A DNA stretch of 64,000 nt, from assembly GCA_041665005.1 (NCBI GenBank), contig JBAYJR010000005.1:16312-80311 (forward strand), read 5' to 3'. Below, piece by piece: positions 1 to 64,000 of the stretch (position 1 is its first letter; each line of letters starts with the position of its first letter). This stretch comes from Candidatus Buchananbacteria bacterium. GTDB taxonomy: Bacteria; Patescibacteriota; Patescibacteriia; 2-01-FULL-39-33; JBAYJR01. The position numbers and the translations under genes were made by a program. The notes below the pieces were generated by a model, which worked only from the letters and a program-made list of their open reading frames with translations, ran no database searches and was not told the DNA's origin.

Positions 1-829
1 CTTTAGTCCAAGTTTGGCCACCGTCGGTAGTTTTTAATAGTCCGAATTTTGATAAACTAAACAAGGAATCGTTTTCGCTGGGGTTAAAAAAGACATCCGT
101 CACTTCTTTACTGCCGGCGTATTGACTGGTTAGATCGGATAAATTTTGCCAGACCGTTCCGGCGTCCGAAGTTTTATAAAGGCCTTTGCCAGTTAAGCCA
201 TAAATTATTTTGGAATCAGTGTCTGACAGTAATAATTTTTTGACTACACTGCCAAAGTTGTAAATTTTAGTCCAGCTTACCCCCCCATCCACGCTTTTTA
301 AAAAATCACCGGTGGTCATACCCGCATAAACAACTTCAGGATTAAAATAATCAACGGCTAAAGCGGTAATGGTTTGTTCAATTCTAGTGTCAAAATAAGT
401 AACTTTAAAACTGCGCGCGCAATCTTGCGATTTTAAGATTTTATTACCTTGGGAAGCATAAATTAAGCAATTAAATTTAGGATTGATTGCTAAATCGTTA
501 ACGCGTCCGGTTAAGCCTCGGGTTTGTTGCCAAGTGTTGGCGCCGTCATAAGTTACAAACAAGCCGCCTTGTTCGGCGATAACGTAGATAGTTTTGCTAT
601 CCAACGGATCAAATTGCATCTTGGCTACATTGACTTGACCTAAATTGGCCACGCCGGCAGCAGTGGGGAAAACAATTTTTTGTTGCCAAGTAGTGCCTAA
701 ATCAGTAGAAAGATAAATTCCACCGTCATTTTGGGTGGGCTGGCTGGCTGTCGGTTGAAAGGCACAACTAGCACCGGTTAAAATAATCACGGCGAGTAAC
801 GCGCTAAACAAAAAAACAGTTTTTTTCAT
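1..829 (-). CDS. BNR/Asp-box (Ycf48-like) beta-propeller repeat protein with N-terminal signal peptide; the C-terminus runs off the window start
   Basis: Manual translation of the minus strand from ATG (revcomp of 827-829) gives MKKTVFLFSALLAVIILTGASC... followed by at least 5 S-x-D-x-G-x-T-W BNR motifs (STDLGTTWQQ, TYDGANTWQQ, SVDGGVSWTK, TSDAGTVWQN, TTDGGQTWT). The ORF is open to position 1. Confidence 0.6.
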   Translation of the reverse strand, partial: MKKTVFLFSALLAVIILTGASCAFQPTASQPTQNDGGIYLSTDLGTTWQQKIVFPTAAGVANLGQVNVAKMQFDPLDSKTIYVIAEQGGLFVTYDGANTWQQTRGLTGRVNDLAINPKFNCLIYASQGNKILKSQDCARSFKVTYFDTRIEQTITALAVDYFNPEVVYAGMTTGDFLKSVDGGVSWTKIYNFGSVVKKLLLSDTDSKIIYGLTGKGLYKTSDAGTVWQNLSDLTSQYAGSKEVTDVFFNPSENDSLFSLSKFGLLKTTDGGQTWTK

Positions 830-837
830 ATAGTTAG

Positions 838-1893
838 TTAATAATTGATTAATAAATTTTCTAAAACTAATTGCGGTCCTAAATTGCGTTTTAAATAAAG
901 TTTAGCTAAATTAATCTGGTTAAAGAAATTTAGTAAATCGGTTAGCTGGGCGGTAGCGGCTAATTTAGCTAGATTGGCTTTAAGGTCTTGATGAAAAACC
1001 AAATCTTCGGCGCCGGCTTTTTGGATGATTAAATCGCGGGTAATTAATTGCCAACTATTTAAAATTTTAGTTAATTCGTCAACGGTTTGGCCACTATCTT
1101 TAAATTGTTTTAACAAATTTTTTATTTCTTTAAAACGTTCGTTTAAAGTTTGTTCTTTGAGATTTAAAAATCTTTCTAATAAAGCTAAATGTTCGGTTAA
1201 TTTTTCGGGGTCTAAAAAGTTTAAAGCTTGCCCGGGCCGGCCAATGGCCAGTTTGGCCAATTTAGCCGCTAAGTCGGGGTTAATCCCCTGAGTTTCCAGG
1301 CCTTGAACAATTGCTAACTGGGAAACCGAAAATAAATGAAAAGTTTGACAACGGGATAAAATGGTGGCCGGTAAACCAATGGTCGTTTTAGCTAATAAAA
1401 TAATAATGGATTTAGGAAAAGGTTCTTCCAAAGTTTTAAGTAAGGCGTTGTAAGCTTCTTCGTTTAAAGTTTCTGCTTCTTCAATCACGGCAAATTTAAA
1501 AGAATTAAGAAAAGGATGGAGGTTTAATTTTTCTTGCAATTCTCTAATCTGGCTGATTTTGGTATCTTGACTAAGTTTGCCGGTTTTTTCATTAATTTCC
1601 CGACGTAACCAAAAAACGTCCGGATGCAAACCTTTGGCTAATTGTTGGCAATGCTGGCAGACGCCACAAGGGATTTTTTCAGCTTGTGGATTTTGGTCAA
1701 AACAGTATAGAGAATTGAGAAATTTTTCGGCAATCGCCTGTTTACCGCTACCAGCCGGGCCGACAAATAAGTAGGCTTGGGAATATTTATTTTGACAAAT
1801 TGAGCTTTGTAAAAAATTAACTAAATTATGGTGACCAATAATGCCCCAAGGGAATTTTGCATTAGTTTTTTGATTAATTTTGAGTTGGGACAT
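838..1893 (-). CDS. holB: DNA polymerase III subunit delta' (clamp-loader AAA+)
   Basis: Degenerate Walker A (GPAGSGKQAIAEKF) and a CxxC zinc module (CGVCQHCQQ) with the AAA+ clamp-loader fold pattern. The ORF-track start at 1974 is a TTG; the likely true start is ATG 1891-1893 (MSQLKINQ...). Confidence 0.6.
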   Translation of the reverse strand: MSQLKINQKTNAKFPWGIIGHHNLVNFLQSSICQNKYSQAYLFVGPAGSGKQAIAEKFLNSLYCFDQNPQAEKIPCGVCQHCQQLAKGLHPDVFWLRREINEKTGKLSQDTKISQIRELQEKLNLHPFLNSFKFAVIEEAETLNEEAYNALLKTLEEPFPKSIIILLAKTTIGLPATILSRCQTFHLFSVSQLAIVQGLETQGINPDLAAKLAKLAIGRPGQALNFLDPEKLTEHLALLERFLNLKEQTLNERFKEIKNLLKQFKDSGQTVDELTKILNSWQLITRDLIIQKAGAEDLVFHQDLKANLAKLAATAQLTDLLNFFNQINLAKLYLKRNLGPQLVLENLLINY

Positions 1894-1967
1894 ATAGTAT
1901 AAAATAACATAAATGACGCTTTGGCGCAAGTAACTTTTGGTTGGCAAATTAGGGTTTAAACCCGGGG

Positions 1968-1996
1968 TTGACAAGACTAATAATTTATACTAGAGT
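1968..1996 (+). promoter_or_regulatory. sigma70-like promoter (TTGACA-17-TAGAGT) upstream of the PFK-like gene
   Basis: TTGACA at 1968-1973, a 17-nt spacer, TAGAGT at 1991-1996, and GGAGG at 2021-2025 placed 8 nt before the TTG start at 2034. Confidence 0.35.
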
Positions 1997-2033
1997 AAAA
2001 GCAAAAGTTAGTAAATTTAAGGAGGTATGTACT

Positions 2034-3080
2034 TTGAAAAAGAAAATTACAGTTTTGCCAATTGGCAGTTTTGCTGCTGGTGTTAACCCGTTTTTGCAAG
2101 CTTTAGTCAGGAATTTAGCTGATTATGACTTGCGTTATCTTAGATTTAATATGTGCAAGGAAAACCTGGTAATCAATCGTCAGTCTTTGTGGCGCCGACA
2201 TGTTCAGGAATTTAGTTTTAGTCCTGAAAATTATGTCTCTGGAAATTTTTTGGCTGATTCTAATGAAGAAAAAAGATTGTTGAAAGAGTTGGTCAGAAAG
2301 ACCACTTATCACAATTTGGCCGAGGAAGTGCTAATTGTAATTGGTGATGACAGCGCCATGCGATTAGCCATAACCTTGGTTGATTTAAACAATCCCGAGA
2401 TTAAGGTGATTGCCGTGCCAAGTCACACGGATATTAATTTTTTGGATGGCCAAATTTCACTAGGCCTAGATTCATATAACCAAAACTTGATTAATAAAAT
2501 TCCGGTTTGGTTGGAAAATTTGAAAGCTAGACGCTCCGTTGGTATTTTGCAATTACCAACGGACAATGATTATTCGGTGGCAGTGGTTGGTTTAGCCAGT
2601 GATGCACGGTATATAATTTTGCCACAGCAAGATTTTGCTCACCCAATAGATTTAAAACAACTGTTGGAAGTTTTAAAATCAGAGTATGCTGACGACAATC
2701 AGCATGCTTTAATAGTGATTGGCAATAAATCTTGGTTGCCCGAAACTTATCACCAAGAAAATGCCTTAAACCCGCTGAGATTTGAAAATTTTTTAGCAGG
2801 TTATATTAAAAAGGAGACTAATCGAAATACCCTGGTCATCCAGCCAGAAAAAGGATTTCCGGAAAGAATTTCGGTGTTTGATAGTCTGGTTGGTCTCCGT
2901 TTGGGTAAGATGGTGGCTGAGTTGATTCGTGAAGATCAATCAGGCCTGTTGACCCAGATTGACCCTGCTGGTAAAGTTTCCGTGGCAGAGTTTAAAAATC
3001 TCTATATGAGAGATTATAAACCCGATATTGCGTTTGAGTTACGTCAAGCCGTACTTGAACGCAATTCAGGAAAAATTTAA
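2034..3080 (+). CDS. divergent phosphofructokinase-like (PFK-A fold) protein, probably catalytically altered
   Basis: VLPIGSFAAGVNPFLQALV resembles the PFK nucleotide loop (vLtSGGdaPGMNaaIRavV), VLIVIGDDSAMRLA resembles the GGDGS motif, and IAVPSHTDINFLDG resembles GIPkTIDND. The in-frame start is TTG 2034 after GGAGG; the ORF-track start at 1968 is an upstream TTG inside the promoter. Confidence 0.4.
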   Translation: MKKKITVLPIGSFAAGVNPFLQALVRNLADYDLRYLRFNMCKENLVINRQSLWRRHVQEFSFSPENYVSGNFLADSNEEKRLLKELVRKTTYHNLAEEVLIVIGDDSAMRLAITLVDLNNPEIKVIAVPSHTDINFLDGQISLGLDSYNQNLINKIPVWLENLKARRSVGILQLPTDNDYSVAVVGLASDARYIILPQQDFAHPIDLKQLLEVLKSEYADDNQHALIVIGNKSWLPETYHQENALNPLRFENFLAGYIKKETNRNTLVIQPEKGFPERISVFDSLVGLRLGKMVAELIREDQSGLLTQIDPAGKVSVAEFKNLYMRDYKPDIAFELRQAVLERNSGKI

Positions 3081-3088
3081 TAATCAAG

Positions 3089-3125
3089 CCCCAAAGAAGA
3101 AACAATCTTCTTTGGGGCTTTTCTT
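3089..3125. terminator. bidirectional rho-independent terminator
   Basis: Hairpin AGCCCCAAAGAAG-aaacaat-CTTCTTTGGGGCT followed by TTTTCTT. It sits between two convergent genes. Confidence 0.5.
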
Positions 3126-3131
3126 AACCAA

Positions 3132-4235
3132 TTAGTTTTTTAAAATTTTAAAAGTGTTAAGGGCGCAGGTTGACCACTTAAAAGCTTTAACCCGCTCTAA
3201 CCCTTGCTCGGCCAGTTGCTTGGCTAAAACTTTATCAGTAATAATTTTGGTAATTGCATCGGCAATTACTTGGGGCTGTTGCGGATCAACTAATAATCCG
3301 GCTGAGCCGACTACTTCCGGTAAACTGGAATTATTGGCGGCGATAACCGGGGTGCCACAGGCCATGGCTTGTAAAACTGGCAAACCAAAACCCTCGTAAT
3401 TAGAAACAAAAATAAAAGCGCTAGCGGTATTGTATAAAATTGGCAAATCGGTTTCGGCTACATAGCCTAATTCGTGCACCTGGGAGTTTTTGATTTTTAA
3501 TTTTTCTTGGGCAATTTCGGCATAGCCCAATCCCCTATTACCAACCAAAACTAAGTCTAAATTTGGATTAGCTAATTGTTGCCAAGCTTTTAATAAATTA
3601 GCTAGATTTTTCTTTTTTTCTAAGCGTCCGACGTATAAAACAAAGGGCTTGGTTAATTGATATTTGTTGAGAGTGGTGTTAGTGACCGCTGGTTCATTTA
3701 GGACGCTATAACGGTCAAAATTGACCCCAGGGGCAATAACTACAAGCTTGCTAGGGTCAAGATTTGGCCTAAAATGAAGGATTTCTTGTTTGGTGAACTC
3801 ACTTATCACTATTATCTTATCCGCTCGGTGTAGGGCCAAATTTGAAGACCAGGTGTGGTACAGGCGCTCCCACAGGCTATAAAGCTCAGGGTGACGGAAA
3901 AACCCCACGTCGTGGATAGTGGCAATAGTTCTGTGTGGTAAAATTAAGGGAATAGTGTTGGCTGGAACTAATAAAACATCCGGTGGATTAATTAACATTT
4001 CCCAGCTTAACCGTAGTTGCTTCCAAAAATATTTAAGGGGCCAACCTAAAACTTGGCTAGTAAAATTTTTTGGTAAACCTGCTAAATCCCCTTGTAGTTT
4101 ATCCGGACTGTATAAAACAAATTCCGTGCCAGGCAAGTCAAGCTTTTTTAATTCTTGAATTAAATAATAAGAATACCATTCAGTGCCGGTGCGTTGAGGC
4201 GAATTAGCGAGTGAAGCTTCAAGACCAATTTTCAT
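3132..4235 (-). CDS. glycosyltransferase family 4 (GT-B, retaining)
   Basis: C-terminal GT4 signature EGFGLPVLQAMACGTPVIAANNSSLPEVVGSAGLLVDP. Confidence 0.75.
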   Translation of the reverse strand: MKIGLEASLANSPQRTGTEWYSYYLIQELKKLDLPGTEFVLYSPDKLQGDLAGLPKNFTSQVLGWPLKYFWKQLRLSWEMLINPPDVLLVPANTIPLILPHRTIATIHDVGFFRHPELYSLWERLYHTWSSNLALHRADKIIVISEFTKQEILHFRPNLDPSKLVVIAPGVNFDRYSVLNEPAVTNTTLNKYQLTKPFVLYVGRLEKKKNLANLLKAWQQLANPNLDLVLVGNRGLGYAEIAQEKLKIKNSQVHELGYVAETDLPILYNTASAFIFVSNYEGFGLPVLQAMACGTPVIAANNSSLPEVVGSAGLLVDPQQPQVIADAITKIITDKVLAKQLAEQGLERVKAFKWSTCALNTFKILKN

Positions 4236-4242
4236 AAATTAA

Positions 4243-4791
4243 TTAGGGCAAGAGCATGGCGGCGGCTACCACAGTTGTCCATTTGCCGTCTTTATTGCCT
4301 TCGGCAGATTGACAAAAATGAGTGGTGCGATAAATATGTCCGGAAGATTTATAAATTTTTTCCCGTTCATCCCAGGCGGTATCGGGATCAAATTCTATAC
4401 CCAAAGTGGTGGCTAGCATCGTGGCGGCTAAATCTTCGGCGTATTCTCCAGCAATATCTGCTTTTTCGCCAAAGGCATGGTGTTCCGATAAATACCCATA
4501 ATTATTTTCGGTATCGGCCGGCACGGCAATACCAATAGCGGCGGACATTAAGCGGTTGGGTTCGCGGGCTTCATTGCGAGCTAAAACACAAAAAGTAATT
4601 TCGCCAGCGTTTAAATATTTTAAACCTTCTTCTTTGCTGATAATTTTGCATTTGGGCGGTAAAATACTAGAAACGGTAACTAAGTTGCATTTTTCAATGC
4701 CGGCATCGCGTAGGGCTAGCTCAAAGGAGGCTAAGCGATCTTTGTGCACGCCAACGCCTTTAGTTAAAAAAAGTTTGGTGGGAATAAACAT
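4243..4791 (-). CDS. pdaD: pyruvoyl-dependent arginine decarboxylase proenzyme
   Basis: Matches the PdaD/AaxB family pattern [22 protein letters not shown] (Ser-Ser self-cleavage site); length 182 aa. Confidence 0.75.
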
Positions 4792-4814
4792 TTCTTTAGT
4801 GATTAGTTAATAGA

Positions 4815-5588
4815 TTATTTAAGATAAGATAAACGTCGTCTGATTTGTAAATTTTGTTTGCTGCGTAAATGACTAAATAACCAAATGGCGGCTAAAATAA
4901 CAATAATTAGCGCCAGCCAAATTTGGCCGTAAATTGCCAGTAAATTAAAACTGGCATGAATTACGATGGCAAAAAATAAGCCTTGATCCAAAATTTGACG
5001 CCAACGTTCTTGCTGAAAAAAAGCGCGACCCAAATGTAAACCCATAATACCAGAAGTAACGGTATGCATCAAGGTGGTAAATAAAAAGCGCATAGCAAAA
5101 ATTAACAAAAAAATGGCGCTGGTGGACCAATTAGTTAAAGCCGATGGTAAAGCAAAAAGCTGGTTGGCGCTAGCTAAGCCCCAGTTAGGAATTAAAAAAA
5201 TAGCAAAATAGACAAAATTTTCTACGGCCGCCAGGCCTAAACTTAGAGCAATGCTAAAAATGGGGCCGTCAATAATTTGCTCAATAACTTTTTCATGCCA
5301 AATTATTAAACGTGAAAATAGTAATTTAAGAGCTTCTTCAATGGCGGCAATAAATACGGTAGCCACCATAATATTTTTTAGCCAGTGCCAGCCGGTAAAA
5401 TTCGGTAAAATGACTAACAACGCCCCTTCAACTGCCACCACAATAAAAGCCAGGGCGGCGCCGGCAATAAAGACCGTTAAAATGGCTTTTTTGGGTTTAG
5501 GGTCTTCCCGATCCTCCCAGCGGTAGATGACTAACCAAAATAAACTTGGTGCTAGCGCTAAGGCAAAAGTTAATAAGTATAAATTCAT
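4815..5588 (-). CDS. PrsW-family intramembrane glutamic protease
   Basis: Polytopic membrane protein carrying the three PrsW signature motifs: EExxK (AAIEEALK), FxxxH (FTTLMH) and HxxxN (HASFN). Confidence 0.55.
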   Translation of the reverse strand: MNLYLLTFALALAPSLFWLVIYRWEDREDPKPKKAILTVFIAGAALAFIVVAVEGALLVILPNFTGWHWLKNIMVATVFIAAIEEALKLLFSRLIIWHEKVIEQIIDGPIFSIALSLGLAAVENFVYFAIFLIPNWGLASANQLFALPSALTNWSTSAIFLLIFAMRFLFTTLMHTVTSGIMGLHLGRAFFQQERWRQILDQGLFFAIVIHASFNLLAIYGQIWLALIIVILAAIWLFSHLRSKQNLQIRRRLSYLK

Positions 5589-5610
5589 GCTTTAATTTTA
5601 AATTAAAAAG

Positions 5611-5664
5611 CTAAAAAAAACAAGAAAAAAACTGACCCCGCGTTTGGCGAGGTCAGTTTTTTAT
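5611..5664. terminator. bidirectional rho-independent terminator
   Basis: Hairpin CTGACCCCGCG-tttg-GCGAGGTCAG flanked by an A-run 5' and a T-run 3' on the plus strand. Confidence 0.5.
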
Positions 5665-5672
5665 CTGATTAC

Positions 5673-8600
5673 TTATTTTTGATTGTCGTCTTCGTTTCTT
5701 TTTCTAAACCAGAGGAAGAACCAAATACCCAAGATAATAACGATTAACCAAAACCACCAAGCGCCTAAAATATTTTTTAGAACCGAGATAAAGCTACCAG
5801 TAACCGGACTATTGGTTGGAGTGGTTTCTGATGGTAAGGGCTGTTGGGTTTCTTCGCCAGCAACTTGACCTTCGGCAGCCGGTGTAGTGGCACCTTCAGT
5901 AATGGCTGGAGCGACTGCGCCTTCCGTTACGGTTCCACCAGTGGCTGGAGCGGGAGTTGGGGTTGGGGCGGGAGGAGTAATTACAGCCGGAGCTACTTCT
6001 TCGGTTAAAGTTTCGGTGCTAACTTCATCGCCAAACACTTCGGGTGAACCATGAGAAATTGGTCTAATATAGTATTTAGTTTTCGGTAACAAACCGGTTA
6101 GTGTAACCATATGAAAGGTTACTTTATTTTCGTCTTCAATAGTGGAATAAGCGTAGCCATAATTTGGCGGGGCGCCTAAACTAGAACCGCTATGAGGAAC
6201 GGTGTCATAAACTACACGACTAGTAGCGGCATGAGTAGTAAACCAAGTAACGATAATAGTTCTAGTTTGATTAGCATTGAAAGAAATGGTGTGAATAGCT
6301 AAAGGAATAATAGTACCACCGCCACCACCGCCACCGCCGCCTGGAGGTTGAGGAGGTGGAATTTGTTCTAAGGTACATTGAGCAGTGCAACGATTGCCTT
6401 CGGTTACTCCGGCTTCACCGTCGCATTGTTCTTCGTTATTTCTAATGTTATCTCCGCAATAAGGTAAATTAACTAGTACGCAACCTTCCATACAAGCCTG
6501 ATGCTCTCCTACGCCGTCAGCACCATCGCATTGTTCGTCGCCTTCTTTAACACTATTACCGCAAACTGGTCCAGTTTGTTCATTTTGACAGGTAGAACTG
6601 CAACCATCGCCGTTAGCAGTGTTTCCATCGTCGCATTGTTCGCCGGTTTCAGTTATTTGATTGCCGCAAATTGAAGTTGATTGACAAACAGTGTCATCTG
6701 AATCTACAAAACCATTACAATCATTATCTATTTGATCATTGCAAACTTCGGTACCAGTTATTCGACAATTAAAATTATCACAAGCGTTACCAAGACTATC
6801 TCCGTCATCATCTTCTTGACCTGCATTTGCAACACTCGCGCAATTATCACAAGAATTACCTATTTTGTCGTTGTCACTGTCAGCTTGGTCGGCATTAGCA
6901 GTATTTGCACAATTATCACAAACATTACCTATGCGATCGCCATCAACATCTTCTTGGGCTGGGTTGGCAATATAAGGACAATTATCAGTAGCATCAGCGA
7001 TGCCATCATTGTCAGCGTCAATAATTGTTTGAGGAATACAACGCAAACTAACTTCGTCTAAAAAAGTACCAATGGAGTTTGGAGTGCCAAGATCGGCAAA
7101 TTCAATTCGACTAGTAGCCGAAGCCGAAGTTAGATCGGTTTCGTAATTAGTCCAAGCGGTGTTGCTGTTAGTGGCGCCATCACTGGTTTTTGTGTCAATT
7201 AAACCGCCTTCCCATTTTACTTCTAAGATATTTTCCGCAGCAGAAGCACCCGGTCGTGGCGAGAAAGAATATTTAAGACGATATTTTTGGCCAGGTGTGG
7301 TGGCTAAATCTTGATAAATTTTTACCGAAGCAGCACCATTAACAAAGTTATTTTCCGAATTACGCCAATCGCTATCAAGTTCAGCATATTGACTGCCAGT
7401 GGCCGGTTGCCAGCCATTGACTCCGCGTTCTAATTCTAAATTAGCCACGGTTGGTCGACTAGCATCAGAGCTACCAGCGTACCATTCTACAAACCACTCT
7501 AAATCAGTAGTGCCGGAAGCAAAAACGTCCCAGTTGGTAGTATCGGTTACTACCGGGTTTTCAAAACCACCATTTTTAATTAATTCTATATTGGGGTCAC
7601 AAAGTAAAGTTTGGTTTTGTTCTAAAATACAATCGTCATTACAAAGATAACCAGTAATTACCCCGTCAGTACCGTCGCATTGTTCACCGGTTTCTTTTAT
7701 ACCATTGCCACAAACAGGTTCGGTTTGTTCGTTTTGACAGGCAGAACTACAACCGTCACCGTTTTGAATATTTCCATCATCACATTGTTCGCCAGTTTCA
7801 ATTGTATAATTGCCACAAACTGGGGCGGTTTGTTCGGTTTGACAAGTAGAACTGCAACCATCGCCATTTTGAGTGTTTGCGTCATCGCATTGTTCGCCGG
7901 TTTCAATATTTCCATTTCCGCAAACAGGACAACCGTTATTTACCACTCCGTCGCAGTCGTTATCTAAATTATCACTGCATACTTCTGAAGTTGGATAAAT
8001 TGTTTGAATACAACTACCCCAGTTACCATCAGCATCGCAGGTTTTGGAGCCAGTTGAACAAATTCCCGGTAAATCAATTCCGCATGATTCTGAATTGCCA
8101 GGTGTACAAATTGGTGTAAAAGTATTGGTAACGGTGCAAGTTTCTGGAACTCCGGCCGTTAAGGTAATTCTACCGTTTGTATCGCAAGAGCCACTAAAAG
8201 AAGAAACATAATTATAACTAACATTATTAGTTTCGGAAATTGTATGAGCACCAGCAGAAGTGGTTGTAGCTATGCCAGAGGTGATAGACATTCCATCAAG
8301 TTGTAATGGAAAATCAGAAAGATTCTTGGTTCCGCCAATAACCGTTTTAGTAACGGTTAAATCGCTGGTTGTTGGTGCTTCGGTGTAATAAATCTTTACT
8401 TGGATTTGGTCCAGGTTTACTGTTCCACTTTCACTTGAAGGTCGGCTAACCTTGACTCTGAAATTTGTGTTAGAAAAGTCACTAGCTGACCAGGTTCTGC
8501 TCCAAGTATTTGTTGAATCGCCAATAATTTTAGTGGTGTCAGTGTAATATACTAAATTACCAGTATTGCCAGCAGCAGTAAAATTAGTGCCACCGTTATG

Positions 8601-9164
8601 AGATAAGGAAATATTTAGAGTTCTGGTGTCATTATAGACTTTTTGTGCTTCAACGGCGACTGAAATGCCATTTATAGTGGCGCCGCTTGGGATACTTAAG
8701 TTAAAATCTTTATACTGAATTCTGTCATTATGATCATTAAAATCCGCTCGGTTATCATTAGAAGAATAGGCTTTTTGTGGTTCCCCTACGCTGTGATTAT
8801 CTGTGAAATCACTTGGTTGTTTCCATCCGCTATCAAAACTAGCGGCTATGGTGTGGTTGGTAGTAATGTTAGTAAAAGTGTAACTATTTATTCTACCTTG
8901 AGATGCGCCATCAACCAAGACGTCATTTACAATATATCCGGTACTGGGTGTTATGGTAAAAATCTGGTTTGCATTTTTAATAACCGATACCGAGCCAGAA
9001 GGACTGATACTGCCACCGGCACCGGCACTGGCGGTAATAATGTAGGTTGTTGGAGGTGTCACATGTGCCAAAGCGACATTTGGCAAAAAAGCAGCAACCC
9101 CAATCGACCAGAGAATGGTTGTGGTTGCGGTGAAGATTGTAAAAACTTTTTTAAGTTTTTGCAT
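5673..9164 (-). CDS. giant cell-surface protein: signal peptide, at least 6 Cys-rich CGNG..GEQCDDGN..NGDGCS..CQ.E repeats, thrombospondin type-3-like Ca-binding repeats, Gly9 and Pro/Thr linkers, C-terminal TM anchor
   Basis: N-terminal MQKLKKVFTIFTATTTILWSIGVAAFLPNVALA. Repeated CGNGNIETGEQCDDANTQNGDGCSSTCQTEQ units. DxDxDGxxDxxDNC repeats (DADNDGIADATDNCPY...). PPPQPPGGGGGGGGG. C-terminal hydrophobic segment followed by RKRNEDDNQK. Confidence 0.7.
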   Translation of the reverse strand: MQKLKKVFTIFTATTTILWSIGVAAFLPNVALAHVTPPTTYIITASAGAGGSISPSGSVSVIKNANQIFTITPSTGYIVNDVLVDGASQGRINSYTFTNITTNHTIAASFDSGWKQPSDFTDNHSVGEPQKAYSSNDNRADFNDHNDRIQYKDFNLSIPSGATINGISVAVEAQKVYNDTRTLNISLSHNGGTNFTAAGNTGNLVYYTDTTKIIGDSTNTWSRTWSASDFSNTNFRVKVSRPSSESGTVNLDQIQVKIYYTEAPTTSDLTVTKTVIGGTKNLSDFPLQLDGMSITSGIATTTSAGAHTISETNNVSYNYVSSFSGSCDTNGRITLTAGVPETCTVTNTFTPICTPGNSESCGIDLPGICSTGSKTCDADGNWGSCIQTIYPTSEVCSDNLDNDCDGVVNNGCPVCGNGNIETGEQCDDANTQNGDGCSSTCQTEQTAPVCGNYTIETGEQCDDGNIQNGDGCSSACQNEQTEPVCGNGIKETGEQCDGTDGVITGYLCNDDCILEQNQTLLCDPNIELIKNGGFENPVVTDTTNWDVFASGTTDLEWFVEWYAGSSDASRPTVANLELERGVNGWQPATGSQYAELDSDWRNSENNFVNGAASVKIYQDLATTPGQKYRLKYSFSPRPGASAAENILEVKWEGGLIDTKTSDGATNSNTAWTNYETDLTSASATSRIEFADLGTPNSIGTFLDEVSLRCIPQTIIDADNDGIADATDNCPYIANPAQEDVDGDRIGNVCDNCANTANADQADSDNDKIGNSCDNCASVANAGQEDDDGDSLGNACDNFNCRITGTEVCNDQIDNDCNGFVDSDDTVCQSTSICGNQITETGEQCDDGNTANGDGCSSTCQNEQTGPVCGNSVKEGDEQCDGADGVGEHQACMEGCVLVNLPYCGDNIRNNEEQCDGEAGVTEGNRCTAQCTLEQIPPPQPPGGGGGGGGGTIIPLAIHTISFNANQTRTIIVTWFTTHAATSRVVYDTVPHSGSSLGAPPNYGYAYSTIEDENKVTFHMVTLTGLLPKTKYYIRPISHGSPEVFGDEVSTETLTEEVAPAVITPPAPTPTPAPATGGTVTEGAVAPAITEGATTPAAEGQVAGEETQQPLPSETTPTNSPVTGSFISVLKNILGAWWFWLIVIILGIWFFLWFRKRNEDDNQK

Positions 9165-9364
9165 AGGTTTAAGTAGGTTAATTTTTGAAAGTTATATAAT
9201 AAAAAAATTACCAATTTTGGGTAAAATTAGCCGAAATTACTTGGTTACTGCCTTTGGAAGTAAACGTAAGTTTAATAAATATTAATTATAAGGCTTATAA
9301 TAAGCTAGTTTGTTTAAAAAGTCAAATAAACTTTTACACAGTTTGTCAACTTTTGTCAAGTGCC

Positions 9365-10366
9365 TTATTTGACCGCCAAAATGCTTCGTTTGTAGGCGTC
9401 TAAGTTTTCTAAAGCGATACCAGTGCCACGAACTACGCAAAGTAAGGGCTCGTCGGCAACATAAGCGGGTACGCCGGTAGCGTGAGAAACTAATTGATCA
9501 ATATTTCTCAATAAAGAAGAACCCCCAGACATAATCATGCCTTTATCAATAACATCGGCGGCTAATTCTGGTGGCGTGTTATGTAAAACATTTTTGACGG
9601 CATTAACAATCCCCTCTAGTTCATTCTGAATGGCTTCGGTGGCGTCGTTGGAAGAAACGGTAATGGTTCGCGGTAAGCCAGAAATTATATCGCGTCCTTT
9701 TACTTCCATGTATAATTTATCTTCTAAATAAACCGCCGAACCAACTGTAATTTTTATTTCTTCAGCCGTGCGTTCACCAATTGCTAACCCGTATTTACGT
9801 CTAATATGTTCAATAATTGCGGTATCAAATTTATTGCCGCCGATTCTAACCGAGGTGCTATTAACAATACCGCCCAAAGAAATTATAGCCACTTCGGAAG
9901 TGCCACCACCAATATCAATAATCATGTGCCCAGCGGCCGAACCAATGGGAATATTGGCGCCAATTGCCGCTACTACCGGTTCTTTGATAATATAAGCGGC
10001 TTTGGCTCCGGCCGCTAAAGTAGCGTCAATCACGGCGCGTTTTTCGGTTGAGGTAATGCCGGCCGGAACCGCCACCATTACTTCGGGCCGAAAGATTCTA
10101 ATCCCGCCCAGGGCTTTATTGATAAAATAGCGCATCATCGCTTCGGTGGTTTTATAATCGGCAATTACCCCGTCTTTAAGGGGTCGTCTAGCCACAATGG
10201 TGTCTGGAGTACGACCAATCATTTCTTTGGCTTCCCCGCCGACGGCTAAGATTTTTTTATCAATAGTAGAAATAGCCACTACCGATGGCTCATTGACGAC
10301 AATTCCTCTTTTGGGCACCCAAACCAGTACATTCGTGGTGCCTAAATCAATAGCAATTTTTTTCAT
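9365..10366 (-). CDS. mreB: rod-shape-determining actin homolog MreB
   Basis: MKKIAIDLGTTNVLVWV... with the actin/Hsp70 phosphate-1 and phosphate-2 motifs (DLGTTN, DIGGGTSE); 333 aa. Confidence 0.9.
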   Translation of the reverse strand: MKKIAIDLGTTNVLVWVPKRGIVVNEPSVVAISTIDKKILAVGGEAKEMIGRTPDTIVARRPLKDGVIADYKTTEAMMRYFINKALGGIRIFRPEVMVAVPAGITSTEKRAVIDATLAAGAKAAYIIKEPVVAAIGANIPIGSAAGHMIIDIGGGTSEVAIISLGGIVNSTSVRIGGNKFDTAIIEHIRRKYGLAIGERTAEEIKITVGSAVYLEDKLYMEVKGRDIISGLPRTITVSSNDATEAIQNELEGIVNAVKNVLHNTPPELAADVIDKGMIMSGGSSLLRNIDQLVSHATGVPAYVADEPLLCVVRGTGIALENLDAYKRSILAVK

Positions 10367-10440
10367 AAATATCTTTAAAAATAGGCTGTTTTGTAGTCAT
10401 CTTACAAAGTTTGTCGGTTTTTGTAAAGCCCTAGCAATTA

Positions 10441-11307
10441 TCAGTTTGGGTTGATATTTTGACGATAAAATTGGCTGGTGGGTTTTACAGTCTTGCCATA
10501 TTTGCCTAAATATTTTAGCCAATCAATAATGTGAATACGCGTGTAGCGTTGTTTTAAGCTTAGTAAACCAAAACTGTCGGCGGACTCGCGCCGATGCAGG
10601 TGAATAAATTTTGCTAAGGGATAAATCATTACGGCAAAACCATTTTCCCACAGTCGCCGACAAAGATCAATTTCTTGAAAATACAAAAAGAAACGTTCGT
10701 CGATTAAACCAATTTTTTCTAAACAACTTTTACGAATCATTACCGCTGAAGACATGGTCCAATCAACCGGATAAGGTTTTATACTGTTAGGTTGTAATAA
10801 ATTATATTTTGCTAACGCTTTTTTGCCCCAAGGAGTTTTGCCCAGTATGGTGCGACGGTAAGGCGGAATTAATAAATTAGGAAATTTAAAAACACTATTT
10901 TGTACAGTATGATCGGGGTTTAATAAATGCGGAGCGACTAAGCCAACTTGTGGGTTAGCTTCTAAATAATCGTAGAGCTGGTCAATGGAATTATCAAACA
11001 AAAAAATGTCTACATTGAACAAAACCACATACTTACCTTGGGCTTGTTTAAGGCCGGCATTGTTGCCTTTGACATAGCCGTAATTTTTGTCGTGATAAAT
11101 GACTTTAAGCGGCAAAGGTTGAGGTAATAAGCTATTTCGGGTTGCTGCCGTTAATTCCTGCAGTAGTTTTTTACTACCGTCGCTTGAGCCATTATCCACC
11201 ACAATCACCTCAAAAGAATGCTTGGGTGGGTGTTCGGCCAGGCTACGTAAAAAGTATTTTAATAAGCCTCGTTCGTTGTTGGTTAAAGTGATAATTGAAA
11301 GATCCAT
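10441..11307 (-). CDS. glycosyltransferase family 2
   Basis: GT-A fold with N-terminal VIVVDNGSSDGS and a DxD region. Confidence 0.7.
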   Translation of the reverse strand: MDLSIITLTNNERGLLKYFLRSLAEHPPKHSFEVIVVDNGSSDGSKKLLQELTAATRNSLLPQPLPLKVIYHDKNYGYVKGNNAGLKQAQGKYVVLFNVDIFLFDNSIDQLYDYLEANPQVGLVAPHLLNPDHTVQNSVFKFPNLLIPPYRRTILGKTPWGKKALAKYNLLQPNSIKPYPVDWTMSSAVMIRKSCLEKIGLIDERFFLYFQEIDLCRRLWENGFAVMIYPLAKFIHLHRRESADSFGLLSLKQRYTRIHIIDWLKYLGKYGKTVKPTSQFYRQNINPN

Positions 11308-11308
11308 A

Positions 11309-12334
11309 TTATTTAAACCATTTTTTTCTAAGTTCTTTAGGGGAAACAGTAGTGTAAATCATTTTTCTTTTTTTCAACGTCGGGCCAAGTTGTTTAATTA
11401 GCGCTGGCAAACAGGCCAAAGTTTTGGTTTCAAAAAATAATAAATAAAAAAACTTTTTTAGTTCATAAATTAAAATTGGTAGCCAGTCGGCGGTAAAGGT
11501 GGCTAAAGTTTCGTTTTTTAACAATAACAGCAAGTGATTTTTGTAAGAAAAATAATTACCAAACTTACGAGCTTTGCGTTCTCTGATTAATTCTTTTAAG
11601 CCGCGCCAAGAATAGCTAAAGTTTTTTTTGCTAGTGCGAAAATGATAAGCCACGGCCTCGGGAATAACCAGTGATGACCAACCGGCGCGGTGGAGTCGCC
11701 AACAAATATCAATATCTTCTTTATTGATTACAAAGTTTTCGTCAAAATATTCGCTGTGACCATTACTTAAAACCATTTTAACTCGTTCTAAAGCTTCACG
11801 GCGATAAAGTACCAAAGCGCCAGAAATTGCAAAAACTTCACAGGCTTTGTCGTATTGGCCAACATCTTCTTCGCCCGCTCCCCGCTCTTCAAAGTGCCGT
11901 TTACGACTGGCGCGAATACCCACCGTGTCAATCAAATTAGTTTTTTGGCTAATTCCCAATTCAGCATCTTGCCAAATTAAACGTAAAAGTTTACCGCTAA
12001 AAACAGCGTGCTGGGGATGGCTTTCAGCGGCGGCCATTAATTTAGCTAAAAAATCTGGTTCTAAGATAATATCCGGATTGGTTACCAAAACGTATTCAGT
12101 TTTTAGTAACTTAAAACCTTGGTTATGCGCTTTGGCGTAATAATTATTTTGATGATTGGTAAAAACCGTAACCTGCGGAAAGTTTTTCTTTATAAAATCA
12201 ACGGAATTATCTAAAGAATTATTATCAATAACCAAAACTTGAAAATCACGATAAGTTTGATTAAAAATTGAATCTAGGCAAAGCGGTAAATATTTTGCCG
12301 CGTTCCAGGTTACTAATTGAATGGTTAATTTCAT
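11309..12334 (-). CDS. glycosyltransferase family 2
   Basis: VLVIDNNSLDNS and a GT-A core. The start lies 1 nt downstream of the previous GT2 stop. Confidence 0.7.
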   Translation of the reverse strand: MKLTIQLVTWNAAKYLPLCLDSIFNQTYRDFQVLVIDNNSLDNSVDFIKKNFPQVTVFTNHQNNYYAKAHNQGFKLLKTEYVLVTNPDIILEPDFLAKLMAAAESHPQHAVFSGKLLRLIWQDAELGISQKTNLIDTVGIRASRKRHFEERGAGEEDVGQYDKACEVFAISGALVLYRREALERVKMVLSNGHSEYFDENFVINKEDIDICWRLHRAGWSSLVIPEAVAYHFRTSKKNFSYSWRGLKELIRERKARKFGNYFSYKNHLLLLLKNETLATFTADWLPILIYELKKFFYLLFFETKTLACLPALIKQLGPTLKKRKMIYTTVSPKELRKKWFK

Positions 12335-12337
12335 AAA

Positions 12338-13852
12338 TTAATTTACTTTTTTTTCGGTCACCCAAAAGCCTAAACGATATTTTCCGCCTAGCATTAGGCG
12401 GGTTTGGGCGTCGGTGGCTGGGATGGCGCCAAAAATTAATAAGGTTACTGGTACCACTATCCATTGTAGCATCATAGTAATATAATCATACCATTTGGTA
12501 TTTGGTTTGCGTGGTAATAAAAAAATATACAAACCGGTAATGACCATTAAACCCAACATGGAAAATTGCATTAATTTTTCTAAAGTATAGGGCGCGTTTT
12601 GTAATAACACTGTGGAACGAGCGGAATTATTGGCTACCCATAGTGGTAACCGGCCCAAGATAAAAATTAATAATGGTGCCGTGGCCCAAGAATAAACGCC
12701 TTCGGTTTGATTCCAAATGTAATAAATCTTTTTTAAAAAAGGAATTTTTTTATTACCATATTTACCCCAAAAATTTACTACCATAAACGGAAAATGTTCT
12801 ACCCCCCAGGCCCAACGTCGCATTTGTTTGTATTGGTTGAGGGCGCTGTGCCAAAATTTGCCAATGTAAACGGTGCACATAGAAACTGGAACATAAATTG
12901 GCACGACTGAATAATCACCGTCATAGCGCAATAAACCTTGCAAAAATAACCGAGAATCTTCGGTCACAATGGTTTTAGTATGCCAGCCAATATCTACTAA
13001 AGCGCGCCAGCTCATGGAATGCGAAGAAAAAGTAAATAGCCGTTCACTACGCGCCATATCGGTTAATAACCAAAAAGTGGTGGAAGAAGCGACCACGCGA
13101 ATAATGGGGTTGGATTGCCAAACATTGTTATTGTATAAAACTAGCGGTTGATAACTGCAACGGGTGGGATTGGGCACGGTTAAAAATTTATACATTAAGC
13201 AGGCAAAATATTGCGGATCTGGCCAAGTTTCAATATCAAAAAAAGAACAAATAATATTATCGTAAGGTAGTTGTAAGCGATCGATCATCTCTTGGGCGCG
13301 TTGATCTGCCCAGTGCATATTAGACCCCTTGCCCGGTAATTCTTCGGGTAAATTTTTAGGATGAACCGTGATTAAAAAACTAAAAAACTTGGAGGCAAAC
13401 TCGGCTTCAATTTTTTTAGCGAGTACTAAAAAATTTTCTTGATCCCGTTCTTCGCCGGCCAACACCACCATAAATTTATTCAGCGGATATTTAACCTCAC
13501 AGAGTTTAATAAAAGATTCGCGCACGACTTCATAAGGTTCTTTGTAAGTAGGATAAAAAACTAGATGATAGTAATTGGCTAAATTTTTGGGGCCGGATCG
13601 AGTTGGACCAAACTCAGTGTTTAATTTTTGCCACCAGTCAATTTTAAGATTTTTGCGATAATTAAACCAGGAATTAATAACATAAATTGATAAGTAGGCA
13701 ATCCGTAGCAACCAGTAAGTATCAAAAGCAATAATAAAATAGATGGTAGCTAGTGGGTAAATAAAAGAAAAAATAATTGCCAAACCCAAAGTTAACCAAA
13801 CGGCTAGACCGGGGACAGTTTCTAGTAAGCGATATTTTTTTTGATCAGTCAT
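12338..13852 (-). CDS. processive membrane GT2 (cellulose/chitin/hyaluronan-synthase-like) with QxxRW motif
   Basis: Multi-TM protein with TEDSRL (a TED-like motif) and QMRRW (QxxRW) in a cytoplasmic GT-A domain. Confidence 0.6.
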   Translation of the reverse strand: MTDQKKYRLLETVPGLAVWLTLGLAIIFSFIYPLATIYFIIAFDTYWLLRIAYLSIYVINSWFNYRKNLKIDWWQKLNTEFGPTRSGPKNLANYYHLVFYPTYKEPYEVVRESFIKLCEVKYPLNKFMVVLAGEERDQENFLVLAKKIEAEFASKFFSFLITVHPKNLPEELPGKGSNMHWADQRAQEMIDRLQLPYDNIICSFFDIETWPDPQYFACLMYKFLTVPNPTRCSYQPLVLYNNNVWQSNPIIRVVASSTTFWLLTDMARSERLFTFSSHSMSWRALVDIGWHTKTIVTEDSRLFLQGLLRYDGDYSVVPIYVPVSMCTVYIGKFWHSALNQYKQMRRWAWGVEHFPFMVVNFWGKYGNKKIPFLKKIYYIWNQTEGVYSWATAPLLIFILGRLPLWVANNSARSTVLLQNAPYTLEKLMQFSMLGLMVITGLYIFLLPRKPNTKWYDYITMMLQWIVVPVTLLIFGAIPATDAQTRLMLGGKYRLGFWVTEKKVN

Positions 13853-13894
13853 AAAAAGCTAAGCGGTTTAATTAGGAACGCGTGGTTATTAAAA

Positions 13895-15490
13895 TTAAAT
13901 TAAGGATCGCCCGGTCATTTCTGGCGGTTGTTGTAAGCCCATGATTTTTAAAATAGTCGGGGCTACATCAGATAAGACGCCAATTGGTTTAATTAAACTT
14001 AAGTCATTACCAATGCTATCGCTAAGTCCGGCTGTTTGCCCAAGCCAGTGTTGACCAACGATGATTAAGGGCACGGGATAAGTGGAATGTTCTTTGTCTA
14101 TTTGATTGGTCTGTAAATTGACCAACTCTTCGGCATTACCATGATCGGCAGTAACGATTAAAACCCCTTCTTTGGCTAAAACAGCTTCTTGTAGCCTTTT
14201 TAGGCACAAATCTATGGTTTCTACGGCTTTAATGGTGGCTTTAATGTTTGCTGTGTGGGCAACCATATCGGCATTGGCAAAGTTTAGCACAATAAAGTCA
14301 TACTTGTCAGCTAAAATAGCCTCTACTGTTTGTTTAGTAATTTCTTTGGCAGACATTTCTGGTTTTTGGTTGTAACTGGCCACTCGAGGCGAAGGAACTA
14401 AAATGCGGTCTTCCCCGGTAAATTTTTCTTCTTTACCGCCGTTAAAAAAGTAAGTAACATGCGCATATTTTTCGGTTTCGGCAATATGCAGTTGTTTAAG
14501 CCCGGCTTCGGCGATTACTTCGGCCAAAGTTTTGTTGATAGCTTCTGGCGGTAGCGCTACTTGAATTGGTAAATCTTTATCATATTCGGTCATGGTAACA
14601 AAAGTTAGGTTTGGTAAATAAGTTCGGGGAAATTTATCAAAGCCAGGTAAAACAAAAGCTTTGGTTAATTGTCGGGCGCGATCGGCGCGATAGTTGAAGA
14701 AAATAATGGAATCTTTCTCCCCCACCGTAGCGGTTGGTTTATTTTTTTCAGTAATGACGACGGGTAAAAATTCTTCGTCATAAATTTTTTTAGCATAAGA
14801 ACTTTCAATTGCCGCCACGGGATCCGAAAAATATTCTGTGCTTTTGCCTTCGGCAATTGCTTGATAAGCCAAAACCAATCTTTCCCAATGATTGTCTCGG
14901 TCCATGGCATAGTAGCGACCAGAAATAGTGGCAATTTTTCCTAATTTTAGTTCTTTACATTTGGCTAAAATTTTTTTAATAAAATCTAAACCCGAATTAT
15001 ATTGGGAATCCCGACCGTCTAAAAAAGCATGAATATAAACTTCTTTAAATTTTTCTTTTTTGCATAGTTCTAATAAAGCGAATAAATGTTCTAAAGAACT
15101 ATGAACATTGCCGTTGGAAGCTAAGCCGAGTATATGTAATTTACTTTGGTTGGCTTTGGCGTTTTTAACAGCGGCTAATAATGCGGGATTAAGAAAAAAT
15201 GAACCATCTTGAATGGTCTTATTTATCAAAGGTAAGTTTTGATAGATCAGCCGGCCGGAACCCAAGTTTAAATGGCCGACTTCGGAATTACCAATTTCTC
15301 CCCAAGACAAACCAACATTTTCACCCGAAGCTAAAATGGTCATGGCTGGATAATTGCTAATTAACGAATTAAAGGTTGGTAGTTTGGCCAAACTAATGAC
15401 ATTGGAAGAGGCCGGCGGGGCTACTCCCCAGCCGTCTAAAATAGCCAAAACTACTGGCTTGGGTCGGTTAATTTTTGGTTGTTCAGACAT
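13895..15490 (-). CDS. gpmI: 2,3-bisphosphoglycerate-independent phosphoglycerate mutase (iPGM), copy 1
   Basis: AILDGWG metal site and the phospho-Ser motif ILASGENVGL; alkaline-phosphatase-like core. The likely true start is ATG 15488-15490 (MSEQPK...). The track ORF runs further to 15568 only because the frame stays open into the neighbouring gene. Confidence 0.85.
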   Translation of the reverse strand: MSEQPKINRPKPVVLAILDGWGVAPPASSNVISLAKLPTFNSLISNYPAMTILASGENVGLSWGEIGNSEVGHLNLGSGRLIYQNLPLINKTIQDGSFFLNPALLAAVKNAKANQSKLHILGLASNGNVHSSLEHLFALLELCKKEKFKEVYIHAFLDGRDSQYNSGLDFIKKILAKCKELKLGKIATISGRYYAMDRDNHWERLVLAYQAIAEGKSTEYFSDPVAAIESSYAKKIYDEEFLPVVITEKNKPTATVGEKDSIIFFNYRADRARQLTKAFVLPGFDKFPRTYLPNLTFVTMTEYDKDLPIQVALPPEAINKTLAEVIAEAGLKQLHIAETEKYAHVTYFFNGGKEEKFTGEDRILVPSPRVASYNQKPEMSAKEITKQTVEAILADKYDFIVLNFANADMVAHTANIKATIKAVETIDLCLKRLQEAVLAKEGVLIVTADHGNAEELVNLQTNQIDKEHSTYPVPLIIVGQHWLGQTAGLSDSIGNDLSLIKPIGVLSDVAPTILKIMGLQQPPEMTGRSLI

Positions 15491-15492
15491 AA

Positions 15493-17067
15493 TTAGATTA
15501 AGGATTTGCCGGTCATTTCTTTGGGAATTGGCAATTGATAAAGTTTTAAAATAGTTGGTGCAATACAAGCTAGAGTTAACAAGGGTTGAACCGGTTTAAT
15601 TTTTTGACCTTTAAATTTTTTGTTTACAATTACTACCGGCACCGGAAAGGAAGAATGCTGGGTGTCGTTTTCGTTAGTTTTTAATTTAATCATTTCTTCG
15701 GCATTGCCGTGGTCAGCGGTAATAATCACCGTGCCATTTTTTTGCAAAACTGCGGCCACTAATTTTTTTAATTCTTGGTCAACCACCTTGATGGCTTTAA
15801 TAGTAGCTTCCAGGTTTCCAGTGTGACCAACCATATCAGCGTTGGCATAATTGATTGTAAAAAAATCAAATTCGTTTTGGCGAATGGCCTTCAGAACTCT
15901 TTGGGTAATTTTTTTAGCGGACATTTGTGGTTTTTGATCGTAAGAAATTACGTTGGGTGAGGGAATTAAAATACGCTTTTCGCCGTTAACCGGATTAGCA
16001 TAGCCGCCATTAAAAAAATAAGTAACATGAGCGTATTTTTCGTTTTCGGCGATGTATAGCTGTCTAATTTTAGCTAGTTCTATTGGCAAAGTGTGTTTAA
16101 CGTCAATACTAGGAAAAGCTGACAAAATAGAATCTAAATCGGGACCAAAATCAGTTAAGGCTACAAAACATAAGTTTTTTAAAACTTTTTTGCGTTTAAA
16201 ACTGCCGGGATTTAGTTGATTAAAATCTGGCTGGATAAAAGCTTTAGTTAATTGTCGGGCGCGGTCAGAGCGAAGATTAAAAAAAATAACGGCGTCATTA
16301 TCGCTGAGGCGAGGAACAGGCTTGTTGTTGTTAAATAAAACATAGGGCGGAATAAATTCGTCAGAAATTCCTTGATTGTAGCTTTGAGTAATGGCCGCTT
16401 GAGGGCTTCGCGCTACCAAGCCTTCGCCTAAAACTAAAGCATTGTAAGCTAATTCAGTCCGGGACCAGATTTTTTTACGATCCATACCATAAAAGCGACC
16501 CATAATTGTTCCGACCAATTCTTGATTATTCAAAGAACGCAATAGCGCTTCTAAGTATTGCAATGAAGAAAATTTTGGCGAATCACGGCCGTCGGTAAAT
16601 AAATGTAAATATACTTTATCTATTTTTTTTAATCGTGCCCAAGTTAGTAAAGCTAGTAAATGATCCGGGTCCACATGACCACTTTGAACGCCAGAAAGCA
16701 TTCCTAATAAGTGCAAAGCCGAATGATTTTTTTTAACGTGTTGATAAGCGCTTTCAAAGGCTTGATTTTTAAAAAAACTGCCGTCATTAATATCTTCCGA
16801 AATTCTAACCGAATCTTGCAAAACTACGCGGCCCGCACCAATATTAAGGTGTCCCGCTTCAGAATTACCGTCTTGAGTAGGTGGTAAACCAACACAACGG
16901 CCCGAGGCACATAATTCGGTATAAGGATAATTTTTAGTTAAAGATTCAAAGAATCTTGGTTTAGCCAAAGTAATAGCGTTACCGATATTAGGTTTAGCTA
17001 AGCCAAAACCATCTAAGACAACTAAAACCACCAGAGGCGGTTTAGCGGCAGATATTTTTTTGATCAT
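15493..17067 (-). CDS. gpmI: 2,3-bisphosphoglycerate-independent phosphoglycerate mutase (iPGM), divergent tandem paralog
   Basis: VVLDGFG and LCASGRCVGL are retained. About 40% identical to copy 1. The track start at 17088 is a TTG; the likely true start is ATG 17065-17067 (MIKKIS...). Confidence 0.8.
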   Translation of the reverse strand: MIKKISAAKPPLVVLVVLDGFGLAKPNIGNAITLAKPRFFESLTKNYPYTELCASGRCVGLPPTQDGNSEAGHLNIGAGRVVLQDSVRISEDINDGSFFKNQAFESAYQHVKKNHSALHLLGMLSGVQSGHVDPDHLLALLTWARLKKIDKVYLHLFTDGRDSPKFSSLQYLEALLRSLNNQELVGTIMGRFYGMDRKKIWSRTELAYNALVLGEGLVARSPQAAITQSYNQGISDEFIPPYVLFNNNKPVPRLSDNDAVIFFNLRSDRARQLTKAFIQPDFNQLNPGSFKRKKVLKNLCFVALTDFGPDLDSILSAFPSIDVKHTLPIELAKIRQLYIAENEKYAHVTYFFNGGYANPVNGEKRILIPSPNVISYDQKPQMSAKKITQRVLKAIRQNEFDFFTINYANADMVGHTGNLEATIKAIKVVDQELKKLVAAVLQKNGTVIITADHGNAEEMIKLKTNENDTQHSSFPVPVVIVNKKFKGQKIKPVQPLLTLACIAPTILKLYQLPIPKEMTGKSLI

Positions 17068-17175
17068 AAATAATAGCAAAGCAAACAAATTATAAGGTTA
17101 ATTATAATATAATTTGAGTTTTTTTTCAAATGGGTCGTAAGGTTAGGTATAAACTATTGAAACACTACAAATACT

Positions 17176-17203
17176 TGACAAATTATTATTTTTTTGTTAT
17201 ATT
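17176..17203 (+). promoter_or_regulatory. sigma70-like promoter TTGACA-17-TATATT
   Basis: TTGACA at 17175-17180 and TATATT at 17198-17203, followed by AAGGAGG 8 nt before ATG 17251. Confidence 0.4.
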
Positions 17204-17250
17204 GACATGAAATTAATATTCATTAATTTTAACAAACAAGGAGGCATTCA

Positions 17251-17502
17251 ATGGCAATCAGTAAAAAAGAAGCTTTGGCTAAGTTAACGCCAAAGCAACA
17301 AGAAGTATTTAATGAAATAGAAATAAAAATTGACCAAGCTCTGCGTGAGAAGTATGTCGAGGGCGGAGAAGTCGTAGTTTGTTTAGAAACTCAACCCGAA
17401 AAAAGAATTCAGAGTGAAATAGTTAAAAGGTATAAAGCGGTAGGATGGGAGAATGTTTTATTGCGTCGTGACCGAGATGGATTTTATGTAACTATTGGAT
17501 AG
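17251..17502 (+). CDS. small hypothetical protein (83 aa) expressed as a stand-alone unit
   Basis: Strong SD, its own promoter and its own terminator. It is the only plus-strand gene in a ~45-kb minus-strand block. Confidence 0.5.
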   Translation: MAISKKEALAKLTPKQQEVFNEIEIKIDQALREKYVEGGEVVVCLETQPEKRIQSEIVKRYKAVGWENVLLRRDRDGFYVTIG

Positions 17503-17516
17503 TATAATAATTTCAA

Positions 17517-17546
17517 AGAGCGTAAGTAATTACGCTCTTTTTTTCT
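17517..17546. terminator. rho-independent terminator
   Basis: Hairpin AGAGCGTAA-gtaa-TTACGCTCT followed by TTTTTTTC. Confidence 0.5.
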
Positions 17547-17562
17547 TGCCAGAAATTTTAGG

Positions 17563-18774
17563 TTAGTCAATAATGGTATTGGTTTCGGGAGTTTCGGCTA
17601 CTTGTAGTTCTGACATTTTTTGGCGACGGAAAAAAACAATGCCAAAAGCAATTAACATTAAAAAAGTGGTTAGCCAAAATGGCGCCGCGGTTTTTAAAGA
17701 AAATAGTTGCCCAGAAATTAAGGGGCCAACAATCATTCCTAAGGACATAATGGAGCTCATTACTCCCATTACTTCCCCTCTTTGATTTAACGGCGCCGTG
17801 CCAGCCGCTTGACTAGTTAGAATTACCCGCAGAACTGATTGACCAAAAACATTTAAAATCATGGCCAGGGCTAAAGTTATAAGCAGTGGCCAGCTAAACA
17901 AAAAGAAAGCTACGGCCATGGCTAAAAATAACCATAATTGCAAGGTTGGTTCGGAAAAATATTTTAACCAAAAATGCTTTAAGCCAATCCCCTGGTTTAA
18001 GGCAATTCCTAAACCTACTCCGGCCATAATCCAGCCGGTACCAGCGGTGCCGATGTTAAAAATCTTTAATAAATACAAGGCCATGATTGATTGCTGAATG
18101 GCAATAGCGACACTAAATAAAAACCAAATAGAAAATAAAGGTTTTAATTGTTGATTTTGCCAAGCCTTTATTAGTGGCCGTAAAGGCTGAATTTGTTGAC
18201 GCCAATTATTCGTTGCTAAATTTTTAGTTTGATTAGTTTCGGGAAAGAAAAAATAAACGGAAATTAAATTAATTGTTGATAAAGCAAAAGCAAACCAAAA
18301 CGGCGCATGCGGATGAGCCGCCCCCAAAAGGCCACCGATGGCTGGGCCAATAATAAAACCAATACCAAAAACTGCCCCCATTAAACCTAAATTATGCGTG
18401 CGTTCTTGAGGGGTTTTAGCCAGATCGGTCATAGCGCTATGAGCGGTAGAAATGTTTCCCGCCGCTAAACCGTCTACAATGCGTCCAATAAATAGCCAAA
18501 TCATTGTTGGGGCTAAAGAAAAAATTAACCAACCGACGGCCGAAGAAAAAATACTAATTAATAAAATCGGCCGACGACCATAACGGTCAGACAAAACTCC
18601 TAAAACTGGCGTGGAAAAGAAAGCACAAAAAGAAAAGACGGCAAAGAGCAAAGTTAGAATTGCCGGAGTAACGCCAAAATTTAAGACATAACTGGGTAAA
18701 GAAGGTATAACAATGCCAATACCAATAACATCTACTAAGGCGGTAATAAGTAGGGTTATTTTTTCTTTGGACAT
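17563..18774 (-). CDS. MFS transporter (drug:H+ antiporter-like)
   Basis: 12-TM hydropathy pattern and the MFS signature GVLSDRYGRRP between TM2 and TM3. Confidence 0.75.
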   Translation of the reverse strand: MSKEKITLLITALVDVIGIGIVIPSLPSYVLNFGVTPAILTLLFAVFSFCAFFSTPVLGVLSDRYGRRPILLISIFSSAVGWLIFSLAPTMIWLFIGRIVDGLAAGNISTAHSAMTDLAKTPQERTHNLGLMGAVFGIGFIIGPAIGGLLGAAHPHAPFWFAFALSTINLISVYFFFPETNQTKNLATNNWRQQIQPLRPLIKAWQNQQLKPLFSIWFLFSVAIAIQQSIMALYLLKIFNIGTAGTGWIMAGVGLGIALNQGIGLKHFWLKYFSEPTLQLWLFLAMAVAFFLFSWPLLITLALAMILNVFGQSVLRVILTSQAAGTAPLNQRGEVMGVMSSIMSLGMIVGPLISGQLFSLKTAAPFWLTTFLMLIAFGIVFFRRQKMSELQVAETPETNTIID

Positions 18775-18860
18775 AATAAAAAGATAAAACGTAACTAAAG
18801 AAAGTGCAGATAGTAATTATCTGCGCTTTCTGATCCTTTTGTCAAAGCTTTAGGGTTTAT

Positions 18861-19250
18861 TTATGTTTTAGATGATTTTATCTTTTGGATGATAACTTTT
18901 ATTCCCCAACCTAGAACTAAGCCGATTATTATTAAAATTATTTCTATTTTTAGTTCTTGCCAAGCACCTATTAATACACTAAAAAACAATATAGGTAAAA
19001 ATATACCAAAACAAAATGTTTTCCAGGGCTTTTTTAATAAAATATGGCATAAAAAACTAAAAATTAGATAATACGACAAAAAGAAGCCTTCAAAATATTC
19101 AGGATGACTAGGACCCCAAAAGGTATTAGTAATTGGCCCAAATTTAATATAATATAATTTGCCAAAAAATGGCATTAGTATAACTGTCAAGATAAAAGTT
19201 GTAATCCATAACCACAAAATATTATTTTTTGAATTTTTTACTTCTTCCAT
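18861..19250 (-). CDS. small hypothetical membrane protein
   Basis: 129 aa with 3-4 predicted TM helices. No recognisable motif. Confidence 0.35.
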   Translation of the reverse strand: MEEVKNSKNNILWLWITTFILTVILMPFFGKLYYIKFGPITNTFWGPSHPEYFEGFFLSYYLIFSFLCHILLKKPWKTFCFGIFLPILFFSVLIGAWQELKIEIILIIIGLVLGWGIKVIIQKIKSSKT

Positions 19251-19272
19251 AAATTTTTATTATTTTTTTAAT

Positions 19273-22056
19273 TTAGCGTGATAAATATTTAATTTGTGAA
19301 TATATTAAGTCATAAACCCAAGCATCCATATGTTGATTTCTAAAATTTTTAATTTTATTCCAAAAACCTTTGTGATTCTTACTATGTTTTAATTCTACCA
19401 TAAAACTAAGAAAAAATCCTTTAGGTTTTAGTAAGCCCAGGTGGTGATAATATTCAATGTTCTTTAAAAACGTAACTATGTTAGTATATAGTTTAAAGTT
19501 AACTTCTTGAGTGGCAATATTACCTGCCAAATCAACGGCTACAACTTTAAAGTTGTGATCACCTACGGTTAACAACGACAAATCTAAAGCTTGTTGGTTA
19601 GTTACTAATTTTCCATCTAAAGTGGCGGTGGTGCTGGCTAACCCAGAAAAAGCATCGGTAGCCACAAAACTAAGGGTAAAAGTGCCGGTATTAAGGTAAT
19701 TTTGGGCTAAAGGCCAATTAATTTGAATTTGCGGGGGCGTAGTGTCTTCGGGTTGTAATTGCACGAGTGGTTCAGTAGAAGTAGCAGAATAAGTTAAAGC
19801 AAAATTATGAATAGTATCAGCAGTAGTAGTGGCAACGAAGGTTTTGGTAAATTCTGCATTATCGGTTAAGTAGGTGGTTTCTAATTCATATTTACCAGCT
19901 CCGGTTCCTTGTGTTTGAATTTGATATTGGCCGGCCTGCGGATTGGGAATTATAATAAATTCCAAATCAGGGTCATAAAAGCTCTGAGAAATTTCCTGGG
20001 TGGTAGTATTGTTGATTAAATCATAACCGACTTTTTGACCATTTGGTGCGGTAATTAGTAAATTAACCGGCGAATGAACAGTAACAAATAAGGCGTTAAA
20101 GATTTTGCCATGATCAATGTAGTTGCTAGTTTCTTGATTGGTTAAAATTTTTATTATTTGTTGTTGAGCGACCGTATTCAAATCACTATGTTCAGCCGTT
20201 AGTTTTATAGAATTTATTTCCTGGCCACCGATAACTGTACTACTTCGTAATGGTACCGTGCCATCACCATTGCCCATCTCTAAGCCTACATTACTGCCCC
20301 CTTCATAAAAGTTTTCCGGATAACCGTCTAGCCATAAATTATTATAAGTTGAATTTACTATTTTGATAATATCATACGTTGACGAATTTCCTAAGTCACC
20401 AACAATGTTGTTGATTTTTGTATTGGTTAATAGTTTTTGTACTTTTGTGGTTTGATTTAGCAGTTCCAAAAATGAATTATAAGGCGAGGTTGGATATTTT
20501 TTTAGATTAAGCGTCTCTTGCTCGCGTAGATAATCATATACTGGCAAAAGCTGGCCGACAGTTGGGATCATATTTCGGACATACTGCGATAAATTTAGAT
20601 AGCCATTTTTTACGGCCTCTATTTTAAATATATATTTAAATAATTTACTTAGTTTATCTGGTCCAAATTCCCCTCCTTCCCAAATTAAGTAAGATTTAGT
20701 AGCTCCCTGATGTGGGGTGCCCAAAAAAATTATTTGGTCAACATCATCAGCATAATTATCGCTTTCAATGTATTCTCTAGCTATTAGACCTCCCATGCTA
20801 TGCGCTACTAAGTCAACTTTTTGACAATTACACAACTGCTTAACCGTAGCAATTTTTTGTTTTAGTAATTCTGCAGTCAAAACATTACCTTGTCGCCATT
20901 GATAAGGAAAACTAAACAGAGTTTTGCCTTCTTGGTAGCCCGCTTCTTTTAAGGCTTGATATAAATTATCATAAGTACCAAAAATTGGATCTAAACGCCA
21001 TTCGCCTTTAACTGGCCAACTACCCAAAATTCCGGGAATCAAAATGACGGGCTGGTCCAGAGAAATTTCTGGGCCTTGGTCTTTGTTTAACCAAGGATCA
21101 AATAAAACATTATCAGAAACTTTATCACCTTTACCGGTAGCATTTAAAACCGACTGATAAGGCCCACTGGGACTACCCCAGTCGTTATTAGTCGCTTCAA
21201 TAGTACTACTGGCTACGGCTTGGCTAACCTTCAAGCCAAAATTAGCATTGCCCTGAAATAAATTGTTTTTAATGGTGGCGGTGCGATTAGCAAAATCAAT
21301 CATTAGGCCAGTTTCACGATTTTCTAGAAATTGGTTGTTGGTTAGCTCTATGGGATTGCTAACTTGAAAATTTATACCGTTGGAGTTGTTCTTGAAAACA
21401 TTATTATCAATAACTAGTTTATTACTGTCTCCACCCCAACGCAGTAAAATTCCATCCGTGCGATTATTAGTGATTTGGCTATTAGTTAAACTGCCCTTAA
21501 AAAATCCATCAATGGCCGCCAAGCCAGGTCCAGGCGCGTTAGCTCCGGCATAGCGTATTTGAATAGAATTTAAAGTTGAGGTAGCGCTATCGGCAAAAGA
21601 CAAACCCTTCCAATCACCGGGTGTTGGCATAATTAAACCAAAATCGCCATCTGTGTCGCCACCAGCACTGTCATCGCGATAAGAAGTAAAGACAATCGGT
21701 TCCGCCGTGGTGCCGACTGCCTGCAAAGAACCTTTAATAATTAATTCGGTTGGCCAAGTGTACCAAGTGCCTTGAAAACGTGGGCCAAATTTTATAACCA
21801 CGCCCGGTTCAATAGTAACCGTGCCGTAACTTAAAATTGTCGCTGCATTTTCTACATAATACGGACTTAAAGCCTTAGTTAAAGTGGCGTTGCCAATTTG
21901 ACCGGCGGGCGACATCCAAGGAATACTGGGCCAAGCCGTGCAGGTTTGACACCAACTGGGCGCTCCCCAAACTTTAAGTGGCAAAAAAATTATAGCCACG
22001 AAAAAAACCACGGTTGAAACAACCTTGGTTAAATAAAAAAATCCTCCCTTTTTCAT
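19273..22056 (-). CDS. secreted multidomain protein: signal peptide, right-handed parallel beta-helix repeats, alpha/beta-hydrolase (lipase-like, GxSxG = AHSMGG) and C-terminal Ig-like domains
   Basis: N-terminal hydrophobic signal; NNxF(K/L)xNxxxGI repeats; VDLVAHSMGGLIAREYI nucleophile elbow; C-terminal region rich in beta strands. Confidence 0.6.
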   Translation of the reverse strand: MKKGGFFYLTKVVSTVVFFVAIIFLPLKVWGAPSWCQTCTAWPSIPWMSPAGQIGNATLTKALSPYYVENAATILSYGTVTIEPGVVIKFGPRFQGTWYTWPTELIIKGSLQAVGTTAEPIVFTSYRDDSAGGDTDGDFGLIMPTPGDWKGLSFADSATSTLNSIQIRYAGANAPGPGLAAIDGFFKGSLTNSQITNNRTDGILLRWGGDSNKLVIDNNVFKNNSNGINFQVSNPIELTNNQFLENRETGLMIDFANRTATIKNNLFQGNANFGLKVSQAVASSTIEATNNDWGSPSGPYQSVLNATGKGDKVSDNVLFDPWLNKDQGPEISLDQPVILIPGILGSWPVKGEWRLDPIFGTYDNLYQALKEAGYQEGKTLFSFPYQWRQGNVLTAELLKQKIATVKQLCNCQKVDLVAHSMGGLIAREYIESDNYADDVDQIIFLGTPHQGATKSYLIWEGGEFGPDKLSKLFKYIFKIEAVKNGYLNLSQYVRNMIPTVGQLLPVYDYLREQETLNLKKYPTSPYNSFLELLNQTTKVQKLLTNTKINNIVGDLGNSSTYDIIKIVNSTYNNLWLDGYPENFYEGGSNVGLEMGNGDGTVPLRSSTVIGGQEINSIKLTAEHSDLNTVAQQQIIKILTNQETSNYIDHGKIFNALFVTVHSPVNLLITAPNGQKVGYDLINNTTTQEISQSFYDPDLEFIIIPNPQAGQYQIQTQGTGAGKYELETTYLTDNAEFTKTFVATTTADTIHNFALTYSATSTEPLVQLQPEDTTPPQIQINWPLAQNYLNTGTFTLSFVATDAFSGLASTTATLDGKLVTNQQALDLSLLTVGDHNFKVVAVDLAGNIATQEVNFKLYTNIVTFLKNIEYYHHLGLLKPKGFFLSFMVELKHSKNHKGFWNKIKNFRNQHMDAWVYDLIYSQIKYLSR

Positions 22057-22145
22057 TTTCTTAAATTAATTTTTAAAATATTTAATCTTTTTTTATATTA
22101 TACTACCCTGTCAAAAAGATTTCAAATGATTTTTTAGATAAGTTG

Positions 22146-23015
22146 CTATTTGGAAATTAATCCAGCAGTAAGCACCAGTATTAAGCCTAAAAAATATACT
22201 GGTAGCAGTGCTTCGTGAAAAAATATAACGATTAAAACCGCCGCTAAAATTGGGGTTAAAAAAAGCAATGGTGCAATAAAGGAAGTTTTGGCGTAGCTTA
22301 AGCCTTTTAACCATAAAACATAAGAAAAGCCGTTAATGAAAATTCCATTAACTAAAATAAGTAGCCAAGAGTTTTTAGCCGGGAAAACAAAGTGAGAAAA
22401 AATAATCATACTAAAAAAGGAAAAGATCGTGGCAGAAATAAAGAAAATAGTAGTAGCTGAATAGGGTTCAAGATTAATTTTTTTACTAAGAACAGAAAAA
22501 AGACCAAAGACTAAAGCGGCAAGTAAAACAACTAAGTCAACGGCTAGGTTTCCTAAATAAATTTGATTGAATTCGCCTTTGGTTAATACTAGCAGCACCA
22601 CTAAAAAACCTAAAATAATAGCTATAATATTTTGATTTTTTATTTTTTCTTTAAGAAAAATTATGGAAAACAGCACAATAAATATCGGCCAAGTGTATTG
22701 AATAACTAAAACTTCCAGCCCGCGAGCCCTGGCGTAACCAAAATACAGTAAGAGATAATACAAAAAACAACCTAAAAATCCTAGGCCAAGAGCAGACCAT
22801 AGGTTGTGACCGGTATAATTTTTAAAATTTTTAAACTTTTTGGTTACTAAACAACTTGCCGCGAGAGCAAAAAACGATAATAAACTTGACCAAAATAAAA
22901 ATTGATAGTTATCTAAGCTTTGTTGGCCAAGCCGGGAAACCACGGGAATTAAAGCCCATAAGCCTATACAGACTAAGATATATATTAACGCTTTAGTTTT
23001 ATTTTCTTTTTCCAT
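22146..23015 (-). CDS. EamA/DMT-family transporter
   Basis: 10-TM profile with two EamA-like halves. Confidence 0.65.
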   Translation of the reverse strand: MEKENKTKALIYILVCIGLWALIPVVSRLGQQSLDNYQFLFWSSLLSFFALAASCLVTKKFKNFKNYTGHNLWSALGLGFLGCFLYYLLLYFGYARARGLEVLVIQYTWPIFIVLFSIIFLKEKIKNQNIIAIILGFLVVLLVLTKGEFNQIYLGNLAVDLVVLLAALVFGLFSVLSKKINLEPYSATTIFFISATIFSFFSMIIFSHFVFPAKNSWLLILVNGIFINGFSYVLWLKGLSYAKTSFIAPLLFLTPILAAVLIVIFFHEALLPVYFLGLILVLTAGLISK

Positions 23016-23040
23016 GTTTAGAATTATAACAAAAAGTCTA

Positions 23041-23691
23041 TTAGGTGACTATTGCTTTTATTCTTTTAATTGCCTTGGGCATATTTCTCATCCCCTGTCC
23101 CACTGGATAATAAACGGGGTAAACTTTGAACTTTTTGTCTTTGATGGTTAATATTTCGCTATTAGTTTCTTGATATTCAGAAACTTTAATATTTTTATTT
23201 AGCAAAATAGAGGAAACTTGATTACCAAAAGAAATAATATGATCGGGATTTATAAGGTATATTTCTTCCAAGGTGTTTCGCAAGTAATTTCTAAATACCT
23301 CGTTTTTTAGAGCCCTAGCATCTATTTGCGTGCATTTTGCAAGATTAGTAATATAAATGGATTTTTTACTTAAACTACTATATAATACGTTAACAAATTT
23401 TTCATTCCAAGCAGCTCGGTTATTGTTTTGAGTGGAGTCAAAAATATCTTTTTCTAAGAATCCCAAAGCAAAAAACATTTTCCAAATATTTTTTGTTCCT
23501 ATCCACGGAGCCCGTAATCCTTGCCAGCTAAACACCGCAGAATAATTTTTAGCGGTTGGATTCATAAATAAGAACAAATTTTGAGGATTTTTAAGACAAC
23601 CCGCTCCGTAAATGGCATAGTGTTTAGTACTACCATAATGCTTTTGTAGCTTATCAACTTCAGGCTTAAGGTGTTCTAATTGTAATTTCAT
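23041..23691 (-). CDS. uracil-DNA-glycosylase-superfamily protein (family-4-like, with an atypical motif 1)
   Basis: YITNLAKC matches the UDG family 4/5 motif (F/Y)ITN(L/V)VKC. FMNPTA sits where GEAPG/GMNPG would be. C-terminal SFGNQVSS region. Confidence 0.4.
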   Translation of the reverse strand: MKLQLEHLKPEVDKLQKHYGSTKHYAIYGAGCLKNPQNLFLFMNPTAKNYSAVFSWQGLRAPWIGTKNIWKMFFALGFLEKDIFDSTQNNNRAAWNEKFVNVLYSSLSKKSIYITNLAKCTQIDARALKNEVFRNYLRNTLEEIYLINPDHIISFGNQVSSILLNKNIKVSEYQETNSEILTIKDKKFKVYPVYYPVGQGMRNMPKAIKRIKAIVT

Positions 23692-23789
23692 CTATATATT
23701 TTAACAAAAAATTGCCTAACTGGCGATTTTAAATTTCTATAAGATGAAAAATGTTAAATGAGCTAAACAACATTTTAATTATTTTTGTA

Positions 23790-23824
23790 TAAAAAAGCGC
23801 CGTACCTTTTGGTCGGCGCATTTT
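23790..23824. terminator. rho-independent terminator
   Basis: GCGCCG-tacctttt-GGTCGGCGC hairpin flanked by A- and T-runs. Confidence 0.4.
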
Positions 23825-23833
23825 AAATCATTT

Positions 23834-25312
23834 TTACTGCCTAGAAAGATTTTTTAGCTTGTCCAATGCGGCAATTGGTACAGTGCCACCAAGCGCCTGA
23901 CACTTTTTGAAGTCAGCCCAAGCCTTATCATTTTCGCCCTTGGCTTGATAGGCAAAGCCACGATGCAAAAAAGATGAAGCATCTCCCCATAACTGCACGG
24001 TTTTAGACCAATCAGCAATTGCTCGGTCATAATCTCCCTTTGCGTAATATGGGAAACCGCGATCGCGATAAGCCTCAGAAAAACCAGGTTCTAATGCAAT
24101 AGCTTTAGTGTAATCAGTAATTGCTTGGTCAAGATCACCCTTCAGCTCGAAACATCTGCCCCGATAAATATAGGGCACACTAAAGATCGGCTCTAGTTCT
24201 ATGACTTTTGACCAATCGGCAATTGCTCGGTCATAAGCACTAATCTTATAGTACGTAAAAGCACGATTGTGATAAGCATCGTAATCTTTCGGATCTAACT
24301 CAATGGCTTTGGAGCAATCAGCGATAGCTTGCTCATAGTATCCTTTTTCATAAAAAGCCCGACCGCGATAATTGTATGCTTCAGCTAAAGTTGGATCTAA
24401 CTCAAGGGCCTTGGAACAATCAGCGATAGTCTTATCAAAGTTGCGTTCTTGACAGGCAGTCTCGGCCCGCCAAACAAACATCATCGCCTCTCGTGATTTA
24501 GGCTGCGCTGTAGGGGTGGTTGATTTTGCATCTGTTGCTGAATTATTCTTGTAATTTTCTTTACTTTCCAACCTCCAAGTCGTTCCCCCATCAGAGGTAC
24601 GAAAAATGTAAAGTAGCTTAGGGCCAACAAAAGCAGATCTATTCCATAAAATTTCACATTTAGAATCAGTCCAAATGCTTGCTGGAGGCATTATTAACCT
24701 GTAGTCACTAAAATTTCCTTCTAACAAGTTATTTTGTCTAACATACAGCGAAAGATTTTTTGCGCTTTCTTCTAAAGTTATACTACTTTGTCTGATTGCT
24801 TTGGTTTCTTCCCAAGAATGAAGTGATTTTAAGCTTTTATTTAGAACGCTCCAACCGCTAAAACAAATCAAGCCAAAAATAATTAGCGCACCCAATACTA
24901 TCGATAAAACTCCCGCATCGCTGATTTCGTTGCTTGTGCCTCCACTAGTCCAATTATCATCACCATAAGAACTTTCGTGATAACTTGGACTGCTTTCTGG
25001 TTCTGAGCTTTCATAATTTTCGTCGTCGCCATCAGTGTTACTTTCGCTACTAGGCTTTGAGTTATCATTGTCACCCCCAAAGCTGAACCAATCAGAACTG
25101 CTTTCGTCGGAACTAGGCTTAGATTTTCCTTCATAATAACTATCTGAGGGGTCAGCGTTTTTAAGATGAGAAAATGCGTCCCTATCGGCCTCTTCTTGAG
25201 TAAAACCAGCACCCCTACCAATATTTCCATCACGATCTTCTACTTTTGCATTGCAAACTCCCAAAACAGCACCAAAGATATCCGTTGTGTTTGTTGTCTT
25301 ATAATCTCCCAT
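23834..25312 (-). CDS. membrane-anchored TPR-repeat protein with an acidic Ser/Asp/Glu-rich low-complexity N-terminal region
   Basis: One TM helix (ISDAGVLSIVLGALIIFGLICF). At least 5 TPR units (AEAYNYRGRAFYEKGYYEQAIADCSKAIELDP...). Confidence 0.7.
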   Translation of the reverse strand: MGDYKTTNTTDIFGAVLGVCNAKVEDRDGNIGRGAGFTQEEADRDAFSHLKNADPSDSYYEGKSKPSSDESSSDWFSFGGDNDNSKPSSESNTDGDDENYESSEPESSPSYHESSYGDDNWTSGGTSNEISDAGVLSIVLGALIIFGLICFSGWSVLNKSLKSLHSWEETKAIRQSSITLEESAKNLSLYVRQNNLLEGNFSDYRLIMPPASIWTDSKCEILWNRSAFVGPKLLYIFRTSDGGTTWRLESKENYKNNSATDAKSTTPTAQPKSREAMMFVWRAETACQERNFDKTIADCSKALELDPTLAEAYNYRGRAFYEKGYYEQAIADCSKAIELDPKDYDAYHNRAFTYYKISAYDRAIADWSKVIELEPIFSVPYIYRGRCFELKGDLDQAITDYTKAIALEPGFSEAYRDRGFPYYAKGDYDRAIADWSKTVQLWGDASSFLHRGFAYQAKGENDKAWADFKKCQALGGTVPIAALDKLKNLSRQ

Positions 25313-25389
25313 AATATTCCTCCTTTTTTGAAATTATTGATATTATATCAACATCTTAGCTTAAACCCAAAGTAAAAACCTGTCAAGCC

Positions 25390-25418
25390 AAAAAAGTCGC
25401 CAGTTAGGCGACTTTTTT
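25390..25418. terminator. bidirectional rho-independent terminator
   Basis: AAAAAAGTCGCC-agtta-GGCGACTTTTTT. Confidence 0.5.
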
Positions 25419-25429
25419 AAATAAGGATG

Positions 25430-26689
25430 TTATTTTTTTAATTCCCCTTCAATTTCCATTACGCGATTATATTTAGCCACTCGTTCGGAACGGGATAAAC
25501 TTCCGGCTTTAAGATAATCAGCGTTAACGGCTACGGCTAGGTCGGCGATAAAAGTATCTTCGGTTTCGCCGGAGCGATGAGAAATAATTACTTTATAGCC
25601 ATGTTTTTTTGCTAAACGAATCGCGGTTAAAGTTTCGGTTAAACTACCAATTTGATTAACTTTAATCAAAATCGCATTTGCTACCTGGTTATCAATTCCC
25701 TGTTGTAAACGTTTAGGATCGGTGGTAAATAAATCGTCGCCTACTAAATGTACTTTTTTTCCTAAAACTTTAGTTAATTTTTGCCAAGTCGACCAATCAT
25801 CTTCCGCCAACGGATCTTCTAAAGAAATTATGGGATATTTGGCCACCAATTGTTCCAAATATTTAATAAACTCTTCGCCACTTAATTTACGACCGGCATT
25901 TTTTAGCTCGTATTGATTAGTTTGGCTGTTAAAAAATTCTGAAGAAGCTAAATCAATGGCGATGGCCACCTCTCGACCAGCCCGGTAGCCGGTTTCTTTA
26001 ATGGCAGTCATTAACAAATCTAATGAGTCTTCGGCAGTTTTGAGTTGTGGCGCAAACCCACCTTCATCACCCACGGCAGTGTTTAATTTTTTAGCTTTTA
26101 AAATCTTTTTTAAAGTTTGAAAAATTTCTGAGCCGCAACGAACGCGCTCGGCAAAAGTTGCTTGTTGTGGCACCAACATAAATTCTTGCCAATCCGCAGC
26201 CCAATTAGCGTGGGCGCCACCATTTAAAACATTCATCATCGGTTTAGGTAATTTCCAAGCAGTTTCTTTTAGACCAGAAAGTTGACGTAAATATTTAAAC
26301 AATGAAATTTTTTTACTGTTCGCGGCCGCTTGGGCGCAAGCTAAAGAAACTGCTAAAATCGCATTAGCACCAAGTTTGTTTTTATTAGGCGTGCCGTCTA
26401 ATTCTAGCATTAATTGATCTAAACCGGATTGTTTCGTTACTTCAAAGCCTTTTAATTTTGGGGCAATTTTTTTGTTAACATTAGCAACAGCCTTTAAAAC
26501 GCCCTTACCATGATAGCGTTTAATATTACCATCACGTAGTTCTAGGGCTTCGTGAACGCCCGTAGAAGCGCCACTAGGCACCATGGCTTGACCAATTGTT
26601 CCATCACTAAGTAAAACTTTGGCGGCAATAGTCGGGTTACCGCGAGAATCAACTATTTCTCGCGCGGTAATATTTTTTATTTTTGGCAT
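25430..26689 (-). CDS. eno: enolase (phosphopyruvate hydratase)
   Basis: AREIVDSRGNPT and ILIKVNQIGSLTET motifs. The track start at 26701 is a TTG; ATG 26687-26689 (MPKIKNI...) is the likely start. Confidence 0.9.
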   Translation of the reverse strand: MPKIKNITAREIVDSRGNPTIAAKVLLSDGTIGQAMVPSGASTGVHEALELRDGNIKRYHGKGVLKAVANVNKKIAPKLKGFEVTKQSGLDQLMLELDGTPNKNKLGANAILAVSLACAQAAANSKKISLFKYLRQLSGLKETAWKLPKPMMNVLNGGAHANWAADWQEFMLVPQQATFAERVRCGSEIFQTLKKILKAKKLNTAVGDEGGFAPQLKTAEDSLDLLMTAIKETGYRAGREVAIAIDLASSEFFNSQTNQYELKNAGRKLSGEEFIKYLEQLVAKYPIISLEDPLAEDDWSTWQKLTKVLGKKVHLVGDDLFTTDPKRLQQGIDNQVANAILIKVNQIGSLTETLTAIRLAKKHGYKVIISHRSGETEDTFIADLAVAVNADYLKAGSLSRSERVAKYNRVMEIEGELKK

Positions 26690-26708
26690 AGTTTTTTGCA
26701 ATTAGTTA

Positions 26709-26993
26709 TTATTGTTCTAAGGAAAATTCTCGTTCTTCTTTTTCGCTAATTAAAGTTTTTAAAAGCTCAATTAATTCTTCAGTCTGAGTTGAGGTTAATG
26801 AATCTAATCCCCGAGCCTCTAGGCCATCATTGATGTTTCGGGTTATTTCTTCGGCGCTAATTCCCGCTTCATATTCTTCATGCATAATGTCGGCATCTTC
26901 TTGGGTAATGCCAAAATCGTTAGCAATGTCAATTAAACGTTGATCAGTTTTGCCGCTAACGGCGTAATTTTGGGTTTCTCTTAGTTCGGACAT
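26709..26993 (-). CDS. small acidic hypothetical protein
   Basis: 94 aa, Glu/Asp-rich, lying between pgk and eno. Confidence 0.35.
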   Translation of the reverse strand: MSELRETQNYAVSGKTDQRLIDIANDFGITQEDADIMHEEYEAGISAEEITRNINDGLEARGLDSLTSTQTEELIELLKTLISEKEEREFSLEQ

Positions 26994-27000
26994 AAATAAT

Positions 27001-28119
27001 TTAGTTAATAATTAACTTTTTTAAACCTGGCAAGGTTTGACCAGAAAAAAATTCTAGCATCGCTCCTCCACCAGTGGACACAAATATATTATTTTTAATT
27101 TTTAAACCTTTAAGCGCCGTTAAAGTTTCTCCACCGCCCAAAACAGCTTTAGCGGAACTAGTAGTGATTGCCCGGGCAATTGTTTTAGTCGCCCGTGCAA
27201 ACTGAGGCTGTTCAAAATAACCCAGCGGACCATTCCAAATAATACTTTTAGCAGATTTAATTAGTTGACAATATTGTTTAATGGTTTTGGGCCCAAGATC
27301 TAAAATCATTTCTTGATTATTTAGTTTACCAAAAATATAATCTTGAGGAATAATAATTTTTTTGTTGGCTAATAATTTTTTAGCCAAGTTTAGTTGTTTT
27401 GGTTCAATTAAAGATTGTTTAATATCAAAACCTTTGGCGGCTAAAAAGTTGTTAGCCAAAGCGCCGCCCAATAGTAAGTAATCATATTTGGTTAATAAGT
27501 TTTTGATGATTAAAATTTTGTCAGAAATTTTAGCCCCGCCAATAATAGCCACGGCTGGATGTTTGGGGTTTAAAGCTTGACTTAAATTTTTTGCTTCTTT
27601 AATTACCAATAAACCAGCGTAGCTTGGTAGATAATGGGTAATTTTTTCTGTGGAGGCCTGCGCTCGGTGAATAGTACCAAAGGCATCCATTACAAATAGC
27701 TCGGCTAAACCGGCTAAAAGTTTGGCTAGCTTGGGACTGTTTTTTTCTTCTTCGGGATAAAATCTAATATTTTCTAGCAAACTTAGGGATTGACCGGCGA
27801 GTTGTTTTTTAGCAAAATCAAAATTTTTAATTAAATCGGTTTGGATAAAAGCAACCGGTTGCTTAAGCAGTCGCGCCAACTCATTAGCGACTGGTCGTAA
27901 AGAAAATTCTTTAACTTTATGACCATTAGGGCGACCTAAGTGTGAACAAAGAATAATTTTAACTCCCTTTTTTTGGAGTAGTTTAATGGTTGGCAAAGAT
28001 TCAACAATTTTTTGATTATTAACCACCCGATCCCCTTTTAATTTGACGTTAAAATCTACTCGCACCAGAGCAGTTTGACCAGCTAAATTTTTAATACTTT
28101 GAATTGACCGAATATTCAT
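27001..28119 (-). CDS. pgk: phosphoglycerate kinase
   Basis: VRVDFNV N-terminal motif and the GGGA/GGGE nucleotide-binding region; 372 aa. Confidence 0.9.
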   Translation of the reverse strand: MNIRSIQSIKNLAGQTALVRVDFNVKLKGDRVVNNQKIVESLPTIKLLQKKGVKIILCSHLGRPNGHKVKEFSLRPVANELARLLKQPVAFIQTDLIKNFDFAKKQLAGQSLSLLENIRFYPEEEKNSPKLAKLLAGLAELFVMDAFGTIHRAQASTEKITHYLPSYAGLLVIKEAKNLSQALNPKHPAVAIIGGAKISDKILIIKNLLTKYDYLLLGGALANNFLAAKGFDIKQSLIEPKQLNLAKKLLANKKIIIPQDYIFGKLNNQEMILDLGPKTIKQYCQLIKSAKSIIWNGPLGYFEQPQFARATKTIARAITTSSAKAVLGGGETLTALKGLKIKNNIFVSTGGGAMLEFFSGQTLPGLKKLIIN

Positions 28120-28194
28120 AAAAGTTATTTTATTATAACACGACTTTTATTTTAAAAAAAGTGGCTTAATTTTGTGGATTAAGCCAGATTAATT

Positions 28195-28773
28195 TTAGTG
28201 CAAATCTCCCAGGACTTCGCCAATCGTAACCTTGTCTCCTAAAGCGATAGTTAAGCTTACCCTATCGGCTGGTAATGTAATCATTACCAGGCTACCAAAA
28301 CAGATTAAACCCAATTCTTGTCCGGCTTCACAGACTTGGTCCAAAGTTAGATAGTTAATAATTCTTCTTGGTAGGTAGCCACTATATTGGGTGATACTGT
28401 AGGTCCAGTTACTGACCTCAATAGTGGTGACAAGGCGATTTTGTTTTCTAATTATTCGCCCCAGTTTTCTTAGGGTAGTGCTAGTGTTAACAATTTGGTA
28501 TTCGCCGGGAATTCTTTCTAAACTGATTACTCGGCCAGCCAGGGGCACATATTGCCGATGAACATTAAAGAGGTTTAACAAAATATACACCTCTATATAT
28601 GTATCAGTTTTATTAATTGGCTGGTCGTAGCAAATTTTTACAATTTTACCCTCAGCTGGCGAAATTAACTTGCCGGGCTTAATTGTATAAACAAGCGGGT
28701 GGCGAAAAAATACAATCAGAAACAATATCACTAAAACTACTACGGTAATTAAACTTGTGAGTAAAAGGTACAT
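28195..28773 (-). CDS. psd: phosphatidylserine decarboxylase-family proenzyme (short, archaeal-type)
   Basis: N-terminal TM helix, ISPAEGKI (SPADG-like), VHRQYVPL (catalytic His region) and an FGS motif (CFGSLV) at the pyruvoyl-forming serine. Confidence 0.55.
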   Translation of the reverse strand: MYLLLTSLITVVVLVILFLIVFFRHPLVYTIKPGKLISPAEGKIVKICYDQPINKTDTYIEVYILLNLFNVHRQYVPLAGRVISLERIPGEYQIVNTSTTLRKLGRIIRKQNRLVTTIEVSNWTYSITQYSGYLPRRIINYLTLDQVCEAGQELGLICFGSLVMITLPADRVSLTIALGDKVTIGEVLGDLH

Positions 28774-28784
28774 GAGATACCCTC

Positions 28785-29039
28785 CTATTTTCCTTCAATT
28801 GATACAACAGTCCAAGTATGCCCGGTTATTGACTTAATGTCAATAGTCAAGCCTTCCGCCAAGGTATTTTTAGCCAATAATCTAAGATTAAACTTTAAAT
28901 TAGCAGGCTTAATTAATTCTCCATGTTCCATTAAGTCACCCAAAGTAAGCTTAAGCTTAGTGATTTTATGTAAGTTATTTTTTTGAGCTTGTTCTAAAAT
29001 AACTTTTATAATTTTATTAGCTTCGTGTAAATCGTGCAT
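28785..29039 (-). CDS. hypA: HypA-like hydrogenase nickel-insertion protein, N-terminal Ni-binding domain only (no Zn-finger)
   Basis: The MHDLHEAN...KITKLKLTLGDL...TLAEGLTIDI pattern matches HypA (MHE Ni site, TxAEGAxLxI). The protein ends before the CxxC...CxxC zinc module. Confidence 0.45.
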   Translation of the reverse strand: MHDLHEANKIIKVILEQAQKNNLHKITKLKLTLGDLMEHGELIKPANLKFNLRLLAKNTLAEGLTIDIKSITGHTWTVVSIEGK

Positions 29040-29098
29040 AATATTAATTTAAAAATTAAAATGCAAAATTCAAAATTTTTATTTAATTAAATTCTGTT

Positions 29099-29800
29099 CT
29101 AATTTTTATTTTTGATATTTACATTTTGAATTAATTTAAGGTACAGCCAATAGGCCAACAAAGCCACGGCGACGCCAGAAAGGACATCAATAAAATAGTG
29201 ATACCTTAAATACATTGTAGACAACCAAACGCTAAGAACAAAAGGTAGTAACCACCAAAAAATAAATCTTTTACGACGCCAACAAAAAAATAAAATCACT
29301 GCGGTATGCGCCACGTGCATACTAGGAAAAGTGTCCCGAGGTGCCCGAACTAAGCTAATTATAAAATTTTCTAGCTTAAAAATTGGCCCACCGATGATTG
29401 ACTGGATAAATTTATCACTCAAATAGCTATCCGGACCAACGGCCGGTAAAATTATATACCCCGTTAAACCAATAATTGAAGTTAGACAAATTAAGATGGT
29501 TATTTTTCGGTATAATTGTTTGTTGTGTAAATAAAAATATAAGGGCGCGACAATTAACAAAGGAAGATATAATAGATAAATTAAGCTAAACCATTCAGTT
29601 AGCCAATAATTATTCCAGCTTTGGATCATTAAGGTTGGTAGTTGACCCCAAAAAAGCCAACGATCAATCGCTGTAAGTAACCAATCAAAACTTTTAATCT
29701 GCCAAAAATCAGCCAGGTAATGAATATTTTGATAAAAAAAGGCCAGCACTAGGTAAGGTGACCAGTCCAGTATAATTTGGTGAAATTTTTTTAAATTCAT
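29099..29800 (-). CDS. PAP2-family lipid phosphatase/phosphotransferase
   Basis: Membrane protein with PSMH (PSGH-like) and LRYHYFIDV (SRx5Hx3D-like) motifs. The likely start is ATG 29798-29800; the track start at 29815 is a GTG. Confidence 0.55.
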   Translation of the reverse strand: MNLKKFHQIILDWSPYLVLAFFYQNIHYLADFWQIKSFDWLLTAIDRWLFWGQLPTLMIQSWNNYWLTEWFSLIYLLYLPLLIVAPLYFYLHNKQLYRKITILICLTSIIGLTGYIILPAVGPDSYLSDKFIQSIIGGPIFKLENFIISLVRAPRDTFPSMHVAHTAVILFFCWRRKRFIFWWLLPFVLSVWLSTMYLRYHYFIDVLSGVAVALLAYWLYLKLIQNVNIKNKN

Positions 29801-29801
29801 A

Positions 29802-31091
29802 TTAATGCGTCGCACAACTAATACAAGGGTCGTAGGCGCGGATTAGGGCGCGAATTTTAATCTGGCGATCATGAGGTTTTAGTTTGGTAATATTTGGCAA
29901 GTAAACCTTAATGTCTTCTTCGATATTATCTAAAAATTGTACGGTTGGGGTGATAATATCGGCCTGTTCAATAATACCGTCGCGATTAATTAGATAATGA
30001 TGATAAAGGGTGCCTCGAGGCGCTTCAATCGCCCCTACTCCGGCAGTGGTTTTGCCCAAAGGATTAGCCCAACCGATTAATTTTAGTTTCTGTGCTTGGC
30101 TCACTTCTACTTTAAGGCCTTGAGTATTAAAATTGTTCAGTAGTTTTTGGCACTCTTCTAACAAGTGAACAATTTCAATTGCCTGAGCTGGAATATTCAT
30201 AAAAGTATTATAAACCGGAAAATCCCAAGCTAAGGAGCGCAAAAGTTTTTTGGCTAGTGGATTTAATTGTTGATGATTGTTATTTATTCTGGCCAAAGCA
30301 CCAACCATAAAGGTACCACCAAGATACTCGGCGCGTTTAGCTGCTTCATAAGGTTTTTGTATTTCTTTAATAACCTGGGCATATTTTTCGGCTGGAATAT
30401 GTAAAGCATTAGTTGAAACCAGATCGCCTTGATAAATTGCGTATTCAGTTTTATCTTTCAATGCAATAAATTCGGTGTGACGTTTAATTACCGGATACTT
30501 GATTTTTTGGGTTAAATTAAAAATATTTTTGGCGTCAGTTAATAACTCGGGAATTTGTTGATTTAAATTTTTTAGTTTAGCTAAGTCCGGATATTTTTTA
30601 AAACCACCTACTTCCGAAGCAATCGGATGAATCGCCCGCCCACCAATTAGCGCTAAAAGTTTTAAACCAAAATCTCGTAAGCGCATCGCCGCTTGAGTTT
30701 CGACTGGATATTTTTTAACAAATTTTAAATCATTATTAAGATCAAAAAAATCCGGCAACGATAAAAAAAATAAGTGCAAGCCGTGGCTATGAATAATCTG
30801 ACCATATTGCATTAGCTTGCGTAATAAAATAGTTTGGTTGGTTGGTTGTAAGCCCAGAGCATTTTCAATTGCTTTAATGCTAGTCAAATTATGCACCACC
30901 GGACAAATGCCGCAAATTCTAGCCGTAATAATTGGTGCATCATAATAGTGCCGACCGACCAACAAGCCCTCAATTAAGCGCGAACCTTCAGTGGTAATGA
31001 ATTTAGCCTGCTTAACGTTATTACCTAAAATTTGGGCCACAAAATCAGTGTGTCCTTCCATCTTGCCAATATGATTTACTTGAATTTTCAT
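29802..31091 (-). CDS. hydA: [NiFe]-hydrogenase large (alpha) subunit, cytoplasmic group-3-type
   Basis: N-terminal RICGICP (RxCGxC) and C-terminal DPCISCATH (DPCxxCxxH) Ni-Fe ligands. The protein terminates exactly at the His, so there is no cleavable C-terminal extension. Confidence 0.85.
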   Translation of the reverse strand: MKIQVNHIGKMEGHTDFVAQILGNNVKQAKFITTEGSRLIEGLLVGRHYYDAPIITARICGICPVVHNLTSIKAIENALGLQPTNQTILLRKLMQYGQIIHSHGLHLFFLSLPDFFDLNNDLKFVKKYPVETQAAMRLRDFGLKLLALIGGRAIHPIASEVGGFKKYPDLAKLKNLNQQIPELLTDAKNIFNLTQKIKYPVIKRHTEFIALKDKTEYAIYQGDLVSTNALHIPAEKYAQVIKEIQKPYEAAKRAEYLGGTFMVGALARINNNHQQLNPLAKKLLRSLAWDFPVYNTFMNIPAQAIEIVHLLEECQKLLNNFNTQGLKVEVSQAQKLKLIGWANPLGKTTAGVGAIEAPRGTLYHHYLINRDGIIEQADIITPTVQFLDNIEEDIKVYLPNITKLKPHDRQIKIRALIRAYDPCISCATH

Positions 31092-31092
31092 A

Positions 31093-31884
31093 TTATTTTT
31101 TGGTTTTTTTACTTTCTTTGATTAACTCCACTTGAAGGCTGTCACGAACACCAAAAACTTCCAGTACTTTACTTATTTCTTCTGAGGAATGTTGGCTAAG
31201 TAATTTTTTCATCAAATTCTTGGTTTTGTGGGTTTTTTGGCTATCCTTAATTAAACCCCGACAACCCCAACAACCTTGGCCACTTTTTAAACAAATTGCC
31301 TGGCAGCCCGCCAAAGTAACTGGCCCCAAACAAATTTCACCTTGCTGTAACAAACAGTCATAACCTCGCAACTGACATTCATTACAAACCGGCTGTTGGG
31401 CAATTTTTGGTAAAACCCCCTCAATCAGCTTATTGGCAATTGTCATAAACTCTTCCCCATCAATTGGACAACCGGGAACAACTAAATCCACCTTAACAAA
31501 ATTAGCAACTTCCTTGATGATTGGATTAGCAATTCCGCGAATATCTTTATAAACCTCGTGGATAGTTTTTTTCTTTAATTGATAATTTTTTATTTCTGGT
31601 ACCCCACCTAAGGCCGCACAATTACCAATTACTACCAACCAGCGACAATGCTTTCTTAAATTTTGTAACAACTCAACGTTGGCCGGAGTAATCGGGTTGC
31701 CTTCAATAAAAACAATGTCATAATTTTCGTTCTGCTTTGAGGTTTCGGCTAGTAATCTAAATTCAGCCAAAGAAACTTTAGTCAGCCAAGCTAAAAATTT
31801 TTGACCTTGATCAAGCATAGAAAATTGACAGCCTTCGCAGGAAGTTAAGCCGATAATAGCAATTTTAGGTTTAATTTTTTCCAT
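31093..31884 (-). CDS. hydD: [NiFe]-hydrogenase small (delta) subunit, group-3-type
   Basis: IAIIGLTSCEGCQ N-terminal proximal-cluster motif and additional Cys clusters; 263 aa. Confidence 0.8.
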   Translation of the reverse strand: MEKIKPKIAIIGLTSCEGCQFSMLDQGQKFLAWLTKVSLAEFRLLAETSKQNENYDIVFIEGNPITPANVELLQNLRKHCRWLVVIGNCAALGGVPEIKNYQLKKKTIHEVYKDIRGIANPIIKEVANFVKVDLVVPGCPIDGEEFMTIANKLIEGVLPKIAQQPVCNECQLRGYDCLLQQGEICLGPVTLAGCQAICLKSGQGCWGCRGLIKDSQKTHKTKNLMKKLLSQHSSEEISKVLEVFGVRDSLQVELIKESKKTKK

Positions 31885-32341
31885 AATTTAGTAATTTTTT
31901 AGCTTCGGTAATTTTATCAATCAAAATTTGCGGTTGATTGCAAGTCAAATAAAAATGCCCAACTACAGTTTTTAAATCAATAGACCGATGCCCCTTGGCT
32001 AAATAAACGGTCTGATGGCCAGTTAAACGTCTAATACCAACGGCAGTTATTTTTTTATCACTTAGATCGGCTGTTTGCCAGTAAAAAATATTGGCCAAAG
32101 GAATTTTTTTAGAAAATAAACCAAAACCAAAGTTTAGCTGTTGCGGGGTTAAAGTAATTGTTAAGTGATTAAAATTTATTAGGTAAAACAAATTGACTAT
32201 GGCTACTAACAAACACAGGTTGCCCTTAAAGGTATAACCTAATTGATAATGATAAGCCAAATAAAGAGGAACTATTATCAAAACCACAAAGACCCCAGTT
32301 AAACCAGGATAAGTTAATTGGCGAGTGCGATATAAAATCAT
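31871..32341 (-). CDS. hypothetical membrane protein inserted in the hydrogenase operon
   Basis: 156 aa with 3 TM helices. No motif. Confidence 0.35.
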   Translation of the reverse strand: MILYRTRQLTYPGLTGVFVVLIIVPLYLAYHYQLGYTFKGNLCLLVAIVNLFYLINFNHLTITLTPQQLNFGFGLFSKKIPLANIFYWQTADLSDKKITAVGIRRLTGHQTVYLAKGHRSIDLKTVVGHFYLTCNQPQILIDKITEAKKLLNYGKN

Positions 32342-33096
32342 ATAGTTAAATTAGCAATGGCTAAGTTATCAGCGGTAATTTTTTTTAAGTACTGCAACTG
32401 TTTAAGGGTTAATTTGTCACAAAACCAATTCCAATGAAAAGAAACATAATCCCCTACTTTAACTTCTAAACTTAGATTCTTTTCGGGCTGAGCTTTAAAA
32501 ATCTTTTTTATAGTAGTTAAACCAAAGTCTAGTTCGCCATCAATTAGCGCCAAAGGCTGGGTACTAACTGAAAAGCTGTCGCCATTATCGGCCACTACTT
32601 GCCCCCAGGAAATTTTACAATTATCCATGGTTTCTAAGGTATGTTCTAAAGTAAAATGTCCAGTGCGAATAAAAACATTAAAGACATGCCAGCTATGATG
32701 TGGCCAAGGTCGTAAGTTAATTTTATCAGTAATTTCGTTCCACAAATTATTTTTTATTTTTTTATTAAGTTGTAGATCGTCACGTAAAAAATTATATAAA
32801 CTATTTTGTGAAACTTTAGTTAATAATTTATTACCAAGCCAATAGGCTTCTACTACCGAAGCAGCAAAGGGATCAGAAATTTTATTAGCCTCAGCAATTA
32901 ATTTTAAATAAGGATGCATGGTGTTAAATTCTTTTAACAACTCAACCAAACCTAAATCCGCAACTTTTTCCGCGCTGTAGGCTAAAATCTCCTTAGGATT
33001 ATCACCACCACAGTATTTTAACCAATTAGGCGGTAAAGCATAGCGACTACAAAGCAATAGCCCAGCTTGATTAGATTTTGTTAAGGATAGGGTCAT
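32338..33096 (-). CDS. hypothetical protein inside the hydrogenase locus
   Basis: 252 aa, soluble, no recognised motif. Confidence 0.35.
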   Translation of the reverse strand: MTLSLTKSNQAGLLLCSRYALPPNWLKYCGGDNPKEILAYSAEKVADLGLVELLKEFNTMHPYLKLIAEANKISDPFAASVVEAYWLGNKLLTKVSQNSLYNFLRDDLQLNKKIKNNLWNEITDKINLRPWPHHSWHVFNVFIRTGHFTLEHTLETMDNCKISWGQVVADNGDSFSVSTQPLALIDGELDFGLTTIKKIFKAQPEKNLSLEVKVGDYVSFHWNWFCDKLTLKQLQYLKKITADNLAIANLTI

Positions 33097-33976
33097 AGTT
33101 ATTATTGTAATTAGAGCGATATTTTACCACTAAAAAAACTCCTATAATAAATATACCATAAATAATACCTTGTTTAATTACAAAATTGTGAGTAACAAAA
33201 ATTGTTTGTAAAATAGTAGTAATTGGCGAAGCCACAACCAAAATTGTGCTAACTGTGGTAACTGATAAGTTTTTTAAAGCTAAATACCAAGTACTAATAA
33301 ACAGCGCTAACAAAACTCCCGTTAGACCTAGCCACAGCCACTGATTAAGATTAAATTGCCAGATTAACAAATTTTTTGGCGAAACAAATAAAGCAATCAA
33401 CGGTAAACCAATCAGTAGCCTACTAAAACCAACCATTAGAGGCGAATAATTAGCTAATAAATTTTTGGCTAGGATAAATTCTACAGCCCAAATTAACGTA
33501 GCCAAAAACACCAAATAATCACCAGGTTGGTTAAGCCAAGTAAACTGACCAAACAATAAATAATTACCACCAAACAATATCGCCAAACCGGCATATTGTT
33601 GCCAGTTAATTTTTTCTTTTAGCCAAAATACTGCCAAGCAAGCAATCCAAACGAATAAAGTTTTGTGAATAAAGGAAGCGTTAATGGCGCTGGTTTGCGC
33701 TAGGCCCTTAAAATACCATATAAAAGCTAAGCCACCCCCGCCCAAGCCAATTAGCAAAAATTTAATCCAGGGCAAATTTTTAGTAGTACCAAGTTTAAAA
33801 TTTTTCAAGCTGGGATAAATTAAGGCAAATAAACAGATAACCGCAACTAAATTTTTTAAAAAAGTATATTGTACTGGGTCGGCAAAATTATTTAAAGCTA
33901 GTTTATTAACAAAATTGGCCAGACCGGAAATTACTGCTGCTAAAACGGCTAAAGCTAAATATTTATATTTTTTCAT
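33071..33976 (-). CDS. EamA/DMT-family transporter
   Basis: 10-TM protein with an EamA-like duplication. Confidence 0.65.
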   Translation of the reverse strand: MKKYKYLALAVLAAVISGLANFVNKLALNNFADPVQYTFLKNLVAVICLFALIYPSLKNFKLGTTKNLPWIKFLLIGLGGGGLAFIWYFKGLAQTSAINASFIHKTLFVWIACLAVFWLKEKINWQQYAGLAILFGGNYLLFGQFTWLNQPGDYLVFLATLIWAVEFILAKNLLANYSPLMVGFSRLLIGLPLIALFVSPKNLLIWQFNLNQWLWLGLTGVLLALFISTWYLALKNLSVTTVSTILVVASPITTILQTIFVTHNFVIKQGIIYGIFIIGVFLVVKYRSNYNNNYDPILNKI

Positions 33977-34178
33977 GTTGATTTAAAATTTTTAAAATCT
34001 CTTTAGCTTCTTTGGCGGTAATTTTACTTAAAGCCAAATTAGCGTTTGTTAGTAACCAATCCCCTGTTTTTACTTTAGCTAATAATAAATTTTTGACTTG
34101 ATAAATCTTTTTACCATTTTTCACGGTCAGCTCATTATTTTTTATTTTAATTATTTGTACCGGAGTAGTTAAACACAT
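33963..34178 (-). CDS. hypC: [NiFe]-hydrogenase maturation chaperone HypC/HupF
   Basis: The N-terminus MCLTTP matches the invariant MC(L/I)(A/G)(I/V)P motif; 71 aa. Confidence 0.7.
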   Translation of the reverse strand: MCLTTPVQIIKIKNNELTVKNGKKIYQVKNLLLAKVKTGDWLLTNANLALSKITAKEAKEILKILNQHEKI

Positions 34179-34182
34179 AAAA

Positions 34183-34989
34183 TTAGATGGCTTCGGGAAT
34201 ATTTTTTAATTGTTCATAAGTAAACACTGGACCATCTTTACAAACATAATAGGGACCAATCGCACAATGCTGACAAACTCCTAAACCGCAATACATTTTT
34301 CTTTCAAGCGACAAATAAATATTACTTGGTAAAACTTTTTTAGCTAACAAGGATTTTAAAACAAATTTATACATCAGCGGTGGGCCAACCATAATTATTT
34401 TGGTGGTTAAAGAAATTTGAGTCTGGTTTAATAATTCAGTAATTAACCCTTGTTTACCGGGCCACGAACCTTCTGGTTGCTCTAAAATTACTTTAAAGTC
34501 ACTTTTAGCCTGCCAAGTAGCTTGTTCCTTGGTAAATAATAGTGCCCTTTGATTTTTACAGCCATAAATTGTTTGCAAAGATTTTAATGGTAATTTACCG
34601 GCTGTGTAGTCTAAAATAATTGGCCGCAAAGGAATAAAGCCGCAGCCACCACCAATTAGTAACACTGATTGATTAAGTAACTCTTTAGCCAGGCCATTAC
34701 CAAAAGGGCCCCGAATAAATAGGTTATTTCCAGGTTTTAGCTGTTGTAATTTGGTGGTTAAGCCACCAACTTGGCGCACGGCCACGGCTAAAGTATTTTT
34801 AATTTCCGGTGAAGAAGTAAGGCTCAAAGCGGCCTCGCCCCAACCCGGTAAGCCAGCCATAATAAACTGTAAGTATTTAAAATCAAACCTGGTAGCACGA
34901 GGTAACTGTAAGGTTAATAACTTTGTATCCGCCGAGACTGCTTGGCTGCTTAAAATTTTTACCGCTAAAGGTAGATAAGGATTATTCAT
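34183..34989 (-). CDS. hydG: hydrogenase gamma subunit (FAD/NAD(P)-binding reductase with C-terminal [2Fe-2S] motif, PyrK-like)
   Basis: Ferredoxin-reductase-like fold and C-terminal CGLGVCQHCAIGPYYVCKDGPVF. Confidence 0.7.
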   Translation of the reverse strand: MNNPYLPLAVKILSSQAVSADTKLLTLQLPRATRFDFKYLQFIMAGLPGWGEAALSLTSSPEIKNTLAVAVRQVGGLTTKLQQLKPGNNLFIRGPFGNGLAKELLNQSVLLIGGGCGFIPLRPIILDYTAGKLPLKSLQTIYGCKNQRALLFTKEQATWQAKSDFKVILEQPEGSWPGKQGLITELLNQTQISLTTKIIMVGPPLMYKFVLKSLLAKKVLPSNIYLSLERKMYCGLGVCQHCAIGPYYVCKDGPVFTYEQLKNIPEAI

Positions 34990-34990
34990 A

Positions 34991-35965
34991 CTATTTTTTT
35001 GTCGTTGGTTTTTTTAGTTCCGCTAAAACTTTTCTAATATCAATTCCTACCGGACAAACCTGGTAACAACGTAAACAACTTATACAGCCTGGCACCGCGT
35101 ATTTATATTGCTGCGGAATTCGCACAAATTTATGGGTATACCAAAAAAAGATTCTTTGTTTAATGGTTTCTTGAAAATTATTACCACCGGCCACTAGGCC
35201 AAAATCTGAATTAAAACAATTGCCCGCTACCCGGCAACGGCTACAATTTTTTTCAGTCAAATCAAAGCAATAACAAGTTGGACAAACCGCCGAGCATTTA
35301 CCACAGGCTAAGCAAGTTTTGGCTAATTTTTCCCAAACGGGATGATTAACTGATTTACTTATCAACCCCGCCAATTCTTGAGCTTTAATTGAGCCTTCTT
35401 TGGCCGGGCCAATAAAGGCTACGTGTTGGTAATCAGTAATTCCCTGATTTTCCAAAAATTGTTGCCCCCTTTTGGTACCGGTATAAAAAATAAAATTAGC
35501 GCCATGTTTAATAATAAAAACATCAAAGACTAAATGTTCTAATAAATTATCTTCCAATTCTAAGGCAAAATTTTTGTAATGTTTAGCACTAACAGCGTCG
35601 GCTGGGTGAAAACCAATCACTAAAATTTGACGGCGACGAGCTTGGTAATAAGGATCTTTGGCAAAAACTTGTTCATACAAGGTTAATGCCTTTAAATCTA
35701 AGACGTTCAAACCCCAGGCAATAATGTTTTTTGCTTCTTGATTAATTACGGTTTCCACCTTAGTTTTTTGATAAGTAATTATTTCTTGTTCGGCTGGTAA
35801 AAATATTTCTTTAAAAGAGTTTTGCGGCAGCTTACCAGAATAATCTACGGTTTTAACTTGCGTAATTTTTTGCACCAAAATTTGACGTTTAATTACCACG
35901 GGTCCGTAAATTATAAAACTACCTAATAACTTCTTTAGCCATTTGTCTAAATCTTTTTTTAGCAT
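34991..35965 (-). CDS. hydB: hydrogenase beta subunit (AsrA-like, 2x[4Fe-4S])
   Basis: CLACGKCSAVCPTCYCF and CISCLRCYQVCPVG ferredoxin motifs. The likely start is ATG 35963-35965 (MLKKDLDKW); the track ORF over-extends into the upstream gene. Confidence 0.7.
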   Translation of the reverse strand: MLKKDLDKWLKKLLGSFIIYGPVVIKRQILVQKITQVKTVDYSGKLPQNSFKEIFLPAEQEIITYQKTKVETVINQEAKNIIAWGLNVLDLKALTLYEQVFAKDPYYQARRRQILVIGFHPADAVSAKHYKNFALELEDNLLEHLVFDVFIIKHGANFIFYTGTKRGQQFLENQGITDYQHVAFIGPAKEGSIKAQELAGLISKSVNHPVWEKLAKTCLACGKCSAVCPTCYCFDLTEKNCSRCRVAGNCFNSDFGLVAGGNNFQETIKQRIFFWYTHKFVRIPQQYKYAVPGCISCLRCYQVCPVGIDIRKVLAELKKPTTKK

Positions 35966-35969
35966 AAAA

Positions 35970-36977
35970 TTAACGCCAAGTTGGTTGCCATAATTTTTTT
36001 GTTTCTTGCCAAAAAGTATTATCCCCCGACAATTTACGCCAATACATCCACTCCGCTCCCCAAAGATAATATTCCGTAAAGCCGGTTTTTTTAGCGTAAC
36101 TAATTGTCTCACTTAAGCGCGTCAAATTCATAGAGTTGTTTTGTTCGTCTTTGCTCATTTCTTTCATCGGTTTCCAAGTCCAGGGCTCGGCTTGTAATTC
36201 GGTAACAATTATCTTTTTTTGTCCGTAAAGTTTTTGCACCACATAGGCATGTAAACGATAAAGGGCTGGTGGAAGATGATAAGACCAAAAACCTAAATAT
36301 TTATTCCAAACTATGCGATACATAGTGGTGCCCAAATAATCAGACAGTGAAGCCACTCTAAACCAACCGGATAATTCTCCTGAATCGGTTAAATAGACTG
36401 GTCGCGGGTCTAAAGATTGAATTAGGGCGTATTCCTCGGCCAAAAAAGCCTTATCTGGTTTAGGGCAAACGCCAAACAATGAAAGCAAAGGCTCATTTTC
36501 TAGTTGCCAAGCCTTAATATTGTGATAGTTTTTAAAATGTTCTAACTCTACGCGTAGTAATTGCAAAACTTTGGCTTGACTTTCGGTTTCGGGAAAATTT
36601 TTTAGCCAGGCCGGATCGTGACATTCTGGCCAACGCGGTTGCCGACGACCCAAAGTCAAAATTACTTGCACCCCTCGCCTATCAGCTTCCTGTAATTGCC
36701 AATCAATATCTTTAAAATCATATTGGCCGGGAGCTTTTTCTATTTCTGACCAATAATTAGATAAGCGTAAATTATTTACTTTTAAATCATCTAAAATTGC
36801 CAAATAAGTTTGCCGCCAATTTAAACCCAATTGTTCCGCGTAAGGTTTAGAAAAAGAAACCCCCCAGCTAATATTAGCTTTAGTGTAATCTTGCTGATAA
36901 ATAATATAAATTAACAAAATTGCGATAATAACGACTAACCAGCCAGTGCGACTTTTAAAAAAATTATAAAATTTCAT
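35970..36977 (-). CDS. membrane-anchored TIM-barrel glycoside hydrolase (GH-A clan / GH5-like)
   Basis: N-terminal TM helix, VQVILTLG, and WQLENEPL (the NEP catalytic-acid motif). Confidence 0.45.
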   Translation of the reverse strand: MKFYNFFKSRTGWLVVIIAILLIYIIYQQDYTKANISWGVSFSKPYAEQLGLNWRQTYLAILDDLKVNNLRLSNYWSEIEKAPGQYDFKDIDWQLQEADRRGVQVILTLGRRQPRWPECHDPAWLKNFPETESQAKVLQLLRVELEHFKNYHNIKAWQLENEPLLSLFGVCPKPDKAFLAEEYALIQSLDPRPVYLTDSGELSGWFRVASLSDYLGTTMYRIVWNKYLGFWSYHLPPALYRLHAYVVQKLYGQKKIIVTELQAEPWTWKPMKEMSKDEQNNSMNLTRLSETISYAKKTGFTEYYLWGAEWMYWRKLSGDNTFWQETKKLWQPTWR

Positions 36978-36979
36978 AG

Positions 36980-37552
36980 TTAACTGCGCTTAATTCTTCT
37001 TACGTAAGGCTCAATCAAAATAATTAGGATAGTAAAAAAAGCAAATAAAGTAAAGGTCATGGTCCATTTTAGTAGACCAATTGGCCAATGTTCATAAGCG
37101 ACCGGCAAATAACACAGTAAAGACATGGCGACGCCAAAATAATAATCAACCGGAAAAATACCTAGCCATTCTTTATGAATTATTTTGGCTTCAGTTTTAA
37201 AATTATTAAGATCAATATGAGGATTAATCACAAACCACAAAAAATCCCACAAAACAATAAACAAAAAAAAGATTGAAAGAATTTCTAAAAAGTTTATTAA
37301 AGTAAACGGCACACCAAATTCAAAGGGTAACATAAAAAATAAAAAAATTAAGCCAAAAACGTGTAAATGATAACCAGTCAATTCCTTGCCGTGCATCATT
37401 TTTTTAAAAAATTTGGCATACCACTCATCTTCCGCCGGCCGCCAAGTTGGTAATTTTTTAGCCCAACCGTAAGCCCCTTCTATTTCCACTTCTAACGAAG
37501 CTAAAATAAAAGCCAATAAGCATAAATAAAGATCCGCCCAAAGATTAATCAT
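36980..37552 (-). CDS. hypothetical polytopic membrane protein
   Basis: 190 aa with 5 TM helices. Confidence 0.35.
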   Translation of the reverse strand: MINLWADLYLCLLAFILASLEVEIEGAYGWAKKLPTWRPAEDEWYAKFFKKMMHGKELTGYHLHVFGLIFLFFMLPFEFGVPFTLINFLEILSIFFLFIVLWDFLWFVINPHIDLNNFKTEAKIIHKEWLGIFPVDYYFGVAMSLLCYLPVAYEHWPIGLLKWTMTFTLFAFFTILIILIEPYVRRIKRS

Positions 37553-37556
37553 AGGG

Positions 37557-38441
37557 TTATTTAATAACTAAATATAAACCACCAGAAATTATAATAATCG
37601 CTAATATTTTTTGTAATAAAATTTTTTTGTTAACCGCCTCTTTAAAAATTTGCGGCGCTTTAAGCGAAATAACTACCGTAATAATTAGTAAAAAAGCATA
37701 TTGCACGCCTTGCATGGCGTTGATCAAACTAACACTACCTAAAGAAATGGCATAATTGATTAAGAAAAAGCCAATTGCTCCTAAAGCCTGGTTGGTTAAA
37801 AACAAAAATTGCGTTTTTTTCGGTAAGGGCTGGCTTTTGGCAAAAATCGCTGTTCGATATTTGGCAAAAAATAAAAATGGCACAACTGCTAAAAAAGCCC
37901 CAACTGACCGCCAAATAAAAGCACACAAAAATCCTAGTTCGTTGTAGGAATACTTGGAAACAGCGTAAGAAGCGGCAAACAAAAAAGTAGAAGTAGTTGC
38001 CAAGATTAAAGCCTTAGTATTAACTTTTTTACCTTCACTGGTAATTAGCAAACTACCTAAAACTAATAACTCAAATGCGACCAATTGCCAAGTAGTTAAA
38101 CGTTCGCCTACCAAAAAATAGGCAAACGCAAAAACAAAAATTGGCTGTAAGCCCCCGATATAAGGAACAATTCGTGAAGCTTCTTCCACTTTTAAAGCAC
38201 TGAAGAAGGCCAATAAAGCCAAAGAATACAAAACCCCGGAAGCCAAGGCAATAATTAATTGCCAAGCACTGGGCAAATACAGTCCCCAGGGGGCCGCTAA
38301 CAAGATAATTAAACCTAAAGTTGCAATATAAAAAGTATAAACTACCGGCCGAGAAATTTGCTTGGTTAATAAATACTTATCTATTACAAAAACAATAGCA
38401 TTTAAAAATTGAGCAATGATTACTAAAAAAAGCCAAATCAT
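37557..38441 (-). CDS. EamA/DMT-family transporter
   Basis: 10-TM protein; the third EamA paralog in the window. Confidence 0.65.
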   Translation of the reverse strand: MIWLFLVIIAQFLNAIVFVIDKYLLTKQISRPVVYTFYIATLGLIILLAAPWGLYLPSAWQLIIALASGVLYSLALLAFFSALKVEEASRIVPYIGGLQPIFVFAFAYFLVGERLTTWQLVAFELLVLGSLLITSEGKKVNTKALILATTSTFLFAASYAVSKYSYNELGFLCAFIWRSVGAFLAVVPFLFFAKYRTAIFAKSQPLPKKTQFLFLTNQALGAIGFFLINYAISLGSVSLINAMQGVQYAFLLIITVVISLKAPQIFKEAVNKKILLQKILAIIIISGGLYLVIK

Positions 38442-38478
38442 ATGGTTATATTATAACACATTTTGCTTAACTAAAAAA

Positions 38479-39207
38479 CTATTCCAAGAGAGTAATAATA
38501 AAAATCATTAACATGCCACCTAAAGTGGCAAAAATTAAAGCCCAAGAACTGTGTTCGTGATGAGCTTCGGGCAATAAATCGGCGGCGCCTAAATAAATAA
38601 AGGACCCGGCAAAGATTGCTAGTATAATGGCTAAAATATAAATTGGTAATAGAACAAAATAACCCAAAGTAGCCCCTAATAACGGCGCCAAGGCCACAGC
38701 TAACAGCCAAAAATAACTTTGACTCAAGGTTTGGTGGTGAAACAAGGAGATAGAAACAGTAGTAATGCCATCAGCTAATTTATGAAAAATAATTGCCACC
38801 GCCAAACTTAAACCTAAAGCCACTGAAACTTTAAAACCTAAACCAATAATTAAACCATCAAAAAAACTATGCAAGATTAAACTAAAAATTTTAGTTGTGC
38901 CCAAATGTTGATGTTGGGCTCGTGAGCATTTTTCACCTTCTGGGCAACTGTGCAAAATAGCCAAGCGTTGTAACAAAAATAACAGCACAAAACCTAGCAT
39001 AATCCCCCAACTTAAGTAATCATTATTAAGTTTGGTCAGATTGCTTAAATTATAACTTTCGGGAATTAAATCAAAAATTGCAACAGCGATTAAACTACCC
39101 GCCGAAAAAGCTAGCACATAATGCAACTGCTGAGAAAATTTAGTGGCTAAATAGCCACCAAGTAAAGTAGCTAAAACTGTAGCCAAGGTTAACAAAAAAA
39201 TAGTCAT
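38479..39207 (-). CDS. ZIP-family divalent metal transporter (ZupT-like)
   Basis: 8-TM protein with the His-rich loop HHEH and AIIFHKLADG (HNxxEG-like) in TM4/5. The track start at 39219 is a TTG; ATG 39205-39207 is the likely start. Confidence 0.65.
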   Translation of the reverse strand: MTIFLLTLATVLATLLGGYLATKFSQQLHYVLAFSAGSLIAVAIFDLIPESYNLSNLTKLNNDYLSWGIMLGFVLLFLLQRLAILHSCPEGEKCSRAQHQHLGTTKIFSLILHSFFDGLIIGLGFKVSVALGLSLAVAIIFHKLADGITTVSISLFHHQTLSQSYFWLLAVALAPLLGATLGYFVLLPIYILAIILAIFAGSFIYLGAADLLPEAHHEHSSWALIFATLGGMLMIFIITLLE

Positions 39208-39227
39208 AAATAAATTCAAATTATAAT

Positions 39228-40277
39228 TTAAAGAATATTCACTGCAAAACGGCCGGAACAGCCAGAATCGGGATAGTCCAGATTGATCCGATTCAAACTG
39301 ACCAGCGCACGACCTAGGTAGAAACTAGCACGCGGCACGTAGCCAGATTTAAAATAACTATTAAGTAAATAACAAGTTTTACCCAAGTCTTCCCAGTTAT
39401 CAATCACTTGATCGGTTTGGGCTAAATGGGTTAGGGCATAAACTAGCCATGATTCTAGGGTTAAGCCTTGTTCACCTTTATACTGAAGGTCGGTTTGAAG
39501 TTGTTTAAGATAATCATTGGGTGATTGGTTAGCTTCTGGTTGCTGACGATGAGCGATGATTTTACCTTGTCCTATATCTGGAAGGCTAGGCAAGTCTTCA
39601 AGTAGTAGAACCTGCCAGGCTTGAGTGGGTAAAAGTTCTTGCTTGGTTTTACCTTGATGATTAGTTTTGGAGTATTCTTGGGGGAAATATACTAAATCCC
39701 CTTTTTCATCGGCCTTTGCGTATCCAGTCCCATCCCAAATAGACACTTCCCTAAGCTCCAAAGGTCGATTTTGAATGTCTAATAACTTACCTTGTTGATG
39801 GTGCTTGAATAGAGTATTGCCATAAGCCTTAATTAGGGAATCTAGCGGTAAGCCAAAGGGAACAATAATTAGTTTTATAAAGCCTTGTGGGATTTTAGTT
39901 TCTAAGAACTTGCGTTTTTCTAGCATCATTTCTTCAATCTGTTCTAAGGTGGGTATGGGATATTCTTGCTTATCGATTGCTTCGATGCCTAATTCGCCAG
40001 TGGCGAGGGTTTTTAGGAGGCCTGAGTTTAGAAGAAGGTTCTTCTGAAATTCATATTGGGCTTTAAGACTTTCTTGGCCTATTTCAAGAGTTTCTAGCCA
40101 TATTTTGTTTTGGAGGTCTTGGAGGGGTTGTTCTAATTTAGTTTTTGCTTCTCTGACCAAAGCCAAGTCCTCTGTCTTACCTGTTTGAGGTAGGCTAAAT
40201 AATTCTAAATCAAACTGTTGTTTGAGTTGTTTGAGAAAGTCTAGCTTAGTGGTAAGTTCGGGGCAAAGTTGAGGCAT
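39228..40277 (-). CDS. paralog 1 of a novel 5-gene family (shared N-terminal CPEL coiled-coil module plus a conserved ~290-aa core)
   Basis: MPQLCPELTTKLDFLKQLKQQF... N-terminus. The core carries YPIPTLEQI, GFIKLIIVPFGLPLDSL, LLPTQAWQVLL and YLKQLQTDLQYKGEQGLTLESWLVYAL. Confidence 0.5.
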   Translation of the reverse strand: MPQLCPELTTKLDFLKQLKQQFDLELFSLPQTGKTEDLALVREAKTKLEQPLQDLQNKIWLETLEIGQESLKAQYEFQKNLLLNSGLLKTLATGELGIEAIDKQEYPIPTLEQIEEMMLEKRKFLETKIPQGFIKLIIVPFGLPLDSLIKAYGNTLFKHHQQGKLLDIQNRPLELREVSIWDGTGYAKADEKGDLVYFPQEYSKTNHQGKTKQELLPTQAWQVLLLEDLPSLPDIGQGKIIAHRQQPEANQSPNDYLKQLQTDLQYKGEQGLTLESWLVYALTHLAQTDQVIDNWEDLGKTCYLLNSYFKSGYVPRASFYLGRALVSLNRINLDYPDSGCSGRFAVNIL

Positions 40278-40298
40278 ATTTTTATAATAACAAAGAAA

Positions 40299-41042
40299 TT
40301 AAACAACTACCGCGCGGGCGCACAAATTAGTATCGCATCTATCATAACGACACATATCAATGCGTATCACTGGATTTGTCCTACCAATAGATCTTACATA
40401 GGGCGTCGTAATCAGAGGCGGCACCTTGCTTCCATCTTTAAAATATGAACCGGCGCAAAGAGTACCGGCGAGAGTATCTAAATTATAACCAGTTTCTTTA
40501 AAATATTTTAATCCGTGAAGTAGCCGTTCTTCCAAAGTTTCTGTAACCAGTCCTTGATCTTTAATCTCTTTAGCGGACAAACCATCAAATTCCACGTCAA
40601 CTTCTTCATCGCGTACCCAAAAGGCGTAAGGGGCTACCGTGGTGCGATCAGAAATAAAGCTATTAATAGCAGTCAGAGCGGGATTAGGTGCTCGTCCATT
40701 AAGTCTTTGAGTGACAGAAAACAACAGATAAGCAGCTAAACCCTGAGCCATAATTAACAAGCGATCAAAACCTTCCTTTTTTTCGGGAATTACTACCTTG
40801 GAAAAGTCACACTCAAGATCAAAAATTTTTTTATAAAAATCTTGCCAATCAATCTTTTTCATTATTTCCTGAAATTCTCTGAGTTCTAACTCCAATTTAA
40901 TTTTAATATCTCTGGCCAAAGCCAAATCATCAGACTTTTTAGAGTCCGAGCTTTCTTGCTTCGCTAATTCCAAATCAAACTCTTTTTTAAGTGCTTCGAG
41001 AGATTTTAGTTTAGTGGTGAGTTCAATGCAAGATTGAGGCAT
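40299..41042 (-). CDS. paralog 2 of the family: shared N-terminal module with an unrelated C-terminal domain
   Basis: MPQSCIELTTKLKSLEALKKEF... N-terminus. The C-terminal ~180 aa show no similarity to paralogs 1, 3 or 5. Confidence 0.45.
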   Translation of the reverse strand: MPQSCIELTTKLKSLEALKKEFDLELAKQESSDSKKSDDLALARDIKIKLELELREFQEIMKKIDWQDFYKKIFDLECDFSKVVIPEKKEGFDRLLIMAQGLAAYLLFSVTQRLNGRAPNPALTAINSFISDRTTVAPYAFWVRDEEVDVEFDGLSAKEIKDQGLVTETLEERLLHGLKYFKETGYNLDTLAGTLCAGSYFKDGSKVPPLITTPYVRSIGRTNPVIRIDMCRYDRCDTNLCARAVVV

Positions 41043-41065
41043 AAAATTATTTAGAAAGATAAAAA

Positions 41066-42091
41066 TTATATAACCTTTACCGCGGTACGAACAGAAAAGT
41101 TAGGGTTATTAGTTGCCGGATGATTCCAATATAACTGGGCTTGATAATACCCAGGAGTATAGAGTTGATTCTGTATTACAAAATAACAATCAAGTAGATG
41201 ATAACCATAATAATTATCAACTATTTGATTTTTTTGTTCTAAATTACTTAAAGCGTAAGTTAGCCAAGATTCTGGAGTTAAGCCTTGTTCACCTTGGTAT
41301 TGCGGATCAGTCTGTAATTGCTTTAAATATTCAATTGGGTTTTTGCCAATTTCAAATTCTTTACGACCAAAAACAACTTGTCCTGTATAAGGAAATTCTG
41401 ATGAATTTTTAAATAATAACGCTTGCCAAGCTTGAGTGGCCAAAAGTTCTGGTTTAGCTTTATCCGGATTATTACCTTCAAAAAAATTTTGGGGGTGATA
41501 AAATAAAAATCCCTCACTATCCCCCTCAAGGTATCTGGTATCATGGTCCGTAAAAAATTCGTCTTTTAGCTCTATTCGTTGTTTGTCAGTGGCCAAAAGC
41601 TCTTTTTTTTCATTAATTTTTACTACTTTTTCACGATAAACCTTGTCTAACAGGGCCGCTGGTAAGCCAAAGGGAACCATAACTAATTCTACAAAACCTT
41701 GTTTAATTTTAGTTTTAAGCAACTCTCGATTTTTTAGCAATCCTTCCTTAACTTGTTCCAAGGTGGGCATTGGATATTCTAAACCATCAATCGCGTGAAT
41801 ACCAAACTCCCCAGTTGACAAAAATTTCAATAAGCCATTTTCTATTAAAATGTCTCTTTGAATATCATATTGGTTTTCAAAATATTCTTCGCTAAATTCT
41901 GGTAGACCAAACCAAGCTTCATTTTGCAAGTCCTTAAGTTCTGATCCTAATTTTTCTTTTATCTTTTCAAGCATAACTAAATCTTCTAGCTTACCGGATG
42001 GTGGCAAATTAGACAGTTCCTGATTAAGCTGGCTTTTAAGAACTTTTATGGCTTCTAGTTTAACAGCAAGTTCGGGGCAGGTTTTTAACAT
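41066..42091 (-). CDS. paralog 3 of the family (full-length type)
   Basis: MLKTCPELAVKLEAIKVLKSQL...; YPMPTLEQV, GFVELVMVPFGLPAALL, LLATQAWQALL and YLKQLQTDPQYQGEQGLTPESWLTYAL. Confidence 0.5.
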   Translation of the reverse strand: MLKTCPELAVKLEAIKVLKSQLNQELSNLPPSGKLEDLVMLEKIKEKLGSELKDLQNEAWFGLPEFSEEYFENQYDIQRDILIENGLLKFLSTGEFGIHAIDGLEYPMPTLEQVKEGLLKNRELLKTKIKQGFVELVMVPFGLPAALLDKVYREKVVKINEKKELLATDKQRIELKDEFFTDHDTRYLEGDSEGFLFYHPQNFFEGNNPDKAKPELLATQAWQALLFKNSSEFPYTGQVVFGRKEFEIGKNPIEYLKQLQTDPQYQGEQGLTPESWLTYALSNLEQKNQIVDNYYGYHLLDCYFVIQNQLYTPGYYQAQLYWNHPATNNPNFSVRTAVKVI

Positions 42092-42119
42092 AAAATATTA
42101 AATTCATTGATCACTTTAT

Positions 42120-43364
42120 TTAATTCACTTTCTCACCATCCCAGATTCTAACAATACCATCTTTGCCAGCAGTAACGATTTTACCGTCAGCTAACATTTG
42201 GAACATACAGTCAGTACTAGTAAATTGTTCAGCTTCTTGATAATCACCTTGCTTGTCTGGTTCTAATATTTTAATCTTGTCATCTCCACTAGCAACAATC
42301 CGATTATCAGGTAAAATTTGTAAACACTCCACCGGTTTTTCGTCAAAGCATTTAATTATTTTGGATTTACTTATTTTAGATTCTTTAAACAGAATTTCCC
42401 CGGTACGATTACCAATAATAACTTGACCATCTGACATGATTTGACTGCTCTTTAAGGAAGCATTTCTACTATCAATATGGCCACTAAAGCTTAAAAAATC
42501 TTGCTTGAAATTACTTCTTTGCTCTTTTAATTCAACATAGTTGCCCTTATCATCCATTTGCCAAATTTTAATCATAGTATCATCGTTGCGCATTTTGTGC
42601 AATGAAACAACCTGGTTATTAGTTAAAATTTTTAGTTCGTCAGGCCATTCATCGTCATAACTACTATGAATATGCTGATTTGGCTGACCATCAGCATCTA
42701 GCAAAAATTTACCTTCGGCGTCTGGCTGCCAAAGTTTAATCTCGGTAGTAGCGCTACCAGCGATAATTCGGCCGTCAGAAAAAACCTGCAAACAAGTAAC
42801 CCAACAAACGGCATGTTTATTATAAAATCCTCTAAAGGTTTGGTTTTGGTAACCACCCTGTTGATCTAAAGTCCAGATGTTGATAATACCATATTGACCA
42901 CCTGAGACAATTTGACCATCAGGTAAAACTTGTAATTTATAATTAGTACCCGATCTTTTTTCAAAAACTTTGTTTTTAAGAACTTTTACCTGATAATCAC
43001 CCTGCTGATCCGGCTGGCAAATTGTAACAGTATTTTCAGTACCACAAACAATCCGACCATCAGGTAAAACTTGCAGAGCATAAATATTTCCATCGTCAAT
43101 TTTAAAGCTTTTTACTTCGTGATAATTTTTTTTCTTTTCTACCGATTCCAGCTCTTTGAAATAAAGATAGGTTTTTTCAACTCGTCGCCAAGCCTCTTGT
43201 GCTAAATTAACTTGTTGCTCTAATTTATTTTTAATATCTCTAGCCAAAATTAAATATTCCGGTTTACCAGTTGATGGCAAATTAGACAGTTCCTGATTAA
43301 ATTGTCTCTGAAGCTCTTTTAGATTACCTAGCTTAATGGAGAGTTCGGGGCAAAGTTGAGACAT
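42120..43364 (-). CDS. paralog 4 of the family: shared N-terminal module fused to a ~7-bladed WD40-like beta-propeller
   Basis: MSQLCPELSIKLGNLKELQRQF... N-terminus, then repeated LQVLPDGRIV.G....I.IW blades (LQVLPDGRIVCG, LQVLPDGQIVSGG, LQVFSDGRIIAG, QIMSDGQVIIG, LQILPDNRIVASG, FQMLADGKIVTAG). Confidence 0.5.
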   Translation of the reverse strand: MSQLCPELSIKLGNLKELQRQFNQELSNLPSTGKPEYLILARDIKNKLEQQVNLAQEAWRRVEKTYLYFKELESVEKKKNYHEVKSFKIDDGNIYALQVLPDGRIVCGTENTVTICQPDQQGDYQVKVLKNKVFEKRSGTNYKLQVLPDGQIVSGGQYGIINIWTLDQQGGYQNQTFRGFYNKHAVCWVTCLQVFSDGRIIAGSATTEIKLWQPDAEGKFLLDADGQPNQHIHSSYDDEWPDELKILTNNQVVSLHKMRNDDTMIKIWQMDDKGNYVELKEQRSNFKQDFLSFSGHIDSRNASLKSSQIMSDGQVIIGNRTGEILFKESKISKSKIIKCFDEKPVECLQILPDNRIVASGDDKIKILEPDKQGDYQEAEQFTSTDCMFQMLADGKIVTAGKDGIVRIWDGEKVN

Positions 43365-43394
43365 AAAATTATAATAACATTAACAACGTAAAAA

Positions 43395-44480
43395 TTATAT
43401 CACACTAATCGCCGAGCGGGTACCAGGAGGCCAAATAAGATCCTTAACCCCTTTATGTGTCGTAAATCTAATTTCAAAATTGCTTCTATTAAAGAATACA
43501 AGCGGTATTGATTTATCATGAACAAAAAAACTACTCAATAACAAACAAGGCACCTTTGAAGCAGCGCTATAAATTTGAAGTTCGGCATCAATGTCGTCTA
43601 TAAATTGATTAGTAGTTTGTAAATGCGTCAAGGCATAAGCTATCCAAGACTCTGGGGTTAAACCTTGTTCACCTTGATACTGTGGATTAGTCTGAAGTTG
43701 TTCAAGATACCAATCAGGTTCCTTGCCAGTTTTTGCCTCTAATTGTTTTCTACCATTAAGAGTTTGGCTTCGGCCTTCTGCCGGTAAATTTGATAAGTCT
43801 TCCACCAATAGCACCTGCCAAGCTTGGGTGGGTAAAAGCTCTAACTTGGTTTTACCTTGATGGTTGGTTTTAGAAAATTTCTTAGGAAAATAAACCAATT
43901 GATCTTTTCCTTGATAATTTTGATCTCGGTTATTTGGCTGGATTTCGCTAATTGGAAAGTGTTTATTGTTGACATCAAAAAGTTTGTTTTGTCGGTGATG
44001 TTCAACCAAAGCTTCACTATAGGCATAAGTTAAACTATCTAAAGTTAAACCAAAGGGAATCATAATCAATTTGGTAAAACCCTGCTTAATTTTAGTTTCA
44101 AAAAATTCTTTTTGCTCAACAAGTTGTTCGCTAATTTGCTTCAAAGTTGGTATAGGATATTCTTTATTATCAATTGCCTGAATTCCTAATTCGCCAATAG
44201 ACAAAGGGTGTATTAAATGAGCCTTTAATAGGATATCAATTTGATTGTCATATTGAACCTTAAGATTTTCTTCGCTAAATTCTGGGGTATCAAGCCAGAG
44301 TTCGTTTTGGAGGTCTTGGAGGGTTTGGTTTAGGTTAAATTTTATATCCCTAACTAAAACCAAATCCTCTGGTTTATTAGGACTTAGACTTTGCGCTTTG
44401 GTTAATTCTTGACCAAACTGTCCTTGGAGCTCTTTTAAAGCTTCTAACTCAGTGGTAAGTTCTAGACAACTTTTTCTCAT
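43395..44480 (-). CDS. paralog 5 of the family (full-length type)
   Basis: MRKSCLELTTELEALKELQGQF...; YPIPTLKQI, GFTKLIMIPFGLTLDSL, LLPTQAWQVLL and YLEQLQTNPQYQGEQGLTPESWIAYAL. Confidence 0.5.
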   Translation of the reverse strand: MRKSCLELTTELEALKELQGQFGQELTKAQSLSPNKPEDLVLVRDIKFNLNQTLQDLQNELWLDTPEFSEENLKVQYDNQIDILLKAHLIHPLSIGELGIQAIDNKEYPIPTLKQISEQLVEQKEFFETKIKQGFTKLIMIPFGLTLDSLTYAYSEALVEHHRQNKLFDVNNKHFPISEIQPNNRDQNYQGKDQLVYFPKKFSKTNHQGKTKLELLPTQAWQVLLVEDLSNLPAEGRSQTLNGRKQLEAKTGKEPDWYLEQLQTNPQYQGEQGLTPESWIAYALTHLQTTNQFIDDIDAELQIYSAASKVPCLLLSSFFVHDKSIPLVFFNRSNFEIRFTTHKGVKDLIWPPGTRSAISVI

Positions 44481-44571
44481 ATTAACAAAGTCAATATTAA
44501 TACCTTGATAATACCAAAAATCCCCTTTTTAATCAAAAATTGTCTTTAATTGGGCTGTTTATCTCTAAAAG

Positions 44572-44603
44572 ATAAAAAAAGAAGAAGACTGTTGTCTTCT
44601 TCT
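44572..44603. terminator. rho-independent terminator
   Basis: AAAAAAAG-AAGAAGAC-tgtt-GTCTTCTTC. On the minus strand the hairpin is followed by TTTTTTTAT. Confidence 0.5.
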
Positions 44604-44877
44604 AGGATCTTTGTTTACTTTTAAAAATACTTTTAAACTCCTCCACGGCGATCTTAATAATTACCTTAATGAACCACAGCCAGACCAGAAAAGCCACTAT
44701 ACTTCCTAAAGCTAATAGTCCAATCACTGTGTGCATCTCAGGTTCTTGTACCTCTGGCAAACTAAGGGCTGGAATTGTAAAATGTATAAACATGCAACCA
44801 CATACCCACACACCAAATAGCCAAAACACCAGCGCCGCAACCGTTCCAAGCAGCCATTTTACAAAATTAATTGTCAT
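44602..44877 (-). CDS. small hypothetical membrane protein
   Basis: 91 aa with 2 TM helices. It has its own terminator. Confidence 0.4.
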   Translation of the reverse strand: MTINFVKWLLGTVAALVFWLFGVWVCGCMFIHFTIPALSLPEVQEPEMHTVIGLLALGSIVAFLVWLWFIKVIIKIAVEEFKSIFKSKQRS

Positions 44878-44965
44878 CTTTTAGCTACCTCCTTTATGTA
44901 CTTTATTAATTACCACAAGCAATACTAAAACAATTTAATCATTAATCCTAAAAATTGTCAATACT

Positions 44966-44998
44966 AAAAGGCCGTAAGCAGAACTTACGACCTTTTAT
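44966..44998. terminator. probable terminator downstream of ppdK
   Basis: GGCCGTAAG-cagaa-CTTACGACC (one mismatch) followed by TTTTAT. Confidence 0.3.
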
Positions 44999-45024
44999 AA
45001 TCTTATCACTTTTATTTCTATTCT

Positions 45025-47694
45025 CTATTTAGAGGTGTAACTAATCTTTAATTTTTCTTCCACGGCTGCTTGAGCGGCGGCTAACCTAGCAATCGGTACG
45101 CGGTAAGGTGAGCAAGAAACATAATTCATACCCACGCGATGACAAAATTTAACGGAATCTGGGTCGCCACCGTGTTCACCACAAATGCCAATCTTTAAAT
45201 CTTTTTTAACCGACCGACCTAAATTAATACCCATTTGCACTAATTTACCAACGCCGGCTTGGTCTAAAGTTTGAAACGGATCGGCTTTTAAGATTTTCTT
45301 TTCTAAATACACCTTAATAAATTTACCAGAATCGTCACGTGAAAAGCCCATTCCCATTTGCGTTAAGTCATTAGTACCAAAGGAGAAAAAGTCGGCTTCG
45401 GCGGCAATTTCATCAGCCGTCACCGCCGCGCGCGGCACTTCAATCATCGTACCAATCTTGTAAGGCAACTTAACGCCATACTTCTTTAAAGTCTGTTCCG
45501 CAATCGTAATCACTAATTCTTTTTGATTTTTTAATTCGCTAACATTGCCAACCAAGGGAATCATAATTTCGGGCACTACTTTTATTTTGTCTTCTTTATA
45601 CAATTCACAGGCCGCGGAAATTATGGCTTCGGTTTGCATTTCGGTAATTTCGGGATAAGTAATACCTAAGCGACAACCGCGGTGCCCCAACATGGGATTA
45701 AATTCGTGCAGTTCATTGGACTTAGCCCAAATCTTTTCGGCTGGCACGCCAATTTTCTTGGATAAAATTTCTGCTTCTTCCTTGGTCTTGGGCACAAATT
45801 CATGCAACGGTGGATCTAAAAATCTAATGGTCACCGGAAAGCCCTTCATTTCTTTAAACAAACCTTTAAAATCGTTTTTTTGGAACGGTAATAACTTGGC
45901 CAAGGCTTTGCGGCGATCTTCCACTTTTTCCGCAATAATCATTTCTTGCATAAACGGTAAACGTTCTTCGGCAAAAAACATATGTTCCGTGCGACATAAG
46001 CCGATTCCTTCAGCCCCAAAGCTTTTGGCAACTTTAGCATCGCGAGGAATGTCGGCATTAGCGCGCACGCCAATCTTTTTTATTTCATTGACCCACTTCA
46101 TAAACACACCAAATTCGCCGGTCATTTGCGGTTCCACCGTGGCTACTTTACCAATAATTACTTCACCGGTAGAACCATTGATGGTTAAATAATCCCCTTC
46201 GCTTAAAGTTTGACCGTTCAAGATTAATTTTTTTGTATGTTCATTAACTTTAATTTCTTCGCAACCCGCTACGCAACATTTACCCATCCCCCGCGCTACC
46301 ACCGCCGCATGCGAAGTCATGCCTCCGCGTGCTGTCAAAATACCTTGGGCGGCATCCATACCATGAATGTCGTCTGGACAAGTTTCGGTGCGTACTAAAA
46401 TAACTTTTTCTGTTTCGCCTAATTCTACCGCCCGGTCCGAAGTAAAGACAATTTTACCCACCGCCGCACCAGGTGAAGCCGGTAAACCTTTGGCCGCCAC
46501 GCTGTATTTGGCTTTAGGGTCAATAATGGGATGTAATAATTGATTTAATTGTTCAGGCTCCACGCGCATAATCGCCTCTTGTTTGGTAATCAATTTTTCC
46601 TTAACCATATCTACCGCTAATTTCACCGCGGCTTGCGCGGTGCGCTTGCCCGTGCGAGTTTGCAACATATACAACACATCTTGTTCAATGGTAAATTCAA
46701 AATCTTGCACATCACGATAATGCTTTTCTAATTTTTTGGTAATGGTATGTAGTTGTTTAAAAGCTTTGGGCATTTCTTTGGCCAAATTAGCAATTGGTCG
46801 TGGAGTACGAATACCGGCCACCACATCTTCACCTTGAGCGTTAGTTAAATATTCACCATAAAACACATTATCACCATTAGCCGGGTTACGGGTAAAACCC
46901 ACCCCCGTGGCGCAATCTTCGCCCATATTACCAAACACCATGGCTTGCACATTAACCGCCGTGCCTAAATTATCTGCAATTTTATTTAAGCGACGATAAG
47001 TAATGGCTCGCGGATTCATCCAACTATTAAACACGGCATTACGGGCCATTTCTAATTGTTTAATTACTTCTTGCGGAAACTCTTTACCAGTCCGTTCTTT
47101 AACTAAAGTTTTATATTCTTTAATAATGCTTTGCAAATCTTCGGCGCGTAATTCGGTGTCTAATTTAATTTTTAAACTTTCTTTTTTGGCGGTTAAAATT
47201 TCTTCAAATTCTTCTTTAGCAATTTCTAACACCACATTACCAAACATTTGAATAAAACGACGATAAGCATCATAACCAAACCGTGGATTGTTGGTTTTAG
47301 CAATTAGACCTTTGACCGTTTCATCATTTAAACCTAAATTTAAAATAGTATCCATCATGCCAGGCATGGAAAATTTTGCGCCCGAACGAACAGATAGTAA
47401 TAACGGATTTTTAATCTCACCAAGCTTTTTACCAGTCGCCTTTTCTACCTTAGTTAAGGCCGCCAACATTTGACCATTTAATTCTTTGGGTAATTTTTGT
47501 TTATTAGCATCATAATAATTACAAACTTCAGTGGTGATAGTAAAACCTGGAGGCACGGGTACACCCGTGTTGGTCATTTCGGCTAAACCGGCACCCTTAC
47601 CGCCTAATAAATCTTTCATTTGTCCATTGCCTTCAGCCCGACCGTGGCCAAAAAAATAAACAAACTTACCTTTTTTGGAAGAACTTTTTTTCAT
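45025..47694 (-). CDS. ppdK: pyruvate, phosphate dikinase
   Basis: 889 aa. N-terminus KFVYFFGHG...LLGGKGAGLAEM; central phospho-His swivel (GGMTSHAAVVARGMG); C-terminal PEP/pyruvate TIM barrel (RFLDPPLHEF..GTNDLTQ). Confidence 0.9.
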   Translation of the reverse strand: MKKSSSKKGKFVYFFGHGRAEGNGQMKDLLGGKGAGLAEMTNTGVPVPPGFTITTEVCNYYDANKQKLPKELNGQMLAALTKVEKATGKKLGEIKNPLLLSVRSGAKFSMPGMMDTILNLGLNDETVKGLIAKTNNPRFGYDAYRRFIQMFGNVVLEIAKEEFEEILTAKKESLKIKLDTELRAEDLQSIIKEYKTLVKERTGKEFPQEVIKQLEMARNAVFNSWMNPRAITYRRLNKIADNLGTAVNVQAMVFGNMGEDCATGVGFTRNPANGDNVFYGEYLTNAQGEDVVAGIRTPRPIANLAKEMPKAFKQLHTITKKLEKHYRDVQDFEFTIEQDVLYMLQTRTGKRTAQAAVKLAVDMVKEKLITKQEAIMRVEPEQLNQLLHPIIDPKAKYSVAAKGLPASPGAAVGKIVFTSDRAVELGETEKVILVRTETCPDDIHGMDAAQGILTARGGMTSHAAVVARGMGKCCVAGCEEIKVNEHTKKLILNGQTLSEGDYLTINGSTGEVIIGKVATVEPQMTGEFGVFMKWVNEIKKIGVRANADIPRDAKVAKSFGAEGIGLCRTEHMFFAEERLPFMQEMIIAEKVEDRRKALAKLLPFQKNDFKGLFKEMKGFPVTIRFLDPPLHEFVPKTKEEAEILSKKIGVPAEKIWAKSNELHEFNPMLGHRGCRLGITYPEITEMQTEAIISAACELYKEDKIKVVPEIMIPLVGNVSELKNQKELVITIAEQTLKKYGVKLPYKIGTMIEVPRAAVTADEIAAEADFFSFGTNDLTQMGMGFSRDDSGKFIKVYLEKKILKADPFQTLDQAGVGKLVQMGINLGRSVKKDLKIGICGEHGGDPDSVKFCHRVGMNYVSCSPYRVPIARLAAAQAAVEEKLKISYTSK

Positions 47695-47732
47695 AAGTTA
47701 TTTTATTAATATTTATTTTAATTATTTAGCAA

Positions 47733-47766
47733 ACAAAAAAGCTGAAGTTAATTGCAGCTTTTTTAA
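47733..47766. terminator. bidirectional terminator
   Basis: AAAAAAGCTG-aagttaattg-CAGCTTTTTT. Confidence 0.35.
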
Positions 47767-47781
47767 AAAATAGCTGACCAG

Positions 47782-48048
47782 TTATAATTTGTCTTGAGAA
47801 TTATTTTTAAGCAAGATACTGGAAATTATTACCACTAAAACGGTTACTAAAATTGCGTAAATTAATTTAGCCACCCAATTAGTACCCAAGGGAAAAATCG
47901 CTTCAATAATACTCTTAATGGCATCATTCCAAGCTAAGCCGGCCACAAAGCCCAAAGCGGCCATAATGTAACCCAAGGTTTGCTTGCGCACCTCTTGCTT
48001 CAACCGTTTGGCTTCGGTAGTTACATTTGTTAATCCCAAATTTTCCAT
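47782..48048 (-). CDS. small hypothetical membrane protein
   Basis: 88 aa with 2 TM helices. Confidence 0.4.
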   Translation of the reverse strand: MENLGLTNVTTEAKRLKQEVRKQTLGYIMAALGFVAGLAWNDAIKSIIEAIFPLGTNWVAKLIYAILVTVLVVIISSILLKNNSQDKL

Positions 48049-48179
48049 ATGACATTATTATAATAGATAATAGTTTAAGGTGCAAGAGGGTGTAATCTTT
48101 CTAAGATAACAAATAGAGATTGCCGCGCTACGCTCGTAATGACAGCTAGGGATAACAGTTTGCCGACTGTGCACAGTTC

Positions 48180-48208
48180 TTGACAAAATTCAAAAAGTGT
48201 GCTATGTT
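48180..48208 (+). promoter_or_regulatory. array-A promoter copy 1 (TTGACA-aaattcaaaaagtgtgc-TATGTT)
   Basis: The 23-nt core TTGACAAAATTCAAAAAGTGTGC is repeated verbatim at 49117. Confidence 0.45.
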
Positions 48209-48275
48209 TAAATATCTATAATAAACTAAGGTTTATTAAGATAAATTTTTTAATACCCACAAGGAGGGTAAAAAA

Positions 48276-49055
48276 ATGAGTAGCACATTAAAAATCTTCG
48301 TCGCCTGCTTTTCAGGCGGAATTATCGGCGGTTTGGTTGCTCTGCAACTCCACCCCGAAATTTGGTGGCTTGGTATGGTGGTCGGTTTTTTAACTGGCTA
48401 CCTAACTTATGACTTCAAGCAAGTCATAAGCGCAGTAAAATATGTGGGAAAAAGTTATATACCTGCGTATTTCAGAACCTTACCCATTCGGTATAAATTT
48501 TTTAAATACGCCCTGGTTGCTGTCGCTACTATTTATAACGGTATAATGGCCGGCTGTATAATTATGTATGGCTTAATAGGCTTGGCGGCACCATCCCAGC
48601 CAAAAGTTTTAAAGACTATAATGGAACTTGCAGAGATGGTTATTGCTATGAACTCAGCTCCCTTAATATTGGTAGCCATTTTTTCCTTAGTGGGATCTTT
48701 TCCTCACTTTAGTGAAATTAAAGATGCCAAACGAAGAGCAAAAGAAATTAACCCCATTGCTATCACTAAATCATGTGTCCGGTGGGGATTAAAAATTGCC
48801 CGCAACACCCCAGAATTTTTTAATAAGTGTTTAACATTTATTAAAATTTTCTGCCAAATCATAACAAAAGTTTTCCGGATAATTCATTCGGATAACCGGC
48901 TGATTTGCGGAGTTTATTCCGCAATTGCTGCCAGTATCTGTTTCTTCACCGGCAACGCGTTGATTGGCGCACTGATTGGCGCAGTACTCGGCGTGATCAG
49001 TAAAAAAACAATCGGCTATTGGCTTGCAAAAAACCCGATAGCAATCAAATCCTAA
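48276..49055 (+). CDS. array-A gene 1: polytopic membrane protein (259 aa), hypothetical
   Basis: GGAGGG SD 8 nt before the ATG; at least 6 TM helices. Confidence 0.5.
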   Translation: MSSTLKIFVACFSGGIIGGLVALQLHPEIWWLGMVVGFLTGYLTYDFKQVISAVKYVGKSYIPAYFRTLPIRYKFFKYALVAVATIYNGIMAGCIIMYGLIGLAAPSQPKVLKTIMELAEMVIAMNSAPLILVAIFSLVGSFPHFSEIKDAKRRAKEINPIAITKSCVRWGLKIARNTPEFFNKCLTFIKIFCQIITKVFRIIHSDNRLICGVYSAIAASICFFTGNALIGALIGAVLGVISKKTIGYWLAKNPIAIKS

Positions 49056-49076
49056 TCTTATTGCAAAATCAACCAG

Positions 49077-49110
49077 CAGATGAACCAAAAATTCATCTGC
49101 TTTTTATTTT
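49077..49110 (+). terminator. array-A terminator copy 1 (GCAGATGAA-ccaaaaa-TTCATCTGC + T-run)
   Basis: An identical 25-nt hairpin recurs at 49558 and 50059. Confidence 0.55.
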
Positions 49111-49116
49111 GAACTA

Positions 49117-49145
49117 TTGACAAAATTCAAAAAGTGTGCTATATA
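49117..49145 (+). promoter_or_regulatory. array-A promoter copy 2 (TTGACA-17-TATATA)
   Basis: Same -35 and spacer as copy 1. Confidence 0.45.
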
Positions 49146-49172
49146 TAAACTAAATAATAAGGAGGAAAAACT

Positions 49173-49544
49173 ATGCTATACCTAAAAATATCCATGTGTT
49201 TAGCAGCCGCATTAGTCATTGCTTGTGGTGCAATGCTAGTGGTTATAGGAGTTGGTCTACATACTGGGCTAGATATGACTCAGGTAATAAATGAAAATAT
49301 AATGAGTATTTTTACGTTTATTTTTTGCATTATCACAGGAATCATTTTAGCATTGCTCGACTCCTATCTATTTAAAAAAGGAGCCGTCAAGGATAACCGC
49401 AGGTATTTAATGATTCTGGCAACGCTTGTTTTTTTTGTTGCCAGCGTATTGTCGCTCCGTTATGGTAAAGTTATACCAGTAATTTTAATACTCACGATTA
49501 TTGCTTTAAATGGAGTGGTAATAAAGAGTTGGTTTAAAAAATAG
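49173..49544 (+). CDS. array-A gene 2: small 4-TM membrane protein (123 aa)
   Basis: AGGAGG SD; hydrophobic. Confidence 0.5.
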   Translation: MLYLKISMCLAAALVIACGAMLVVIGVGLHTGLDMTQVINENIMSIFTFIFCIITGIILALLDSYLFKKGAVKDNRRYLMILATLVFFVASVLSLRYGKVIPVILILTIIALNGVVIKSWFKK

Positions 49545-49557
49545 CGCGCAATCCATT

Positions 49558-49592
49558 GCAGATGAACCAAAAATTCATCTGCTTTTTTATTT
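49558..49592 (+). terminator. array-A terminator copy 2
   Basis: Identical hairpin GCAGATGAACCAAAAATTCATCTGC followed by TTTTTT. Confidence 0.55.
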
Positions 49593-49599
49593 AATACTC

Positions 49600-49628
49600 T
49601 TGACAAAATTAAAGTACAATGCTATAAA
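49600..49628 (+). promoter_or_regulatory. array-A promoter copy 3 (TTGACA-17-TATAAA)
   Basis: TTGACAAAATT... is a variant of the copy 1/2 core. Confidence 0.4.
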
Positions 49629-49662
49629 TTTATTAAATCTACAAATAAAAGGAGGGATTAAT

Positions 49663-50049
49663 ATGTTAGAAAGGCCGAGCATTGCTTTAACAGAAGAAGA
49701 ACCCTGGTCCTGGTTAAAAATAATTATTGCATTCACAGTAGTGTTGACCTGTATTTCTTCTTATATCTATGGCGCAGCCGCAAAACTAAGCATGGTTTCT
49801 TTATTACTTGCTCTGGTTTTTATTACCATTAGCTGTGTAATAGACGACCTGAAAAGTATAAAAAGAGGAAACTATGGATTCAGAAGACATTCTATATTTT
49901 CTATAATGTTTTTTGTGTTTGCAATTGTGGCTGGCTATAGAATTAGCGGGATTATTTCCGCAATTATATTTGTTCCTATGATCCCCTATTTTTATGGGCT
50001 CGTTAAGAACAAGTTTATGAACCGGGATATCCGCGAAAACCCCACCTAA
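49663..50049 (+). CDS. array-A gene 3: small 4-TM membrane protein (128 aa)
   Basis: AAAGGAGGG SD, then ATG at 49663. The track ORF begins at an upstream TTG inside the promoter. Confidence 0.5.
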   Translation: MLERPSIALTEEEPWSWLKIIIAFTVVLTCISSYIYGAAAKLSMVSLLLALVFITISCVIDDLKSIKRGNYGFRRHSIFSIMFFVFAIVAGYRISGIISAIIFVPMIPYFYGLVKNKFMNRDIRENPT

Positions 50050-50058
50050 AAAACAACA

Positions 50059-50093
50059 GCAGATGAACCAAAAATTCATCTGCTTTTTATTTA
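50059..50093 (+). terminator. array-A terminator copy 3
   Basis: Identical hairpin followed by TTTTTATTT. Confidence 0.55.
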
Positions 50094-50217
50094 ATATGGA
50101 AGTGGATTGCTTTTTTATCCCCCTCTCTTAAGGTAAGAGAGGGCTGGGGGTGAGTTATGAGCGATTACATAATTATAACCCCTCCTTGATCCTCCCCTTA
50201 TATTAAGGGGAGAAATA

Positions 50218-51246
50218 TTATTTGCCAACAAATTTCCTGTTGTTTCGCTTTTTCCCCGCCAACTGGCCACAGGCTCCGGCCACTTCTGGCCCGTAACTTT
50301 GCCGCACCGTGGCGCGAATTTTATTACGTAGTAAAATTACGGCAAACTTTTTAATTCTCGCTTCGTCGCTTGGTTGATATTTGCCGGTAATATTATAAGG
50401 AATTAAGTTAACCATAAACAAACTTCTTGGTAGCACCGACAATGCTTCGGCCAATCGCCCGGCTTGTTCAGCGCCGTCGTTAAAATCTTTAATCATAATA
50501 TATTCAATCATCACTTTGCGAGTAGTCAGATCTAAATATTCTTTAACCGCCTCTAGCACCATTTCTATACTATATTTTTTATTGATTGGAATTATTTGTG
50601 AGCGCAGTTCATCGGTGGGTGCGTGTAAGGAAATGGCTAAATTTATTTGTCGTGGCTCTTTGGCAAATTTTCTAATCTCGGGTACCAAACCCACAGTGGA
50701 AACGGAAATGTGCCTGGCACCAATATTAAACTTGTCCGCGTCATTAAGCATGGCAATGGCTTTCATCACCTGATCATAATTTAAAAATGGCTCGCCCATG
50801 CCCATAAAGACCACGCTATCAATCCGTTCGTTTTTTTGTTTTAAATATCGGGCGAATAATAAGGCTGGTAAAATAATTTCTTCGGCCGTTAAATTACGTT
50901 TAAAACCCATTTGGCCAGTAGCGCAAAAACTACAACCCAAGGGGCAGCCGATTTGCGAAGATAAACAAACCGTGTTACGTTTTTCGTGTATCATTAACAC
51001 CGCTTCAAATTGATTACCGTCCGCTAACTTAATTAACACCTTGGCGGTGGTTTTGGGTTTATCCCAAAGCCATTTAGCGTCTAGCTCTAACGGAAAATAT
51101 TTGGTTAACTTTTCTTGCAGAGCTTTGGATAAATTTGACGCCTTAGCCCAATCATCAATTAGATTATGAAAAATCGCCGCTTGCACCTGCTGTAAGCGGT
51201 ATTTTGGTTCGTCTTTTAAAATCTCGGGTAATTTAGAGAGGTTCAT
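50218..51246 (-). CDS. rlmN: 23S rRNA (A2503-C2) methyltransferase, radical SAM (RlmN/Cfr family)
   Basis: CPLGCSFCATG (CxxxCxxC), MGMGEP, and the C-terminal Cys of the family. Confidence 0.8.
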   Translation of the reverse strand: MNLSKLPEILKDEPKYRLQQVQAAIFHNLIDDWAKASNLSKALQEKLTKYFPLELDAKWLWDKPKTTAKVLIKLADGNQFEAVLMIHEKRNTVCLSSQIGCPLGCSFCATGQMGFKRNLTAEEIILPALLFARYLKQKNERIDSVVFMGMGEPFLNYDQVMKAIAMLNDADKFNIGARHISVSTVGLVPEIRKFAKEPRQINLAISLHAPTDELRSQIIPINKKYSIEMVLEAVKEYLDLTTRKVMIEYIMIKDFNDGAEQAGRLAEALSVLPRSLFMVNLIPYNITGKYQPSDEARIKKFAVILLRNKIRATVRQSYGPEVAGACGQLAGKKRNNRKFVGK

Positions 51247-51301
51247 TTAATTAAAAGTGTAAAGTTAAAAGTTATAAAGTAGGAAGTAAATACATATTTA
51301 G

Positions 51302-51685
51302 CTACTTAGTTTTTGAGTTATTTTTTCTAAACTTATACCACCCCACAATAATTGGTAAAATAAAAGTTAAGGCGTAGTAAAAATAAACATCTAATTTATA
51401 ATAATTAGTTGAGCCCAGTAGTTTGACAATACCAAAATAATCCATCGCTACGGCGATGACGGTCCAAATTACACCAACGCCAAAATAGCACATTAATTGT
51501 TCGCGTTCGATTTTTTTAATTAACACCCATAAAGTGACAACTAAACCGAAGGGCATAATTGCCCAACCAAGATACTGTTGCGGGATGAAGGCGTAAAAAA
51601 TAAAGCCGAGAATGTAGCCAAAGAGCCACAGGGCCAAGCCCCATAAAATGTTGTTTAATAAAATCTTTCCTTTGTTGGTTGGCAT
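51302..51685 (-). CDS. hypothetical 4-TM membrane protein
   Basis: 127 aa, hydrophobic. Confidence 0.35.
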   Translation of the reverse strand: MPTNKGKILLNNILWGLALWLFGYILGFIFYAFIPQQYLGWAIMPFGLVVTLWVLIKKIEREQLMCYFGVGVIWTVIAVAMDYFGIVKLLGSTNYYKLDVYFYYALTFILPIIVGWYKFRKNNSKTK

Positions 51686-51737
51686 AAAAATAGAGATTAG
51701 AGATAAGAGATAAGAGATATGAGATTAGGGATTTAAA

Positions 51738-51890
51738 TTATTCAACTTTTTTGGGAATAAAATAAATAAACCAAATTATCCAAACCAACCAAAGTGTATC
51801 TAACCAATCTTTAGTAAAAACTCCTGGTATGCCTAATAAGAATAAAAAACCTAAGAAACCCAAGTACCAATTTTTTTGTAGTTTTTTCAT
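51738..51890 (-). CDS. possible small membrane peptide (50 aa)
   Basis: ATG-initiated sub-ORF (MKKLQKNWYLGFLGFLFLLGIPGV...) of the track ORF 51738..51977, whose listed start is a TTG. Confidence 0.25.
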   Translation of the reverse strand: MKKLQKNWYLGFLGFLFLLGIPGVFTKDWLDTLWLVWIIWFIYFIPKKVE

Positions 51891-51982
51891 AGGAGTAAAG
51901 ATTAGAGATAAAATTGCTTCGTCTCCGCCAGCTGGCGGATCCTCGCAATGACATAAAAAGAGAGGTCGGGATGACAAAAAGA

Positions 51983-52711
51983 TTATCTCAAAGTCCAGCC
52001 GCCGTCGACGACGATTACTTGACCGGTGATGTAACTGGATTTGGGTGAAGCTAAAAATACCACCGCGTTAGCAATGTCGGCCGGTTGACCTAAGCGAGCT
52101 AAAGGAATTTGTGATTCGGTTTGTTTAATAACCTCGGGGTCGGCTTTGGCAAAAGCGCCAGGCGTAAAAATGGCGCCGGGGGCAACGGCGTTAACGGTAA
52201 TTTGCTGTGGCGCTAATTCTACGGCTAAAGCGCGGATAAAACCATTCATCCCGGCTTTGGAAGCACAATAATGTGAAAGCGCGGGAAAAGCGACCAAGGA
52301 AGCAATGGAAGAAATAGTAATAATTCGTCCACCATTGGGTAAATATTTAGATGCTTCTTTGCAAGTTAAAAAAGTCCCCTTTAAATTGACATCAATTACC
52401 TTGTCCCAATCTTCTTCGGTCATTTGCGCAAAAGGTTTATACGGATAAATACCAGCGTTATTTACTAAGACATCGATTTGACCTAATTCGGCTTTAACCT
52501 GGCTAAACATCGCTTGGACGGCTTCAGCGTTAGCCACATCGCAAACCACCGCGATGGCTTGGCCGCCCTGGGCTTTAATTTTTTCAATGGTATCTTGGCA
52601 ATCTGCGGCCACTAAATCGGCTGCGGCGACGGTGTAGCCGGCTTCGGCTAAAGCTAAAGCAATTCCTTGACCAATACCTTGTTTGGCACCGGTGACGATG
52701 GCGATGGGCAT
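51983..52711 (-). CDS. SDR-family oxidoreductase (FabG-like 3-oxoacyl reductase)
   Basis: [12 protein letters not shown] Rossmann motif, NNAG, and the S...YxxxK catalytic triad (YCASK). Confidence 0.8.
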
Positions 52712-52872
52712 AAGATTATGAAGTTAAAAGTTAAAAAGTATAAAGTTGAAAGTAAGGACTAAACGAGGGATAAAGTTAAAAGTTAAAAAGTTTAAAGTAA
52801 ATAATACAACTATATTTTCTCACTTTTCGGCTATAATGTCAAAAGAAGAGATTGGCACGTTAATCCGGTTAT

Positions 52873-52900
52873 TGACAAAATTTTAAAAACCAGTTATGCT
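52873..52900 (+). promoter_or_regulatory. array-B promoter 1 (TTGACA-16-TATGCT)
   Basis: Followed by AGGAGG and ATG 52939. Confidence 0.4.
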
Positions 52901-52938
52901 GAGTTTGAAAATTATAAAATTTTTAGGAGGAAATCGCA

Positions 52939-53295
52939 ATGACTGCGAAAAAAACCACTTTACAAAAAGAGTTTTTAGAAAAAAAGGTTGGGGAATTTAC
53001 AGTTACTTTTACAAAAAAAATGATTGCCCCAAAAAATACGAGGATACCGTTAACGGTATCCCATGGAAAACGTAAAAACAAAACTCACATAACACTGGGG
53101 CTGATAGTTGCACCCAGGCCAGGAGTTTTTAAGCAAAAAATACTTTGTGGCATGATTGATGAAATCATCGTCACTAAAAAAGCGGAAGTAAGTTTTATTG
53201 TCGCTTTTGCTTTCATTGAACAAGACGGCAACATCGTTAATCGGCAACTACCGATGCGATATGACCAGCTAGTTGCTAAACAATCGAGAAGCTGA
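52939..53295 (+). CDS. array-B gene 1: small hypothetical protein (118 aa)
   Basis: Strong SD, its own promoter and its own terminator. Confidence 0.5.
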   Translation: MTAKKTTLQKEFLEKKVGEFTVTFTKKMIAPKNTRIPLTVSHGKRKNKTHITLGLIVAPRPGVFKQKILCGMIDEIIVTKKAEVSFIVAFAFIEQDGNIVNRQLPMRYDQLVAKQSRS

Positions 53296-53306
53296 ACATC
53301 TCTAAG

Positions 53307-53340
53307 CCCTAATCAATAAGATTAGGGTTTTTTTATTTAA
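53307..53340 (+). terminator. array-B terminator copy 1 (CCCTAATC-aataa-GATTAGGG + T7)
   Basis: An identical 21-nt hairpin recurs at 54061, 54727 and 55358. Confidence 0.55.
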
Positions 53341-53387
53341 ATCAATTCCCCTACTTTTTTGTGCTTACAACAATAAAAAACAGATGG

Positions 53388-53416
53388 TTGACATTGATAG
53401 GTAAAAGTGTTAAGGT
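53388..53416 (+). promoter_or_regulatory. array-B promoter 2 (TTGACA-17-TAAGGT, weak -10)
   Basis: AGGAGG at 53435, ATG at 53449. Confidence 0.35.
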
Positions 53417-53448
53417 TTTAATAATTTACAACAAAGGAGGAAAAAATT

Positions 53449-54036
53449 ATGAACACAACTTGGCAGTTTGAAGAACAGGAAAAAAGAGAAAAAGCCGAGG
53501 CGGAATTACTGGCTGAACAAACCATCGCCAAAGAGCAAATAACTAAACTTTGGGAAAAATTTTTAGAGTTGAACAATCAACTAATTCCTAGCTTAAAATT
53601 AACTATTCAAAAAAGAGATTTTGGTTTTATTCTTGGTTATGACGATCCTGGCTATCATAGTTATAGAGATTTAATAGCTATTACTATCTATACGGACGAA
53701 TTACTGAGTAAGCCCGGTAACGAATCATGTATGCAAATATGCGGCGATTACCCGATACGCTACCGGGACAACCTAAAAATGTTTGAAATACAGAACAATG
53801 ACTATCACTCTATGTTTTTCAAACTCGATGATCAAGTCTTAATTGAAGAATTTTTTCGTTTAATCATCTGCAATCCTAGAGGAATAAGTGATCTTATCAA
53901 AAGTAAATGGCAAGAAGCAAAAAGTATTGAAGCGCCTGAAAGCCCTGGTCTTACGCTATATCTTCCGCAAGAACCGGTTAGCCTGTGGGAATCATTCAAA
54001 AATATGATGAATGATTTTTTTAATTTTTTTAAATAA
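53449..54036 (+). CDS. array-B gene 2: hypothetical protein (195 aa), distant paralog of genes 3 and 4
   Basis: Shared motifs LWEKFLELNNQL and YHSMFFKLDDQVLIEEFFRLIICN. Confidence 0.5.
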   Translation: MNTTWQFEEQEKREKAEAELLAEQTIAKEQITKLWEKFLELNNQLIPSLKLTIQKRDFGFILGYDDPGYHSYRDLIAITIYTDELLSKPGNESCMQICGDYPIRYRDNLKMFEIQNNDYHSMFFKLDDQVLIEEFFRLIICNPRGISDLIKSKWQEAKSIEAPESPGLTLYLPQEPVSLWESFKNMMNDFFNFFK

Positions 54037-54060
54037 AATTATCCGTCTAAAGAACCCAAA

Positions 54061-54094
54061 CCCTAATCAATAAGATTAGGGTTTTTTTATTTAA
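54061..54094 (+). terminator. array-B terminator copy 2
   Basis: Identical hairpin followed by TTTTTTTATTT. Confidence 0.55.
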
Positions 54095-54135
54095 ATCAAC
54101 TCCCCGCCTTTTTGTAGTGTGGCTAAATTAATCGG

Positions 54136-54164
54136 TTGACAGTTACCAAAAATAATGCTATGGT
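54136..54164 (+). promoter_or_regulatory. array-B promoter 3 (TTGACA-17-TATGGT)
   Basis: GGAGGG at 54184, ATG at 54196. Confidence 0.4.
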
Positions 54165-54195
54165 GTAAATAATTAAAACCAATGGAGGGACAAAA

Positions 54196-54711
54196 ATGAA
54201 CCAAAGATATAACGACGCCACCAGGTATAAACTTTACAGAATTGAGATACTTTGGAAAAAATTTTTACAACTAAACGAAAAAATGGAACCGGCAAAAAAA
54301 TTGAAGTGCATTAACGAACCTTGTTTCTGGCTAAACGAATTTTCGCCGGAACAACTAATACGAGGAAAGCCGGATTTAAAAAAATTAGATTTTGTTTTAA
54401 AACTAATAAAGCCCAGAAACAACGATGCCGAACCGGCAATCCAGCTAGAAGTGGGGTTTATTAATTACTCAATCTCGAGAAACTGCTACCACTTTGAGAT
54501 TCCCGATCATCCAACGATTTCGCATTATTTTTTCCTGATTGAAAATACCGAGTTTGTTGCCGGATTATTTAATTGTATTGTGGCTGGTGATTTTATAAAC
54601 TTACCAGCACCACCAGTTTTACCAGCCAAGGCCAAGCCAGACAGCCTTTTAACCAAATTTAAATTTTGGCTAAAGGATTATAAGGACTGGCTCAAAAGCA
54701 TACTTTGCTAA
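54196..54711 (+). CDS. array-B gene 3: hypothetical protein (171 aa), paralog of genes 2 and 4
   Basis: ILWKKFLQLNEKM and ISHYFFLIENTEFVAGLFNCIVAG. Confidence 0.5.
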   Translation: MNQRYNDATRYKLYRIEILWKKFLQLNEKMEPAKKLKCINEPCFWLNEFSPEQLIRGKPDLKKLDFVLKLIKPRNNDAEPAIQLEVGFINYSISRNCYHFEIPDHPTISHYFFLIENTEFVAGLFNCIVAGDFINLPAPPVLPAKAKPDSLLTKFKFWLKDYKDWLKSILC

Positions 54712-54726
54712 TTATGCAAACCAAAA

Positions 54727-54755
54727 CCCTAATCAATAAGATTAGGGTTTTTATT
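54727..54755 (+). terminator. array-B terminator copy 3
   Basis: Identical hairpin followed by TTTTT. Confidence 0.55.
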
Positions 54756-54770
54756 ACATCTAAGATTAGA

Positions 54771-54799
54771 TTGACATTCTTGCCCTAAGTTGTTAAAAT
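54771..54799 (+). promoter_or_regulatory. array-B promoter 4 (TTGACA-17-TAAAAT)
   Basis: GAGGAGG at 54817, ATG at 54831. Confidence 0.4.
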
Positions 54800-54830
54800 C
54801 TTGATAATTTACAATTGAGGAGGAAAAACG

Positions 54831-55370
54831 ATGGAAATAAGTGCTAAGAGTATTCAAAAACAAAAAGAAAAGGAAGAAATTATTAAGGCCAAACAGAAAG
54901 CCATAAAAGAGGCTATTTTGTGGCTGTGGTCCAGGATTCCGCATTTTTGTGAGCAACTCGACAACTACAAACTGGATGGGGTTTGTCCACCAGGCTATAT
55001 TCAATGTTACATTTGTCGTCAACGATTTGACGTACCTGACTATGCTCTATGGCTGAATATAAGAAATGATACGGGTGGAATATATTATTGTATTGAAATT
55101 GGTGACCGCATTATGCATTTACAAGGATGTATCAAATACGATCCACGAAAAGAAAGGTTTGAGCTCTATTGCTATTATCACCCCAAACATAAAGTACATT
55201 ATTTTAATTTTCAAGATAATGCCTTTATTAAAACCTTAATTGAGGGAATTGCCTTAAACAAAAAAGTTGACGATCTCTATCATGATTTGGATGCGCTAGC
55301 CCCACCCTTGAAAATTTTTGTTTTTTTTAAAAAAATAAAAAAACTTTTTACCAAAAACCCTAATCAATAA
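54831..55370 (+). CDS. array-B gene 4: Cys/His-rich hypothetical protein (179 aa), paralog of genes 2 and 3
   Basis: VHYFNFQDNAFIKTLIEGIALN and several C/H pairs (CPPGYIQCYICRQ...HLQGC...CYYHPKH). The stop codon lies in the loop of the terminator hairpin. Confidence 0.5.
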   Translation: MEISAKSIQKQKEKEEIIKAKQKAIKEAILWLWSRIPHFCEQLDNYKLDGVCPPGYIQCYICRQRFDVPDYALWLNIRNDTGGIYYCIEIGDRIMHLQGCIKYDPRKERFELYCYYHPKHKVHYFNFQDNAFIKTLIEGIALNKKVDDLYHDLDALAPPLKIFVFFKKIKKLFTKNPNQ

Positions 55371-55388
55371 GATTAGGGTTTTTTATTC
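55358..55388. terminator. array-B terminator copy 4 (bidirectional with the GerMN gene)
   Basis: Identical hairpin followed by TTTTTTATTC. Confidence 0.55.
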
Positions 55389-55406
55389 TATAAAGAAAAC
55401 AAAAAA

Positions 55407-56408
55407 TTACGGCTGTAAAATATCTTCGGAACGGCCGTTGATGGAAATAACAACAGATTTAATAGTCGGAAATTGTAATAAAGTTTGAGTAATTTGCCCA
55501 CGAATATTCGCCACGCGACAAGAACCACCAACTTGAAAATCTAACTGATCACTAAAATCTGCCTTAGCTACGCCTTGATCGGTAATTTCTATTTTTTGTA
55601 ACTTAGTTGCACTAGGAATATTAGTAAAATACCCTGCCGTCTTTTCCTCGGCGGTAATCCCCTTTAGTAATTCCGTAATCGCCGCTTTAGCGGTGGCAAC
55701 AGTATAAGGAATAACGCGTTCGACGGCAAAAACTTTTTGACAATCCAGCATTTCCGAATCCTTGATAGTATTAGCAAAAAATATTTTGACGGTTAAATCT
55801 TGTGGAACAATGTTTGGTACAATCGTAACCGGCAGACTAAAAGTTTGATCATTTTGTGGTAAGCCAGAAGGATTGTCTTTACTAAAGACTAACAGGCCAG
55901 TAGTAGTAGTGGTAACTTTAAATTCTATGGCGCCCTTAAACCGGACATAGCCAGTTTGCATCCAATCATCTATCGCCTGCACATAGCTTTGAGCCAGCAC
56001 TTGATTATTTTGACCAATTAGTTTAACCGGAAAAGAACCTTCAAAAAACCACGAGCCCAAGGCCCGGCCAGTTAAGTTTAGCGGACTGCTAATTGAATCG
56101 TTGGCTTTTAGGCCGTCTAAAATTACCGGCAAATCTTCTACAAAAGTTTTATCTTCAAAACGACACTGGCGCGGATAAGTTTCCATCACCGGCAAACCTA
56201 GCGCCGCACATTCGGTAAAATTTGTTACCGCTTTGACCTCGCCACAACCAGTTAGGGGTGGCGTAGCATTTGGCTTACCATGTTTAACCCAGGCACCATT
56301 TTGACACAACCAAGTATCTTCATCACCGCTAAGTAGCCGTAAACCGATGATGATTAAAATTAAAATAATTAAAATTGTAACCAAACCAATAAACCAAGAT
56401 TTTTTCAT
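55407..56408 (-). CDS. membrane-anchored GerMN-domain protein
   Basis: N-terminal TM helix (FIGLVTILIILILIIIGL) and a C-terminal GerMN-like region ending in VISINGRSEDILQP. Confidence 0.5.
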   Translation of the reverse strand: MKKSWFIGLVTILIILILIIIGLRLLSGDEDTWLCQNGAWVKHGKPNATPPLTGCGEVKAVTNFTECAALGLPVMETYPRQCRFEDKTFVEDLPVILDGLKANDSISSPLNLTGRALGSWFFEGSFPVKLIGQNNQVLAQSYVQAIDDWMQTGYVRFKGAIEFKVTTTTTGLLVFSKDNPSGLPQNDQTFSLPVTIVPNIVPQDLTVKIFFANTIKDSEMLDCQKVFAVERVIPYTVATAKAAITELLKGITAEEKTAGYFTNIPSATKLQKIEITDQGVAKADFSDQLDFQVGGSCRVANIRGQITQTLLQFPTIKSVVISINGRSEDILQP

Positions 56409-56417
56409 AAAAAAATA

Positions 56418-57245
56418 TTAATCTAACTTAATTTTGTTATCCCCATACAATAAATAATCTTTATTATCTTCGGTTAATAGTTTGATCGGCTGTGTTTCAG
56501 TAATCATTTGTCCGCCCAATTTATCGTAACCTTTCACATCCACTTTTCCTTTATTACCCAAATAGACAGCCAGAACATCTAAATTCCAACTGTGGCCAAC
56601 GGCGCCAATAATTACTTCTCTATCTGGTAAAAATTTATGGACAAAGTCACTCAATCTTTTGATACCTTGTAATTGTTTTTCCGCTATTTCCTGAGGCTTA
56701 GGGCCCACTAAATTGTCTAGCTGGCCTTGATTGTCTAGCCAGTCACGCAAGGCTGCTTGTTCGTCGTTATTATTCTTTTCTAATAATTTAGCGGCATAAG
56801 CCGTCAAATTACCTTCCTTAGTAAACCAAGTATTATTATTAAGAGCAAATTCTTTTATAAACATTGGAAAATCAATCATTACTTTTTTATCGGCATTATC
56901 CTGAATTTGTTTAACTAACCAATCTACTTTCTTGTTTTGCCCCTCCTTGGTGTCAAAGTCATTTCTATCAAAAACCATCACATCAATAATCCCCTTTTGC
57001 TCCACTAAATCCTTAAGTTCATCGCCATAAACTTCGGCTGTTGATTTGGTTCTAATTTGGTTAGAAACAGCACCCAGCAACATTACCGTGCCGGGTTTTT
57101 CTTGTTGCAAATCAGCCAACAACTCCGTGGCTCGCTCCTTAGCTAATTCCACACCCTTTTCAGAAATTCCCTGATATTTTTGGCTGGGTAAATCCTCGCC
57201 TTTAGGTTTAATGGAGTGTCGCGTCGCAAAAAACTTTTCTGGCAT
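56418..57245 (-). CDS. histidine-phosphatase-superfamily (PGAM-like) protein, divergent
   Basis: N-terminal ATRHS (RHG-like catalytic His) and C-terminal IIGAVGHSWNLDVLAVYL (the second His motif of branch-1 His phosphatases). Confidence 0.4.
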   Translation of the reverse strand: MPEKFFATRHSIKPKGEDLPSQKYQGISEKGVELAKERATELLADLQQEKPGTVMLLGAVSNQIRTKSTAEVYGDELKDLVEQKGIIDVMVFDRNDFDTKEGQNKKVDWLVKQIQDNADKKVMIDFPMFIKEFALNNNTWFTKEGNLTAYAAKLLEKNNNDEQAALRDWLDNQGQLDNLVGPKPQEIAEKQLQGIKRLSDFVHKFLPDREVIIGAVGHSWNLDVLAVYLGNKGKVDVKGYDKLGGQMITETQPIKLLTEDNKDYLLYGDNKIKLD

Positions 57246-57271
57246 AAATATTATTTTAAAATCAAATTTGC

Positions 57272-57871
57272 TTAATAATTATTTTTCATCTCTTCTAATT
57301 TTTTGCGGGCGATCTCTTTAAATTGTGGATCAAAAAATGTTTCTAACCCCTTTTCAAGCATTGACCACATTTTATTTTTATCCGGGAAGGATTTTTCCAT
57401 TTTTCTTAACCGTTCTAAATTATACCGATCCATGCAATCAATATCGTGAAATATCCTCTTATTTTGAGTATTGTATACTCTTGACACATCAGTCCCCTCA
57501 AGCTGATCGGAATCATGCATACTAATAATATCAATAATTTCTTCAATCTTATTTTTATCATATTCAATTGACTCTAGTAGGTCCTTGGCTATTTTTGCTC
57601 CAGCCAGCATATGCACCAACTTTCCGTTAGCTACTCGTTCTCCACCAGTAATATATTTAAAATGTTCCGGCAAAATAGCAGAATGGCCAATATCATGCAT
57701 AATTGCCACTGGTGTTAAAATATCTAAATCAATATCTTTATTACCACAATTGATTACGAATTCTGCCACTTCCACAGCATGGGTGTCATCACCTGGCCGA
57801 CCCTGCTGTAAAATTGGCAAACATTTATCCCATAATTTTTGGTATTTTTCTGGAAGATTTTTTATTTCCAT
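57272..57871 (-). CDS. HD-domain metal-dependent phosphohydrolase
   Basis: H...HD motif (VAIMHDIGHS) plus downstream His/Asp ligands; 199 aa. Confidence 0.65.
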   Translation of the reverse strand: MEIKNLPEKYQKLWDKCLPILQQGRPGDDTHAVEVAEFVINCGNKDIDLDILTPVAIMHDIGHSAILPEHFKYITGGERVANGKLVHMLAGAKIAKDLLESIEYDKNKIEEIIDIISMHDSDQLEGTDVSRVYNTQNKRIFHDIDCMDRYNLERLRKMEKSFPDKNKMWSMLEKGLETFFDPQFKEIARKKLEEMKNNY

Positions 57872-57881
57872 ATTTTTATAA

Positions 57882-60800
57882 TTATTTATTAATAATTCTA
57901 ACTATCCCCTTGCCGCCATCTACTTCTACTAGATCCCCATCATGCAAAACTTTAGTGGCAATTTTAGTCCCAATCACACAAGGAATGCCCAATTCGCGGG
58001 AAATAATTGCCGCATGAGAAGTTATTCCTCCCTCATCCGTAATAACAGCGACCGCTTTTTTCATTAGAGGAACAAACTCCGGCCGAGTCATACCCGTTAC
58101 CAATATTTCACCAGTTTTAAAATTATCAAATTCCATCTTTTTTAGAATAATTTTAATTTTACCTCGGGCTTGCCCAGCCGAGGCTCCCTCGCCTTTAATT
58201 ATATCCTCATCCTTATCTGGATCTGCTGTAGCATTTTGAGCCAAAAGTCTTTGGTCTAAAACCTTAAGCTCCTTTGGTGATTCACCAATTTTTTCTTCAT
58301 ATTCATCATGACCAAAATAAATTACCGATACCTCTTCCGCCCGGGCCATAATTTGAGATCTGTGATCTAAAATATACTGTTTGCCTTTCAAAACCTCGGG
58401 GATAAAAGAAAGCGTAACTAGCGCTTGATCAATTCCCCACCGTCGATAAAGATCCTTAGTAATATCAAAAATTAACGCATCACCCTTATTAATAGCTACC
58501 TTCCGATCATCTCTAAGAAAACCAGACCAATCAATAAATTCCAGGATTTGACGTTCCAATTTATTTAAATTGCGTGCTTGTTTGATCTTTATTTTTTTAT
58601 TCTCCAACATCACCTTTTTGCTAGCCGCTAATTTAGTGGAGGCGGCCTTAATATCAATTGACTTGATAGTGGTTTTTATTTCATCCAGCGATGGAACATG
58701 GGTATAGTTGGTATAAATATATTGCAATTTACTAAGATCGCCCTGATTTTTAACAGTAGCAATAATCTCCTCGTTGTTATGCTGTTCAAATGATAAAAAA
58801 TCTAAAATCTGCGAGGCTGCCCAAATTTTATCGAGATCAACTCTTAATTTTTTTTGTTTCAAAGTCTCACTAATAATTCGCTGATCTAAAGTGTCTAAAA
58901 ATAGAGTTTGGGCCACCAATTCTTTTAGACAGCCGTAGACGTTTTTAAGTTCAAAAAGTAAACCATCTTCAGTGATAAATTTTTTGGCAAAATACGAATC
59001 ATAAGACTTATTAATTGCCTGATTAAGTAGCTGATAGCTCCTCATGGCCTTTTTAATAGTAAATTTACCCTTCAAAAACTGCGAAAAAACTATCTTAGGA
59101 ACACCATTGTATTTAGTAAAACTTACATAAGCTCTAACAAAGGCTCCTTTTTTATGACAAAAATAGGGATAAATATCTTCACTCAACTTATTATTACTAT
59201 CATAATAATTAAACCAATCCAAAACCACCAACAATGGCAAAAAATCTGCCTCAAAGGTCATCAACTGCTCGTGGCCCTTAAGAGCTAAAAACTTTTGTAC
59301 CAACGAATTAGCCTTGTTATTTTCTTCCTTGCCCTGTTTAGTTTCTAAAATTTTTACTATCCCCTTATTAGCGTCTACTTCCACCAAATCACCATCCTGC
59401 AAAACTTGAGTGGCAATTTTAGTGCCGATAACGCAAGGTTTTTTCATTTCTCTAGCGACAATCGCCGCGTGACAAGTAATCCCGCCCTCATCTGTCACAA
59501 AAGCCGCCGCTTTTTTCATCGCCGGTAGATATTCCGGTCTAGTCATCGGGGAAACCAAAACATCTCCGCTCTCAATTTTAACTAAATCTTTGACAGTAAA
59601 AACAATTTTTGCTTTTCCCTTTATACTGCCTCGATAAGCGATAGTACCAGACACCTCTCCGTTTTTGTTGCTTACCACCGTAGCTGTCAACTGAATATCA
59701 TGTTCAACAAAAAAATTCTTAAACTTCTGACCAGCAAAAACTTGATCGCGATAATAAATATAGCCCAAAGCTCGCTCTTTTAATTGTTTAATAATTTTTT
59801 GATCAACTTTCTGTTTAAAAACTTCTTTTGGCAACAAAAATTTTACCTGATCACCTAGTTTTGAAAAAAGTCTTTTTAGATTAACAATAAACAACTGGTC
59901 TCTTTTGGAAGAATATTTCTCAGTGGCTTCACGCGCCGCTAAGGCTGCCTTACGCAACGATGCGGGTATACTTGTTAATCCCGGTATTACCCATACATAA
60001 GCAATGCCCTCATAAAACCGCAAAAACAATTCATACAAATCTTTTAATTCCTTAATATTTTTTACATACCTCTCTTCATTTAAATAGGGCAGAATATTTT
60101 TTAAGGCGAAATTAAAATCCCTGATAATTTTTTCTACAAATTTTTTATCTTGCGCTTTTTTAGCAATTGCGGCAAACATCCCTTTAATCTCGGCTGGTTC
60201 ATGATAAGTTTCTACCAATTCTTGGGATAAAAATAATTCATTCTCCATCTGGCAACCAAATTTTTGATTAGTTAGTTTTAAAATTTCGCTATAAGCCGCA
60301 ATATGAAACAATGAATATTCACGGCTATGTTCTTTTACTAGAAGCAACTTTTTGTTTTCCTTCTTGCCCTGTTTAATTTCTAATATTTTAACTATTCCCT
60401 GATTAGCATCTACTTCTACCAAATCATTATCTTTTAAAATACTAGTGACAAATTTAGTGCCTACAATACAAGGAATATTAAATTCTCTAGCTACAATAGC
60501 AGCGTGGCTCATCAAACCACCCTCGTCAGTAATAATGGCAGCCGCCTTTCTAATAGCCGGTAATAATTCTGGGCCGGTCGTATCAGAAACTAAAATGTCT
60601 CCTCGCTCCATTTTGCCCAAATATTTTTTAGGATCAAGAGAAAGAGGAATAATTTTAACTCGTCCCTGAGCCTTACCTCGACAAGCCACTACGCCCTTAA
60701 CCTCTGTTTCTGTATAATTACTCTGGAGTAAATTTATTTTTTCTTTAGCCTCTTTTCCGGAAACTATTTTAATACCATTTTCGTAGGTAATATACGAGTA

Positions 60801-62444
60801 TTCATTTCTCGCTGAAACATCGGGAATATCTTTTTCCTTAGACAAACATTTTTTAACTTCTAGCAAGGTCATGGACAATATATCATTTCGGCCAGTCCTT
60901 CTTATTAATTGCAAAAAAACGTTATTAATCAAAGACTCTTCACCCATCAAAGTTTCATTAATAACCTTTCTTAACTCAAATTTCAAATGCTGCATATTAA
61001 TCATATAGTCAGCCAGCCTCCTAATATGCGGAGGGTATTTTTTTAGGCTACCTTTCTTAGCTAAAACTTTTTGCAAGTCCTCTCCTAAAAAAGTTTTTAA
61101 TTCCTGCTCGATTTTTATAAAATAGGTATATTCAGTTATCCTGTAATCTTTTACAAATCTCTCGCCGACTGCAAATAATTTATCCAAAAATAAAATAAAT
61201 TTAGCATCAGATAAAATTCCTAAATTTATTTTGGCAAGCTGTCTAAATTCCCTACCCTCACCTAAAGATCGTTTTTTAAAATTTTCAAAAAAACCTTTCT
61301 GGCTCGCATAAATATAACCAAGTTCTGCTAATTCTTGTTGCCGATTTTCTGAAAGATAAAATATCCATTTACTATCAACTATCGTGACCAAGGGGCCTAA
61401 TTCTCGATAAGCCAAAAAAAAGAAATCTGTCATTAAAACATTGTACTCGGCAAATTTAAAAATTGGCTGATACTGGTTTGCTTCTACCACGGGCTTTTTG
61501 GTCTGTAGTGTAGTAATCGGCCGGCTTTGGACAATATAAAACTTTCCTTTTTCAAAAGCCCATTCAATATCACAAGGGAAGCCATAATGCTTTTCAATTT
61601 GGATAATAATATCGGAAAGCTTAAGAATTTGTTGATTAGTTAGGGTTTGTTTTTTACCTTCGCCTGACGAAATATCACGCCACTCATTGCCGCCCCCATT
61701 AATCCTAAATAAGCCTCTTTCTTGGTGGCTAACATTAATATCAATAATTTTACGGGGCTGCTTTTCTAAGACATAACTATCTGGCGTGATTTGACCGGAC
61801 ACTATCGCCTCACCTAGGCCTAAGCCAGCCTCAATGATCATTTGGTTATAATCTTGAGTAACTGGATGCACCGAAAAAGCAATACCCGATATTTCTGACT
61901 CTACCATTTTTTGTATTACTACAGCTACGGAAATTTTTTGGCCATGCAAGCCCTTTTCAAAACGATAAAAAATCGCCCGCGGGGTAAATAGAGAGGCCCA
62001 ACAACGCTTAACGTTTTCTAAAAGTTTTTTTTCAGTGGTATTAAGAAAACTATCCAGCTGACCTGCCCAAGCGGCGCTAGCCGAATCTTCGGCGGTTGCA
62101 CTGGATCGAACTGCTACATACTTACTGTTCAGCTTTTTAAATTCTTGCATAACCAGCCGCTCAATCGATGGAGGCATCTTAGCCAACAAAATCAAAGCTT
62201 GAATTTTTTCCGAAGCCGCCTCCACTTCGCCAACTTCTTGGTGGTTAACCTTATCCAAAATAGACTCCAATTCTACCTGGAGATGTGTTTGTTTGATAAA
62301 TTCTTCAAAAGCCTGAGCTAAAATTACAAAACCAGGAGGCACCGGAATACCGGCTTGAGTCATTTCACCCAAGGAAGCGCCTTTACCACCGGCAATCGCC
62401 GCGTTATTACGATTTAGTCTTTCAAATTTTTTAATAAAATCCAT
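57882..62444 (-). CDS. giant PEP-synthase/PPDK-family phosphotransferase: N-terminal ATP-binding (PPDK_N) domain followed by three X-domain + phosphohistidine 'swivel' domain modules
   Basis: aa 1-315 match the PPDK_N ATP-grasp region (AIAGGKGASLGEM...VQSRPIT). Three PEP-utilizer His domains: ITDEGGLMSHAAIVAREF (H647, codon 60504-60506), VTDEGGITCHAAIVAREM (H992, 59469-59471) and ITDEGGITSHAAIISREL (H1477, 58014-58016). Each is followed by CV(I)GTK...DGDLVEVD...GIV. Confidence 0.75.
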   Translation of the reverse strand: MDFIKKFERLNRNNAAIAGGKGASLGEMTQAGIPVPPGFVILAQAFEEFIKQTHLQVELESILDKVNHQEVGEVEAASEKIQALILLAKMPPSIERLVMQEFKKLNSKYVAVRSSATAEDSASAAWAGQLDSFLNTTEKKLLENVKRCWASLFTPRAIFYRFEKGLHGQKISVAVVIQKMVESEISGIAFSVHPVTQDYNQMIIEAGLGLGEAIVSGQITPDSYVLEKQPRKIIDINVSHQERGLFRINGGGNEWRDISSGEGKKQTLTNQQILKLSDIIIQIEKHYGFPCDIEWAFEKGKFYIVQSRPITTLQTKKPVVEANQYQPIFKFAEYNVLMTDFFFLAYRELGPLVTIVDSKWIFYLSENRQQELAELGYIYASQKGFFENFKKRSLGEGREFRQLAKINLGILSDAKFILFLDKLFAVGERFVKDYRITEYTYFIKIEQELKTFLGEDLQKVLAKKGSLKKYPPHIRRLADYMINMQHLKFELRKVINETLMGEESLINNVFLQLIRRTGRNDILSMTLLEVKKCLSKEKDIPDVSARNEYSYITYENGIKIVSGKEAKEKINLLQSNYTETEVKGVVACRGKAQGRVKIIPLSLDPKKYLGKMERGDILVSDTTGPELLPAIRKAAAIITDEGGLMSHAAIVAREFNIPCIVGTKFVTSILKDNDLVEVDANQGIVKILEIKQGKKENKKLLLVKEHSREYSLFHIAAYSEILKLTNQKFGCQMENELFLSQELVETYHEPAEIKGMFAAIAKKAQDKKFVEKIIRDFNFALKNILPYLNEERYVKNIKELKDLYELFLRFYEGIAYVWVIPGLTSIPASLRKAALAAREATEKYSSKRDQLFIVNLKRLFSKLGDQVKFLLPKEVFKQKVDQKIIKQLKERALGYIYYRDQVFAGQKFKNFFVEHDIQLTATVVSNKNGEVSGTIAYRGSIKGKAKIVFTVKDLVKIESGDVLVSPMTRPEYLPAMKKAAAFVTDEGGITCHAAIVAREMKKPCVIGTKIATQVLQDGDLVEVDANKGIVKILETKQGKEENNKANSLVQKFLALKGHEQLMTFEADFLPLLVVLDWFNYYDSNNKLSEDIYPYFCHKKGAFVRAYVSFTKYNGVPKIVFSQFLKGKFTIKKAMRSYQLLNQAINKSYDSYFAKKFITEDGLLFELKNVYGCLKELVAQTLFLDTLDQRIISETLKQKKLRVDLDKIWAASQILDFLSFEQHNNEEIIATVKNQGDLSKLQYIYTNYTHVPSLDEIKTTIKSIDIKAASTKLAASKKVMLENKKIKIKQARNLNKLERQILEFIDWSGFLRDDRKVAINKGDALIFDITKDLYRRWGIDQALVTLSFIPEVLKGKQYILDHRSQIMARAEEVSVIYFGHDEYEEKIGESPKELKVLDQRLLAQNATADPDKDEDIIKGEGASAGQARGKIKIILKKMEFDNFKTGEILVTGMTRPEFVPLMKKAVAVITDEGGITSHAAIISRELGIPCVIGTKIATKVLHDGDLVEVDGGKGIVRIINK

Positions 62445-62460
62445 AGTATATTTTTTTATA

Positions 62461-62880
62461 TTATATTGCGACTAACACCGCGCCGATAGTTAAAATTATA
62501 ATGCCAAAAACTTTTAGCCAGGTTAATTTTTCGGCTAGAAATAAAGCGGCAAAAATTAAAACAAACACCACACTTAAACGATCAAGGGCTGCTACACCCG
62601 AAGCTGGGCCTTTTTGTAGAGCATAAAAATAAAACAACCAAGACAGCGCTCCGGCAACACCAGACAAAATAATAAATAGCCAGGCCTTACTATGGATACT
62701 ATTAAATAATTCCCATTTACCAACCACTAAAGAAGTTAAAGTTAAAAATAGTGCCATAATAATTACTCGGACCGTGGTGGCTAAAGTGGAATCAACACTG
62801 CTAACACCAATTTTACCAAAAATAGCCACTAAAGCGGCAAAAATTGCGGAAAACAAAGCGTAAATAATCCATTGGGGCAT
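62461..62880 (-). CDS. small 4-TM EamA-like (single-domain DMT/SMR-like) transporter
   Basis: 139 aa, four TM helices, EamA-like. Confidence 0.5.
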   Translation of the reverse strand: MPQWIIYALFSAIFAALVAIFGKIGVSSVDSTLATTVRVIIMALFLTLTSLVVGKWELFNSIHSKAWLFIILSGVAGALSWLFYFYALQKGPASGVAALDRLSVVFVLIFAALFLAEKLTWLKVFGIIILTIGAVLVAI

Positions 62881-62949
62881 ACGAATAGTTTAAAATTGAA
62901 AATGCAAAGTTAAAAATTAACACAAAAGGCAAAATAAAACCATAAACTA

Positions 62950-63507
62950 TTACTGATACTTATTAGCTAACTCCACCGTGGCAAAAATTAAAGTTTTTAA
63001 GCTCTCTAAATTTTTAGCTTCTACAAAACTACCATCTGAATTAAAGGCTTTTTGACCAAAGGCCAGATGTACTTGTGGTTGGGAAACAAATTTAGCATTT
63101 AAACAAGCCAGGATTTGTCGTAAATGAGGTTGCATCCGCACGGTGCCAAATGAACCAGCGCTGGCGCCGAAAAAAGCAACTACTTTATTATTCCAAGCGT
63201 TGGTTTGGCGCGAAGTCCAATCAATTAAATTTTTTAAACCACCAGGAAGAGAATGATTATATTCCGGTGAAGCGATTAAAACCAAATCACTAGCCACAAT
63301 TTGGTCATAAATTTTTTGCACCGCCTCTGGCACTCCAACCGCTTCAATATCTTCGTCAAAAATTGGTAGCTGCAAATCTTTAGGTTTAATTTCTGTTACT
63401 TCAGCTCCAGTTTCTGCTACAATTTTTTCCGCAATTTTTAAGGCTAAATAGTTAGTTGATTTTTCGCGCAAACTACCACAAATTGCTAAAACTTTTAAAT
63501 TAGCCAT
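62950..63507 (-). CDS. NAD(P)H-dependent FMN reductase (flavodoxin-like)
   Basis: MANLKVLAICGSLREKSTN N-terminal motif of the NADPH-dependent FMN reductase family; 185 aa. Confidence 0.7.
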   Translation of the reverse strand: MANLKVLAICGSLREKSTNYLALKIAEKIVAETGAEVTEIKPKDLQLPIFDEDIEAVGVPEAVQKIYDQIVASDLVLIASPEYNHSLPGGLKNLIDWTSRQTNAWNNKVVAFFGASAGSFGTVRMQPHLRQILACLNAKFVSQPQVHLAFGQKAFNSDGSFVEAKNLESLKTLIFATVELANKYQ

Positions 63508-63508
63508 A

Positions 63509-64000
63509 TCACTTTACAATTAATTTACCTTTCATGCTAGTCTGTCCAGCACCACAGTAGACAGCGCAAAAAAACGGAAACTCCCCAACTTTATTGGCGG
63601 TAAACTCAACCACCACTGGCACGTTTGGTTCTAAGGCTTTATTAATATTATAATCCGGCAAGTAAAAACTGTGCTTAACATCAACACTGGTTACGGTAAT
63701 TTTTACTTGATCACCACGATTAACCGCAATCACCGCTGGTTCAAAAGCAAATCGGCGGGCATTAACCGTAAAAACTCTTAGCTGTGGTGTAGTGCTGGCC
63801 AAGGAGTCGTTGGGTTGATTGGCCAATTTTACTTCGGTGGCCGTAAACAACACTGCTACTACTTTATCATTTTCCCTAACCGGCAAATCATCAGCGGCTA
63901 AAAAATAACCGTCCTTGTTATCTTGACGTAAAATGGCTAAATATTGAGCATTGGGTGTTAGTTCGGCGGTGACAATTTCTACATTTTGACTTTTACCAGT
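63509..64000 (-). CDS. cupredoxin-domain (CuA/COX2-like) protein; N-terminus runs off the window end
   Basis: C-terminal FFCAVYCGAGQTSMKG follows the C-x3-C-G-x2-H-x2-M CuA pattern but has Gln in place of the second His. The ORF is open upstream to 64000; the track start at 63886 is a TTG. Confidence 0.45.
   Translation of the reverse strand, partial: TGKSQNVEIVTAELTPNAQYLAILRQDNKDGYFLAADDLPVRENDKVVAVLFTATEVKLANQPNDSLASTTPQLRVFTVNARRFAFEPAVIAVNRGDQVKITVTSVDVKHSFYLPDYNINKALEPNVPVVVEFTANKVGEFPFFCAVYCGAGQTSMKGKLIVK

What the first reader, a model, noticed from the sequence alone, without database searches (positions are those of the whole stretch)
57882..62444. 1520-aa PEP-synthase-family protein with one ATP-binding head and three tandem phosphohistidine swivel domains
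Canonical members of this family (PEP synthase, PPDK, rifampin phosphotransferase) carry exactly one ATP-grasp PPDK_N domain and one GGxTSHAAI phospho-His domain. Here the N-terminal 315 aa are a clear PPDK_N domain. Three complete His domains follow (catalytic His at aa 647, 992 and 1477; the motifs are GGLMSHAAI, GGITCHAAI and GGITSHAAI), each preceded by a ~250-380-aa domain of unknown function. Module boundaries repeat: ILEIKQGKKENKK after His-domain 1 and ILETKQGKEENNK after His-domain 2. His domains 2 and 3 are ~65% identical, so this is an old internal triplication and not an assembly artefact. The architecture suggests either an intramolecular His-to-His phosphorelay or three different substrate-binding 'heads' fed by one ATP-binding domain (compare RPH, where a substrate-binding domain sits between the ATP and His domains). 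An HD phosphohydrolase, a His-phosphatase-like protein and a GerMN membrane protein follow in the same tight operon (55407-57871), which is consistent with a phosphotransfer or dephosphorylation circuit.
Basis: seen in the sequence. Interest (0 to 1): 0.85.

Follow-up and report, generated by a model that had tools for sequence, protein, structure and literature searches.

The report
One-head, three-cassette small-molecule dikinase
This gene from an ultra-small Patescibacteria (candidate phyla radiation, CPR) bacterium fuses one ATP-binding head to three different "substrate domain + phospho-histidine carrier" cassettes. This is an undescribed multi-cassette version of the rifampin-phosphotransferase type of kinase, it is widespread in CPR bacteria and DPANN archaea, and its substrates are unknown.

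Summary
ORF 57882-62444 (-) encodes 1520 aa with one PPDK_N ATP-grasp domain and three complete swivel domains (His647, His992, His1477). Each swivel follows a 250-390-aa "X" domain that has no Pfam match.

It is not a one-off and not an in-situ triplication. Of the 120 closest relatives, all from Patescibacteria or DPANN where named, 118 have one head plus 2-5 swivels. The X domains fall into recurring types; this protein reads M-A-C. The types occur in any order. They also occur as free X+His genes, the commonest form of type C, and in single-module N-X-His proteins. Swivels co-evolve with their own X domain (79% of nearest neighbours), not with the other swivels of the same protein (2%).

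Rifampin phosphotransferase (RPH) is the closest solved structure for X by two methods, but the match is weak. X3 carries an invariant R-D-x-x-K at the spacing of the RPH phosphate site R666/E667/K670.

Best reading: a multi-substrate RPH/HpeHI-type dikinase. One head charges three swivels, and each swivel delivers phosphate to its own X site. A His-to-His relay is disfavoured.

An uncharacterised 275-aa protein family with invariant R-H...R...H residues abuts dikinase parts in 4 of 4 other genomes checked. An HD protein also recurs.

Verdict: new variant of a known kind; substrates unknown.

The parts
57882..62444 (-). Whole gene, 1520 aa: one head plus three X+His cassettes. The protein ends at the last swivel domain.
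   Evidence: In 116 of 120 relatives the protein likewise ends within 50 residues of the last swivel.
61470..62444 (-). ATP-grasp head (PPDK_N), aa 1-325
   Evidence: Pfam PF01326 covers aa 17-324, E 6e-97. The best PDB sequence matches are PEP synthase 8a8e/9dae and RPH 5fbs over aa 3-340. The head is 60-74% identical to the heads of most of the closest relatives.
60666..61469 (-). X1, aa 326-593: a rare cassette type 'M', distantly related to type D
   Evidence: Only two BLAST relatives among 375 X segments. hhalign against type D gives probability 99.2% over 243 columns. No Pfam match.
60369..60665 (-). Swivel 1, aa 594-692; catalytic His647 (codon 60504-60506), motif GGLMSHAAI
   Evidence: Its nearest relative is the swivel of the other type M cassette, P0034_H2, at 68% identity.
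59619..60368 (-). X2, aa 693-942: cassette type A, the short ~250-aa form. Family-invariant residues are R708, R838, E874 and R891.
59334..59618 (-). Swivel 2, aa 943-1037; catalytic His992 (codon 59469-59471), motif GGITCHAAI
   Evidence: Its nearest relatives are swivels of type A and F cassettes in other proteins, at 70-77% identity.
58164..59333 (-). X3, aa 1038-1427: cassette type C, the long ~380-aa form
58500..58514 (-). R1311-D-D-R-K1315, the 'RDxRK' motif of X3: the inferred phosphate-transfer site
   Evidence: The motif R-[DE]-x-x-[KR] is present in 47 of 47 type C domains, 151-183 residues before the catalytic His; here the distance is 166, against 159 in RPH. RPH uses R666/E667/K670 (PMC4844700). 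A profile alignment to RPH residues 683-867 places the motif within one helical turn of R666.
57885..58163 (-). Swivel 3, aa 1428-1520; catalytic His1477 (codon 58014-58016), motif GGITSHAAI
   Evidence: Its six nearest relatives are all swivels of type C cassettes in other proteins, at 67-75% identity.
57272..57871 (-). HD-domain phosphohydrolase, 199 aa, 10 nt downstream of the giant gene
   Evidence: Pfam HD, E 2e-6. An orthologue (E 5e-47) lies at locus L015, next to a free cassette and between two giant dikinase genes.
56418..57245 (-). 275-aa protein of a conserved, unannotated CPR/DPANN family with invariant R9-H10, R65 and H218; a probable divergent histidine-phosphatase-like enzyme
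   Evidence: 131 homologues, none with a Pfam domain. Invariant columns come from alignment A4. The family gene abuts dikinase components in L019, L020, L021 and L022. Pfam, PDB profile and hhalign tests are negative or not significant.
55407..56408 (-). Membrane-anchored Gmad2/Germane (GerMN) protein, the last gene of the operon. Probably not part of the system.
   Evidence: Pfam hits. No homologue at any related locus.
55353..55383 (.). Bidirectional terminator-like hairpin (13-bp stem) that closes the minus-strand operon

Best explanation
The gene encodes a multi-cassette small-molecule dikinase of the RPH/HpeHI type.

Proposed mechanism (every catalytic step is inferred from characterised homologues; none was shown here):
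1. The single N-terminal ATP-grasp head takes the beta-phosphate of ATP and releases AMP and Pi.
2. It loads that phosphate onto the catalytic His of each of the three swivel domains, independently.
3. Each swivel returns to its own upstream X domain. That domain is a diverged counterpart of the rifampin-binding domain of RPH, and it has its own Arg-based phosphate site.
4. There the phosphate is passed to that cassette's acceptor substrate.

Because X1, X2 and X3 belong to three different cassette types (M, A, C), the enzyme should phosphorylate up to three different acceptors, which are unknown and presumably hydroxyl-bearing small molecules.

The X+His cassette is the evolutionary and functional unit. 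In CPR bacteria and DPANN archaea it exists free, fused singly to a head, or fused in chains of 2-5. This gene is a fusion of three such cassettes to a head.

The co-transcribed HD hydrolase and the 275-aa R-H...R...H protein most likely act downstream. They may dephosphorylate or further process the phospho-products, or reset the phospho-His.
For: Shown here:
- One PPDK_N and three PEP-utilizers domains, and no PEP-utilizers_C.
- The catalytic His and the flanking GG..[CS]H-AAI..RE positions are kept in 376 of 376 swivels of 120 relatives, so no copy is decayed.
- The X segments cluster into recurring types (A, B, C, D and others) that occur at any position. All types are distantly homologous and share two aligned Arg columns.
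- Swivels co-evolve with their X type: 295 of 373 nearest neighbours, against 17% expected by chance. They do not co-evolve with sister swivels in the same protein: 7 of 373.
- The same type C domain occurs mostly as a head-less free cassette: 111 of 145 representatives, with 13 as single-module N-X-His proteins. Free cassettes lie next to giant genes in 5 of about 10 loci, and a stand-alone head exists.
- RPH-like NCBIfam models and the RPH-Lm sequence align into the C-terminal ~100-200 residues of type C X domains.
- The R-D-x-x-K motif is invariant in type C, at the RPH spacing.

From the literature:
- The RPH mechanism and its R666/E667/K670 site, and the rapid divergence of the central domain across a 'family of small-molecule dikinases' (PMC4844700).
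- Trans-acting head plus cassette enzymes (HpeHI, CreHI, PpsAB), whose phospho-products are later dephosphorylated (PMC12167813).

Context: the window also encodes a complete canonical PPDK, so the giant protein is not the organism's pyruvate/PEP enzyme.
Against: - An X profile finds no PDB chain by sequence.
- The exact R-[DE]-x-x-K motif is confined to type C. X1 and X2 keep only the aligned Arg residues.
- The correspondence to RPH R666 is extrapolated to within about 4 residues. It is not a residue-level alignment.
- No substrate is known, and no pocket or His-to-Arg distance could be measured, because model coordinates are not returned.
- How swivel 3, more than 1000 residues from the head, reaches the single ATP site is unexplained.
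- A kinase and phosphatases in one operon would be a futile cycle unless there are intervening steps.
- The neighbourhood statistics rest on about 14 loci.
Confidence: 0.6

Rival explanations
1. Intramolecular phosphorelay: phosphate passes from ATP to His647, then His992, then His1477 along the chain. The X domains act as spacers or docking scaffolds, and one final acceptor is served.
For: There are three intact catalytic His residues in one chain with a single ATP site. Multistep His relays exist in other systems (the PTS and His-Asp phosphorelays; general knowledge).
Against: - Each swivel co-evolves with its own X type, not with its neighbours in the chain.
- Cassette order and number are almost free: nearly every architecture string is unique.
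- The same X types function with a single swivel or as free cassettes.
- All X types keep their own conserved Arg sites.
- No swivel shows relaxed conservation.
Confidence: 0.07
2. PTS-like protein phosphorelay: the cassettes phosphorylate proteins, not small molecules. The target could be the catalytic His of the co-conserved 275-aa R-H...R...H protein, which would then pass the phosphate on or act as a primed mutase or phosphotransferase.
For: - The 275-aa family abuts a head, a free cassette or an N-X-His gene in 4 of 4 other genomes, and it lies in the window operon.
- Its invariant R-H, R and H residues are the set that forms a phospho-His intermediate in histidine phosphatases and mutases (general knowledge).
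- The RPH paper notes that subdomains of the central domain resemble EIIA and HPr.
Against: - There is no statistical support that the 275-aa protein has the histidine-phosphatase fold.
- One partner family cannot explain eight or more divergent X types.
- The characterised relatives RPH, HpeHI and PpsAB are described as acting on small molecules.
Confidence: 0.12
3. It is an ordinary PEP synthase or PPDK (central carbon metabolism) that has merely acquired extra swivel domains.
For: The NCBIfam PEP synthase model PRK06464 scores 675 bits against a cut-off of 598. The head is most similar to bona fide PEP synthases.
Against: - There is no PEP/pyruvate-binding PEP-utilizers_C domain.
- TIGR01418 scores below its cut-off: 631 against 740.
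- The PRK06464 score is the sum of one head match and three swivel matches.
- A complete canonical PPDK is encoded at 45028-47697.
Confidence: 0.02
4. Assembly chimera or collapsed repeat of separate dikinase genes, or a recent pseudo-fusion with no function.
For: The contig comes from a metagenome-assembled genome. In relatives, free cassettes lie directly after giant genes, sometimes with overlapping stop and start codons, so fusion and fission are only one mutation apart.
Against: - The internal DNA repeats are at most 73% identical.
- The reading frame is uninterrupted over 4.5 kb.
- Multi-swivel relatives (one head plus 2-5 swivels) make up 118 of the 120 closest proteins, which come from independent assemblies and sources.
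- All swivels are under purifying selection.
Confidence: 0.02

Closest known systems
Rifampin phosphotransferase RPH (e.g. RPH-Lm; PDB 5HV1, 5FBS; Stogios et al. 2016, PMC4844700)
   Same: - The same domain order: ATP-grasp head, a helical substrate domain, then the swivel His domain.
- The head aligns to RPH over aa 3-340.
- RPH is the closest solved structure to X3 by two methods.
- The C-terminal part of X aligns to RPH residues 683-766.
- X3 has R-D-x-x-K where RPH has R666-E667-x-x-K670, at similar spacing to the catalytic His.
   Different: - Three X+His cassettes per chain instead of one.
- The NCBIfam RPH models score far below their cut-offs: 456 against 999, and 336 against 1700.
- Nothing suggests that rifamycin is a substrate.
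Two-component small-molecule dikinases: HpeHI, CreHI and phenylphosphate synthase PpsAB (Dexter et al. 2025, PMC12167813)
   Same: - A separate head and a separate substrate-domain-plus-swivel component work in trans. Relatives of the window protein have stand-alone heads and many free cassettes.
- In that pathway phosphorylation activates the substrate and a dephosphorylation step follows, which fits the phosphatase-type neighbours here.
   Different: - Here the head and three cassettes are fused in one chain.
- The X domains do not match the HpeH/PpsA-like NCBIfam models (PRK08296) outside the swivel.
- The hosts are CPR/DPANN symbionts, not aromatic-compound degraders.
PEP synthase and pyruvate phosphate dikinase
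   Same: A homologous ATP-grasp head and swivel domain, and the GGxT[SC]HAAI motif.
   Different: The PEP/pyruvate-binding TIM-barrel domain is absent. The swivel follows an X domain instead of preceding the barrel. There are three swivels. The real PPDK of this genome is at 45028-47697.
Prodigiosin ligases PigC, RedH and HapC
   Same: The same head, central domain and swivel architecture. NCBIfam reports partial hits.
   Different: Scores are far below the cut-offs (434-459 bits against 1300-1350). These enzymes have a single cassette, and there is no pigment-pathway context here.

Membership tests
PEP synthase / PPDK (pyruvate, water or phosphate dikinase) | N-terminal ATP-grasp nucleotide-binding domain (PF01326) | tested here: met
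   aa 17-324, E 6e-97.
PEP synthase / PPDK (pyruvate, water or phosphate dikinase) | C-terminal PEP/pyruvate-binding TIM-barrel domain (PF02896) | tested here: not met
   No PF02896 hit in the 1520-aa protein. The domain is present in the window's canonical PPDK.
PEP synthase / PPDK (pyruvate, water or phosphate dikinase) | Passes the curated equivalog models | tested here: inconclusive
   PRK06464 scores 675 against a cut-off of 598 (a pass), but that score sums one head match and three swivel matches. TIGR01418 scores 631 against 740 (a fail).
Rifamycin-inactivating phosphotransferase (RPH) | Passes the curated RPH models (NF041857, NF000283) | tested here: not met
   456 bits against 999, and 336 bits against 1700.
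Rifamycin-inactivating phosphotransferase (RPH) | Three-subdomain rifampin-binding domain between the head and the swivel | tested here: inconclusive
Rifamycin-inactivating phosphotransferase (RPH) | Phosphate-site residues Arg666, Glu667 and Lys670 (block 9) and a Gln in block 1 | tested here: inconclusive
   X3 has R1311-D-x-x-K1315 at equivalent spacing, and the motif is present in 47 of 47 type C domains. X1 and X2 keep only the aligned Arg. The Gln was not assessed. The mapping to R666 is extrapolated.
Rifamycin-inactivating phosphotransferase (RPH) | Rifampin-contacting residues and activity on rifamycins | not testable with these tools
   Needs a residue-level structural superposition and an enzyme assay.
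Small-molecule dikinase superfamily (RPH, HpeHI, PpsAB, PigC) | ATP-grasp head plus a non-TIM-barrel acceptor domain, followed by a swivel domain with the catalytic His | tested here: met
   The architecture is N-(X-His)x3, and all three catalytic His residues are intact.
Small-molecule dikinase superfamily (RPH, HpeHI, PpsAB, PigC) | ATP is converted to AMP + Pi, with transfer of the beta-phosphate to an acceptor through phospho-His | not testable with these tools
   Biochemical assay required.
Two-component dikinase subfamily (HpeHI-like) | Head and cassette on separate polypeptides | tested here: not met
   They are fused in the window. Split forms exist among relatives: a stand-alone 317-aa head, and free cassettes in 111 of 145 type C representatives.
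PTS Enzyme I | Swivel His domain plus a C-terminal PEP-binding domain | tested here: not met
   Only the swivels match (TIGR01417: 117 bits against 342). There is no PEP-utilizers_C domain.
Histidine phosphatase superfamily, branch 1 (tested for the 275-aa neighbour) | Catalytic Arg-His ('RHG'), a second Arg and a second His | tested here: met
   R9 is nearly invariant, and H10, R65 and H218 are invariant, in 29 family members. The motifs align collinearly with those of the confirmed His_Phos_1 neighbours.
Histidine phosphatase superfamily, branch 1 (tested for the 275-aa neighbour) | Significant match to PF00300 or to a solved family member | tested here: not met
   No Pfam hit at E<=10. A profile search of PDB sequences finds nothing. 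hhalign probabilities are 9% and 4%.

The most novel reading that the evidence does not exclude
CPR bacteria and DPANN archaea share a modular phosphotransfer platform that has not been described. In it, interchangeable X+His cassettes (at least eight types, free or fused, nine in one locus) are charged by a shared ATP-grasp head. A dedicated new R-H...R...H protein family takes part as a phosphoryl acceptor or a reset enzyme. The system would then be a branched, PTS-like phosphorelay or a multi-substrate scavenging and detoxification hub central to the symbiotic lifestyle. It would be more than a set of ordinary kinases.
Probability: 0.12. Interest if true: 0.85.

Novelty: new variant of a known kind. 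Interest (0 to 1): 0.6.

Why it matters
Swivel-domain dikinases are textbook examples of one carrier domain shuttling between two active sites. A chain with one ATP site and three to five carrier and acceptor pairs raises two questions: how a single head serves several swivels, and whether the branches compete or are regulated.

The family is large and appears restricted to CPR bacteria and DPANN archaea. These organisms have minimal metabolism and very many genes of unknown function. Cassette shuffling and copy-number variation point to a fast-evolving substrate repertoire, for example scavenged metabolites or host-derived toxins.

Identifying the substrates would annotate hundreds of large 'hypothetical' genes, and it would assign a role to a conserved 275-aa family with no annotation.

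On the practical side, automatic pipelines can misname these proteins as PEP synthase or rifampin phosphotransferase. That inflates estimates of gluconeogenic capacity and of antibiotic resistance in CPR genomes.

Tried and rejected
- Scan of genome contigs with the whole protein: the patterns came from non-conserved peptides, and the one locus returned was irrelevant.
- Scan of metagenome contigs with close type C sequences: only 7 loci, of which 2 had useful flanks.
- afdb50 fold library: unavailable.
- Pfam at E<=10 on the three X domains: nothing.
- X3 profile against PDB sequences: nothing.
- 275-aa family profile against PDB sequences: nothing. BLAST and hhalign against confirmed His_Phos_1 neighbours: not significant.
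- PADLOC on the four operon proteins: no hit, so a known defence system is not indicated.
- Cluster look-up of ten cassettes: no names or taxonomy.
- Five literature searches found no description of multi-swivel dikinases.

Rejected ideas:
- In-situ triplication.
- Assembly collapse.
- A universal R-[DE]-x-x-K motif across X types: it is specific to type C.
- GerMN as part of the system: it does not recur.

Full report
**1.
The minus-strand ORF 57882..62444 is 1520 aa. Pfam finds one PPDK_N domain (aa 17-324, E 6e-97) and three PEP-utilizers stretches. The catalytic motifs GGLMSHAAI, GGITCHAAI and GGITSHAAI place the phospho-carrier His at residues 647, 992 and 1477. With HMM-defined borders the layout is:
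- N: aa 1-325
- X1: 326-593, then H1: 594-692
- X2: 693-942, then H2: 943-1037
- X3: 1038-1427, then H3: 1428-1520

The protein ends at the last swivel. The X segments have no Pfam match even at E<=10. The swivels are 49-66% identical to each other. The longest internal DNA repeat is 279 nt at 73% identity, so an assembly collapse is excluded. The exact protein is on record from an 82.5-kb Candidatus Buchananbacteria contig, named only 'PEP/pyruvate-binding domain-containing protein'.

**2. It belongs to a large family.**
A search of 5.8 billion proteins gave 7707 hits. The best 120 are 930-2650 aa, and every named source is Patescibacteria/CPR or a DPANN archaeon such as Woesearchaeota or Nanoarchaeota. 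Domain counts in these 120:

| Architecture | Proteins |
|---|---|
| one head + 1 swivel | 1 |
| one head + 2 swivels | 23 |
| one head + 3 swivels | 65 |
| one head + 4 swivels | 22 |
| one head + 5 swivels | 8 |
| no head + 5 swivels | 1 |

All 376 swivel domains keep the catalytic His and the flanking GG..[CS]H-AAI..RE positions. No copy is a decayed remnant.

**3. The repeat unit is an X+His cassette, and the cassettes are shuffled.**
The 375 X segments cluster into recurring types:
- A: about 248 aa, 101 members
- B: about 392 aa, 95 members
- C: about 377 aa, 47 members
- D: about 261 aa, 47 members
- E to H and rarer types

The window protein reads M-A-C. M is a rare relative of type D (hhalign probability 99.2%). 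Types occur at any position, and almost every architecture string is unique, for example AC, AAD, BAA and CDEAN. Half of the proteins repeat a type.

Profile-profile comparison shows that all types are distantly homologous. The short types align with each other over their full length, and so do the long types. All share the last ~95 residues, which contain two aligned conserved Arg columns.

For 295 of 373 swivels, the most similar swivel is the one attached to the same X type in a different protein; chance expectation is 17%. For only 7 is it a swivel of the same protein. X and its swivel therefore evolve as one unit. The window gene is a fusion of three pre-existing cassette lineages. It is not an in-situ triplication.

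**4. The same cassettes exist free and in single-module enzymes.**
A type C profile searched against 1.84 billion representative proteins finds 485 hits at E<=1e-3. The 145 newly retrieved representatives split as follows:

| Form | Representatives |
|---|---|
| head-less free cassette (median 482 aa) | 111 |
| single-module N-X-His (about 788 aa) | 13 |
| two or three cassettes, with or without a head | 15 |
| no swivel detected | 6 |

At the genome level, giant genes are often followed by free cassette genes. There is one after P0004 and one after P0026, and at least five lie after the archaeal P0002. The cassette directly after each of these three giant genes overlaps its stop codon. A 901-kb Patescibacteria contig has a single locus with two giant genes, two free cassettes, an HD protein and a His_Phos_1 protein. 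A stand-alone 317-aa head also exists.

**5. What the X domain is.**
- AlphaFold models are confident: X3 has pLDDT 91 and pTM 0.89; X2+H2 has pLDDT 88.5.
- Foldseek's top four hits are all RPH-Lm entries, but they are not significant (E about 0.1, TM 0.17-0.30).
- At sequence level, RPH-like NCBIfam models extend 130-200 residues upstream of the swivel in a free type C cassette.
- A type C profile aligns to RPH-Lm residues 683-867 (E 3e-22) and puts the second conserved Arg on RPH R728/R730.
- Type C carries an invariant R-D-x-R-K (47 of 47 domains; R1311 to K1315 here), 166 residues before His1477. RPH uses R666/E667/K670, 159 residues before His825, to hold the transferred phosphate. Gap-free extrapolation of the alignment puts the motif within one helical turn of R666.

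I conclude that X is a strongly diverged counterpart of the RPH central acceptor domain. The homology is probable for the C-terminal half. It is weak and inferred for the rest.

**6. What the protein is not.**
- It lacks the PEP/pyruvate-binding barrel, and the window encodes a complete canonical PPDK at 45028-47697.
- It exceeds the NCBIfam PRK06464 PEP synthase cut-off (675 against 598) only because one head match and three swivel matches are summed. It fails TIGR01418 and both RPH models.
- PADLOC finds nothing.

**7. Neighbours.**
The giant gene, the HD gene, the 275-aa gene and the GerMN gene are separated by 10, 26 and 9 nt. They are closed by a bidirectional terminator at 55353-55383.
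- The HD protein has an orthologue (E 5e-47) in the two-giant locus L015.
- The 275-aa protein defines a family of 131 proteins in Patescibacteria and Nanoarchaeota, with no Pfam domain and with R9 nearly invariant and H10, R65 and H218 invariant.
- In four of four look-ups, a member of that family directly abuts a dikinase component: an 810-aa N-X-His gene (L019), a stand-alone head (L020), a free cassette (L021), and a position between an N-X-His gene and a free cassette (L022). This is strong evidence of a functional link.
- Other loci carry recognisable His_Phos_1 genes instead.
- The R-H, R, H set matches the catalytic residues of histidine phosphatases, a comparison I make from memory. 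Pfam, a PDB profile search and hhalign give no significant support, so the fold assignment remains a motif-level inference.
- GerMN does not recur.

**8. Mechanism.**
I found no description of multi-swivel dikinases in the held literature. The nearest precedents are:
- RPH, a single chain with one cassette (PMC4844700).
- The two-component dikinases HpeHI, CreHI and PpsAB, in which a separate head charges a separate substrate-domain-plus-swivel protein without forming a stable complex, and whose phospho-products are later dephosphorylated (PMC12167813).

On this basis the best-supported model is parallel charging. One head loads each swivel, and each swivel serves its own X site. Up to three different acceptors are phosphorylated. 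Fusion into one chain raises the local concentration of head and cassettes. The catalytic steps are inferred, not shown. A serial His-to-His relay is disfavoured by sections 3 and 4. A protein-directed relay, perhaps through the 275-aa protein, is not excluded.

**9. Verdict.**
This is a new variant of a known kind of enzyme. It is widespread in CPR and DPANN, it comes with a new conserved partner family, and its substrates are unknown.

Noticed in passing
window 45028-47697 (-): An 890-aa canonical pyruvate phosphate dikinase with all three domains (PPDK_N, PEP-utilizers, PEP-utilizers_C). This genome therefore has an ordinary PPDK besides the giant protein.
   Followed up: yes
window 53449-55370 (+): Three consecutive ORFs of 195, 171 and 179 aa with no Pfam match, convergent on the dikinase operon. 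The first two are weakly similar (phmmer E about 1e-3), so they may be a small paralogous array.
   Followed up: partly
window 62461-63886 (-): A half-size EamA transporter (139 aa), an NADPH-dependent FMN reductase and a cupredoxin-like protein lie directly upstream on the same strand, with gaps of 16, 69 and 1 nt. They may be co-transcribed with the giant gene. No recurrence at related loci was seen.
   Followed up: partly
window 57882-62444 (-), NCBIfam result: The PEP synthase equivalog PRK06464 is exceeded (675 bits against 598) only because one head match and three swivel matches are summed. Automatic annotation could call such proteins PEP synthase, and resistance-gene surveys of CPR genomes count rph-like hits (PMC8651080).
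   Followed up: partly
L003 6001-19053: An archaeal contig (it carries archaeal-type L10/P0 and L12 ribosomal protein genes) with a 2350-aa five-swivel protein, followed by at least five free X+His cassette genes and a nucleotidyltransferase (NTP_transf_2). That makes ten or more cassettes in one locus.
   Followed up: partly
L015 1-16331: One locus on a 901-kb Patescibacteria contig has two giant dikinases (1619 and 2300 aa), two free cassettes, an HD protein, a His_Phos_1 protein and an rve-family integrase between them. The integrase hints that the cassettes may be mobile.
   Followed up: partly
L020 9001-10904: A stand-alone 317-aa PPDK_N head directly follows a homologue of the 275-aa family, and no cassette is adjacent. 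The system therefore also exists fully split.
   Followed up: partly
P0092 (1832 aa): A relative with five swivel domains and no detectable ATP-grasp head. It also carries an extra Pfam domain (PF23287).
   Followed up: no
L001 12092-12841 (-) and L017 14806-15519 (-): Homologous unannotated ORFs of 237-249 aa lie convergent to the free cassette that follows the giant gene in two unrelated loci. This may be another accessory family.
   Followed up: no
X type F (about 485 aa; e.g. P0025_X2 and P0091_X1): Type F contains a full type A-like region (E 4e-42) plus about 250 further residues. The A-like region is in the N-terminal half by profile comparison, but in the C-terminal half in the two BLAST alignments. 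It may be two fused X domains after the loss of a swivel.
   Followed up: no
L013 9056-11425: A 790-aa single-module protein (head, a type C X domain, one swivel). It shows that the X type found in the window's third cassette also works in an RPH-like single-cassette enzyme.
   Followed up: partly
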